Shown one piece after another: positions 1-45,487 of a stretch of 45,487 nucleotides of DNA (positions are counted from its first letter, which is position 1; every line of letters starts with the position of its first letter). Location: positions 1 through 45,487 of the forward strand of contig FLMG01000322.1 of assembly GCA_900088475.1 (NCBI GenBank). The letters run 5' to 3'. The stretch is from Hyphochytrium catenoides. Its lineage: Eukaryota; Protista; Hyphochytriomycota. The position numbers were made by a program, and so were the translations under genes. A model generated the notes under the pieces. That model was not told the DNA's origin. It saw only the letters and a program-made list of their open reading frames with translations, and did no database searches.

Positions 1-150
1 TCTCTCTCTCTCTGTGTCTCTCTCTCTCTCTCTGTCTCTCTCTCTCTCTCTCTGTGTGTCTCTGTCTCTGTCTCTCTCTCATTCATCTCTCTCTCTCTTT
101 CTTTCTCTGCCCTCTCTCTCTCCCTCCCAACCCCTCTCTCTTCTCTCTCT
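1..150. repeat. (CT)n imperfect microsatellite
   Basis: Direct inspection. Further CT tracts at about 420-545, 960-1030 and 1165-1220 lie in introns of the DUF4833-like gene. Confidence 0.95.
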
Positions 151-320
151 GTTTCTCTTGGCCCTCTCGTTCTCCCACACAGACCAACTTCTTACAAGAT
201 TTGGCGCTTGTGGCTGGCTTCCTAGGAGCAGCAGCTTCAGAGACAGTCAGTCTCCATTCTCAGCGCCACGAAGAACGCGATAAGAGCACAGTTTCTCTCT
301 TTTCTCGAACCAAAAGCAAG

Positions 321-1163
321 ATGCCAGAAGATCCTCAGGTATCGGCAGACTCTTTTAGATCTTTGAGGGCACATATTCCATCATTAGGGCCTAGCCTACC
401 GGCCTGCTCCATGTTCTACTCTCTTTCTTGTCTCTCTCTCCCTCTTTCTTTCTCTCTCTTTCTTTCTCTCTCTCTTTCTTTCTCTCTCTCTCTTTCTCCC
501 TCTCTCTCTCTCTCTCTCTCTCTCCCTCTCTCTTTCTCTTTAGTTCTCTCAGCCTTCCTAATCGGCAATAGATTTCTCTCCATCAATCTCTTGTTCCTAA
601 GCGCTTCACCTAGATATCTTTGGTCGTCATCTCCTCTCTCCTGTCTTCGCCCTTGCTCCGTTCACTTACACTCCTTCTCTTCCTTACCCCGTTCCTCCTT
701 CTTTCTCTCCCTTTCTTTCTTTCTCTCTCTCTGTCTCACTCCGTCAAACATCAAATGCTGCTCTGTCTTTCTCTAGGTGTTCCACAAGGTCCAGGAAAAG
801 GATGGCAATGTTGCCTTCGTCATCCACCGCTCGACCAACTCGAACACCGTCGTCTACTCTGCGAGAGTAAAGGACGGAGCCCTGGACACCAGCAACCCCG
901 TGGATGTCTATTGGATTATGTCAGTCTGATGGCTCTCCATCACCCTCGCTCTGCCTTCTGTCTCTCTCACTCTCTCTCTCTCTCTCTTTCTTTCTCTCTC
1001 TTTCCCTCTGTCTCTTTCCCTCTGTCTCTCTGCCTTCCTCCGCTTGCTTCATCTTGCCTGAAGAATGCTCTTCTCTGCCCAGCACTAAGAGGCCATGGCT
1101 CCTTTCTGTATCTCCCCTGCTGTCTTGACCTCTTTGTCACTTACAAGCGCATTCTAATACCCT

Positions 1164-1217
<54 letters not shown>

Positions 1218-1559
1218 ACACTGTCTACCTCTATTGACAGGTATGAGAAGGGCGGAGTCCGCGAGGAGCTGAACACGATTGAGAGAAACACTGCCTACGG
1301 CATCAGCACCAAGCCGAGCGCTACTCCCGGACACTTTGACGTCGTGGTAACTCCTCTGAAGGACAAGGTCATCGATTTCTCGATTGAGAACGGCAAGCCT
1401 ACGGCTCGTATGACCATCGGAGACACGCCAAACGCCAAGGTCGAGAGAATCTGGGTCGAGTCAACGACGAACATGCTTGGCCTGCCAAAGGTGGTGCACA
1501 TTGACATCTACGGGTACAAGGAGGATGGGACGCCATTGCATGAGAGGAGAAAGAGCTAA
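321..1559 (+). CDS. DUF4833-domain protein (3 exons: 321-338, 777-919, 1241-1559)
   Basis: GT-AG splicing gives MPEDPQ|VFHKVQEKDGNVAFVIHRSTNSNTVVYSARVKDGALDTSNPVDVYWIM|YEKGGVREELNTIERNTAYGI...KVERIWVESTTNMLGLPKVVHIDIYGYKEDGTPLHERRKS*. The F-x-I-x-RS-x-N-x-N-x-VVY, P-V-x-VYW, AYG and P-K-V-x-x-I-x-I-x-G pattern matches DUF4833 as I recall it. Confidence 0.8.
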
Positions 1560-2493
1560 GCTCTCGCTCTCTCTCTCGTTATCTGCTTTGATGGTCTCTC
1601 TCTCATTTGTGAGAGGGGAAAGAGAGGGAGATTCTTTAGTGCTTCTCTAGGGTCACTGGTTCTCTCGTTGCTCTTCAGCGACTGACTTCAGGCAGGTTAG
1701 AAAGTAAAAAGATGAGTGACGGCCAGCCTTCCTGCTACTAATGAGCGTAAAGAACTACATCAGTTTATTTGATTGCTTGCAGTCCCCCATGCTACGTCTC
1801 TCTCTCTCTCTCTCTTCCATTGTTTCATAGCTTCTCTCTTTCCAGCCCTCCTTTCCTGTAAAGCATATGATCGCACAGTCCCCTTTGACCTTCGATGTTC
1901 GAAGAGCTGTCAATGTCGCAACAAGGCTGTCTTGTGACTCTCAGAGCCTCTAATGGAGCTATGTTACCAGCCGCCACTTTCCCTCTAGCGAAAAGACCTT
2001 ATACAAGCATCCCACCAGACGTCTTTCCGGTCCCTCTCTCTCCCTCCACACAGGTTCTCTCTCTCTGGTCTCACTGTGTCAATGGGCTTTGATAGTCATG
2101 CCGAGTACTTCCAGGAAGTTGTGGATTAATAGTTAAAATTGCATAATGTATGTGGGATTCTGAGAGAGAAAGAGAGAGCTGGTAAGAGAGAGAAACACAC
2201 AGCCAAATGAAAAGGAAAGAGATATGTCAAAGCAATGTAACTAAGAGAGAGAGAGAGAGAGAGGGAGCGACATGGGGTAAATTCATAGTTTATAACAAAG
2301 AAAAATATGGAATTGAGTCCCATTGTCCTTGCTCCAGGTGAGATGATAATGTAGGTGTACAGCCAGCTAGTATACATCGCAGCTGTCACTTGGGATGTGG
2401 GGCCAAACTCCCCCACATTCCTAGCTGCAAACTCACGAATCGAGAGGAGAAGAGAGAGAGAGAGACACCGTTCGTTTGACTCTATTTCCCTCC

Positions 2494-4664
2494 TCAAGAG
2501 CGATGTGTGCCGTGTCTGCTCATGTGATCATGAGGGAAAGGCAGTTGTGCTGGGCCTGGGTGAGGGAGAGAGCCCATCCCTGGTGCTCCCGGAGCGCCAG
2601 AAGAAGGCGGAGGAAAGTAATGACGTGGTGCCATTCCTTGGAATTGAGGATTCTGCCCATTGTTTCCAAGCATTGAGTATAGGTCAGCCCATGGAATATC
2701 CTCGTACTGCTGCTGATACGGTGCTGGCCGGTAAGCAAGAGATGGGTCGAGGCAGGGCCTTTTGGCTGGAGGCTGAAGAGAAGCGGAGGAGTCTGCCGCT
2801 GCGGCTGCTGCTGCCGCCGCCGCTAGATGCATTGATGCTCCAACCCGACTGTGGACAAACAGAGGAGACAAAGGAAATTAGAAGGTCAAACTAACTGGGC
2901 ATTGACACCGAAAAGAAGAGGCCTAAGGCCAGACTGGTCTAGAAAAAGGTTAAAAAAAGAAAGAGAGAGAGAGAGAGAAAGAGAGAGAAAGAGGGATGAC
3001 TTACTCTTTTTGCTGGTGAAAGCTTGCCCTTCTACTGGAAAAGATAGAGAAAGGGTCGGATCTCAGTATGTGCACACAGGTATTGTTGTCATCCGCTTGC
3101 GGTTGGAAGAAAACGACCTCAAATCTATGATAAATATCTTGTCCATGTTGCCCCTGGCCTCTAGGAGCTGACCAGCCGTAGTGCCAAGCTTTGCAGTCTC
3201 CGTTGAATTCAAAGACAGCGGTCTGCATACCACCAGCTGCAGCTATTGAAAGTTGCTGAAAAGAGACACAGACAAGAAGAGAGCGTAAGCATTGGGAAGG
3301 CAAAGTGGTGAAGAAAGCATGTGGGCTAATACCTTCACTTGGCCCTCAATCCAGGGTCTCTGAGGGTGGTCCTTGTCTCTCTTTAAGTTCTGAATCTCCT
3401 GAGTAGTCATCTTGCTTCCTACTCGGATGTTGGGTCCAGAGGACTTGAGAATGTCCTCGTTCATGGTAGCAGGATCCATTGGGAAGACGCGACCATAGGC
3501 AAAGAGGCCGAACTTGGGCTTTTCTGCAGGACGTAGAACGAGCACATAGGAGGAGAGGGGACAGTCAATAAGCACGTACTCCCAGAAGACAAAGAGAGAT
3601 AACGAATGGTCTTACCGCCAGGATTATAGGACGGCGTGCTATTGCTTGAGTCCATGAAGGAGGTGTGGACCTTTATGGAATCTCCACAGAAGCCAGAAGA
3701 GAAGTGGACGCCATTTCTACAGCTTGGGAAGCAGCGAAGGTTCTTATGACCTCCCTTCTTGTTATTCCGCTGATACTTGGGAGCAAACATTCTCATTCCT
3801 TCTCTTGGGGCGATGAAGTTTGCTTGCACATGCAGACCGCCGTGTTGAGACGACGAACCCGATGAATGTGCAACTGCAGATGAAGATGAAGCTCCAGATG
3901 GAGCTCCGGGTCTTTCTGCGTGGTCATCTACACCACTGACATGCGGGTTGTGCACGAATCTTTGTGTTGAGCCGTCCATGGGGTCGACAAATAAGGCGTT
4001 AACTGGCTCGAACTGATAGCCGATAGGCTCTACCAGGAAAGAGTCCCTTAGGGCGAGCAGTTTAGAGAAGCGGGTGTCTTCTGGTTGGTTGAACATATCC
4101 ATGAGCTTGGAGCGCGATGGGTGCTTCATCTGTAAATGAGACAGAGAGGACACGAAAGAAGAGAGAGAGAGAGAGAAGACAAGGATGTCAGAGACACAGA
4201 AACGAGAGAGGGAGAAAGGTAGCGAGTGAGATACCTACCACGGATGTATAGACGTTAGATCCTTCTGGGGGACGAACAACGGTAAGGCAATCGTATCCTG
4301 AAACTTCCTGAGCCTCGTGAGCCACAGCCTGAATGCACTCTTCGAACTGTGGAACAGAGTCTTCTTTCACTTTCATCACACTGACCATTATCACGTCGCT
4401 GCCAGCGGAAGGAGAGTCTGGAGAGGAGGAAGAAGAGAGAGAAGGACCAAGGGCCGGCGCTGAAGAAGAAGAGACAGATTGTCGCTTGGCCTTAAGAGCT
4501 GAAAGAGAGCTGGCTGCAGCTTCTTCTGGCGAGAGAGAGAGAAAAGAAGATGCTGAGTGCGGAGAAGAGAGAGAGGAAGAGGGTGATCCTTCGTCTTCTT
4601 GCGCTCGAAGATCGCTGCGAATTGGTCGAGTCTCCGTTGTCCTTGCCGTGGCTTTTCTTAGCAT
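2494..4664 (-). CDS. Uncharacterised protein, paralog A: ABM-like domain + conserved KNLRCFP/Cys-His domain + low-complexity tail (putative transcription factor). Exons 4664-4239, 4129-3616, 3523-3333, 3255-3005, 2848-2494
   Basis: Five exons join in frame with canonical GT-AG sites (phases 0,1,0,2). Colinear and homologous with the gene at 38836-41381. Start codon uncertain; a 5' exon is possible. Confidence refers to gene existence; function is inferred. Confidence 0.85.
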
Positions 4665-5279
4665 GAGCAAGTCATCGCTAGGCGGTGCTCTTTGGCAATG
4701 CGTCTATTTCTCAAGTGCGTTCTTTCTCTCTGAGCGACGGTGAGGCGCGCAAGAGAGAGAGAGAGAGAGAGAGAAAGAAAGAGAGAGAGGGATGGGAGGT
4801 GTGAGGTCCACCCTGACGATTTGAAACTAAGCTTCAATCCTCAGATCGGAAGCCGTTTCAAGAACGGTCTATCCACCATTAAGCTTTTCTGAGGATGCGG
4901 AAGACAGACTGATGGCAGGTCTCCAGAAGAGAGAGACGGTAGTGGAAAGAGAGCGAGAGCGAATATAGAAGACCAGTGAGAAAGGAAGTCAAGAGAGAGA
5001 GAGAGCAAGAGAGGGAGAGAGAGGGAGAGAAGAGAAGAGAAGAGAACAGAAGCAGAGCTGTGAGCTGGATGAAGAAAGACCCAAGAACTTCAGTGAGGTT
5101 GGCTTGGGTTCGGCCACTGAGTTTGAGTTGAGAAGGCAGTGTCTGCTTTGCTTCAAAGAATAAAGAGCAGGGCCAGATCCAGAGCCCCGTATAGACCAGA
5201 AGACAGAGAGAGAAGAGAGTGAGAAGGGAGCTGGATGTCACCACGACAGTGCTAAAGGAAGCAAATGTTCAAGACGAAA

Positions 5280-5327
<48 letters not shown>

Positions 5328-5368
5328 AGAGAAGAGAGAGAAGAGAGAGAGAGAGAGAGAAGAGAGAT
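5280..5368. repeat. (GA)n microsatellite
   Basis: Direct inspection. Confidence 0.95.
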
Positions 5369-5599
5369 CTCCATGTGTGAAGCTGCTATTTTCCTCTCGT
5401 GGTACCGCCTGTCTTCTTAGGTCATTCTCTTCCTTTCCAAAATCCCATTCGAAGGTGCCAAGATGCTCCATAGACTCTCTCTCTCTCTCGCTCTCTCTCT
5501 CTCTTTCTCTCTCCAAGCTCAACCACAGTCGTGAAGGCTAGTCCTAGTACATTAACTATGCGCCTTTTGTGTTCAGCTGTCAGTCTGCATGGCTAGTAT

Positions 5600-5630
<31 letters not shown>

Positions 5631-7387
5631 ACAGAGAAGAGAAAGATCAAGAGGTACAGTCTCTTTACAGAGAGACAGAAAGGACTGTAGCTCTAAAGAG
5701 CGGGACCAAAACCTAGATCAAGACAGAGAGAGAGGAAGAGAAAGAGAGAGAGAGAAAGCTGAACAAAGCTGGTTGGGGCTCAACCTACCTTCGCATTTAC
5801 CTCTCTTTCCTCTCTTTCTCTATCGGACTCTTTTCCTGGATATGCAATCTTTCACTTATCATTCATTACTATTCATATCTCTCCAGCACTCTGTCTTCCT
5901 TGCAGTCTCTAAAAATAAAGTAGGTTTGGGGCGTTCTCTTTTGGCCAAAGAATAGAGTCTAGAACCCAAGTATACCTGTAAATAAAGGGACTTATATTAC
6001 CTCTTTGTAACCCCAACCACAGCTTTGAAACTTACAAGGAAATATTACAAAAACTCCCTCTGCCATTGAGCCTAGGTTTTAGAAGGAGAGGAAGTTTACT
6101 TGGATGTTTCCTTCTCAAGCTTGTGTACTTGGGTTGGGCTTGGAAGCCTAGCCAAACTCATACTTACAAGAACATTGGAAAGTAGCTTTACATTGCCAGG
6201 GGCACTCACTTCAACTCTTGGCGAGGGGAAAATGCCGACGTCGCCCGAATGAAGGATTTTGCCCCCTTTCCCCTCTCAATCTTAGGACAGTGTAAAGGAA
6301 ATTAGACGATGACGTCTGAAGAAGGGAGAGCAAAGAGACGGAAGCCAGCAATCCGTACTTTGTGGCTTATGTTTGTGGTGCGAGCATTCCCCTTCCACAG
6401 TTGAGACAAAAGTATGGATCTATCTATCTATCTAGTAACACAAACCACTTCCTCTATTGAAAACTCTGTCTTTTGCACTCTTTGCCTATCAAGGAACCAG
6501 AAGCCAAGAGGAGTGCATTTCTAGAGCTTCCAAAGAGTCAGAGAGTCTGTTAGACTCAGAGTGGGTCGAAAAAATACCAAAGAGTCAGAAGAATCCTATC
6601 CGTATAATTCACCGCATCTAACTGAAACGATACTTTCTACTTAGCAACACCATGAAACCTTCATGAAATAAACAATGAAGCTTTCCGAGGTGAAGGTTTT
6701 GTATTTTGGTCCTTTAGCACCTTCGAATTCCTTTTCCCCAGTAGTTCTAAATCCTCTAACGTTCCCTAAAGTCTGAGTCCCGACTGACCTGTTGTTCATG
6801 GAAGACAGCCCTGTCCTCCTACTGGCCGCGCCTTTCTCAGTTGAATCAGAACTATTTATGGAGACTACGGGACTTGACAGCTTTATTTCGTTGGTGTCTC
6901 TTCTTGAAGTCCACATTATGTCGCTGTGTACCATATGAAGAGCAGGGAAATTGTCTTGAATTCATGCTGATAATGCTAGTGGCTTGTACCTATCTTTATA
7001 TTGCTTGGGGATTTTCAGATGTAGCTTCAATCCGGTTGACTATTGTCGCATTTAGGACCAAATAGGTTTTCTATTTGGGCGTTCAAAGCCAATATAATGG
7101 AAGTGGAGAAAAGGCCAGCTGGTCACCTTTTATTTTGTACCTCCCACTCCAGCACGAACAGAAGATACTGATTCAACCGATTTATCCCTTTTTTTGCAGT
7201 CATTAATGATATAAGATGGCTTATTACTGATAAATGAGCTTTTAGGCAGTACTATTAGAAATATGGCTGTTGTGGCTCCGTTCTCAAACCGTCCAAAAGG
7301 GCTCTGAGGACCATTTTTTGGCTCCATCCGCGTCAGAGTCTCCGCCCCGGATATCTTTAGAGGACAATTATGGCGGGAATGAGACAT

Positions 7388-7630
7388 CTCTCTCTCTCTC
7401 TTTCTTTTTCTCTCTCTCTCACTCTCTGTCTCTGTCTCTCTTTCTCTCTCTCACACTCTCTGTCTCACTCTCTCATACTTTTCTCTCTTTTTCTCTTTTT
7501 CTCTCTCTGACACTCTCTTTCTCTCTCTCTGACACTCTCTTTCTCTCTCTCTGACACTCTCTTTCTCTCTCTCTAACACTCTCTTCCTCTCTCTCTAACA
7601 CTCTCTTTCTCTCTCTCTCTCTCTCTCTCC
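7388..7630. repeat. (CT)n tract containing a ~22-bp higher-order unit (g/aacactctctttctctctctct) repeated about 5 times at ~7505-7620
   Basis: Direct inspection. Confidence 0.9.
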
Positions 7631-8214
7631 GCTGATTTCTTGTTAGGATCTGCCGTCTCTTTCGAAAGTTGACAACAGGAAAGAAAGTACGAATGCTTGC
7701 CTTTGGTCGTCTCTCTGGATCAGTCCAACGCTTATAGAACTCCTCCAGCTATGAAGCACAGACCAACATGTCAATAAAGAGAACGAGAGAGAAGAAGAAA
7801 AGCAGCGAGAAGAAAGAGAAGAACGAGCAAGAACATGTCAGCACGAAGAGAAGAGAAGAGGGAAGAAACATTCAGCGCTGATGGGCGGAAAGGACGGACA
7901 GACTGGGACAGACAATGGCTCACAGCTCCGCAGTCAGGGGAAGAATAACAAGATGCAGACTTTCTTACCACGAACAGCCAAAGAGCGCCACTTTCCCCCA
8001 TTTTCCCTCTTTTGGACGAGACTCAAGTCGTTCTTTCGCCCTCTTTCTCTTCTCCCAGCAGACAGGTAGGAACTATCGTAGGTTGAGAGCTGAAAGTTGC
8101 GGCTCTCCTCTGGCTTTTGCGAAAGAAAAAGCGCTCTTTATCTGCCCCATCGCCTGGTCACATAAGAAGCGGACATCACCACAATGCCCAGGTGCAAGTG
8201 AGGAGCAGAAGTAA

Positions 8215-8264
<50 letters not shown>

Positions 8265-11132
8265 GAAGAATGAAAGAGAGGAGAGATCCAAGACAAGAAG
8301 AAGAAAACGACGACAACGTGGGAAAGATGGCAAGGGTGGGAGAGAGAGATACAGGGGAAGGAAAGAGCGAGAAATGGGGAGGAAAGTAGGTATGAGATGA
8401 TAGGGAAGAAAATGTGCTGACTTGTTCTCTCTCTCTCTCTCTCGTCACTTGCTCTTTGGACAGCCAGTTTCCTCTCACTGCCACATACGATATAACAGTC
8501 CGACCCTTAGCTTAGGCCTCCCAAACGGGCAAAGCAAGGAGAAGCAGCAGGATCGTCATCGTACCTCGTCATCAGAAAGGTCAAGAGTGTGGGAGAATAG
8601 CTGGGAGAATGATCTGTGAGTGCGGGAAAACAGCAAGAAAGAAAGACGAAAGAGGGAGAAGAAAGAGAGAATCAGCAAGAAGCATGAATGCGAAGGAGAG
8701 AAGAAGAAGAGAAAGCAGAAGGATTGGCCCGTTGACAGTTTCTCTGCTGTTGGACCAAAAGACCCGCCATTCTGCGCCTTGGGATCTCTGCAAGCACGCC
8801 TTTCCTGCACCTTTTTCTGCGGCAATGGCGCGAGTGTCTCAATGACTAGCAAAGAAAAAAGACAAAGAAGGACCCATCAGCCATGCGAAGAATAAGAAAG
8901 AGACATCACTCGCGATGACAAGAGAAAGAGAGAGAGAAAGATCAGTTTTGAGGATGCGTAGGAAAGATCCCTCTCATGGTTGTCGGATCCACCACTTTCA
9001 CATGCAACAGCTGCTCTCTTTTTTCAGTTCTCGACAGGCGACCATGTTGGACAACAAGAGTGACAGCAAACAGCTTCTCTTCTGAAGCAGGGAGGAAGAC
9101 TAAGTTAGAAGAAGATCGAGCCATACATTTGAGGAGTCGAAGTGCATAAGCTCCATAAAAGAAGGATAGAATAGGATTTCTGGTCTAATAAATGAGTGAA
9201 GACCACTGAATTTCCATCTGCCAAGAGATCTTGGATTCGTTCGACAGAAGATTGGTCGTCGTCATGGATCTCTCTTTAATGACGCTCTTGCTCCTCTCTC
9301 CCTGTCTGTTGTCTCTCTTGCCCTTCTTCTCCTGCCGTCGTTACGTCTCTCTCTCGTCCTTTCCTCTTCCATTCTGAGACGCTAGCGCGTTCAACATAAT
9401 AGAGATGGAGGGAGAAAGAGCACATTAGAGATGAAGGGCAATTAGAAGAAGAGAGAGAAGAGAGAGAGAGAGAGAGAGAAAGAGAAAGAAGAGAGAGAGA
9501 AAAACGGAAGGTGGTAAGAACGCTACCACTAGGAGGCATGCGGGAAGGTGGTTGATGCCATTTCGCTGCTTTCTTTGTCTGCCGTCGCATCAACAAACGT
9601 CCGACAGCAGCAGGCTTCCACTGCCGCCCTTTCTCTCTCTCTCTCTACAAGTGACGGTCCCTGCTGCGTGGCGCCTCTACAACGAGGTTCGAAATGCCCA
9701 TCATCAGGGAGGCTCAAGGATCATGGTGATTCGCCGTGTCTCTTCTTGTGGACTCTATAACTTGGCACTTGGATTCCTGCACCTTCCTGCTGACGATCTC
9801 TTTTTCTTTTCTCTACTATCCATCACACTGTCTCCCACCATTGCTTTATCTCTTCACTAGAGCAGTCTCTCTTTTGCTCACAGCATGGACCTCCCACAGC
9901 GCGATGCTGATGATGATGACCAGGTGTCCATGCTCCAGTGACAGACTTCAGAAGCCCAGCTGTCGGCTATTCTGATGATCGAGGAGGCAGCGCATCGTCT
10001 ATTCGCACTTCTACTATGACTTCTCCTTTGCTTCATCTGTTTCCCTCAGATCGTCATCGCCATTCAACTCCTTCTCTCTCTTCTCTTTCCAAATTCTTTC
10101 CTCATTGTCTCTTTCTCTCTGTCTCTCTCAGTCGGTAAGGCATCGAAAAGAAAGAAGGAATAGCAGCAGTCAGTCGCTGCTGCTATAAATAAAGCTTCTC
10201 CATGGATCCAGGTAGGAATCAAGGAGAAGAGCGAGCCAATAAATAAATGACCGAGGCTTCGCCATGATAGATCTTTCTGTTGCTCCAGTGCGCCGCTCCT
10301 GCCGTTGTGGCCTCCATCCTGTCACGATGTCTCTCTCTCTCGTCCGTTCTCTCTTTGTTGAGTCTTCTTCCTTGAAGTTCGCGTTCTTTATTTCTGGTTT
10401 TCCCCTCATCTAAGGAGGGTCTCAAGCTGCAGCTGCTCACCTTTCCTCCTCTGTCTCCCTTGACAACCGAATTCCCGACAGTGGGTTTCAACAGTTCGCT
10501 TCTGCCAGGCAGATGGTCAGCAGATAGTAATAGGTAGCTGATGGCAGTTCTTTGGCCACTCAGCATAACAGATGAACTACACAGAGATGGAAGGGCAAGG
10601 GCCTTTCCTTGCGTAGCTTCACAGGGAACTCAGCATCTTCCTTCTACTCCGGGTTCACTATGCAAGGGGCACTGTCGAGAGAGAAAAGACATAGAGCAAG
10701 GCATGAGATGATAAAAGAAGAGCAGGTGATTTTCCTAGGGCATACATTGACATGGGGCCACTGAGCTGTGTGTATAGATAGTGGACAGGAAAGAGGATGA
10801 AAGCTCCAGACGATCCTTGTGCTGACGGAAGGAGTACTATTGAAGGCTTGGATGTTACGTTTATTTATAAGATCGAGCAGACAGAGAGAGTTGAGAGTTG
10901 GCCGCAGCTCTTCCGCTGTAGAATATGCGCAGAGAATCAAGCTATTGCCGAGAATGGGGAGAAGAGGTGATGGGAGATCAGCAATGACGTGCTATTGGCT
11001 TCCAAATAGCTGAGACTCAGGAGGATCAGAATAGCTCTTTTATATTGAGAAGGGCAAGGGGCTACGAAAGCAACTTGTTGATAGCTTTACAAGGGTGCAT
11101 GGCTCTGCTAAGTACTGTCTCTGCCCTTTAGT

Positions 11133-13067
11133 CTATACATCGACGCTTTGGCCCTCATGCTGCCTGTTGATGAACTTGAAGAGCTCCGTTTGTACGTCTA
11201 GCAGCAGGCCAATAACCGGATAGCCTACTCCTTGATGCAGAAGAAACCCTGACAGATCCCCACAGAAAGATGCGACATCTGTCAGGGTAGGGAACAGTTC
11301 TCTCAGTCTCTCGAGCTTCTGTTGCCCTCCGTCGCGCTGAGCTTCATCCCTTTCTGCTGCGTTGCTCTCACTCCCTCCTCCGTCTCTCTGCACATTCTCA
11401 TCAACCATACGGCCTTCCGTTCCAAGGCCTTGGCCTCTGCCCCTTTTCGGGTCTTTGCTGTGTGTTAGATAGTCCGAGACGATAGACTCTTCTAGAATCT
11501 CCGCAAGAGCCTCAACATCTATATCCCCTGTGGCCAGCGAGAGAGTGACATCGCAGGAGGTAGGTCTCGCGTCATCCACATTCACATATTCCTGCACGGA
11601 TGGAGGAAGAGGTGGAGGATAGGCCTGACTTCCACCTCTTTGTCTTGCGATGTGATGTTGCGCAGCCTCCCAGAGCCTGCTAAGAAGGTCATGAAGGGCC
11701 TCTAGCGCTGTATGGATGTCTTCCTCAGCGGTGGAGGAGGTGAGAGAACGCACGTTGCTCCTACTTCTTCCAGACTGTTTACCTGCAGAGTGGAGGTGTG
11801 CTTTGGCAAAGCTTTCCTTTAGAATGCTCAGAGCGAGAGACTTCCAACATTCACTCATCCAGTGCAGGGCCTTAGATACATCGACTGCAAGCGAGGAGGG
11901 AGGGAGAGATGAAGTTGTCATCCTCGATTGCTCCAGTGTAGGGAGAACTGAGCTAAGCAATCTTCTTCGATAATTTAGCTTCCACGCTTGTATGATTCCT
12001 AGTCGGAGAGGATTGGCATTAGCAGAGGGAAAGAGCATTATCCGTGTCCTAGAGAGATTGAGATGTTCATAGTCTAGATGTGCAGCATTGTCGTCCATAA
12101 GCAAAAGGACATTTCTCTTCTGCCTCAGCATTTTGGTCTCAAAGCGTTCCAGCCAATTGCAGAAGAGTCTCTGTGTCATCCAACCCTGGTCATTGGCATG
12201 CCACTCTACAGGGAGAGATATAGGAAATGAGTCTTGAGAGAACGAGGAGAAGTCCCGTGGCTGATACTCATTGCTCACAACCAGAAGTCTCTCTTTCTCT
12301 CCCGCCATGTTGCAGCAGAAAAGAACCGTGAGGCCCCTTTGATTTGCCCCAAGACCCTGTGAGGAGAGAATGCCCGGCGGAAGAGGGACATTCGCATATT
12401 CTAGCACTGATTCTCCCACGACATAGACATCAGAGGGCTCGTAGTCATCTAGAATGAGTTCCAGCTTCTTGCTCCAGTTCTGACCAGCAGACAAAGGCAA
12501 GGATGTCCCGTCTGTAGAGTCCGAAGGGTTGGCACTCTTGTGCAGGATTTTGTACCGCCGCTTGAAGGAGTCGAGCCATCCGTTCGAGCCCTTAAAGCTA
12601 ACATTTCCTAATCTGTTGGCTATTGATAGAGCGCGCTGCTGAAGCTTGGGCCCAGTAACGGGTATACCCTTCGCTCTCGCCGCTTGATACCACTTCCAGA
12701 CGAGAAGATTAACTTCATCGCCCTTGGACTTAGAGACCTTGCGCTTGTTATCCACTGCATAGTTAGAAGTGTAGTCCTGGATGTACTCAGCCCGTCTTCG
12801 CAAGATTCGCTGTATGGAGGACTTCGAGATGTTGAACTTTGTTGCTAGGGCACGCTGTCCCAGCTTTTGGCGTTCTGCAGCTCTGATGATCTCTATTTTC
12901 TTTTCTAACGAGAGATAGGAACGGTCTTCCTTTTTGCCAGAACTGCCTTGCTCTAAAGGTTTGTCGCTTTCATTGAAGAGTGCGGCTTCTCCATCCTTAG
13001 CATCTTGTCTTGGCCGTTTTGGAGCTTTATTCTCTATCTCTTCAGTTCGGTACTGCTGCCTCTTCAT
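11133..13067 (-). CDS. pogo/Tigger transposase-derived protein (CENP-B/TIGD-like), 644 aa, probably catalytically inactive
   Basis: Intronless ORF. CENP-B N-terminal HTH (LSLEKKIEII...ALATKFNISKSSIQRILRRR), Tc5 HTH (LLVWKWYQAARAKGIPVTGPKLQQRAL...FKGSNGWLDSFKRRY) and DDE_1 motifs (LTVLFCCNMAGEK, GWMT, VLLLMDDNAAH, GIIQAWKLNYRRRLL). Confidence 0.92.
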   Translation of the reverse strand: MKRQQYRTEEIENKAPKRPRQDAKDGEAALFNESDKPLEQGSSGKKEDRSYLSLEKKIEIIRAAERQKLGQRALATKFNISKSSIQRILRRRAEYIQDYTSNYAVDNKRKVSKSKGDEVNLLVWKWYQAARAKGIPVTGPKLQQRALSIANRLGNVSFKGSNGWLDSFKRRYKILHKSANPSDSTDGTSLPLSAGQNWSKKLELILDDYEPSDVYVVGESVLEYANVPLPPGILSSQGLGANQRGLTVLFCCNMAGEKERLLVVSNEYQPRDFSSFSQDSFPISLPVEWHANDQGWMTQRLFCNWLERFETKMLRQKRNVLLLMDDNAAHLDYEHLNLSRTRIMLFPSANANPLRLGIIQAWKLNYRRRLLSSVLPTLEQSRMTTSSLPPSSLAVDVSKALHWMSECWKSLALSILKESFAKAHLHSAGKQSGRSRSNVRSLTSSTAEEDIHTALEALHDLLSRLWEAAQHHIARQRGGSQAYPPPLPPSVQEYVNVDDARPTSCDVTLSLATGDIDVEALAEILEESIVSDYLTHSKDPKRGRGQGLGTEGRMVDENVQRDGGGSESNAAERDEAQRDGGQQKLERLRELFPTLTDVASFCGDLSGFLLHQGVGYPVIGLLLDVQTELFKFINRQHEGQSVDV

Positions 13068-14042
13068 CGCCTCTCAAAGATCGAGAAGATGACCTCTTCC
13101 GAACTTCTTTAGGTAACTATCCGTCCTTTAGTGTGGGCCAGTCTTTGTCATCTCCTCCTTCCCGAAGGCTCTACGATGATGGAGCCGAGAGATGAGCAAA
13201 CTTCAGGGGTGAAGTGGTGCCCATCTCGATTAGGTGGTTGACTATTGGGTGTACTCTGAAGAGACTGACTCTTGACTGGGTTATGCACCAGGGAACGAAG
13301 AATAGATACCACTGCTCACTCTCAGCATAACCGCAGATTGACCGTCTCCCTTATCTCTCGCCTTCGTCTTCGCTGAATGGTCTCGGAGCAGAACCAAGCC
13401 AGGTCATCACCAGTTTGCAATCTCTTGTCTGTTCAAATCTTCCAAAGCTTCATCTCAGATCTCAACTTGTGAAGAAATCTGCACAAAATAAGATAGGCCC
13501 GTCAAGCTTCAGTAACTCCATTGATTGATTTATTGGATTTTGAAGAATAATCAGTAAAAGGATAACCATGAGCATGAAAGCCTTGAGTCTCCTCATAATT
13601 GATCTGTAAAGCTTTGTTCAGATTTTGATTTTTTGGGCCTTTTTGGAGTTTTGGAGTTTTTGTTGGGTCTCCCATTATCACGTCCTTTCCTGCGCTTTCT
13701 GCAGATATCTCAAAACAGAGCTCACAGTCCCAATAACTCTCCTGGTGATGGCCTATAAGCAGATGGCGTAGGGCAAGGGCAGAGTGCTCTGCTTGCTCAT
13801 AACTCCTTCGTAAATGATACTCTGTATTCGTCTGACTTGGACCATAGATCACCTTTTTTAGCCGCATCATCATCACGCTGCGAAGACCTTAACGGCCTTA
13901 ACAAGTCGATCAAGTGGCGTGGCTAGGTGGTTCGCCCTTGAACATCAAGGGCTTGAAGAGGCGAAATGGCGCCGGCAAGGGTTGAAGACCAGTTTGCCTC
14001 TTGACATTGGGCAATCGCTAGTCTGTGAGCAGGGCGAGAAAG

Positions 14043-16524
14043 ATGAATGAAAAGCATGGTATCAACGTCCAAGCGGTCATTGTAGTGCTGATAGCTGCCC
14101 TCGTACTTTGGCTCCTGGCACGCCAGATTCGAGTCCATGTTCGAAGACGTGCTTGGGAGAAAAAGTTTCGTCTGGCAGGGGGTAAGAAGCGCTTATACGC
14201 TAACTTTAAATGTGCCACTCTGCTTGCCTCACCCTTCAGCCATTGCTCTCAATCTCTCTATCTCTCTGACCTCTCCCCCTCTCTCTCTCTGTGTGGCTTT
14301 CTCACCTCGCCGCACAGAAGCATGCCTTCTATCTTGGTCTCTTACTCTGTCCTTCCCTTCTGCTCACTTTTGCCTACTAGCCTATGCTTTCTTAGAAGTA
14401 TCGCACCTACCATCAAGTATTCTGGACCCTTCATCTTTGACTGGCAATTCCTCTCATCGATCCGTCGCTTTGCTCGGACAGATTCACTCATCTGCTTTGG
14501 TTTCTCGGACTTGGAGGTCCCTGATGAGTTCATACTAGAACGCTTAGGCCTGACGTCAAAGGCTGCTGGACCCGAAGAGCCCAGCGATCTGTTGGGCTAC
14601 GGAACTACCGGAAACGTATATCTCCGGCGCGATCGTAGCGCCAAGCATGGAGGCCTGCTGGCAGTTAAGCTGTTTAGAGATCCAAATACATTCTTTCATG
14701 GACTGGAAGAGATTAAGGTAAGAGCTGAGTAGTCAGAGACACGAGAAGATTTTTGAGAGAGAAGTCTCTGCCTGGACTTCCGCATCAACTAAATGGTGAC
14801 TCTACGCCCTCTTCTTCGCCCTACGCCCCTTCGGGACGGCCTCTGACTCCCTACAGTCCTGTCATCTTTCTCAGGACCGTTGATCTTCCTATTAGCTTCT
14901 TTACTTGACTCTCTTTCTTAACAAAACGTCGTCTTTCCCATTGCGGACCTCCGACAGATCCAAGGCAAGGCCCGCGGTAATCATATTGTGGACATAATTG
15001 GCTATGTCTACAAGCTCTCGTCTGATGCTTCCACGGTCAAAGAGCTGGGCCTTGTGATGGAATTCTGTCCTCACGGCAACCTAGAGGCGAGGATACTGTC
15101 TACCAAAGGAGAGAGGATACCTGAGAGTGACGTGCTGCGGTGGATGTACCAGCTCTCTCGAGCCCTAAGTCACCTTCACCGCCATAGGATAGTCAATGGG
15201 GATGTCAAGTACGTATTGCCTACCATTGCTTCATGATCTTTTCCGTCTTTTCTTACTTATTGGCGCATGATACTCTGACCAGCTCCGGTCATCCTCTTTA
15301 CGTGCCTGGCCTAGTAGGAGGTAAAGACCTCTCTCTGAATACCTACGAAATTCACCTCCTTCGCTCCTCCTCTGCTCCATCCCAACACTATGCGTTGGTT
15401 AGCACTCTAATCTGGCCTAAACTGCAAACACCCTAGGTCCTCCAACATACTCTTCACTGCAGACAACAACGTCAAGGTTGGCGATTTTGGCTCTGCATCT
15501 CTTCTATCTCCAGAATCACCTTTTCTCGTCGGGTACTGGGGAACTCCCGAATATGATCCACCTGAAATCCTAAGGCAGAGCTGCGCTCAAGGAGAGGAGA
15601 AGTTCAGCTTAAAAGTGGATATATGGGCTATGGGCTGCGTCCTCTACGAGATGCTAACTGGCAAACTGCTGGAAGAAGTTCTAGCACACAAATCTCTCTC
15701 CTCTGTTCTCTCTGACATTCCAGCCATATATGGACCCAGGCCAAGGGAACTACTGCAAATGCTCCTTGCTCCTGAACCAGACCTAAGAGCGACGGCAGAG
15801 GAAGTAGCTGAACTTCTAGAAAAGGACAGAGAAAGAGGACGAACAGTCCATTCTTCCGCCTTCAAGGCCAAACACTTCCAGCACCTGGAAGCTAGTCAAA
15901 CACTAAAGAGAGTTCATTACAATAGCTTTGAGGTGCGGTTCACCCTCAAGGGCCTCCACCCTATGGTGTCTATCTTTTGTTCCTCGGTAGTGTAGTAAGT
16001 CCATCAGGTCGACTTACTAGCAAACGATCACCTTCCTTCACGCTACATCCTGTTCGTGCCGTCTAATGTTGGCCTCTTTGTAGGTTTCATCAGAGAGAAA
16101 GGTCTCACATCATTCAATCTCAACTGCGGTGAATGGCGGAAGCGAAGACCGAAGAACGCAAACGCCAAGACCAGCGGAGGACGATCTGCCTCTTCTCCCT
16201 TCTGGCACAACCAACCTCTTCCAACGTAGCTCAGGATCGTTTCAAGGAGAGAAGGTAGGGGTGCACTATAACCCCGAGAAAATCGAGAGGAAGAGAAAGA
16301 CAGCAAACGGTTTGAAGGTTCCGGAAGAGAAAAGGTCAAAATCCTCGCTTCTGTCTGAGAGCGAGCAACAAAGAAAAAGAGCTCTAGAAGAGCTCTCAGC
16401 AGTGCAGAGAGAAGCCGTAGAGAGTGAAGGAAAAAAGAGAGCAGTAAGGCAAGACGAACTGTCAACCAAGCGAAGAAAGCCATGCTCTACAAGCCATAAG
16501 AGAATAAAAGCAAGTCGGGCGTAG
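14043..16524 (+). CDS. Ser/Thr protein kinase (NEK-like core) with N-terminal transmembrane segment. Exons 14043-14181, 14482-14717, 14958-15208, 15437-15932, 16084-16524
   Basis: Hydrophobic AVIVVLIAALVLWLLA followed by basic residues; GYGTTGNV, AVK, VMEFC, NGDVKSSNIL, VKVGDFG, GTPEYDPPE, DIWAMGCVLYEM. Exons join in frame; exon 2 acceptor and last exon are less certain. Confidence 0.88.
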
Positions 16525-17042
16525 CAGTGGTTCGTAGTCTTTGCCTAAGGTGACGCCAAACATCACAGCCGCCTCTCTTCAAAGAAGAGAAAGAGAATGA
16601 TAGTCTACCCGCAAGCAAAAGGTGGAGCCTTGTCCATAGTAGTACTGGTCAAGACGAAGTGAGACATCATGGTATCTCCCAATGAGAGCCAACTTAGGGC
16701 CGATTGAGAGAGATTCTGATCTGAGACATGACTCTGCCTGAAAGAGCTGAAGCTGATAACCAGGAGAGACATGGCTGACGAGAGATGAGGGTGGCACAGA
16801 AGATAGGGAAAGTAGGATAGATAATGCTCAGGAAACTCTGAGGGTTGGTCGCAGCCTTTATATACATAGCAGCTGAATGTCTCACTATCAGTGGGACAAA
16901 TATAGAAGACTGTTAGAGAAGGAGCAACGAGTCTTAGGAGCCCTAACGGGAAGAGATCAAAGAGAACTTAAGACCTCCACTGCGGATCCCGAAGAGAAAG
17001 ATTGAGGAGAGAGATGAAAGGCGGACGGCACGCGAGCTAAAT

Positions 17043-17991
17043 CTATCCCTTTATCTTCTGCACCATCCAGGCATCGTTTCCATCCTGGCCGCCAAACCCT
17101 GTGACCTCTTGATGTCTCCTTCCTTTGTGATCCCACGTAATACTATGGCTATGCAGATTATGGTTCGTCCCCTCATGAACCAGCCTAACAAGGAGGAGAA
17201 ACCCAGAGAGAGAAAATGGACGAGGGGGAAGCAGGCAAGGGGCGTTCGTCAGCTTTGTCAGAGGCAGCCAACAAAGCAGTTGAGATGCTGGGCCAACGTC
17301 TCTCCCAAGGACTCAAAGACAAGAAGAGAGAGAGAGAGAGAGCCTGGCACAAATAGAAGACGACATAGAAAGGTATTGAGTCTCAGTGGCGGCGACCGTC
17401 CTCCCTCCACGGAGAGAGAGAACTCTCAGGCTAGGAGGAACAGTGATGAAAAAAGCGAAGAGGGGAGAGAGAGAGCAAATGAGAGAGAGAGAGAGAGAGA
17501 AAGAGGGAGAAAGAGGGAGAAAGAGAGAGACGGAGACAGAGAGAGAGCAAGGGCATCAGCGGCAGTGGCGCTTACCTCACTTGATGGCCCAACCTCCACT
17601 CAAAGGCCGTTGTAGTGCCGGAGAAGGGCTGGAGCTTCCAGTTGTCATTCTCGTCCACTCCTCCATAGACCGTCACCTCTCTCTGTCCTGATGCAGGTGA
17701 AGAGATGTCGTGGCTGTGGAGGAATGCGCCACTTTGATGGTGTCTGAGTCTAATGACAGTGCCAACTCTAACATTTTCATAGAGATTCCCACGCCAACCT
17801 TGTCCTGGGCACACCTCCCACCACTCTCCTCCGTCTCCTTCTTCGCTGCTGCAGGAGACAATCTGCTGCCTGGACCCGGCTGGATAGTTCTCTCCCGGCT
17901 GCGAGTGGAGGTACCGCCCCGTCTGCACGTGACGAAGCACGATTTTGGCGCCGTAGAAGACTGTCTGATTGGGATCCGAGCTGACTGACAT
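17043..17991 (-). CDS. MIR-domain (beta-trefoil) protein, SDF2-like, about 185 aa. Exons 17991-17576, 17184-17043
   Basis: Three MIR repeats: IVLRHVQTGRYLHS...QQIVS, IRLRHHQSGAFLHSH...QREVTVY...NDNW, VRLVHEGTNHNLHSH...HQEVTGF...NDAW; phase-2 GT-AG intron. Confidence 0.9.
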
Positions 17992-18219
17992 TGCACCTCC
18001 TTTCTTGTCTTCAATCCACGCTCTCTCTCTCTCTCTCTCTCTCTCTTCGTTGTCTGTCTCCTCCCTGGGCCTCTGACAGATTACTGTTATCTATCAGGAA
18101 ACCTCTCAGCGTGCCTGTGTCCTTGCCGTTCTCCAGGTTTTGCTGGCTCCAACTCCGTCTTCCCCACTCAACACAGAAATGTGCTGGCGACGACGGGGTT
18201 GAAGAGATTAGAATGAGTT

Positions 18220-18450
18220 AGAGGGAGAGGAGAGAGTGAGAGAAGAGAGACAGAGAGAGAGTGTGTGAGAGAGAGAGAGAGACAGAGAGAGAGACAGAGA
18301 GAGAGAGAGGGAAAGAGAGAGAGAGAGTGAGAGAGAGTGAGAGAGAGTGTGAGAGAGAGAGAGAAAGAGAGGGGGTGAGAGAGAGAGACAGAGAGAGAGA
18401 GTGTGAGGGAGAAAGAGAGAGAGAGAGAGAGAGAGAGAAGAGAAAGAGGA
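18220..18450. repeat. Long compound (GA)n microsatellite
   Basis: Direct inspection. Confidence 0.95.
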
Positions 18451-18730
18451 AACGATGCAGGAGGCTGGCTGTCTCTCCAACTAAAGTGGATCTCACTCAT
18501 CAAACGGAGCAGTTACCCTGAAGATCCCAAAGATCCCGCAGTATTAGTAATACAAGGTGCCGTACCCCAGAGCACAGTAATACCAATAGTAATACTCCCT
18601 TCCAAGGAAACCACAGACGAGTCACCCTCTCTCGAAGATTAACCGTTGACTCCCTAAATGTATTACGTTATGTTTGACTTCTTCTTATCGTTAACCGCCC
18701 CGGCAGTTCAGAACACGCCAAAGCCACCAC

Positions 18731-18883
18731 NNNNNNNNNNNNNNNNNNNNNNNNNNNNNNNNNNNNNNNNNNNNNNNNNNNNNNNNNNNNNNNNNNNNNN
18801 NNNNNNNNNNNNNNNNNNNNNNNNNNNNNNNNNNNNNNNNNNNNNNNNNNNNNNNNNNNNNNNNNNNNNNNNNNNNNNNNNNN
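18731..18883. other. Assembly gap (N run)
   Basis: Run of n. Confidence 1.
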
Positions 18884-19144
18884 AATAGAACTACAAGGAG
18901 ACCTCACCTCGGCTCTTTCTCTTTTATTTTTTCTTCATGCTTGGATGCACTTCTCTTTCCTTCACTTCTTTCCAGATCTGCTTTCTCTCATTCTGAGCTC
19001 CTCCTCTTCTTGGGTTCGCAGTCGCTCCCCGTCTTTCTCTCCCCTCCAAGTAGCCTCCCTTCCTCTCTCTTGATTTTCCTCCGCCTGTCCTCCACGCCGC
19101 GTTTATAGGATGGTTGAGACTCGGAATAGAGTTTGCTAGCGACA

Positions 19145-22100
19145 ATGCGAGCCTTGATTCCCTTTCTTCGATTTTCCGTTCCTCCTCCTCCCCTGCGGCG
19201 TCACCATGCCTGGGACATTGCTCAGCGCCTCATAGAGCTAAATGCTGCCCGTCAGCAGCATTCGTCCGCCACAGAAAGCACAGTTCCTTCAGCTCTCACA
19301 CTCTCGCCAGAGACTCGGCGCAAACGGAAGAGAAACCCAGATTTTGCCACCTTAGACGCTTCTGACTTGGCCTTCTTTAAAAAACTCTTAGGAGAGAACC
19401 ATGTGATCACTGACAGTCATACTCTCTCTACCTTCAACATGGACTGGACGAAGAAGTACAGAGGACACTCACAGGTCGCACTCACCCCGAAGACTACTGA
19501 GGAGGTCTCAGAGGTACTTCGCTATTGCAATGACAGAAGATTGGCGGTAGTCCCTCAAGGTGGAAACACGGGGCTAGTAGGCGGCAGCGTCCCTGTCTTC
19601 GACGAAGTTATACTGAGCACCAAGGCCATGAACCAGATCCTGGAATTTGATGATACGTCGGGGGTGATCAGCTGTCAGGTGCGGCTGCGGAAGAAGAATT
19701 TAACAAGATTTCTTCACTCGGTTTTCCGCGCGCTCTCTCTGTCTCTGTCTCTCTGTCGCTCTCTGAGTCTCTGTCTCTCCTCTCATCTTAGCTCTCTTCC
19801 AGTCACACTTTCGCTGTCTCACCTCTGTCTTTTTGTTCTCTTCGCCCTCTCCTCTCGCTAGCGTACTCGCTCGTCTGTAGGGGCTCTCTTGCGTCTTTCC
19901 ATGCACCAATCTCCATGTCTCTTTACGCCACTCTGCCTCGTGATAGTAGATGCTGAGCTGGGACTCACGTGAAGTGGTTTTATGCTTACCCTCATCTGGG
20001 TGCACTCAGTGTGTTCTCCTTCTGATCCTCGGGTCGGCTTCATCTAGGCGGGTTGCATACTGGAAACCCTCGACCACTGGCTGGCGGAGCAAGGCTTCAT
20101 GATGCCACTGGATCTGGGCGCCAAAGGCTCCTGTCACATTGGAGGAAATGTTGCCACGAATGCTGGAGGGCTCCGGTTTATCCGCTACGGCTCTCTGCAT
20201 GGCAATGTGCTAGGGCTGAAGGCTGTCCTGGCAGACGGAGAGGTGCTTGTCGCTCAGAGTGGCTTTGTTATGTCTCAGCCGTCTTCTGTTACTCTCTGGA
20301 TTTCCTGCCAGCTCTAGACGACAGACTGGCGGTGCTCCTCTGACGACATATTTATCTATCCCTTCCTCACCCCGTCTGTCACGTTTGCTCCCTCTCTTTC
20401 TCTCACCCTATCTCCAGTCATTCTCTTTCTGTCTATATGCTTCTGTGGTTGCTCTCCGCTGATCTTTTTCCCTGCATGCACCTGTCACTCATCTAACGTT
20501 CAGCGCAATCATGGCAAAGATAAGCTGACAGGAATTAACCCTCAGGTGTTGGATCTCATGTCCACCATGCGAAAGGATAATGCAGGTTATGATCTGAAGC
20601 AGCTGTTTATTGGGTCAGAGGGAACCCTTGGTATTATCACTGAAGTGGCGGTACTAACGCCACGGAGGCCGCTAGTTAGAAATGTGGCCATGTTTGCTTG
20701 TGCGGACTTTTCCTCTGTGCTGCACGTCTTCGCGGAGGTTAGCCCCCATCTTAACCTGTCAACCGTCATGGTCGGCCACTACGACGCGGTGCTCTCGGCT
20801 GTGTTTATGTTCAGCTCTGTAACTTTTGCCCGCCTCCTCCCTGGAAACTTGGGTGTCCGTCCCACACAATATCCCCCTGCCCTTTTCCCGCCTAGGGTGT
20901 TGTCCCACTATCGGGCGACATCTTTGCATTCCTTTTCACTGTCAATAAGCCAACACCACTCCTCTCACCTCTCTCTGCCTCTGGCATAACTCTCTTACAG
21001 AGCCACGTGCCATATTTTACGATGCTTGCTTTTCAAACAATTTATTTTGCCCTCACGCTGTCCGTCTCAGGCTAGGCGAGTACTAAGTGAGATCGTATCA
21101 GCGGTTGAGTTTCTTGATCACGCAGCCTACGAAGCGGTGTTTGAAGCGCAAAGCTGGAAACGCAAGCCCTTTGCAGAACCGCACGAGTTCTATGTCCTAA
21201 TTGAGACGACGGGAAGGTCCGCCTTTCCTCTTTTTTGCTGCCTCTGTCCCAGCACGCCCTTGGTATCTCCAGACCTCTCTCCTCTCTGCGCTTTTGTCCA
21301 AATGACCATTTCACATATCTTTCTGATTGTTGCCTGCAGCTCTGAAGCCCATGATTCCGAGAAGCTAGACCAATTTTACGACGTTCTCTTCGCCAAAGGT
21401 TTGACGCTTAGGCTTTTGTTATTGCTTTCCGCTGCCCAGGCCCATCGACCAGCTTACTCCTATGTCTTAACCTGCAAACGCACATTGTTTACTTCTCTCT
21501 CTATTGATGGCCGTATTCTGACAGAGATTATCCGCGATGGTGTGGTTGCCCCTGATAAGAAGACCTCGATAGACCTCTTTGAGATCCGAGAGAGCGTTCC
21601 TACTGCCTGTGCGGACCAAGGATTCGTCTATAAATATGATATCTCTCTTCCTCTCCAAGGCATGTACAAAATGGTGGAGAGGACTAGGGACAAGCTGAAG
21701 CAGGCAGGAGTGAAAGTGGTAGGATTATTTCAGTCTACCTGCTTCCCTTTTTTCAGCTAGCCTTCGTGGTTTTCGCCTCCTGCTACTAAAGCGACGTAGA
21801 TACCTTCTCACCACTACCTCCCAATGTAACTAGAGAGGTCCGCTACGCACTACGTGCTTGATATACTTCTCCTCCCCAACGCCTTCCATCGGTTTCTTCT
21901 TCCTACCTCTCTCTTCTCTCTTTCTGCCCCTCCCATAACGTATACTTGCACACATCTCATCGAGCTCTCTCGCTTCTTTATATCTTTCTCTTCTATGTTC
22001 CGCATGTCCTATTGGCTGCTTCAACGTCTCTCCTCAGGTTGGTTATGGTCATGTAGGCGACTGCAACCTTCATATAAATGTGGTGTGTCCCGAGTTCAAC

Positions 22101-22556
22101 GACAATCCCGATGTGCTAGCAGAGCTGGAGCCCTACGTGTTCGAAGAGACAGGTAGGAAATCTTTTCGTAGAGGGGAGAGAAGAGTGTCACAGATGGGTA
22201 GAGAGGCGAAGGGAATGAGAAGAGATAAGAGGAGCCTACTGAGATCAAGAGCCAAAGATGCACGAAGGCTGGCACCTGTAGATTCAGAGAGAGTCTAGTA
22301 GCGATAAGGCAACGCCTTCGCCATTAGAGTCCTCCTATGTACTACTTGCTCTTGATGACTCTTAACTAACATGTTGCTCCTGCCTCTCTACCCAGCCAAA
22401 GTCCGCGGTAGTATCAGTGCCGAGCACGGTGTTGGCCAACAGAAGCTCGAGTTCCTACCCTTATCTCGGAATGAAGGAGCCGTGAAGATGATGCGAAGAG
22501 TGAAAGCAATGATGGATCCGAAAGGCATCCTCAACCCGTACAAAGTGGTTTCCTGA
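19145..22556 (+). CDS. D2HGDH: D-2-hydroxyglutarate dehydrogenase (FAD-linked oxidase), likely mitochondrial. 8 exons: 19145-19678, 20048-20242, 20546-20737, 21071-21216, 21340-21398, 21525-21718, 22038-22152, 22396-22556
   Basis: [105 protein letters not shown]; Arg-rich N-terminal presequence. Confidence 0.96.
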
Positions 22557-23719
22557 GCAGCGTGACCAGCCTATACGCCAAAAGAAACATATCTCTTGCT
22601 TCCCCCCAGACTCCTTTGCCATTTCCCAGTTTCGCTTTTCTGTTCCTTATCTCCTGGCATTGTGCCGCAGAGTATCCTCTTCACTCTCCCTCGGCTACTA
22701 CTTTCTCTTCGTTATCGCGGGAGTGAGGGCACTTCGTGCTCGCCGAAGAGAGAGAGAGAAGGAAATGAGGCATACTCTGTGAGAGCCAACAGTAGGGGGA
22801 CCAAATCTCGACGAGGACTGAAAAAAGTAAGGTAGCATCTTTGTTATGCTTGCTCTAGCATGGGATGTCGACTCTAGGCCAATACCATCTGTCGGGCTTA
22901 CATGGACATGAGGTAGACCAAAAAAAAGCTCTGACTATCAAAAGAAGGAGGAGACAGGCTGGGTTAAGTGAGTCTTTGGAGCTGAGAGTCCTCTCTCTTC
23001 ATCCTGAACCCAACAACCCATTCAAATAACGTGAGCTTTACGTCCTCACCATGGCAGCACACTTCTTTCTCCTCCTATCGTCCCTAGGCTGATCACTTCT
23101 ACATTATCAACGAGGAGCTGCGTGGTGCCGGCCTTTCAACCCTCGATAGGTTCATACGCTATGATAACGAGCAGTCAGATTAGATCAGCAGCCTGAGTCA
23201 AGGAACAAATAAAGAGATTGTCGAGGGCATTAGCATGAGAACGGAGAGGGAGAGGTAAGGGGAGGAGGGAGAGAGAGAGAGAGAGAGAGAGTTATCTTCC
23301 AATCTTCTTAGCCTGCTGACGAAACAGAAAAAGGGATACAAAGGATTCTTACAGCCCGCCGTATCCGAGATTTGACTGAGTGGATATTTGATAGACCTGG
23401 TGTAGCCGGACCTATCCCAAATATACTGACTGTTGTAGTTGAGAGAAGAGAACTGGATGGACAGAGTGGGCCAGGGAGGGGATTCCAGGCGAGACAGAGC
23501 AACTGAAGTGTGCTACATTAGCTAAAGACAGAGTGAGGGCGAGATACATACCAATAGTAGAGTGGGGGATTTCCCAGAGAGACAGAATAAGACCGGGTGA
23601 GATAGTTTGTGAGACAGAGTCTTGAAGAGAGAGAGAGGGATGAAAGAGAGAGGTTCCTCCTTGTTCCATTGAAAAGATTTTGTTGATGTTTGTCCCTCGC
23701 TCCCTCCCTGTCTCTCTCT

Positions 23720-23801
23720 NNNNNNNNNNNNNNNNNNNNNNNNNNNNNNNNNNNNNNNNNNNNNNNNNNNNNNNNNNNNNNNNNNNNNNNNNNNNNNNNN
23801 N
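23720..23801. other. Assembly gap (N run) inside a (CT)n tract
   Basis: Run of n flanked by CT repeats. Confidence 1.
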
Positions 23802-23844
<43 letters not shown>

Positions 23845-24031
23845 GCTGAAAGATGAGCGACGGGCTTATTACAAGGAGGCAATTGGCAAGAGAAAGCGAC
23901 ACTCGTCTTCAGTCTTCTGTCTCCTCACCTAATCTCAAAAGCTCCAGCTGCAGGTGGAGAGAGAAGGAGTTACCGTTCCAGGAGAAGAGAGAGAGGAACG
24001 GAGCTTTGAGCTCAGTCCATTCCTCCTCTCC

Positions 24032-24047
24032 TCATTCATTCATTTCC
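24032..24047 (+). promoter_or_regulatory. Possible initiator + flanking (INR/FPR-like) core promoter element for GCLC
   Basis: TCATTCA-TT-CATTTCC about 25 nt upstream of the ATG; one mismatch from the oomycete-type YCAYTYY-NN-MWTTTNC pattern. Short, so it could be chance. Confidence 0.3.
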
Positions 24048-24071
24048 TGGGATTGACGCTTCACCTCCGTC

Positions 24072-24314
24072 ATGGGGTTGCTCGTGGTTGGCACTCCCTT
24101 GGAGTGGGAGGAGGCCCTTCAATATTTGAAGCACGTCAGGGAGCACGGGATCCAGCAGTTCTTGGCGGTGTACCGTCGCGTCAAGGACATCAGCGGGGAT
24201 GTACTACGATGGGGCGATGAGCTGGAGTATCACGTGCTTGAGCTAGGTCGACAAAAGCTATCTCTTCTTCGTCTACCCAACCCTTTGTTCCTGTCTTCGT
24301 TTCCCTCTCTCTCC

Positions 24315-24353
<39 letters not shown>

Positions 24354-25097
24354 GGTTCTCTCTCATTCGTTTCTTCTGTCTCTCTCTTTCTCTTCCTCGT
24401 TCTGGTCCTTTCCCTTCTCCTCGATGCCCTGCGTTCCCCCAGATAATGGAAATACTCTGTGATCTTCGCTTTACTTTAGCTCTTGACTGTCAAGTCAGCT
24501 TTCATTCTTATTTCTTCGGCTCTCTTTTCGCTCTTGATCCGTCGTTATATCACTATTAAAGCATTCTATGACAGGGTTTGGTTGACAAGCTCGTTCCTGC
24601 CTCTTTCCTGTCTCTTTATCCTCTTCATAGATCCTATGCCACTGTCTTCTCTTCTAAACGTGTCACCTACTTGCTTTATTCTGCTTTAGCGCGAAGTATT
24701 CTGCACCTTATAAACGCTCCACAGATCACGAGAAGAAGACTGTCCGGTTGGCCCTGCGCGGCCATGAGATCCTGCACGCACTTCAAAAGAAGGAGGAAGG
24801 GCTGACGCGCGATGCGCACACAGAAGGCTGCAGCTGGCACCCGGAGTACGGGTGAGATACAGAAAGGGAGAGAACAAGAGAGTTAGAGACAGGGAAAGAA
24901 CAAGAGAGAGCGAAAGCGGTCTTCTCTGTCTTCCTGTCTCCTTCTCTTCAGCGAAATGTTCCTTCTTATCGCTGGCCAAGTAGTCCGTTCACTCCGTTAA
25001 TTATTCCTTATCCGAGTTCCCACAATATCCCTCACCTCTCTTAGGTCCTCCGCATGTCGTCTTTCTCCCTTACTCTTTACAACCTTTTTGGTCTCTC

Positions 25098-25148
<51 letters not shown>

Positions 25149-28100
25149 CTCTGTCGCTGTCTGTCTCACACACCTGCACACGAATTATTTCTACTGTCCT
25201 CACTAGTCGGTGGATGATTGAGGGCACCCCTTCGGCTCCCTATGGAGGGTTCACGAAAGATCTAGTTCGCGTGGAGGCAAATCTACGACTCAGGAGACGG
25301 CGCATTCTGGCTAACCTTCGTCCTAACGAGATCTGCCCCACAATTACGGCTTTCCCTATGGTATGACGCATTCAGTAGGACTAGCTACATTGTCCCTCTC
25401 TCTCTCTTTCTCTCACCTCTTCTCGTCCGGTCTGTAACTTATGCTGGGCTTCACGTTTTCAGTCCCTCTGGCCTAGCCTATCGTTTCTTTCAGAGCCACC
25501 AGCTCTGTCTTCAGAGCCCACTTTGGATGGCTGGAGCACTTTCGCCTTTTAGCATCCAAGACTTGGTTCCCTTAGACTTCACCCTCCATACGCACATCAT
25601 AAACTCTCGTCATTCCTACGTGCTGCTTCCCTCCTGTCGCTTTAGGAAGTCTCCTTTCTACTTTTTGCTTCAAGGGTTCTCCGCCTTTTGCAGTCCTTAC
25701 CCTTGGTTTTCCTAACCATGACCCCGAACTGTCCCTCTATGTGATCCAATTTCTATTAACCACAATTTCAACAGATGGGCGTGGGAGACTTTACCTCTCC
25801 ATCCTACCCTCCAGGGGGAGCTATTTCGCTCTCAGATTATGTACCGGATGCCTGCATTAACCCCCATCCCCGTTTTGGAACCCTTACGCGCAATATTAGA
25901 AAGAGGAGGGGAGGCAAGGTGCGGGAAAGCGCTCGCTGTCTCTTTGACTTCATCTTCTTCCTCTAGCTCAGGTTCCGTACGGCTTCTAGAGCTTCTCGGT
26001 GTGTTTCGAACGCCCTGGTTTGCTCTCTGACATGCCCAGGTGGACAACAGGGAGAACTTGTGAACGTATCTTTGTTCCGTGTTCCTGCTTTGGCAGACCT
26101 CGTTCCATCTCTTCTCATTACCTGTTCGCGGTTCCGACTCCGCGTGTGTCCTGCTTCTTGCCTTGTAGAAGCCAGTCATTGCCTTTGAACTAAGAGGCTT
26201 TGCTGTAGGTGGATATTAGGGTGCCCATATATCAGGACAAGTACACCCAGGGAGGGCCAATGAAGAAAAAGAAGCAGGGAGTTAACGGTGGTAGGGAAGA
26301 GAAAGGGGTTGAGAACTCCGCTGCCTGGCAGGCAGAGAGAGCAAGGACGGTAACGCACTCTTATTCTGGCACAGACCTGAAGGGTAAGTGCCGTCTGCTC
26401 TACGCTATTTCTTTAAGATGTTCGCTTTGTCCCTTCCTTACGGAGATCGTCCGTGCCAAAGACCCGTTCTTCGCCCTGGCCATACCTACGTTCAGTAAAC
26501 GCTGTTTTGCATCTGCTCGTTACCCTTTCCGAACCTGTTTCTTGACTTTGAACCTTTCGATCAGGCATTGCGGATGGCACCAAGGCCCCAGAGCCTGGTC
26601 CTCGAGTTCCTTTCCCTGCGGTGGAAGATGATCATGAGTTTGTGCATATGGACTGTATGGCGTTTGGTATGGGGATGTGTTGTCTGCAGGTCACGTTTCA
26701 GGTACTTTGATTGCTTCGGTCTTTTGTTGAGATTTTCGTAGGCGTCAACCTCATTCTGCTCAGCGAGAGTGCCTCTTTCCTGGTCTTCTTATTTCGAACT
26801 CTGAAACCTTTCGGTCATGCTGGCCTGAGATCTGCTAATATATATATTATCCTCCTTGGCTCTGTTTTACTTTCTCTCAAAGCCCTTGTTGACGAAGCAT
26901 TTCTGCAACCATGGAAATATCGGGTCTTTGTCTCTCTATTGAAGTCAGACTGGCTAACAGTGCCTGATTTCTGTCCTCAGGCTGTGGATATTGACGAGTC
27001 AAGACATCTTTATGACCATCTAGCTGTCCTGGCCCCACTTTTCCTGGCTCTTACAGCGGCAACACCCATACTTAAGGGGTAAGGCTTCTTGTTTGCCTTG
27101 CTTTGCTGGACTTGGACGTAGTGCTTTCAGGGAGCCACGGTGGTGATAGACTGCAAGAGTGTTCGCTCGCTCTGTTGTCGGCTCACTTCCCTATGACCTA
27201 CAGGAACCTTGTAGACACCGATGTTAGGTGGGCCACGATCGCTGCTTCGGTAGACGACAGGTACTCTGACCTCTTTGTTTGGTTCATTTCACCATCTTCC
27301 AAAGTTTTGCCAACCTTTACCTTGTTCGTTTACTGGGCTTAGAATAGTTACCAAAAGCGCAAATTGCGCATGGTGTCTTTCTCCTCATCTCTCTGTATCA
27401 TTCGTTACTCTACTTCTTGCTTTCTCGCTCTGGGCAGCACGCTCCCAGCTCTCGTATGTCCTTCTTTTCCCTCTGCTGTTGCTCTCGCCACGTCGCTTCC
27501 TAAAGTCGGTTTTGTATAGAACTCCTCAGGAGAGAGGCTGCAAGGATCCCCCACAAGATAAAGAGACTAAGCAGCGCTATGACTTCTACGCCGGGAAGGG
27601 GATTAGACGCCTTCCCAAGTCTAGGTAGATAACGATACACTCCCTCCTCGCAGGCCGAACCTCTCTCTTCATTAGTCTCTTGCATCCTGTCTCTCTTTCT
27701 ATCTCGACTGCCTCTCCCTGTCTCTAGTCTCTACACTTCCTGACCCTGTGTTTGCCGTTATCTCTTACAATCTTACAATGCTGCCTGCAGATATGAAAGT
27801 ATTTCCCGCTTCATTTGCTTCCACAAGGGTGGTTCAGACCCCTCCACGTCTCTTGACAAATACAATGATATCGCAGCTCCCTACGATGAAGAATCCTTCA
27901 ACACGCTTGTTGAAAATGGTAGGAAACTCGCAAGGGTGGTACTCCTGCAAGCCTCTTCCTACTCTACCCGTTCTACTATGACTCCTCACGTGGTTTTTAC
28001 ATTGGTTTGCTAATTCACTGTTCAGCTGTGTGAGCTCTAGTTATCTTGTGCTTGCTAAGGATGGCTCGCTGTCTCTCTGCTCATTTCCATCTTACCGTTG

Positions 28101-30262
28101 CGCAACCTTTCGCTAGGTGTTGATGAAGTGCTAGCACAACACATCGCCCATCTTTTTATCCGTGATCCTCTAGTAATATTCAGCGAGCGCGTGTATTTGG
28201 ATGACGCCAAGGACACAGACCACTGGGAAAACCTGCAGAGCACGAACTGGCAGACAGTTAGATGGAAACCTCCTCCTCCTCCACCTGCAGGTACTCACGA
28301 GCTGCAGAAAGTCTAAAGGGCACTCTAAGGGTTAGGGAAACGGAGAAACAAGATAGCAAGATAGGGCCCCTCAAGATGGCAGATTGATGGTCTTGTAGAC
28401 CGTTTCTTGCATGACGTTTCGTATCCTCTGGTATCTCCATGCCATTTCTTGATCTGTTGACCTATCCTCTCTCCCATCTATGTCTCTTATTCTTAGGAGA
28501 GTCACGGCATCCCGATATCGGGTGGCGAGTCGAATTCCGGACGATGGAAACACAGCTAACAGACTTTGAGAACGCAGCGTTCACAGTCTTCCTAGTTCTC
28601 GTGTCCAGAGTCATTCTAGCATTTGATTTGAACCTATACATTCCGCTGTCGAAGGTAAGCGAAGTGGGGAAGAGTTGCGCCTGATCGTCGATGAGAGAAC
28701 GGAATTGGAGTGTATGTGCAGCAGAAATGTAACATCCTTTAGCCGAAAAGCTAGATGTCTGTTAGCTTGCATGAGGAGAATCTTCCCATTTGTGCCAGTA
28801 ACAAACGGCAAACTCTCTTTTGGAATTGAATGTTTATTAGCACTTGGCCGGTCTCCTGTCTCCCTCGGACGCTCTCCATATCTCGTTGCTCGACTAACTT
28901 TGCCTGAGTAGGTGGATGAAAATCTAGAGATTGCGCACCGGAGGGATGCCATCACCTCTGAAAAGTTCTGGTTCCGCAGTCATCTGGCGCCACCCCAAGT
29001 GGAAGACTGCTGTGAGGAGGATTGCAGAGTGCATTCCAATGAGGTCAGTGTAACTAGAGTAGCCGGATCAATGCTAAATCTAGTGGAGAGCAAGAGATGA
29101 CCAGTAGATCGATACAAGTAGAGAGAGAGTGTGGAAGCTTAAAGAACGATGGGGCCGCCAAGATGTACCTTTGAAGGAGAAAACTTCGTGGAAATGCGCA
29201 AGGCAGTGGAGGAGGGGCCTTTTATTTTTATTTAGACGGACCCCGAGGCTCGTGCCTTTGGGACTGAGGGCGTCATTGGAGCTCAAGAAAGAAACACCGA
29301 TCCGAACGAGTCACTCATTTTCCTGCTCGTCCCCGCCGCCCTTTATTAGGATCATTACGAGCTGATGACCTTGACGGAGATTTTGACCGGAAAAGGCCGC
29401 TACTTTCCTGGACTGATCCCACTGGTGTACGCCTACCTTGACCACATTAAGTGTGACCCACACACGAAGTCTAGGATACATACTTACATCCAGGTAAGAG
29501 AAACTCTGTACAACTCTCTTGATACAGAAGGAAACGGATTGAAAAGGGAGATGGCGCAACGCGAGCATAGAGTTAGATTGGACCCTGAGACTAAGAGATT
29601 AGTATCTTTGAGAGGTAACTGAGACTAAGAGAGGACTGTCTTTGAGAGAGGTAAAAACAAAGGTGACGCTTGAAAGTCGCGGAGGGCGAGTTGCAAGCTT
29701 CAAAGCGGAAATAGCACTCTTCTCTTAGCCGTCGCATCCCCTGTATTCAGCTCATCCGCAAGAGAGCCTCTGGAGGACTGATGACGGCTGCTTCGTGGAT
29801 GAGGAAGTTTGTTCATGAACATCCTGCTTACAAGCACGACTCACGGTAAGGCTTTCTTCCAGTCAACCTACCACCTATCCTCTCGTCACGACTAAGCTCT
29901 GGTCCTGCCTATCTTAGTGTGTCGCAGGAAGTCGCCTTTGACTTGATGGAAGAGTGCAGGAAGATTGGAGAGGGAGAAATTCCATGCCCAGAGCTGCTTG
30001 GAGACATCACCATTGATCCTATTAAAGCTCTGGAACCCTACGAAGTGTATCTTACGGGTGAGTCTCTCCCTTCTCTCCTCTACTTTGCTAGATGTCACTT
30101 CCGAAACCACGTGACCGGACCCTTCTCTGTCTTAAGCGTTGCTGGGCACCTTATAGCATCTGCTGACTGTACTGACGCCACGACATGGCAGGCAACCCCC
30201 TGCAAGCTACCCAGCGCCAGAAGCTAGTCCAGCGGTATTTGCAGCGAAAGCAATCTACTTAG
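24072..30262 (+). CDS. GCLC: Glutamate-cysteine ligase catalytic subunit (gamma-GCS, animal/fungal/protist type), 17 exons
   Basis: [12 protein letters not shown]...HGIQQFL...[112 protein letters not shown]. All 17 exons join in frame to TAG at 30260-30262. Confidence 0.97.
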
Positions 30263-30403
30263 CCGCTACTGCTAGTAGGTCGTAGCTCTTTCTTCCTCTT
30301 CCGCTCTTCTATTCCTCTCTGCGGGCACCTGCTGTCGACCGAGCCGAGTCCTAAGGCATCTAAGAGTCAATCTTCCCTTTCAGGGGCCCTTTCCTTAGTG
30401 CTC

Positions 30404-31287
30404 CTAGTCTACGACCAATAGAAGCGGCTCCTTATGATCAGCTGGCTTGTAGTCATAGAGAAGGGTAACCACCTAGAGATCGCGATAACGTCAGGTTCAG
30501 CTGACTGTTTCCATGCTACTTGAATCTTACCACTTCCGGGGCGTTCTTCGGTGCTCCCTTGATGCCATAGTCGGCTAACGTCTTCATGTCGTCAACCATC
30601 TCATTCTTCTCTAAGTAGCGCTCCTTGCATATCACAAGCTTCTCAATATTGCCGTGCATCTCTTGGATTCGCTTCTAAAAAGAGTATGTCAGCCCACTTC
30701 GGATGGCGTTTGCAGCGTCACGGGGGGTCCTGTCAGACACAGTGTATCCTTCCGCAAGCTCTCTGTTGCCTCTCCTCGCTATCCCACTCTACTCTCTCTT
30801 GCCTCTCCTCGCTATCCGACTGTGCCGCTGAGAACTTCAGAGTTTCTATTTGCTCAGCAATCTTCTCTCTTCTCAGTCTTATCACCTTGATGATAAAGAT
30901 TCTTGTGGAGGTCTTTACCCTCAAAGTCGAGTTAAGGTGGCTCCAATTAAAAAGCTTGATATATAGCACAGGGCAGGGGAGAGAGAGAGAGATCAGTGGG
31001 GTTCCGGCTGCCATGAACCTTTGTTCAGCTTACTTTGAGGTCCAGAGTCACCCATTCTTCTTCCTCTGTCTCCTTAACCACAATCGGATGGAAAGCAGCC
31101 TGTGAGGATCAAACGGGAAGTGAGCACTCTCTTCGTTCATCTTTGACTCTGCCACTCTCTCAGTCTCTCTTTGTGTCTCTCTCTGTCTCCTACTCTCTCT
31201 CTCTTTCTCTCTCTCATACGGAAAGATAGTCACCTGTGAGGCCTCTTTGATAGCGTTGTCTCCAGACGCATGGTCGTTGTTCGCCAT
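30404..31287 (-). CDS. Small ubiquitin-like (beta-grasp) protein without C-terminal GG, 133 aa. Exons 31287-31234, 31099-31034, 30954-30886, 30674-30531, 30472-30404
   Basis: Five phase-0 exons give MANNDHASGDNAIKEASQ|AAFHPIVVKETEEEEWVTLDLK|LFNWSHLNSTLRVKTSTRIFIIK|KRIQEMHGNIEKLVICKERYLEKNEMVDDMKTLADYGIKGAPKNAPEV|VVTLLYDYKPADHKEPLLLVVD*. DDMKTLADYGI parallels ubiquitin DGRTLSDYNI. Confidence 0.8.
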
Positions 31288-31753
31288 TCTCCCTAATCAG
31301 CCTCTGCTGTCAGTGCCCCAGACTGGTTGTGGAGCTACGACGCACGACCTAGAAGCTGCAGGAGACAGCGAGCGATAGACCGACACAGGCGCAGATGGAA
31401 GAGGCGAGCAGCATGAGATAGAAGGGGAAGAGAAGGAAGGTATCAGCCGCATCCCGAGCACTATGATCAGAAGATGACGGCGACAATGGCAAAGCCAGGA
31501 GCAAGACGAAAGGAAACGACAAAAGATTGTCAAGACCTCAAGCTTAGAGAGAAAAAGTCAGAGGGAGAGAGGGAGAGAGAGAGCAGTATCAAAGAAGAAA
31601 GAGAGAGGGAGAAGCTACGAATAAAAGACTGTGTATGCTTGGCAAGGGGATGAACAAGAGGATGGAGGGAAATAGAGACAAGACAGAGCAGGAGATAGGA
31701 AGGGAAGAGACATAAAAGGTTGAGAGTAAAGAAGGCAAGCGGGAAAGGCAGGT

Positions 31754-31755
<2 letters not shown>

Positions 31756-31807
<52 letters not shown>

Positions 31808-31905
31808 AAACAGAGAGAGCCAAACAGAGATAGAGAGAGAGCCAAACAGAGAGAGAGAGAGAGAGAGCCAAACAGAGAGAGAGGCATGAGGAAGGAGAGA
31901 GAGAC
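31756..31905. repeat. (GA)n tract with four interspersed gagccaaacagaga units
   Basis: Direct inspection. Confidence 0.9.
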
Positions 31906-32830
31906 AAAGTGATGAAACGATCAGAAGCGCCCCATCGTGAAAGAAAGTAAGAGTAGTGTTAGAACTATAGGAAAGTAGGGAAAGAGGTAAAAGAAGAGAG
32001 AACAGGGATGATCATGGGAAGGGAAAGGGAGCGTCTTTGGACCTGCACCTACAGCTAAGGCGGTTTAGGATTAGCCCAAAATCGCCAAGAGAACAATGTT
32101 ATATTAAGTGCAGAGGCGAAGGTATAGGACAAAGTGGATGGGTAAGACCGGGGGAATAACGGATCCAGCAATCAAGGTGAAGCTGGTTTATTTCATTTCC
32201 TGTCGCAAGTAATATGTGAAAGTTACAATGCCCATCCCCTCTAATGTATCCACTTTGGCACAAGGATTGTTGCGCTATGTTTCTTTCCTTGTTCTTGTAT
32301 ATTTCTCACCTGCGATCCTCTTTCCTTTCAGCACATGCGCAAGCATCCAGGTTCCTAATCTGATTCATTATGGAAGATTTTATCAGGGATATTATGGTGC
32401 TTACAACTTGGCCCTGGAGACTTCAAACCCAGTATTACTTGATGACGGTCTTACTGGGCTTATAATGGAGTTGTGAGTTTGTGCCAAGCAAGCTGTGCGT
32501 ACAGAGGCAATAATAACCTAGAGGTACGCGAGGGCTTAATATTATCTATGGCTTACAATTATATTGCGGGCATCGGGCACGGCCGAAAGAGACGGAGAAT
32601 CAGCTCGGAAACGCAGCTTGTTCGCTCGTCTGCAAAGAGAGATTATTGGCACTTCAAGGGCTTGTCTATAGGCCATAGGGGCAATGACCACCGTCTTACG
32701 ATGAACCTTTAGAAAGGCCATAAAGTGCTCCTGGGTAGCACTACTAGGAAGCGTAGCGCGGGGAGAGCGTCTTTGTGAGGGTGGGGGATGAAAGTGGTTG
32801 CTGCCACGCGGTAGCGGAGCATTTAGGTCG

Positions 32831-37925
<5,095 letters not shown>

Positions 37926-38835
37926 ACGCAGGTCGACAAACGGCAGGCAAGTGAGACCTTGTGAATCTGCAGACCGCAGTCTGTCGCCTCTCGACGCGAG
38001 TGCGGTCTGTCTCTCCTTCTCCAACCTCATTGGCCCAAGGTCGTAAGAGGGCAACGCTTTGCTTTGCTTTCTGCCAATTCTTTGCTCAGGTCCATGGCAG
38101 GAGGACCAAAAGTCAAGCGAACTGCACGGCAGGGAGTAAGGCTTCGTAGATGTAAGAGTTATCATAGGATTGGTAGCTTGTATTATAGGGGGTTATGACC
38201 CAGCCATATTGGCGAGAGAAAGAGTAGATAAGGCATTGGAGAAACTCCCACGTTCCGCAGCTAGCTGCCCCAACTCTGTAATAGGCAAGCCAGAGGCGGA
38301 ACCTCTTATGAGCCTTCAACAATTATAACACTATCAATTGACGCTCCTCACCACTGATGGTTGACGACCAAGGAGACAGGGGCAGTGTGGTCGTTCAAAG
38401 TATTTGAGCTGCAACTATTGAGAAGAGATAGTGCTGCCTAGGACGCGAAAGCGCTAACACATAAGGTTACTCCTGACCTATATTATGTGAGGTTAGGAAA
38501 TGGAATGCTAGATAACATGCATATAATGCCCATTCAGTAGGGCCAAATGCAACTTATGCACATATTGAGGCGAGGGTGCGACTCAGGAGGAGAATTATCA
38601 TAAAGATATTGAACATCGCGCCGACTACGACTTCTTTACAAGAGCCAGCTCTCTGGGTAGCCTAAGAACTGACGGCACTCCCAGTGCGACAGCCTCAGGC
38701 TGAGTGAGTGGTAGTCCCCAATCTCCGCGGTAACTTCAAAGCAAGATATGTCCCTCTAGGTCTTTCATAGTCCAATTTGCTCGACTCTGTTCTAGACCTG
38801 ACCCGTCCTGTAAGTGTCTTTCTCCGTTAGGCTGC

Positions 38836-41381
38836 TCAGAAGAACTCCAATTGTCCTGGAGTGTGGACGATGCTATTGGCCATTGCTTGTGAGGTTGCGA
38901 TATGTGAAGGAAGAAGGTCCACAGATTGTTGCAGTCCCCCGTCTGTTGGGAGAGGAGGTATAGAGAACATGGAATAGAGATCCACCCATGGAATATCTGT
39001 AGGAGTGATCGTGCTGATGTTCGCCCTCTTTCTCTTCAAGAATGGCTCATCAGGCGGGGGAGGCGATGAAGGAAGAAGGTCCAAGTCCACATCTTCCACC
39101 CCTCCAGACGCACTACATCAGAGGCAAATTGGTGATAAGCGAGTTAACCTCGTGAAGGACTGCAGGGCAGGATACAGACTAAAGAGGCGCGCGCGCGAGA
39201 GATAGAACGCTAGAGCGAGGAAAAGAGAGAGACTGAAAGAGAAAGGGAGCGAGAGATCCTGAGGGAAAAAAGAAGAAGAGAGCGAGAGAGAGAGAGGAGA
39301 GAGAGCGAGACTGGCCGGCTTGCACAATATTTGGGGAAGTGAAAATATAAGCACTGCTTCTGTGAACAGATAAAGGGCAGATGAGCGCCACAAGGGGTAG
39401 AACGCAGGGCTTACTCTGAGGCTGCTGAGCTTCCTGGAGGCTTCCTACTGGAGCCAATAGAGAATGGGTCTGACTGTAGAACGTATACGCAGTACAGCTT
39501 CTTCCTGAATGGCTTGAAGAAAAGGGCCTCAAAACAATGAAGAGGATCGTTGCCTTGCTGTCCCTGTCCTCGGGGTGCCGCCCAGCCATAATGCCAGGCC
39601 TTAAAATCACCGTTGAACTCAAAAATCGCTGCCTGGAGGGCGCCATCTCCTGAAGCTCCCTAAGCATCAAGCGGGCATGAGTAGGCTGGTTCACCTCTAA
39701 GTATTCAACCTCTATCTTTCTTCCTGACATACCGCACAAGGGATATCTCTTATCATAAACGTTCTTGCCTAACGACCGCCTTATCAAGCAATATGGCCCA
39801 TCGCCTTCTTTTTAATTTTAAGCTATCATTTACCTTGAAGACGCCTGGCACCCATGGTCTCTGAGGGTGGTCGCGATCCCTGACGAGCTTATCAATCTCT
39901 TCGACTTCAAAAGTATCTCCCACGCTAACTAACGGGCCTGAGGACTCTAGGGTCTCCTCGTCTAAAACTCCGGCCTCATAAGGAATGAACCGCGCATAAG
40001 CTAGCGTACGGTTGGACTTCGATGATCGCAGGCCGCAGACACGGATACCTATCATAGAGATACTGTGATTCAGTGGAGAAGGAAATCTGCCGAATGATGA
40101 GGTTCAGGAAAACTTATGTTGCTATAGAGGGTAACACCACAAAAGTACCAGTCATCACCCAGGCGGAGGGTGTAGCGTGACCAATGAGATAGAGAGGAAA
40201 AGAGCTGAATACCTCCTGTAGATGTCACTCTGCTGATCGACACATGCACTTTGATAGAGTCCCCGCAGAAGCCTGAACTGACGTGCACGCCGTTTCTACA
40301 GTCAGGAAAGCATCGAAGATTCTTGTGTCCTCCTTTTTTGCTATTCCGCAGATAGCGCGACTTGAAGAGTGGCCCTCCCCTCATAGAGACAAATGCAGCT
40401 TCCACTTGCAACCCGTTCGGATTGTAGCACGAGTCATTATAGCAAAGCTCTGCGTCTGACTCTGGAGGACCTGACGTGTCAACCACTTCCACCTCTCTTT
40501 GACTTGTGAAGAGTTCTTGGATCTTGCCAGAGGTCGGCTCTATTGTGACAGCATTGCCCTCTTCAAACTGATATGTAGGGGGTGAGATCAGGAGAGAGTC
40601 TCGTGTTGAAAGAAGCTTTGTGAACTCAGGGTTTTCCTGAGAGCCGAAGAGTCTGACAAGTTCTGATCTCGACCTGTGATGGATCTATGCAAAGAAGAGG
40701 GATGAGAACGTAGGAGGCGCTAAGCCAAAGGCAAACACGTAGGAAACGATCGTGAGAAGAAAAGAGAAGAGACATCGAATCGAAGGAGAGCTCAATAGTG
40801 CTACAGGCCTACTAAGACTAGCGAGATAACGGCAGACGGAGCGTTGAGACACGTTGAAAGGATGGGGATGCTTTTCGGGTAAGTGGTAGCGCAGAGGAAA
40901 CAGCCATGGTGACACCTCCCTCCAAGGCATCTCATGCTGGAGAATCAAGTTGATAGTGTTATCCTACCACGAGAAGGTAGAGGTCTGATCCTGGGTATGG
41001 AAGGACAAGTGTAACCGCGTCGACTGAAAGCGTCTTATTAACCACAGCCATCATATTCTTCAAGCACTTCTCCAACTCCAGCTTGCAGTTATCCTTTGCC
41101 TTCAAGACCATAGTCATTACCACCTAGGTCCAAACGCATCGGAAAAGGTTAGCCACGAGCATAACACCGCAGATCCCCACCCTGTGCCGTTGCCTTACCT
41201 TGCCATCCTTCTCTCCAAAGTGGTCAATGACGCGCCTTGTATTACCCTTCGTCTCTAGCGGGTTGAGCCTTCCAAGAATTCGCTCTTCCTCCTGTAGGGA
41301 GTTTGCAAACTCGAGCCCCTTGATCATCTCATCAATATTATCTAAGTTGCTCTCCAACTTCACTCCATTCAGACTATTCAT
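38836..41381 (-). CDS. Uncharacterised protein, paralog B of the 2494-4664 gene (ABM-like + KNLRCFP/Cys-His domain). Exons 41381-41199, 41123-40968, 40684-40213, 40048-39834, 39659-39415, 39112-38836
   Basis: Six exons join in frame. Contains YLRNSKKGGHKNLRCFPDCRNGVHVSSGFCGDSIKVH, RDRDHPQRPW, FEFNGDFKAWHYGWAAPRGQGQQG, SDPFSI and DIPWVDLYSM, all matching paralog A. Exon 5 is in a frame not shown in the ORF track. Confidence 0.87.
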
Positions 41382-42179
41382 GGCTCCTGCCCCTTGGTCC
41401 AAGGCCAGTCAACCAGGAAGTAATAGGCTGCGTTAGTACCCTCTCAAGACGTGCGGAGGGTTCACTTCTCCCTGCCAACGACGGCTCTGTTACCTCAGAC
41501 TGTCAATGAGAAGCAGCGTTCCCAAAAGGCAATGAACTCATCATAAAAAATCTCCATTTCTGCTCCTGAGTCGGAGGCTCCTCTTCTGTTGTTAGCGCGG
41601 GACCTTTTCTGATTCATCAGAATGTGCTACTGCGTCCCTTTCTGAACGTCTAGATCATACATATAAGGAATAACGCGCTGTTTTACCCAGCTTTATCAGG
41701 GATTCTGAGGCAATACCTCCTATTCTCCTGGGGGGGTTGTGGGAAGAGGGGAAGAATGTAATGGAACTGCTCCGAACAATGCCCGACTCGAATAATGCGA
41801 GGCGTTAACTTGTGAGGAGATAGGAAAGCTTCAAATAATTCTAGCAATTAACGAAATGTTTCATGGAGGGCGTTTCGGCCCCAGTTGTGAAGGATCAGAA
41901 ACAGGGAAAAAGAAGCCGTCGGTCGGTCGGAACGATCTTCATTATTCTGCGGCTTTTCTCTGGCGCTTTCTGAAGCTTCAGATTGGGCCTTCAGCAGACA
42001 TTGGCGCTAGAGACTGTTAGAGGCATACCTTGGATTGGCCTTTGTTATACAGCGGTCCTGACTGTGACTCATAAGAGAAGATTGAGAAGGTTTGAGTCTA
42101 TAGCTTATTAGGGAAGACTCAGAGTTTGGATTGATACTCTGGGGGTCGACTTGGCTTCTTGTCCGTTCAGTGGAGCAAC

Positions 42180-44069
42180 ATGGTCCAAGTTACCGTGGAT
42201 AACCCTGTAGAACATGCTGAGGGTATGTCCCACAGCTCTCTTTGGCAAATCTCCATAAACTCGGAAAATGAGACGGAAAAGGTGATCTCACGCTCTTATG
42301 CTGACTTTGAATGGCTCCATCATCAGGTAAGGGACTCTGCAGATTGATAATAACTTATTCGCCGGTACTCATGTGCGTTACGTAGCTTTGCAAGTTGTTC
42401 CCGGGCTACTTAGTGCCTGTCCTCCCAGAAAAGAGCTATGAGCTGGGTGTTGACTATGGATGGCTTGGAGACCCTGAGTTCTTTGCCGACCGGAGAGAGG
42501 GCTTGGAGTCGTTCCTCCGACACGTTCTGGACCATCCTGTTCTTGGCAGATCGGAAGCAGTGAAGGACTTTCTTCAACTCAGCCCAGCAGACCTACTCAG
42601 GTACTTAACGCCAATCCATAGAGTCTGAGGAGCCTATCGTAGCTAAGCTTCCCTCATCATTAAAGTAAGGTCAATGCGGACAAAGAGTCACTCGGTGGCA
42701 TGGTCAGCCAAATGGGCTCCTGGTTGGGAAAGGCGGTAGAGTCCATCAGTGAAAAGGTAAAGTTACCAAGACGCGCCTTTCGTCAATCCTACACCCACTA
42801 TCTTTTGACCTCTATTTCTCAGTATCCGGCTCCAGATATATCTTTCGGGACTGACAAAGTTGTGGATGAGGCCAAAGGTTACCTTCGAACCCTGCACAAG
42901 CAAACGAGCGCTCTAGCCGGCCACGTACTCGGCGCAATAAAACATAGAGAAGCAGCGACAGAAAGTTTGGACAATGCAGTGCAGGATCTATACGGAATCT
43001 CAGAGACTGAGTCCATGTATGATGAGGTATGCTGTCAGAACCGCGTAGCTGGGTCTGGAATAGGCTTCTGACTCGACTATCTTGATGGTAGGACGTAAGT
43101 GGTCATTACTTTGTATCTATGGCACCTGTCTTCATCTTCCGAAGACAGCCGGAAGATCATGGCCTTGGCGAGCTGTACAAGGAGGTGAGGATGGGACATG
43201 AGGCGCGTCTATTTCTTGTCCCTGGTACCTACGAGTACGGCTTAGCATGCTCTGTTCCTCTCCCACCAGTCGTGCACTTGGGTCCGCTGGTTCTCTCTCT
43301 TGTCCTCTCCCATGGTTCTCTTTAAAGGATGTAGAAAGCATTTCTCTTCTACGTTTGCCGTTTATTTGGCTTGCATTTTTCATGTTTCTACTTTGTGGGC
43401 GATGTCCATGCTACCTTTAGAGGTCATCTCTAATAGAGAGTGATACCCTGTTGCCAGCTCAAGGACCTTCTGAGGGTGATAAAGGCCGCTGAAGAATGCC
43501 TCCACAGAAGAGATGAAAAGAGGTGCAGTATTGTCTCCTGTGTATTTGGCTTGTTGCTCAACCGAATTCACCACTGCATCAGGGCAATCTACCTGCAAGC
43601 TGAGGAGGAATTGGCACGGCTGCAAGCCACCGGAGGACTACTGACCGCCGCCAAGGCTCGCGTGGTCCGCACGAAAGACGATTTTGAGACGGTAAGAAAG
43701 TAAATGTGGTCTCAGGTTGAACTTGTAAAGTGAGGGAGAGGGACCAGCGGTAGGAGCTGCATGCTGCGAGAAGGATTGGCGACCAAAGCAGGACCATCAC
43801 TCCTGTCGACTCGTTGTAGGTGGACGCCAGAGTGCTTGAGGAGTATGCAGCATGGAAAGCTGGCAAATGCGAGATGGTCAAGCGCTGTGTGACGAAGTTT
43901 TTAGAGGCACAGGCGAGTTCTGCAGCCCAGCTCTCGAGAATCGTGAGTCAAGCTCAAACTCAAGCCTCTGCAGGTATAAGAAGAACTCCGCTTGCTTTGC
44001 CATCTCTCTCGAGACTAAAGATAATGGAACTTCCCTGCCGCAGGTCCAGAACCTGACACCAGCAGATAA
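42180..44069 (+). CDS. Sorting nexin, PX + BAR (Vps5/SNX1-like), about 9 exons
   Basis: PX: QVTVDNP...VISRSYADFEWLHHQLCKLFPGYLVPVLPEK...FFADRREGLESFLRHVLDHPVLGRSEAVKDFL, then helical BAR-like region (LKDLLRVIKAAEECLHRRDEKR; FETVDARVLEEYAAWK...FLEAQ). 3' end uncertain (44056 or 44069). Confidence 0.85.
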
Positions 44070-44872
44070 TGCTCCCAACAGCCAGAGATAAATTTGGGAA
44101 CATGGCCTAACGAAGAGGCCAGTATTTGCCCGTGAGATGAATGACGTTCCTCTGGAAGGGGAGAGAGATATCTGTCTGTAATCACTATATAGCTAATAGC
44201 AAAGCCTTTCTTTTTGGATTGTTTTGGAAGCAGCTAAGCGGTCCGATCCTTGGCGAGGCCAACACTAGGAAACCTCTCATACTAGTGCACTCAATGGCTC
44301 TATCCCAAGGGCCTTAACGATGTCCGTAGAGTTTCTTTGATCATCGGAGCCTCTTTCCCTCCCATGACGTTGCCCATCGCTTACCCCTTCCCTATAACTA
44401 CCTAGAGTAGCGTGAGCCCATTGAGGGTGCCATAAGCCTCTAAAGATAGCTCATAGGCTCTATCTGAGCCTTGTTATTCGCTGTATAGACCCAGAGATCT
44501 GAGGCTGCGGTAAGTAAGAGCCGATGAAGCTTCTTCTCTGTCCTCATCGCGTCCTTGGTCCGTTTTCCTCCCACGCAGGTGTCCCTTGTAGACAGACAAG
44601 AAGGAGAATAGTTGGAGGAAGGGCTTGTTGGCGTCCCCTTTGTAGAGGGCTGAGGAAAGAGGAGAGGCTGGGCGACAGTGGAAGTGATGAAAAGTCAAAT
44701 TCTCAGAGCTTTCAGACTCAGAATTGTGTCTGGAAGGCTGGGCCTGGCCCAGAGACGGAGCTTTGGCCATCTTCTGAGAGGCTCTCACTGTCCTCCTGCT
44801 AAAGAGAAAGAGTCCTCGCCTACGGCGGCAGCTGGCTAGGATCGCTGATAGCCTTTGTGACGACCGGGCGCG

Positions 44873-45487
44873 ATGGACAATGGTTGCGCATCTCGAACAC
44901 CAATGACTCTTCGCCTTTCGGTCTGTCTCCTCCTATGGGTGAGCTACTCTGGAGTGGTTGCTTCTACTCTTGGCGAGCTGCCGAAGGAAGAAGCTGCACC
45001 TAACTGGATCTTCAAATATCTATCCACAAAGTCTCCCTATCCGTTGGAGGGTGATGACCTTCCCCAATTGGACTCTCTCGCGTCTGCCGCTCCACCTACT
45101 TGCTCTCCCATCCATACCTCCTGGGTGTTCCGCCATGGCTCAAGGTATGCTTCTCGCCTACAAGTCCAGCAAAAAAAGAAAAGTTAGAGAGTAAGGAAGA
45201 GCAAAAGGAGAAGAGGTTTGGCACTGAGAAAAAGAAGCGAGAGAGAGATGAGAGACAAACCGACAGAGAAAGACCGAGACAGAAAAAGAGCAGGACAATG
45301 GATACGAGAAGATGAGAAGGAGGGACATCGACGAACCCAGAGGTGACGGGGATAGAGGCAGAGAGCAGCAGAGAGAGAGAGCAATAGTTCATATAGTATT
45401 ACATAAGCCGTTAGGTCGCTAAGACTCAGGAACCCGAGAACTAGAGACTCAGCTGCTTATCGTTCACAGGGGTCCGGGAAGCAACGA
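44873..45487 (+). CDS. Histidine acid phosphatase (MINPP1/phytase-like), N-terminal part, truncated by window end. Exons 44873-45144, 45470->end
   Basis: Signal-peptide-like MTLRLSVCLLLWVSYSGVVA, YLSTKSPY, C-x-PIH; splicing 45144 to 45470 completes the RHGxRxP active-site motif (RHGSRGP). Confidence 0.85.

What the first reader, a model, noticed from the sequence alone, without database searches (positions are those of the whole stretch)
2494..4664. Candidate undescribed ligand-sensing transcription factor family: ABM-like domain fused to a novel Cys/His beta-rich domain (paralog A)
Seen: the spliced protein is a Ser-rich N-terminus, then VIMVSVMKVKEDSVPQFEECIQAVAHEAQEVSGYDCLTVVRPPEGSNVYTSVMKHPSRSKLMDMFNQPE...LLALRDSFLVEP, a linker, a ~200 aa conserved domain, poly-Ala, PPAKRP and a Pro/Gln-rich tail. 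Knowledge: the first block has the beta-alpha-beta-beta-alpha pattern of antibiotic-biosynthesis-monooxygenase (ABM, dimeric alpha/beta barrel) domains (VK...FE...A...G...VVRP..G...Y), a fold that binds heme, quinones and other small aromatics. Poly-Ala/Pro/Gln tails with a basic NLS-like patch are typical of eukaryotic transcription factors. Inference: a small-molecule or redox sensor wired directly to a DNA-binding domain, like a bacterial one-component regulator, in a eukaryote. I know of no named family with this architecture.
Basis: partly seen in the sequence, partly recalled or inferred. Interest (0 to 1): 0.88.

Follow-up and report, generated by a model that had tools for sequence, protein, structure and literature searches.

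The report
ABM-fold plus Ig-fold transcription factor candidate
This intact five-exon gene encodes a protein that joins a small ABM-type barrel domain to a basic, zinc-knuckle beta-sandwich domain shaped like the DNA-binding domains of velvet, NF-kB, NDT80 and p53; it is conserved but unstudied in oomycetes and is most likely an uncharacterised nuclear transcription factor.

Summary
**Observation: confirmed.** A minus-strand gene (4664..2494) has five exons, all introns are GT..AG, and it encodes 578 aa. The layout is a Ser-rich N-terminus, an ABM-like domain, a linker, a conserved ~220-aa domain, poly-Ala, an NLS-like patch and a Pro/Gln-rich tail.

**ABM reading: supported.**
- Pfam gives only a sub-threshold hit (E 0.044).
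- An AlphaFold model of the orthologous oomycete domain (pLDDT 91) matches solved ABM proteins (SnoaB, LsrG, Rv0793) at Foldseek E 7e-8 and TM 0.75-0.87.

**DNA-binding reading of the central domain: supported by fold and context, not proven.**
- The model (pLDDT 89) is an all-beta sandwich.
- Its best solved and Swiss-Prot matches are almost all Ig-fold transcription factors (velvet Z 7.0-7.7). The scores are middling.
- The domain is strongly basic, with a median net charge of +9.
- It has an invariant C-x3-C-x4-H-x5-C motif.
- An NLS-like basic cluster follows it in 85 of 109 relatives.

**"No named family": only partly right.**
- The same ABM-plus-domain architecture exists as "hypothetical protein" in many oomycetes.
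- The central domain is a large stramenopile family.
- ESM Atlas labels suggest it is already catalogued as Pfam 38.1 PF28397 (DG1062_N). I could not test that.

**Ligand sensing: untested.** Dimerisation through the ABM barrel is at least as likely.

The scan has noted this domain family elsewhere in the same genome (s1-350052).

The parts
4239..4664 (-). Exon 1 (aa 1-142). Holds the start ATG at 4664-4662, the Ser-rich non-conserved N-terminus (4664-4398) and the first half of the ABM-like domain (4397-4239).
   Evidence: Pfam ABM E 0.044, profile positions 2-53 of 78.
4130..4238 (-). Intron 1 (GT..AG, phase 0). It splits the ABM-like domain between YTSV and MKH.
   Evidence: The same intron position occurs in paralog B and in metagenome relative L002. 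The oomycete-only HMM aligns across the junction.
3616..4129 (-). Exon 2. Holds the second half of the ABM-like domain (4129-4007), a Ser/Gly/His-rich linker, and the start of the central domain (from 3856).
3734..3778 (-). Basic beta-hairpin KYQRNNKKGGHKNLR (aa 260-274). R263 is invariant; Y, N, N, G, K, N and R are at least 90% conserved across the family. This is the proposed DNA-contact loop.
   Evidence: Alignment A1. In the model these residues form strands 27-32 and 38-40. The position is roughly that of VosA loop A, whose Lys/Arg residues are needed for DNA binding (PMC3876986). The equivalence is inferred, not shown.
3686..3733 (-). Putative zinc knuckle C275-x3-C279-x4-H284-x5-C290.
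   Evidence: The three Cys are invariant and the His is at least 90% conserved in 124 domains. Metal binding was not tested.
3524..3615 (-). Intron 2 (GT..AG, phase 1), at the same position as in paralog B.
   Evidence: An alternative GTACGT donor 36 nt downstream is not favoured.
3333..3523 (-). Exon 3, the middle of the central domain. It includes the conserved RDKDHPQRPW segment.
3256..3332 (-). Intron 3 (GT..AG).
3005..3255 (-). Exon 4, the C-terminal part of the central domain. It holds FEFNGDCKAWHYGW (WHYGW at 3189-3172) and the terminal FSIFSSRRA motif (3051-3025). The domain envelope ends at 3016.
2849..3004 (-). Intron 4 (GT..AG).
2494..2848 (-). Exon 5. Holds poly-Ala (2823-2794), the NLS-like PPAKRPCLD (2772-2746), the conserved C-terminal motif DIPWADLYSML (2700-2668), a Pro/Gly/Gln-rich tail, and the stop codon at 2496-2494.
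   Evidence: The [ILV]PW.[DE][LM]Y motif is present in 21 of 28 ABM-type relatives, and in 13 further relatives without an ABM hit (at least P0172-P0182 look N-terminally truncated).
38836..41381 (-). Paralog B (6 exons, 515 aa). Same ABM-like + central domain + KRKR + PW-motif architecture.
   Evidence: It groups with gene A in the tree (94/85).

Best explanation
Gene A encodes a nuclear, sequence-specific DNA-binding regulator.

**Central domain.** The ~220-aa domain (aa 234-457) is an s-type immunoglobulin-like beta-sandwich of the class used by velvet, Rel/NF-kB/NFAT, NDT80/MRF, p53, T-box, CP2 and COE factors. It is proposed to contact DNA through a conserved basic hairpin (YQRNNKKGG.KNLR). 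That hairpin would be held in shape by an adjacent C-x3-C-x4-H-x5-C zinc knuckle.

**ABM-fold domain.** The N-terminal domain (aa 90-183) most likely supplies a homodimer interface, as ABM barrels generally do. This would let two DNA-binding domains read a dyad site. It may additionally bind a small molecule.

**Tail.** A basic patch after the domain (PPAKRPCLD here, KRKR in relatives) would direct nuclear import. The low-complexity tail, with the conserved [ILV]PW.[DE]LY motif, would recruit the transcription machinery or a partner.

**Shown:** the gene model, both folds (modelled on close relatives), the conservation patterns, the charge, and the placement of the basic clusters.

**Inferred:** DNA binding, zinc binding, dimerisation, nuclear localisation and activation.
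For: **Gene and orthogroup**
- The spliced ORF is intact, with canonical introns.
- The same architecture is found in Plasmopara, Phytophthora, Peronospora, Bremia, Pythium, Globisporangium and Lagenidium proteins, and in paralog B.

**ABM domain**
- Pfam gives weak ABM hits in gene A and in two orthologues, E 0.03-0.06.
- The AF2 model has pLDDT 91 and a beta-alpha-beta-beta-alpha-beta topology.
- Foldseek returns 150 PDB hits at E<=1e-3, all of the top ones ABM proteins. The best is SnoaB at E 7e-8, and TM reaches 0.87.

**Central domain, fold**
- The AF2 model has pLDDT 89 and pTM 0.89 and is all-beta.
- The top PDB Foldseek hits are velvet, p53, MRF, STAT and EBF.
- VIA gives Z 7.7 for VeA, 7.0 for VosA, 6.1 for Brachyury and NF-kB p52, and 5.9 for NFAT. 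These align 133-144 residues, against about 90-120 for generic Ig domains.
- 29 of the top 30 Swiss-Prot matches are Ig-fold transcription factors.
- In the AFDB cluster search, an Albugo 'NDT80 domain-containing protein' matches at E 2e-8.
- Language-model neighbours are LAG1, Velvet, P53, NDT80, SPT23/MGA2 and CP2.

**Central domain, context**
- Median net charge is +9 over 128 domains, and 99% are positive.
- A basic cluster lies 12-92 aa after the domain in 85 of 109 proteins. Shuffling gives a mean of 21.7 and a maximum of 31. Later windows of the same proteins have it in 6 of 56.
- 66 full-length relatives carry essentially no other Pfam domain (one lone ARL2_Bind_BART hit). They consist of the domain plus long low-complexity tails.
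- R, C, P, C and C are invariant and H is near-invariant.
Against: - No experiment or DNA-bound structure exists for any member.
- Structural scores are middling: Z is below 8, PDB Foldseek E is about 2e-3, and TM is 0.3-0.45. The tool's own note says such scores can reflect only a common arrangement.
- Generic Ig-like sandwiches score Z 5-5.7.
- No sequence-level link was found to any known DNA-binding family. Pfam gave none for 124 members and the PDB profile search gave none.
- Both models were made on relatives, not on the window's own protein. The central-domain proxy P0001 is 55% identical to the gene A exon-2 query. The window's ABM pieces are 22-38% identical to the ABM proxy P0003.
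- Gene A's post-domain basic patch is weaker than the KRKR of its relatives.
- No RNA evidence for expression or splicing was obtained.
Confidence: 0.6

Rival explanations
1. The ABM domain is a true small-molecule, heme or redox sensor that gates DNA binding, making this a eukaryotic one-component regulator.
For: - The ABM fold is confirmed.
- ABM-family proteins bind heme, quinols, polyketides and phospho-AI-2 (established knowledge of IsdG, YgiN, ActVA-Orf6/SnoaB and LsrG).
- Helix-3 and strand-4 residues (R-D-S, P, Y, E) are near-invariant from the window to Phytophthora.
- The fusion has been kept across a deep split.
Against: - No ligand-binding residues were identified.
- The Pfam ABM score is below threshold (14.4 vs 23.1 bits).
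- The conserved residues could equally serve a dimer or inter-domain interface.
- Paralog B's ABM is much more diverged (34 vs 51 bits).
- Most members of the DNA-binding-domain family have no ABM domain.
Confidence: 0.22
2. The central domain is an Ig-like module that does not bind DNA, for example a protein-, glycan- or membrane-binding sandwich. On this reading the protein is not a transcription factor.
For: - Z stays below 8.
- Non-TF sandwiches (INTS7 C-terminus, OST subunit, CrdA, arrestin-like VDUP-1, complement MG domains) score Z 5-6.
- There is no sequence link to known DNA-binding domains.
Against: - The top-ranked matches in three independent libraries are overwhelmingly DNA-binding factors, and they cover more of the domain.
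- The domain has a strong positive charge, and a basic cluster is positionally conserved after it.
- Gene A shows no evident signal peptide or transmembrane segment by eye. This was not tested with a predictor.
- The low-complexity tails are of the kind typical of transcription factors.
Confidence: 0.17
3. The basic zinc-knuckle domain binds RNA or unspecific nucleic acid rather than specific DNA sites.
For: - The domain has a high positive charge.
- The isolated N-terminal piece draws weak CCHC/SWIM-type zinc-finger neighbours in the Atlas, at 0.62, which is a lead only.
Against: The fold matches are to double-stranded-DNA-binding factors. None of the top structural matches is an RNA-binding protein.
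Confidence: 0.06

Closest known systems
Velvet domain regulators (VosA, VelB, VeA; Pfam PF11754)
   Same: - Velvet is the best structural match: VIA Z 7.7 and 7.0 with 141-143 residues aligned, and Foldseek probability 0.98-1.00.
- Both are a twisted beta-sandwich of about 150-200 aa with a basic loop or hairpin after strand 1. In VosA the Lys/Arg residues of that loop are required for DNA binding (PMC3876986).
- Both are lineage-restricted developmental-type regulators with disordered tails.
   Different: - There is no sequence similarity. None of 124 members hits the Velvet HMM at E<=1.
- This family has an invariant Cys3-His motif, which velvet lacks.
- It is found in stramenopiles (and possibly haptophytes and amoebozoans), not fungi.
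- It is fused here to an ABM domain.
- TM-scores are only 0.3-0.45.
Rel-homology / NFAT / CSL RHR-N, NDT80-MRF, p53, T-box, STAT, CP2 and COE(EBF) DNA-binding domains (the Ig-fold or 'p53-like' transcription-factor class)
   Same: - It shares the overall s-type Ig sandwich. These proteins fill the hit lists.
- p53 and EBF also use a Cys/His zinc site to shape DNA-contact loops (established knowledge).
- An Albugo NDT80-annotated protein matches at Foldseek E 2e-8.
   Different: - No HMM-level relationship was found.
- The zinc-motif spacing C-x3-C-x4-H-x5-C differs from EBF's H-x3-C-x2-C-x5-C.
- Its position differs from that of p53's split site.
Pfam PF28397 DG1062_N (Pfam 38.1; named after Dictyostelium DG1062)
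   Same: - The ESM Atlas clusters nearest to family members carry this label. For P0048 the scores are 0.89 with 189 shared features and 0.86 with 174. For the P0003 domain it is 0.87 with 169.
- These include oomycete clusters in which 60-73% of members hit PF28397.
- This is probably the same domain family.
   Different: - It could not be tested directly. The local Pfam copy (24,736 models) lacks the entry, and no DG1062 sequence was available.
- I found no paper on it.
- The name implies no assigned function.
ABM / dimeric alpha+beta barrel proteins (Pfam PF03992: SnoaB, ActVA-Orf6, LsrG, Rv0793, IsdG). As an architectural analogue, Lrp/AsnC regulators, where an HTH is joined to a ferredoxin-like effector/oligomerisation domain.
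   Same: - It has the same beta-alpha-beta-beta-alpha-beta fold of about 95 aa, at TM up to 0.87.
- The logic of Lrp/AsnC would apply: a DNA-binding domain joined to a small ferredoxin-like domain that oligomerises and can bind effectors. That comparison is from established knowledge and is an analogy only.
   Different: - The Pfam score is sub-threshold.
- It is eukaryotic and fused to an Ig-fold domain rather than standing alone or being joined to an HTH.
- No catalytic or ligand residues were recognised.

Membership tests
ABM (PF03992) / dimeric alpha+beta barrel | Ferredoxin-like beta-alpha-beta-beta-alpha-beta domain of about 95-100 aa that superposes on solved ABM proteins. | tested here: met
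   The model of orthologue P0003:30-135 (pLDDT 91) matches SnoaB, LsrG and Rv0793 at E 7e-8 to 4e-7 and TM 0.69-0.87. Gene A aligns to the orthologue HMM end to end at 51 bits. The test was done on a proxy, not on the window protein itself.
ABM (PF03992) / dimeric alpha+beta barrel | Pfam HMM score above the gathering threshold (23.1 bits). | tested here: not met
   14.4 bits, E 0.044, for exon 1 alone, which is half of the domain. Full-length orthologues score 14.0-14.8 bits. The spliced gene A domain could not be submitted by reference.
ABM (PF03992) / dimeric alpha+beta barrel | Homodimer forming a closed barrel. | not testable with these tools
   No multimer prediction or experiment was available.
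Velvet (PF11754) | Match to the Velvet HMM. | tested here: not met
   0 of 124 family domains hit Velvet at E<=1.
Velvet (PF11754) | Velvet/RHD-N-like beta-sandwich fold. | tested here: inconclusive
   Velvet gives the best Z, 7.0-7.7 over about 142 residues, but that is below the level the tool regards as decisive.
NDT80_PhoG, P53, RHD, T-box, CP2, COE (sequence families) | Match to the respective Pfam HMM or to a PDB sequence. | tested here: not met
   No such hit was found for 124 domains. The profile search against PDB sequences found nothing at E<=10.
Ig-fold ('p53-like') DNA-binding transcription-factor class | An s-type Ig sandwich whose nearest structural neighbours are DNA-binding factors. 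| tested here: met
   (29 of the top 30 Swiss-Prot hits).
Ig-fold ('p53-like') DNA-binding transcription-factor class | Sequence-specific DNA binding. | not testable with these tools
   Only indirect signs are available: net charge of +9 and NLS-like clusters.
PF28397 DG1062_N | Match to the Pfam 38.1 HMM. | not testable with these tools
   The model is absent from the local Pfam copy. Atlas labels make membership likely.
Zinc-knuckle-bearing DNA-binding domains (as in EBF/COE, p53) | Conserved Cys/His tetrad that binds zinc. | tested here: inconclusive
   C275, C279 and C290 are invariant and H284 is at least 90% conserved.

The most novel reading that the evidence does not exclude
The protein is a eukaryotic one-component regulator. 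On this reading, an ABM-fold domain binds a small aromatic, heme or redox ligand and directly switches dimerisation or DNA binding of a zinc-knuckle Ig-fold DNA-binding domain. That domain would belong to a large, previously unrecognised transcription-factor family of stramenopiles, a sister type to velvet/NF-kB. This would place the origin of this DNA-binding fold before the split of the major eukaryotic groups.
Probability: 0.2. Interest if true: 0.85.

Novelty: new variant of a known kind. Interest (0 to 1): 0.62.

Why it matters
**Oomycete regulators.** Oomycetes include major crop and fish pathogens, and their transcription-factor repertoire is poorly known. This analysis points to a large family, with hundreds of sequence clusters, that genome annotations list as 'hypothetical'. 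It has the fold, charge, nuclear-import signature and tail composition of DNA-binding regulators. If confirmed, it adds a whole class of regulators to stramenopile gene-network studies.

**Evolution of the fold.** Confirmation would also extend the velvet / Rel / NDT80 / p53 structural class to another eukaryotic supergroup. That bears on how old this DNA-binding fold is.

**The ABM fusion.** The ABM fusion is conserved from this genome to Phytophthora. It is a compact and easily testable case of a possible sensor or dimeriser wired to such a domain.

Tried and rejected
1. **RNA evidence.** Only two soil metatranscriptomes hold a 243-nt piece of exon 1, at about 97.5% identity. No read or contig spans a junction.
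2. **Alternative gene model.** A GTACGT donor would add 12 aa in intron 2. Rejected, pending cDNA.
3. **Sequence links of the central domain.** I looked for links to known families in three ways. All were negative.
   - Pfam on exons, on 124 domains and on 66 full-length proteins.
   - A profile search against PDB sequences.
   - An ABM profile against PDB, which gave only a non-significant TT1380 hit at E 1.6.
4. **Profile searches of the 5.8-billion-protein set (A1, A4).** These were meant to reach named non-stramenopile relatives such as Dictyostelium DG1062. The word index returned only known members.
5. **Literature.** I searched for DG1062, for oomycete velvet/NDT80-like factors and for lineage-specific stramenopile DNA-binding domains. 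Nothing relevant turned up.
6. **CudA/STAT-like family of Dictyostelium.** I recalled it as a possible relative, but the paper is not held and I had no sequence to test, so I dropped it.
7. **Atlas search with the window's own 80-aa piece.** It gave only weak zinc-finger neighbours at 0.62.
8. **Submitting the spliced protein.** The spliced gene A protein could not be handed to the search or fold tools, because it has no single reference. Folds therefore rest on close relatives.
Full report
**1. The observation**

The finding lies on the minus strand. Joining 4664-4239, 4129-3616, 3523-3333, 3255-3005 and 2848-2494 gives a 1737-nt frame with no stop, encoding 578 aa. All four introns begin GT and end AG, and they are 109, 92, 77 and 156 nt long.

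- a Ser-rich N-terminus (29 Ser in 89 aa);
- an ABM-like block (aa 90-183);
- a Ser/Gly/His linker;
- a conserved domain (aa 234-457);
- ten Ala in a row;
- PPAKRPCLD;
- a Pro/Ala/Ser/Gly/Gln-rich tail.

The plus strand of the region holds only short, low-complexity ORFs. The flanks are GA/CT microsatellite-rich intergenic DNA.

**2. Support for the splicing**

No RNA-seq of the organism was reachable. Two soil metatranscriptomes each hold one 243-nt contig over 4418-4660 at about 97.5% identity, and no record crosses a junction. The model therefore rests on homology.

- An HMM built only from oomycete orthologues aligns to gene A from position 2 to 96 across the exon 1/2 junction, with one 2-residue gap (51 bits).
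- A family HMM of 124 central domains that excludes the window aligns across junctions 2/3 and 3/4 (190 bits).
- The closest database relative, P0001 on metagenome scaffold L002, is 55% identical to gene A's exon-2 query. It is one continuous ORF through the sites of introns 2 and 3. The first half of its ABM domain sits upstream in another frame, behind a GTACGG...TAG intron at exactly the site of gene A's intron 1.
- Paralog B, 34 kb away (41381..38836; six exons, 515 aa), shares the intron positions and the architecture.
- An in-frame alternative donor for intron 2 (GTACGT; +12 aa) exists but scores slightly worse.

**3. The ABM-like domain**

Pfam gives only a sub-threshold ABM hit. Exon 1 alone scores E 0.044 and 14.4 bits against a 23.1-bit cut-off. 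Lagenidium and Pythium insidiosum orthologues give the same weak hit. A profile search against PDB sequences found only a non-significant match to the ABM protein TT1380.

The fold test is clear. An AlphaFold2 model of the orthologous domain (P0003:30-135, using alignment A2, which also holds the window's pieces) has pLDDT 91 and a beta-alpha-beta-beta-alpha-beta topology. Foldseek then finds 150 PDB chains at E<=1e-3. The top ones are all ABM proteins: SnoaB at 7e-8, plus LsrG, Rv0793, ActVA-Orf6 and several structural-genomics 'antibiotic biosynthesis monooxygenases'. TM is 0.69-0.87 over the whole domain.

Nothing tested here bears on ligand binding.

**4. The central domain is a large family**

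An exhaustive phmmer search of 1.84 billion representatives, using exon 2 as query, found 357 clusters at E<=1e-3. Most match only the segment around KKGGHKNLRCFPSCRNGVH..GFCGD. A seed HMM shows that 126 of 185 collected proteins hold the whole ~190-aa domain, usually at the N-terminus.

Named members are 'hypothetical' proteins of Aphanomyces and Saprolegnia. AlphaFold DB clusters add Phytophthora, Albugo and Thraustotheca entries, plus A0A2R5-series entries that I recognise as Hondaea, a labyrinthulomycete (the organism names come from my own knowledge of the accession series). MMETSP transcripts also occur.

In alignment A1 (124 domains) one Arg, one Pro and three Cys are invariant. Y, N, N, G, K, N, R, F, H, G, F, G, F, W-H-Y, H, S and F are at least 90% conserved. 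In gene A these are R263, C275, P277, C279, H284 and C290. This gives a C-x3-C-x4-H-x5-C motif directly after the basic segment KYQRNNKKGGHKNLR.

No Pfam model in the local copy matches any of the 124 domains, even at E<=1. No PDB sequence matches the profile. Among 66 full-length members, one stray hit is the only other Pfam domain; they consist of the domain plus long low-complexity sequence.

**5. Fold of the central domain**

The AlphaFold2 model (P0001:75-292, with A1 as its alignment) has pLDDT 89.3 and pTM 0.89. It is almost entirely beta.

- *Foldseek against the PDB.* No hit is better than E 2e-3. The list is headed by VosA, VelB and VeA (probability 0.98-1.00), followed by p53/p63/p73, MRF, STAT1 and EBF1.
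- *VIA re-alignment.* This gives VeA Z 7.7, VosA 7.0, Brachyury 6.1, NFAT and RelA 5.9, and TBX1, STAT and MRF about 5.5.
- *VIA wide search, independent of Foldseek, over 48,161 chains.* This again puts VosA first (7.0) and NF-kB p52 second (6.1). The factor matches align 135-144 residues, against about 90-120 for generic Ig sandwiches.
- *Swiss-Prot models.* Of the 30 best matches, 29 are Ig-fold transcription factors: velvet proteins, vib-1 (NDT80 type), CP2-like, COE/EBF and CBP60. The best is at E 1.3e-4.
- *AlphaFold DB clusters.* After many uncharacterised stramenopile relatives, an Albugo 'NDT80 domain-containing protein' matches at E 2e-8 and TM 0.55.

The absolute scores are middling, and the tool warns that Z under 8 may mean only a common arrangement. 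The argument is therefore the consistency of the neighbours, not any single score.

**6. Context that fits a DNA-binding factor**

- *Charge.* The domain's median net charge is +9 over 128 domains, and 99% are positive.
- *Basic cluster.* An NLS-like cluster lies 12-92 residues after the domain in 85 of 109 proteins. Shuffled tails give a mean of 21.7 and a maximum of 31 in 200 shuffles. Later windows of the same proteins have it in 6 of 56.
- *In the ABM-type orthogroup* this cluster is KRKR, preceded by an acidic stretch. Gene A has PPAKRPCLD instead, which from my own knowledge resembles the c-Myc import signal PAAKRVKLD.
- *C-terminal motif.* The orthogroup also shares a short linear motif, [ILV]PW.[DE][LM]Y. 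It is DIPWADLY in A, DIPWVDLY in B and E-L-P-W-S-E-L-Y-N-L-F in oomycetes. Such motifs are typical of partner-binding or activation segments.
- *Comparison with VosA.* Lys/Arg residues of loop A, between strands 1 and 2, are required for DNA binding in VosA (PMC3876986). The invariant basic hairpin of this family sits at about the same place in the fold: model residues 27-40, with model residue 1 aligned to about VosA residue 11. I could not inspect residue-level superpositions, so this equivalence is an inference.

**7. The fusion is old and conserved**

Full-length relatives with both domains occur in Plasmopara, many Phytophthora, Peronospora, Peronosclerospora, Hyaloperonospora, Bremia, Nothophytophthora, Globisporangium, Pythium and Lagenidium. 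All are unnamed.

In a maximum-likelihood tree of the central domain, A and B are sisters (94/85). Together they are sister to the Lagenidium/Pythium/Phytophthora clade (84/91). L002, P0007 and P0008 lie outside that grouping.

A has the longer branch in the central domain (0.85 vs 0.58). B has the more diverged ABM domain (34 vs 51 bits). Gene A has lost the C-x-N-P-H-G-L linker motif that 26 of 28 relatives keep.

**8. Is it already known?**

I found no paper on it. However, the ESM Atlas, which is labelled with Pfam 38.1, places family members next to clusters carrying PF28397 'DG1062_N'. The scores are 0.89 with 189 shared features and 0.86 with 174 for P0048, and 0.87 with 169 for the P0003 domain. 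These include oomycete clusters in which 60-73% of members hit that model.

The local Pfam copy lacks this entry, so membership is probable but untested. The name suggests a domain catalogued without a function.

The same Atlas searches list LAG1, Velvet, P53, NDT80, SPT23/MGA2 and CP2 as the next nearest named families. That is an independent, if weak, echo of the fold result.

**9. Verdict**

- The ABM fold is confirmed.
- A DNA-binding role for the central domain is likely, at about 0.6-0.7.
- 'Undescribed family' is overstated.
- 'Ligand-sensing' is speculation.

My preferred mechanism is an Ig-fold, zinc-stabilised DNA-binding domain that is dimerised by the ABM barrel, with a nuclear-import patch and an activation tail. 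Sensing by the ABM domain remains an open and attractive possibility.

The source organism was not identified. The gene tree and earlier notes on this genome point to an intron-rich, oomycete-like stramenopile.

Noticed in passing
window 3580-3615 (minus strand, inside intron 2): An in-frame alternative GTACGT donor would shorten intron 2 to 56 nt and add 12 aa (GKTIRYLSLSSG). That stretch loosely resembles the short strand GG-[VI]-[KR]-[IV]-C seen in relatives. HMM scores slightly favour the annotated junction. cDNA is needed.
   Followed up: partly
L002:250-460 (metagenome scaffold carrying P0001): The called 298-aa ORF is only the downstream part of a gene. The first half of its ABM domain lies upstream in another frame, separated by an intron at the same position as intron 1 of gene A. 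The public gene call is therefore truncated.
   Followed up: yes
window 4418-4660: Two soil metatranscriptomes from different studies hold an identical 243-nt contig with the same six differences from the window. Soil metagenomes also hold short pieces. The organism or a close relative therefore lives in soil. The stretch is Ser-codon low complexity, so it is weak evidence of expression.
   Followed up: partly
window 4186-4259 and 3327-4149 (DNA run X3): The assembly-source-like DNA run shows two contig variants over intron 1 (a 1-base deletion at 4200 and substitutions at 4227/4229). It also shows several substitutions at 3363-3575. This suggests two haplotypes or strains.
   Followed up: no
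P0002 (Lagenidium) and P0005 (Pythium insidiosum), residues 1-250/300: These two orthologues carry a long N-terminal extension with a weak TPR hit before the ABM domain. It may be a real extra module or a merged upstream gene model.
   Followed up: no
P0019 and P0020 (Aphanomyces), residues ~100-190: These fall inside the ABM-type clade on a very long branch. By eye their N-terminal region has a beta-alpha-beta-beta-alpha pattern, but the ABM HMM does not detect it. They may be highly diverged saprolegnian orthologues.
   Followed up: no
AlphaFold DB clusters H3H5V5 and A0A6G0X670: Some family members are annotated as carrying a cyclic-nucleotide-binding domain or an alpha-kinase domain after the N-terminal Ig-fold domain. 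This hints that the domain is combined with different signalling modules in other paralogs.
   Followed up: no
window 11133-13067 and 32831-37925: Earlier first-reader notes place a pogo-like transposase and a multi-domain MAP kinase in this window. I did not examine either.
   Followed up: no

Follow-up and report, generated by a model that had tools for sequence, protein, structure and literature searches.

Immunoglobulin (Ig)-like beta sandwiches serve as DNA-binding domains in the velvet, NF-κB/Rel, STAT, CSL, T-box, NDT80/MYRF, COE and p53 families of transcription factors. In the fungal velvet regulators, the domain carries the C-terminal motif F-x-V-F-S-A-K-K, and in p53 a Cys3-His zinc site holds the DNA-contact loops. 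COE factors have a zinc knuckle of the form H-x3-C-x2-C-x5-C. The transcription factors of oomycetes, labyrinthulomycetes and dinoflagellates are mostly known from families common to plants and animals. A literature search for velvet-like, Rel-like or p53-like factors of oomycetes, stramenopiles and dinoflagellates found none, and its matches to "velvet" were assembler or fungal papers. In the velvet protein VosA, loop A, which lies between strands 1 and 2 and contains K37, K39, R41 and K42, is needed for DNA binding in EMSA, and the velvet domain ends in a helix (PMC3876986); the word "zinc" is absent from the text of that paper.

Here we describe a gene on the minus strand of a 45,487-nucleotide stretch of Hyphochytrium catenoides DNA (the window), which we consider rather likely to encode the zinc-stabilised Ig-fold DNA-binding domain of a nuclear transcription factor. 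The gene (gene A) and a second gene of the same layout (paralog B) have the following features, all on the minus strand.

2494–4664, minus strand: gene A coding region, five exons and four introns, predicted from the sequence
4664–4239, 4129–3616, 3523–3333, 3255–3005 and 2848–2494, minus strand: gene A exons 1 to 5
3995–4397, minus strand: ABM-fold (ferredoxin-like) domain of gene A, N-terminal of the zinc-knuckle domain and split by the intron 4238–4130
3616–3838, minus strand: first part of the zinc-knuckle domain, with strand 1, basic hairpin, knuckle and next strand; read from the sequence, with secondary structure from an ortholog model
3775–3734, minus strand: basic hairpin Y-Q-R-N-N-K-K-G-G-H-K-N-L-R
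3733 (C), 3721 (C), 3706 (H) and 3688 (C), minus strand: candidate ligands of the knuckle C-x3-C-x4-H-x5-C
3333–3523, minus strand: middle part of the domain, equal to exon 3, with R-D-K-D-H-P-Q-R-P-W
3022–3255, minus strand: last part of the domain (exon 4), starting with F-E-F-N
3186–3172, 3129 and 3078, minus strand: W-H-Y-G-W, a conserved His and a Cys in exon 4
3060–3040 and 3039–3022, minus strand: S-D-P-F-S-I-F and the basic C-terminal helix S-S-R-R-A-S at the end of the domain
2746–2772, minus strand: NLS-like basic site P-P-A-K-R-P-C-L-D, soon after the domain, read from the sequence
2668–2703, minus strand: conserved C-terminal motif E-D-I-P-W-A-D-L-Y-S-M-L, acidic-hydrophobic and like an activation motif
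38836–41381, minus strand: paralog B, 36 kb from gene A
40414–40213, 40048–39834 and 39659–39415, minus strand: domain exons of paralog B

The predicted coding sequence of gene A is 1,737 nt long (578 codons and a stop). All five exons are open in frame and bordered by GT/AG, the intron phases are 0, 1, 0 and 2, and the order and content of the exons are those of the orthologs. An earlier note on this DNA had placed a putative DNA-binding domain at 3005–3800. The feature is real, but its start lies about 40 bases further out, with the first strand running from about 3838. The region 3005–3800 consists of three exons and two introns rather than a single reading frame, and sequence searches with gene A were run exon by exon.

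All of the strings quoted in the earlier note were found on the minus strand, in exons 2 to 4 of gene A, and are common to gene A and paralog B. Recounting in the alignment gave the same identities between the two genes, 33 of 37 residues for the knuckle string and 21 of 24 for the string running from F-E-F-N to W-H-Y-G-W, and the C-x3-C-x4-H-x5-C spacing had been read correctly. Over the whole exon ending in the knuckle, the paralogs are 48–49% identical, and their intron phases are the same. When the three domain exons were compared with the window by tblastn, the E values were 1.5e-39, 1.8e-16 (exon 3) and 3.1e-26 (exon 4), so at the sequence level the likeness of the two genes is far beyond chance. 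The Cys of N-G-D-C-K-A-W, considered as an extra ligand, was rejected because paralog B has a Phe at this position.

The domain belongs to a family for which we count 505 representative proteins (clusters at 50% identity, E ≤ 1e-3), an upper estimate because at least one match is spurious, namely the HYR/SRCR-domain protein P0142, which matches only a low-complexity linker of the profile. Oomycetes, labyrinthulomycetes and a single dinoflagellate account for all of the named members, every one of them annotated "hypothetical"; the family is also present in marine metatranscriptomes, and hundreds of relatives come from transcriptomes. One MMETSP record bears a taxon number, probably truncated, that resolves to a fungus, and it contributed no taxon to this range. 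The earlier note had pointed to similar motifs in uncharacterised oomycete proteins, and the family is indeed present in eight oomycete genera (Phytophthora, Plasmopara, Pythium, Lagenidium, Aphanomyces, Saprolegnia, Achlya and Thraustotheca). The note had described the domain as lineage-specific, but its occurrence in labyrinthulomycetes, in one record from a dinoflagellate and in metatranscriptomes of marine origin extends it beyond a single lineage. The domain is about 190–230 residues long (about 190 in gene A), and in one relative (P0009) the whole of it lies in a single uninterrupted open reading frame.

The Cys/His set that the earlier note had called invariant is near-invariant across the family. 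The matches listed centre on the knuckle, and C-F-P-x-C...H...C occurs in 147 of the 150 among them, with two of the three exceptions carrying His for the second Cys. Across 196 sequences, the first Cys is present in all and the second in 194, the remaining two having His. The pattern C-x3-C-x(2-5)-H-x(4-7)-C fits 193 of these sequences and H-x5-C is found in 189; the distance from the second Cys to the His is x4 in 137 sequences, x3 in 47 and x5 in 5. Four conserved candidate ligands with short, near-fixed spacing (C-x3-C-x(3-5)-H-x5-C in 189/196) thus fit a Cys-Cys-His-Cys zinc knuckle. In a 104-row alignment, conservation reaches 99% at the knuckle His and 100% at the last Cys. Within the hairpin and knuckle region, the R, both outer Cys, the P and the G are 100% conserved, and the Y, N, N, K, R, second Cys and His 96–99%, so that the basic hairpin Y-Q-R-N-N-K-x-G-G-x-K-N-L-R is near-invariant. 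The region of exon 3 is the most variable part of the domain, and exon 4, which is 62% identical to that of the Phytophthora ortholog, contains further well-kept positions (W 95%, Y 95%, H 96% and F 92%). In the family consensus, the domain ends in F-x-I-F-S-R-R-R, like the velvet motif; the counterpart in gene A is F-S-I-F-S-S-R-R.

The domain is strongly basic, with a median pI of 9.38 across the family (above 8 in 97%) and a net charge of +9, of which +6 lies within the 35 residues of the hairpin and knuckle. In 119 of 196 members its core begins no later than residue 40, and Pfam searches of 69 full-length members detected no other recurring domain. A transposase or viral DNA-binding domain was rejected as an explanation, no such Pfam domain being present in those 69 proteins.

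Gene A and its orthologs represent a subfamily in which an ABM-fold domain precedes the zinc-knuckle domain and an NLS-like site and an acidic-hydrophobic C-terminal motif follow it. ABM domains are usually dimers and often bind small molecules. The Pfam ABM model (PF03992) scores 14.4 bits on the gene A exon (E 0.044), under its cut-off of 23.1. This exon is 35% identical to residues 36–86 of the Phytophthora ortholog P0004, and the model of the ortholog's ABM region shows the order beta-alpha-beta-beta-alpha-alpha-beta. Its superposition on SnoaB 3kg0 gives a TM by target of 0.86 and an rmsd of 1.7 Å, and it also superposes on LsrG; over SnoaB, LsrG and many other ABM proteins, the TM by target is 0.75–0.87. 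The present case differs from these proteins in its sub-cut-off Pfam score and in being a eukaryotic fusion of the ABM fold with a putative DNA-binding domain. At the relative position of the NLS-like site of gene A, paralog B and the orthologs have K-R-K-R. The C-terminal motif reads D-I-P-W-V-D-L-Y-S-M-F in paralog B; it is kept in the Plasmopara and Lagenidium orthologs and in two relatives from environmental assemblies, with the conserved ortholog form P-W-x-E-L-Y-x-L-F.

To represent the fold of the gene A protein, we used an AlphaFold2 model of the Phytophthora ortholog P0004, computed on the 104-sequence alignment; the ortholog is 44–62% identical to the first and last domain exons of gene A and about 30–40% identical to the middle one. 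The model (pLDDT 87.9, pTM 0.87; local pLDDT 89–93 at residues 41–60) is all-beta with a C-terminal helix, the last elements being strands at 185–213 and a helix at 215–220. His 185 and Cys 201 of the model were considered as a second metal site, which is unlikely because they lie about seven positions apart along a two-strand hairpin, and Cys 201 is only 68% conserved.

Structural searches of the PDB placed the velvet domain first. The top Foldseek match is VosA 4n6q (E 1.1e-3, probability 1.0). A VIA-align search over 48,161 chains returned VeA 9i2s (Z 7.5, 147 residues aligned) and VosA 4n6r_A (Z 7.2, 143 of 151 residues aligned), followed by NF-κB p52 (Z 6.2) and by STAT, RBPJ, TBX5, RelA and TonEBP (5.3–5.8). 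On re-alignment, velvet again came first (Z 7.9, 7.2 and 6.4, the next row dropping to 5.8), with VeA 9i2s at Z 7.5–7.9 over 147–149 residues across the two runs. The velvet scores of Z 7.2–7.9 over 143–149 aligned residues, with about 7% sequence identity, fall in a range where, by the tool's own note, a match may be merely a common arrangement. In the ESM Atlas list, a Velvet cluster (PF11754) ranked second and a MYRF/NDT80 cluster was also returned; an Atlas feature search with the knuckle exon gave a best score of 0.75, which is uninformative. Among solved structures, NF-κB, STAT, CSL, T-box, MYRF and EBF1 come behind velvet.

The earlier note had proposed an Ig fold of the p53-like kind, and comparison of the model with such folds agrees, since the model is confidently all-beta and its best matches are Ig-fold DNA-binding domains of transcription factors, seven such families being among them. 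With the Pfam results and the near-invariant Cys/His set, the computational checks that the note had called for thus support its reading. The model thus shows the domain as an Ig-like beta sandwich of the kind seen in the families named at the outset, and its twisted sandwich and C-terminal helix can be superposed on VosA and VeA, the moderate Z scores denoting a shared fold but not proving descent.

Velvet (VosA, VelB and VeA) also resembles the domain in layout. Each is a twisted sandwich of similar size that ends in a C-terminal helix and has a basic loop behind its first strand, and each is found in regulators with long stretches of further sequence. By the order of elements, the basic hairpin, which together with the knuckle carries the charge of +6, follows strand 1 in the place of loop A of VosA. 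However, velvet is metal-free, whereas the present domain has a Cys-Cys-His-Cys knuckle after its basic hairpin and a longer middle part. The two families also differ in range, velvet being fungal and the zinc-knuckle family occurring in oomycetes, labyrinthulomycetes and a dinoflagellate. The Rel homology domain (NF-κB p50/p52/RelA and NFAT/TonEBP) has a similar sandwich (Z 5.3–6.2, 125–145 residues aligned) and an N-terminal recognition loop with Arg and Lys, and Rel factors are dimeric on DNA. By contrast with Rel (PF00554), the present domain has neither the R-x-x-R-x-R-x-x-C loop nor an IPT/TIG domain nor an RHD/TIG Pfam match, and dimerisation, if any, would come from the sandwich or the ABM domain.

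COE/EBF factors combine an Ig-like DNA-binding fold with a short zinc knuckle (EBF1 3mln, Z 5.1). Their knuckle lies elsewhere in the COE domain, whereas here the ligand order is C-C-H-C, in the form C-x3-C-x3-5-H-x5-C, directly after the N-terminal hairpin, and there is no COE Pfam match. The p53 and NDT80/MYRF domains belong to the broad class of beta-sandwich DNA binders (MYRF, Z 5.0–5.3; an NDT80 cluster in the Atlas list). Two distant loops supply the zinc ligands of p53, whereas here a span of 16 residues contains all four; neither p53 nor NDT80/MYRF gave a Pfam match, and both score lower than velvet in the structural comparisons.

These observations suggest how the domain may work. By its position in the chain, the basic hairpin would come after the first strand and before the next long one (model residues 64–73), and the knuckle directly after it would most likely hold one zinc ion. 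Held in place by the zinc, the hairpin would direct its Arg, Asn and Lys side chains into a DNA groove, at a place that, by the order of elements, corresponds to the contact site of velvet loop A and of the NF-κB recognition loop. The basic C-terminal helix (S-R-R-R) could make extra backbone contacts. The ABM-fold domain may provide dimerisation and perhaps ligand control, because ABM domains are usually dimers and often ligand binders. As read from their composition, the NLS-like site would serve nuclear import and E-D-I-P-W-A-D-L-Y-S-M-L would act in activation. For the gene A protein we infer that it binds zinc and DNA, dimerises, enters the nucleus and activates transcription, and its relatives probably form a large family of gene regulators that has so far gone unrecognised.

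Whether the likeness to velvet reflects descent bears on the origin of the family. A true, very diverged velvet member that gained a zinc knuckle in loop A would explain why velvet is the top match in every PDB search and is covered over its whole domain, why the Atlas returned a cluster with PF11754, and why both domains have a basic loop after strand 1 and pass from a hydrophobic strand into a basic helix at their end. Against such descent, the Velvet model (PF11754) had no match in the window exons, the orthologs or the full-length members, and none of the 104 domain segments reaches it even at E ≤ 10; the structural alignments retain only about 7% identity, and velvet is without a zinc site. 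We regard descent from velvet as doubtful; were it true, velvet-type factors would be older than fungi. It is a refinement of the transcription-factor reading rather than a competitor to it.

Alternatively, the domain could be an Ig-like module that holds zinc but does something else, such as binding RNA, a protein partner or a small ligand, for instance to regulate or target the ABM domain; its likeness to velvet and Rel would then reduce to a common sandwich. Consistent with this, all Z scores are below 8, and the Ig-like domains of MtrC, CrdA, complement MG and glycosidases reach 5–5.8, level with Rel, STAT and T-box. No Pfam model matched the zinc-knuckle domain in the gene A exons, 10 orthologs, the 69 full-length members or the 104 domain segments, the RHD and all other DNA-binding Pfam families lacked any HMM-level link to the 104 members at E ≤ 10, and neither single exons nor the family profile matched PDB sequences; the domain is thus without a sequence link to any DNA-binding family. 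Nor was there a match to a Pfam family of other function, which the earlier note had named as something that would speak against its reading. ABM domains are often enzymes, as judged from the structure matches, and an invariant basic loop could also suit RNA or another partner. However, velvet led all three PDB searches and ranked second in the Atlas, is covered near end to end (143/151) and scores 1.4–2 Z units above the generic rows. The charge of this strongly basic domain is concentrated in the invariant hairpin, most members carry just this domain at the N-terminus and share no further Pfam domain, an arrangement typical of transcription factors, and NLS-like and activation-like motifs follow the domain in the ABM-fused subfamily. 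We therefore judge a role other than DNA binding to be unlikely. That the feature is unreal, arising by chance or from a gene that is dead or wrongly joined, is highly improbable: the exon borders of gene A are a reading from the sequence, but family conservation contradicts this explanation, as do the open exons and shared intron phases of the two paralogs, orthologs in many genomes, hundreds of transcriptome relatives and the relative with an uninterrupted domain.

If the domain is the zinc-stabilised DNA-binding domain that we favour, a velvet/NF-κB-type fold so far tied to fungi and animals would be used by distant eukaryotes, with a zinc knuckle built into its recognition loop. Among the oomycetes, a group with major crop and fish pathogens, are Phytophthora, Plasmopara, Pythium insidiosum, Saprolegnia and Aphanomyces. 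Hundreds of diverged members, with no Pfam model or named member, would then fill part of the gap in known regulators and offer a handle on promoter motifs that lack a factor. More tentatively, the family may be an unrecognised zinc-dependent branch of the velvet/Rel superfamily, with gene A as its founding example, and among the larger transcription factor families of oomycetes, labyrinthulomycetes and perhaps dinoflagellates. In that case, velvet/Rel-type binders would predate the split between opisthokonts and the stramenopile-alveolate lineages, and the ABM-fused subfamily, to which gene A belongs, would combine sensor and regulator in one protein.

The domain lies in gene A, a minus-strand gene modelled on the basis of its open frames, its GT/AG borders and its relatives, and recurs in a second gene of the same layout:

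4664–4239, minus strand, gene A exon 1 (open frame, GT/AG borders, relatives)
4129–3616, minus strand, gene A exon 2 (open frame, GT/AG borders, relatives)
3523–3333, minus strand, gene A exon 3 (open frame, GT/AG borders, relatives)
3255–3005, minus strand, gene A exon 4 (open frame, GT/AG borders, relatives)
2848–2494, minus strand, gene A exon 5 (open frame, GT/AG borders, relatives)
41381–38836, minus strand, paralog B, layout as in gene A

The predicted exons of gene A amount to 1,737 nt of coding sequence (578 codons and a stop). The interval 3005–3800, to which the earlier note had assigned the domain, comprises the end of exon 2 and the whole of exons 3 and 4, with 3005 as the last base of exon 4, and contains all of the peptide strings that it quoted. 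Sequence searches for gene A used single exons as queries; with tblastn against the window, the domain exons matched paralog B with E values of 1.5e-39, 1.8e-16 and 3.1e-26, and the identities previously counted between the copies (33/37 and 21/24) were correct on recounting. Four introns are common to the two genes, with phases 0, 1, 0 and 2 in each, and because these phases are identical, we consider the duplication to be old and the gene model to be coherent.

The window has a G+C content of about 49%, short introns and abundant (CT)n/(GA)n runs. Long runs of this kind take up gene A's introns and flanks (2940–3000, 4150–4200 and 4745–4795) and much of the window (for example, 14–283 and 5238–5522), and account for many spurious entries in the ORF list, with S-L-S-L or R-E-R-E frames. 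The N terminus of gene A (4400–4664) encodes about 90 Ser/Pro/Ala-rich low-complexity residues, whereas the N-terminal exon of paralog B (41381–41197) is different and is accompanied by an extra intron at that end. Gene A also diverges at 3617–3660 (versus 40214–40240) from an otherwise conserved strand region, V-x-V-S-R-x-T-x-S-G-G-V-K-I-C-P, which paralog B and the orthologs retain; either the edge strand is altered, or the chosen donor site at 3615 is not the real one.

The gene A domain exons matched neither Pfam nor PDB sequences, and a word-based search with the exon encoding the Cys-Cys-His-Cys knuckle returned one match, an Aphanomyces euteiches hypothetical protein. A family profile built from the knuckle exon of both paralogs and searched against 1.84 billion cluster representatives identified 505 proteins at E ≤ 1e-3, an upper estimate because one match (P0142) is spurious and aligns only with the low-complexity linker of the profile. 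Nearly all of the matches listed are centred on profile positions 114–165, which cover the knuckle and the basic hairpin preceding it, and all but 3 of the 150 matches listed contain the C-F-P-x-C...H...C pattern, the second Cys being replaced by His in two of these three. The taxonomic range, drawn from the few clusters with names, spans oomycetes (Lagenidium giganteum, Pythium insidiosum, Phytophthora fragariae, P. rubi, P. kernoviae, Plasmopara halstedii, Aphanomyces stellatus, A. euteiches, A. astaci, A. invadans, A. cochlioides, Saprolegnia parasitica, S. diclina, Achlya hypogyna and Thraustotheca clavata), labyrinthulomycetes (Mucochytrium quahogii and Hondaea fermentalgiana) and, by a single Durusdinium trenchii record, dinoflagellates; further members come from MMETSP, TARA and other assemblies of marine or freshwater origin. 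Every named member is annotated as hypothetical or uncharacterised and carries no precomputed Pfam domain. No Pfam family recurred in 69 full-length members or 104 domain segments, even at E ≤ 10, and none of the 69 matched AP2; the family profile matched no PDB sequence, and we found no description of the family in the literature on velvet-, Rel- or p53-like factors in oomycetes, stramenopiles and dinoflagellates.

Adjacent gene pairs in several genomes (SPRG_07148/07149, SDRG_00553/00554 and Aste57867_16244/16245) suggest that the family has grown by tandem duplication; the two copies in the window are 36 kb apart. In an uncultured relative (P0009; ENA metagenome scaffold KOPF15-1 scaffold_598, L001:2698-3951), the entire sandwich domain is a single uninterrupted ORF, neighboured by genes for WD40, 6PF2K/His_Phos_1 and Surp/PRP21 splicing-factor proteins; a 96-residue ORF immediately upstream may be the ABM part, that is, the domain N-terminal to the sandwich. 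Residues 1–230 of the Lagenidium giganteum ortholog model (P0002) form an additional N-terminal region with a weak TPR match and a Cys-rich stretch, which may stem from an upstream gene fused into the gene model.

In an alignment of 104 domain segments, the consensus begins with a first strand bearing a terminal Phe, continues through the hairpin and knuckle, Y-Q-R-N-N-K-x-G-G-x-K-N-L-R-C-F-P-x-C-x(3-5)-H-x3-G-F-C-G, and a variable middle, and ends with F-N-x4-G-W-H-Y-G-W, a conserved strand-opening His and S-P-x-F-x-I-F-S-R-R-R. Arg33, Cys45, Pro47, Cys60 and Gly61 (model numbering) are invariant, and Tyr31, Asn34, Asn35, Lys41, Arg44, Phe46, Cys49 and His54 are 96–99% conserved; gene A and paralog B retain every highly conserved hairpin and knuckle residue, with the sole exception of Asn35, replaced by Ser in paralog B. 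Of 196 sequences, 194 have Cys as the second candidate ligand and two have His (P0116 and P0141, with C-F-P-x-H), a swap that would preserve a metal ligand and is of the kind expected at a metal site. The Cys-to-His spacing is four residues in 137 sequences, three in 47 and five in 5, and His-x5-Cys occurs in 189 of the 196; P0201–P0204 have P-C rather than F-C-G around the last ligand. The domains are basic (median pI 9.38, above 8 in 97%), with a median net charge of +9, of which +6 falls within the 35 residues of the hairpin and knuckle.

The fold was modelled by AlphaFold2 with this alignment on residues 167–398 of the Phytophthora fragariae ortholog P0004, rather than on the window's own protein; its identity to gene A is 44% for exon 2 and 62% for exon 4. 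The model (mean pLDDT 87.9, pTM 0.87, five models within about two points) is all-β with a short helix at the end, in agreement with the β-sandwich expected earlier. The related proposal of an Ig-fold DNA-binding domain is supported by Foldseek against the PDB, which ranked VosA first (E 1.1e-3, probability 1.0), with VosA–VelB and VeA, followed by STAT, CP2c/LSF, MYRF and p53. VIA-align, an independent search of 48,161 representative chains, likewise placed VeA (Z 7.5, 147 residues) and VosA (Z 7.2, 143 of its 151 residues) ahead of NF-κB p52 (Z 6.2), Dictyostelium STAT, RBPJ, p65, TBX5, RelA and TonEBP (Z 5.3–5.8) and MYRF (5.0). VIA re-alignment of the Foldseek list gave velvet chains Z scores of 7.9, 7.2 and 6.4 before a fall to 5.8 (EBF1, 5.1), and a shape search of the ESM Atlas returned an oomycete cluster, followed by clusters for Velvet (PF11754) and MYRF/NDT80. 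The predicted domain thus belongs to the Ig-like sandwich class. Its specific nearness to velvet is probable, since velvet headed each of the three PDB searches and came second in the ESM Atlas, with almost the whole velvet domain covered at 1.4–2 Z units above the rest; we grade it no higher because, by the tool's own warning, a Z below 8 can reflect no more than a widespread arrangement, and Ig-like domains of a generic kind reach 5–5.8.

In VosA, mutation of loop A between strands 1 and 2 (K37, K39, R41 and K42) abolishes DNA binding, loop A superposes on the NF-κB p50 recognition loop, and a second basic loop lies just before the C-terminal helix (PMC3876986). The P0004 model runs from its first strand (11–17) through the two short hairpin strands (30–35 and 41–43) and the knuckle (45–60) to the next long strand (64–73). 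From this order of elements, we infer that the invariant hairpin and knuckle would sit where the velvet/Rel DNA-reading loop sits. The main rival to a DNA-reading factor, a zinc-holding Ig-like module that binds RNA or protein, appears less likely.

The proposed mode of action resembles that of velvet and Rel domains, but the family has no Pfam match to them, no R-x-x-R-x-R-x-x-C loop and no IPT/TIG domain, its taxonomic range is different, and velvet lacks a metal site such as the candidate Cys-Cys-His-Cys site. That the family is nonetheless a true, diverged velvet relative, which would refine the DNA-binding reading, is possible, although we would not expect it. A putative Ig-like DNA binder with a candidate zinc knuckle recalls COE/EBF, whose knuckle differs in ligand order and position, and a zinc that would hold contact loops recalls p53, whose ligands come from two distant loops. 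Since velvet/Rel features are lacking and these zinc sites differ, the family is provisionally classed as a new sequence family among Ig-fold DNA binders. An artefact is essentially excluded.

A second model (P0004 residues 20–398, pLDDT 82.6) contains a β-α-β-β-α-α-β domain N-terminal to the sandwich, which superposes over 100 columns on SnoaB (rmsd 1.7 Å, TM by target 0.86) and also on LsrG and about forty other ABM proteins (E < 1e-3). Gene A is 35% identical to P0004 in this part, and its exon matches Pfam ABM weakly (E 0.044). In the wider family, 119 of 196 proteins have a domain core that begins no later than residue 40, and Pfam detected no second known domain recurring among 69 full-length members. 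After the sandwich, P-P-A-K-R-P-C-L-D in gene A and K-R-K-R in paralog B and orthologs are candidate nuclear localization signals, and the motif [DE]-[ILV]-P-W-x-[DE]-[LM]-Y-x-[LMF]-[FL] near the C terminus of all of them is a candidate acidic-hydrophobic activation motif of the W-x-x-L-F type.

On balance, we lean towards a nuclear factor with a velvet-like sandwich, at one end of which a basic hairpin braced by zinc would read DNA. The factor would probably be a dimer, held together either by the sandwich, as velvet is, or by the ABM domain, ABM proteins usually being dimeric; the ABM domain may couple its activity to a small molecule.
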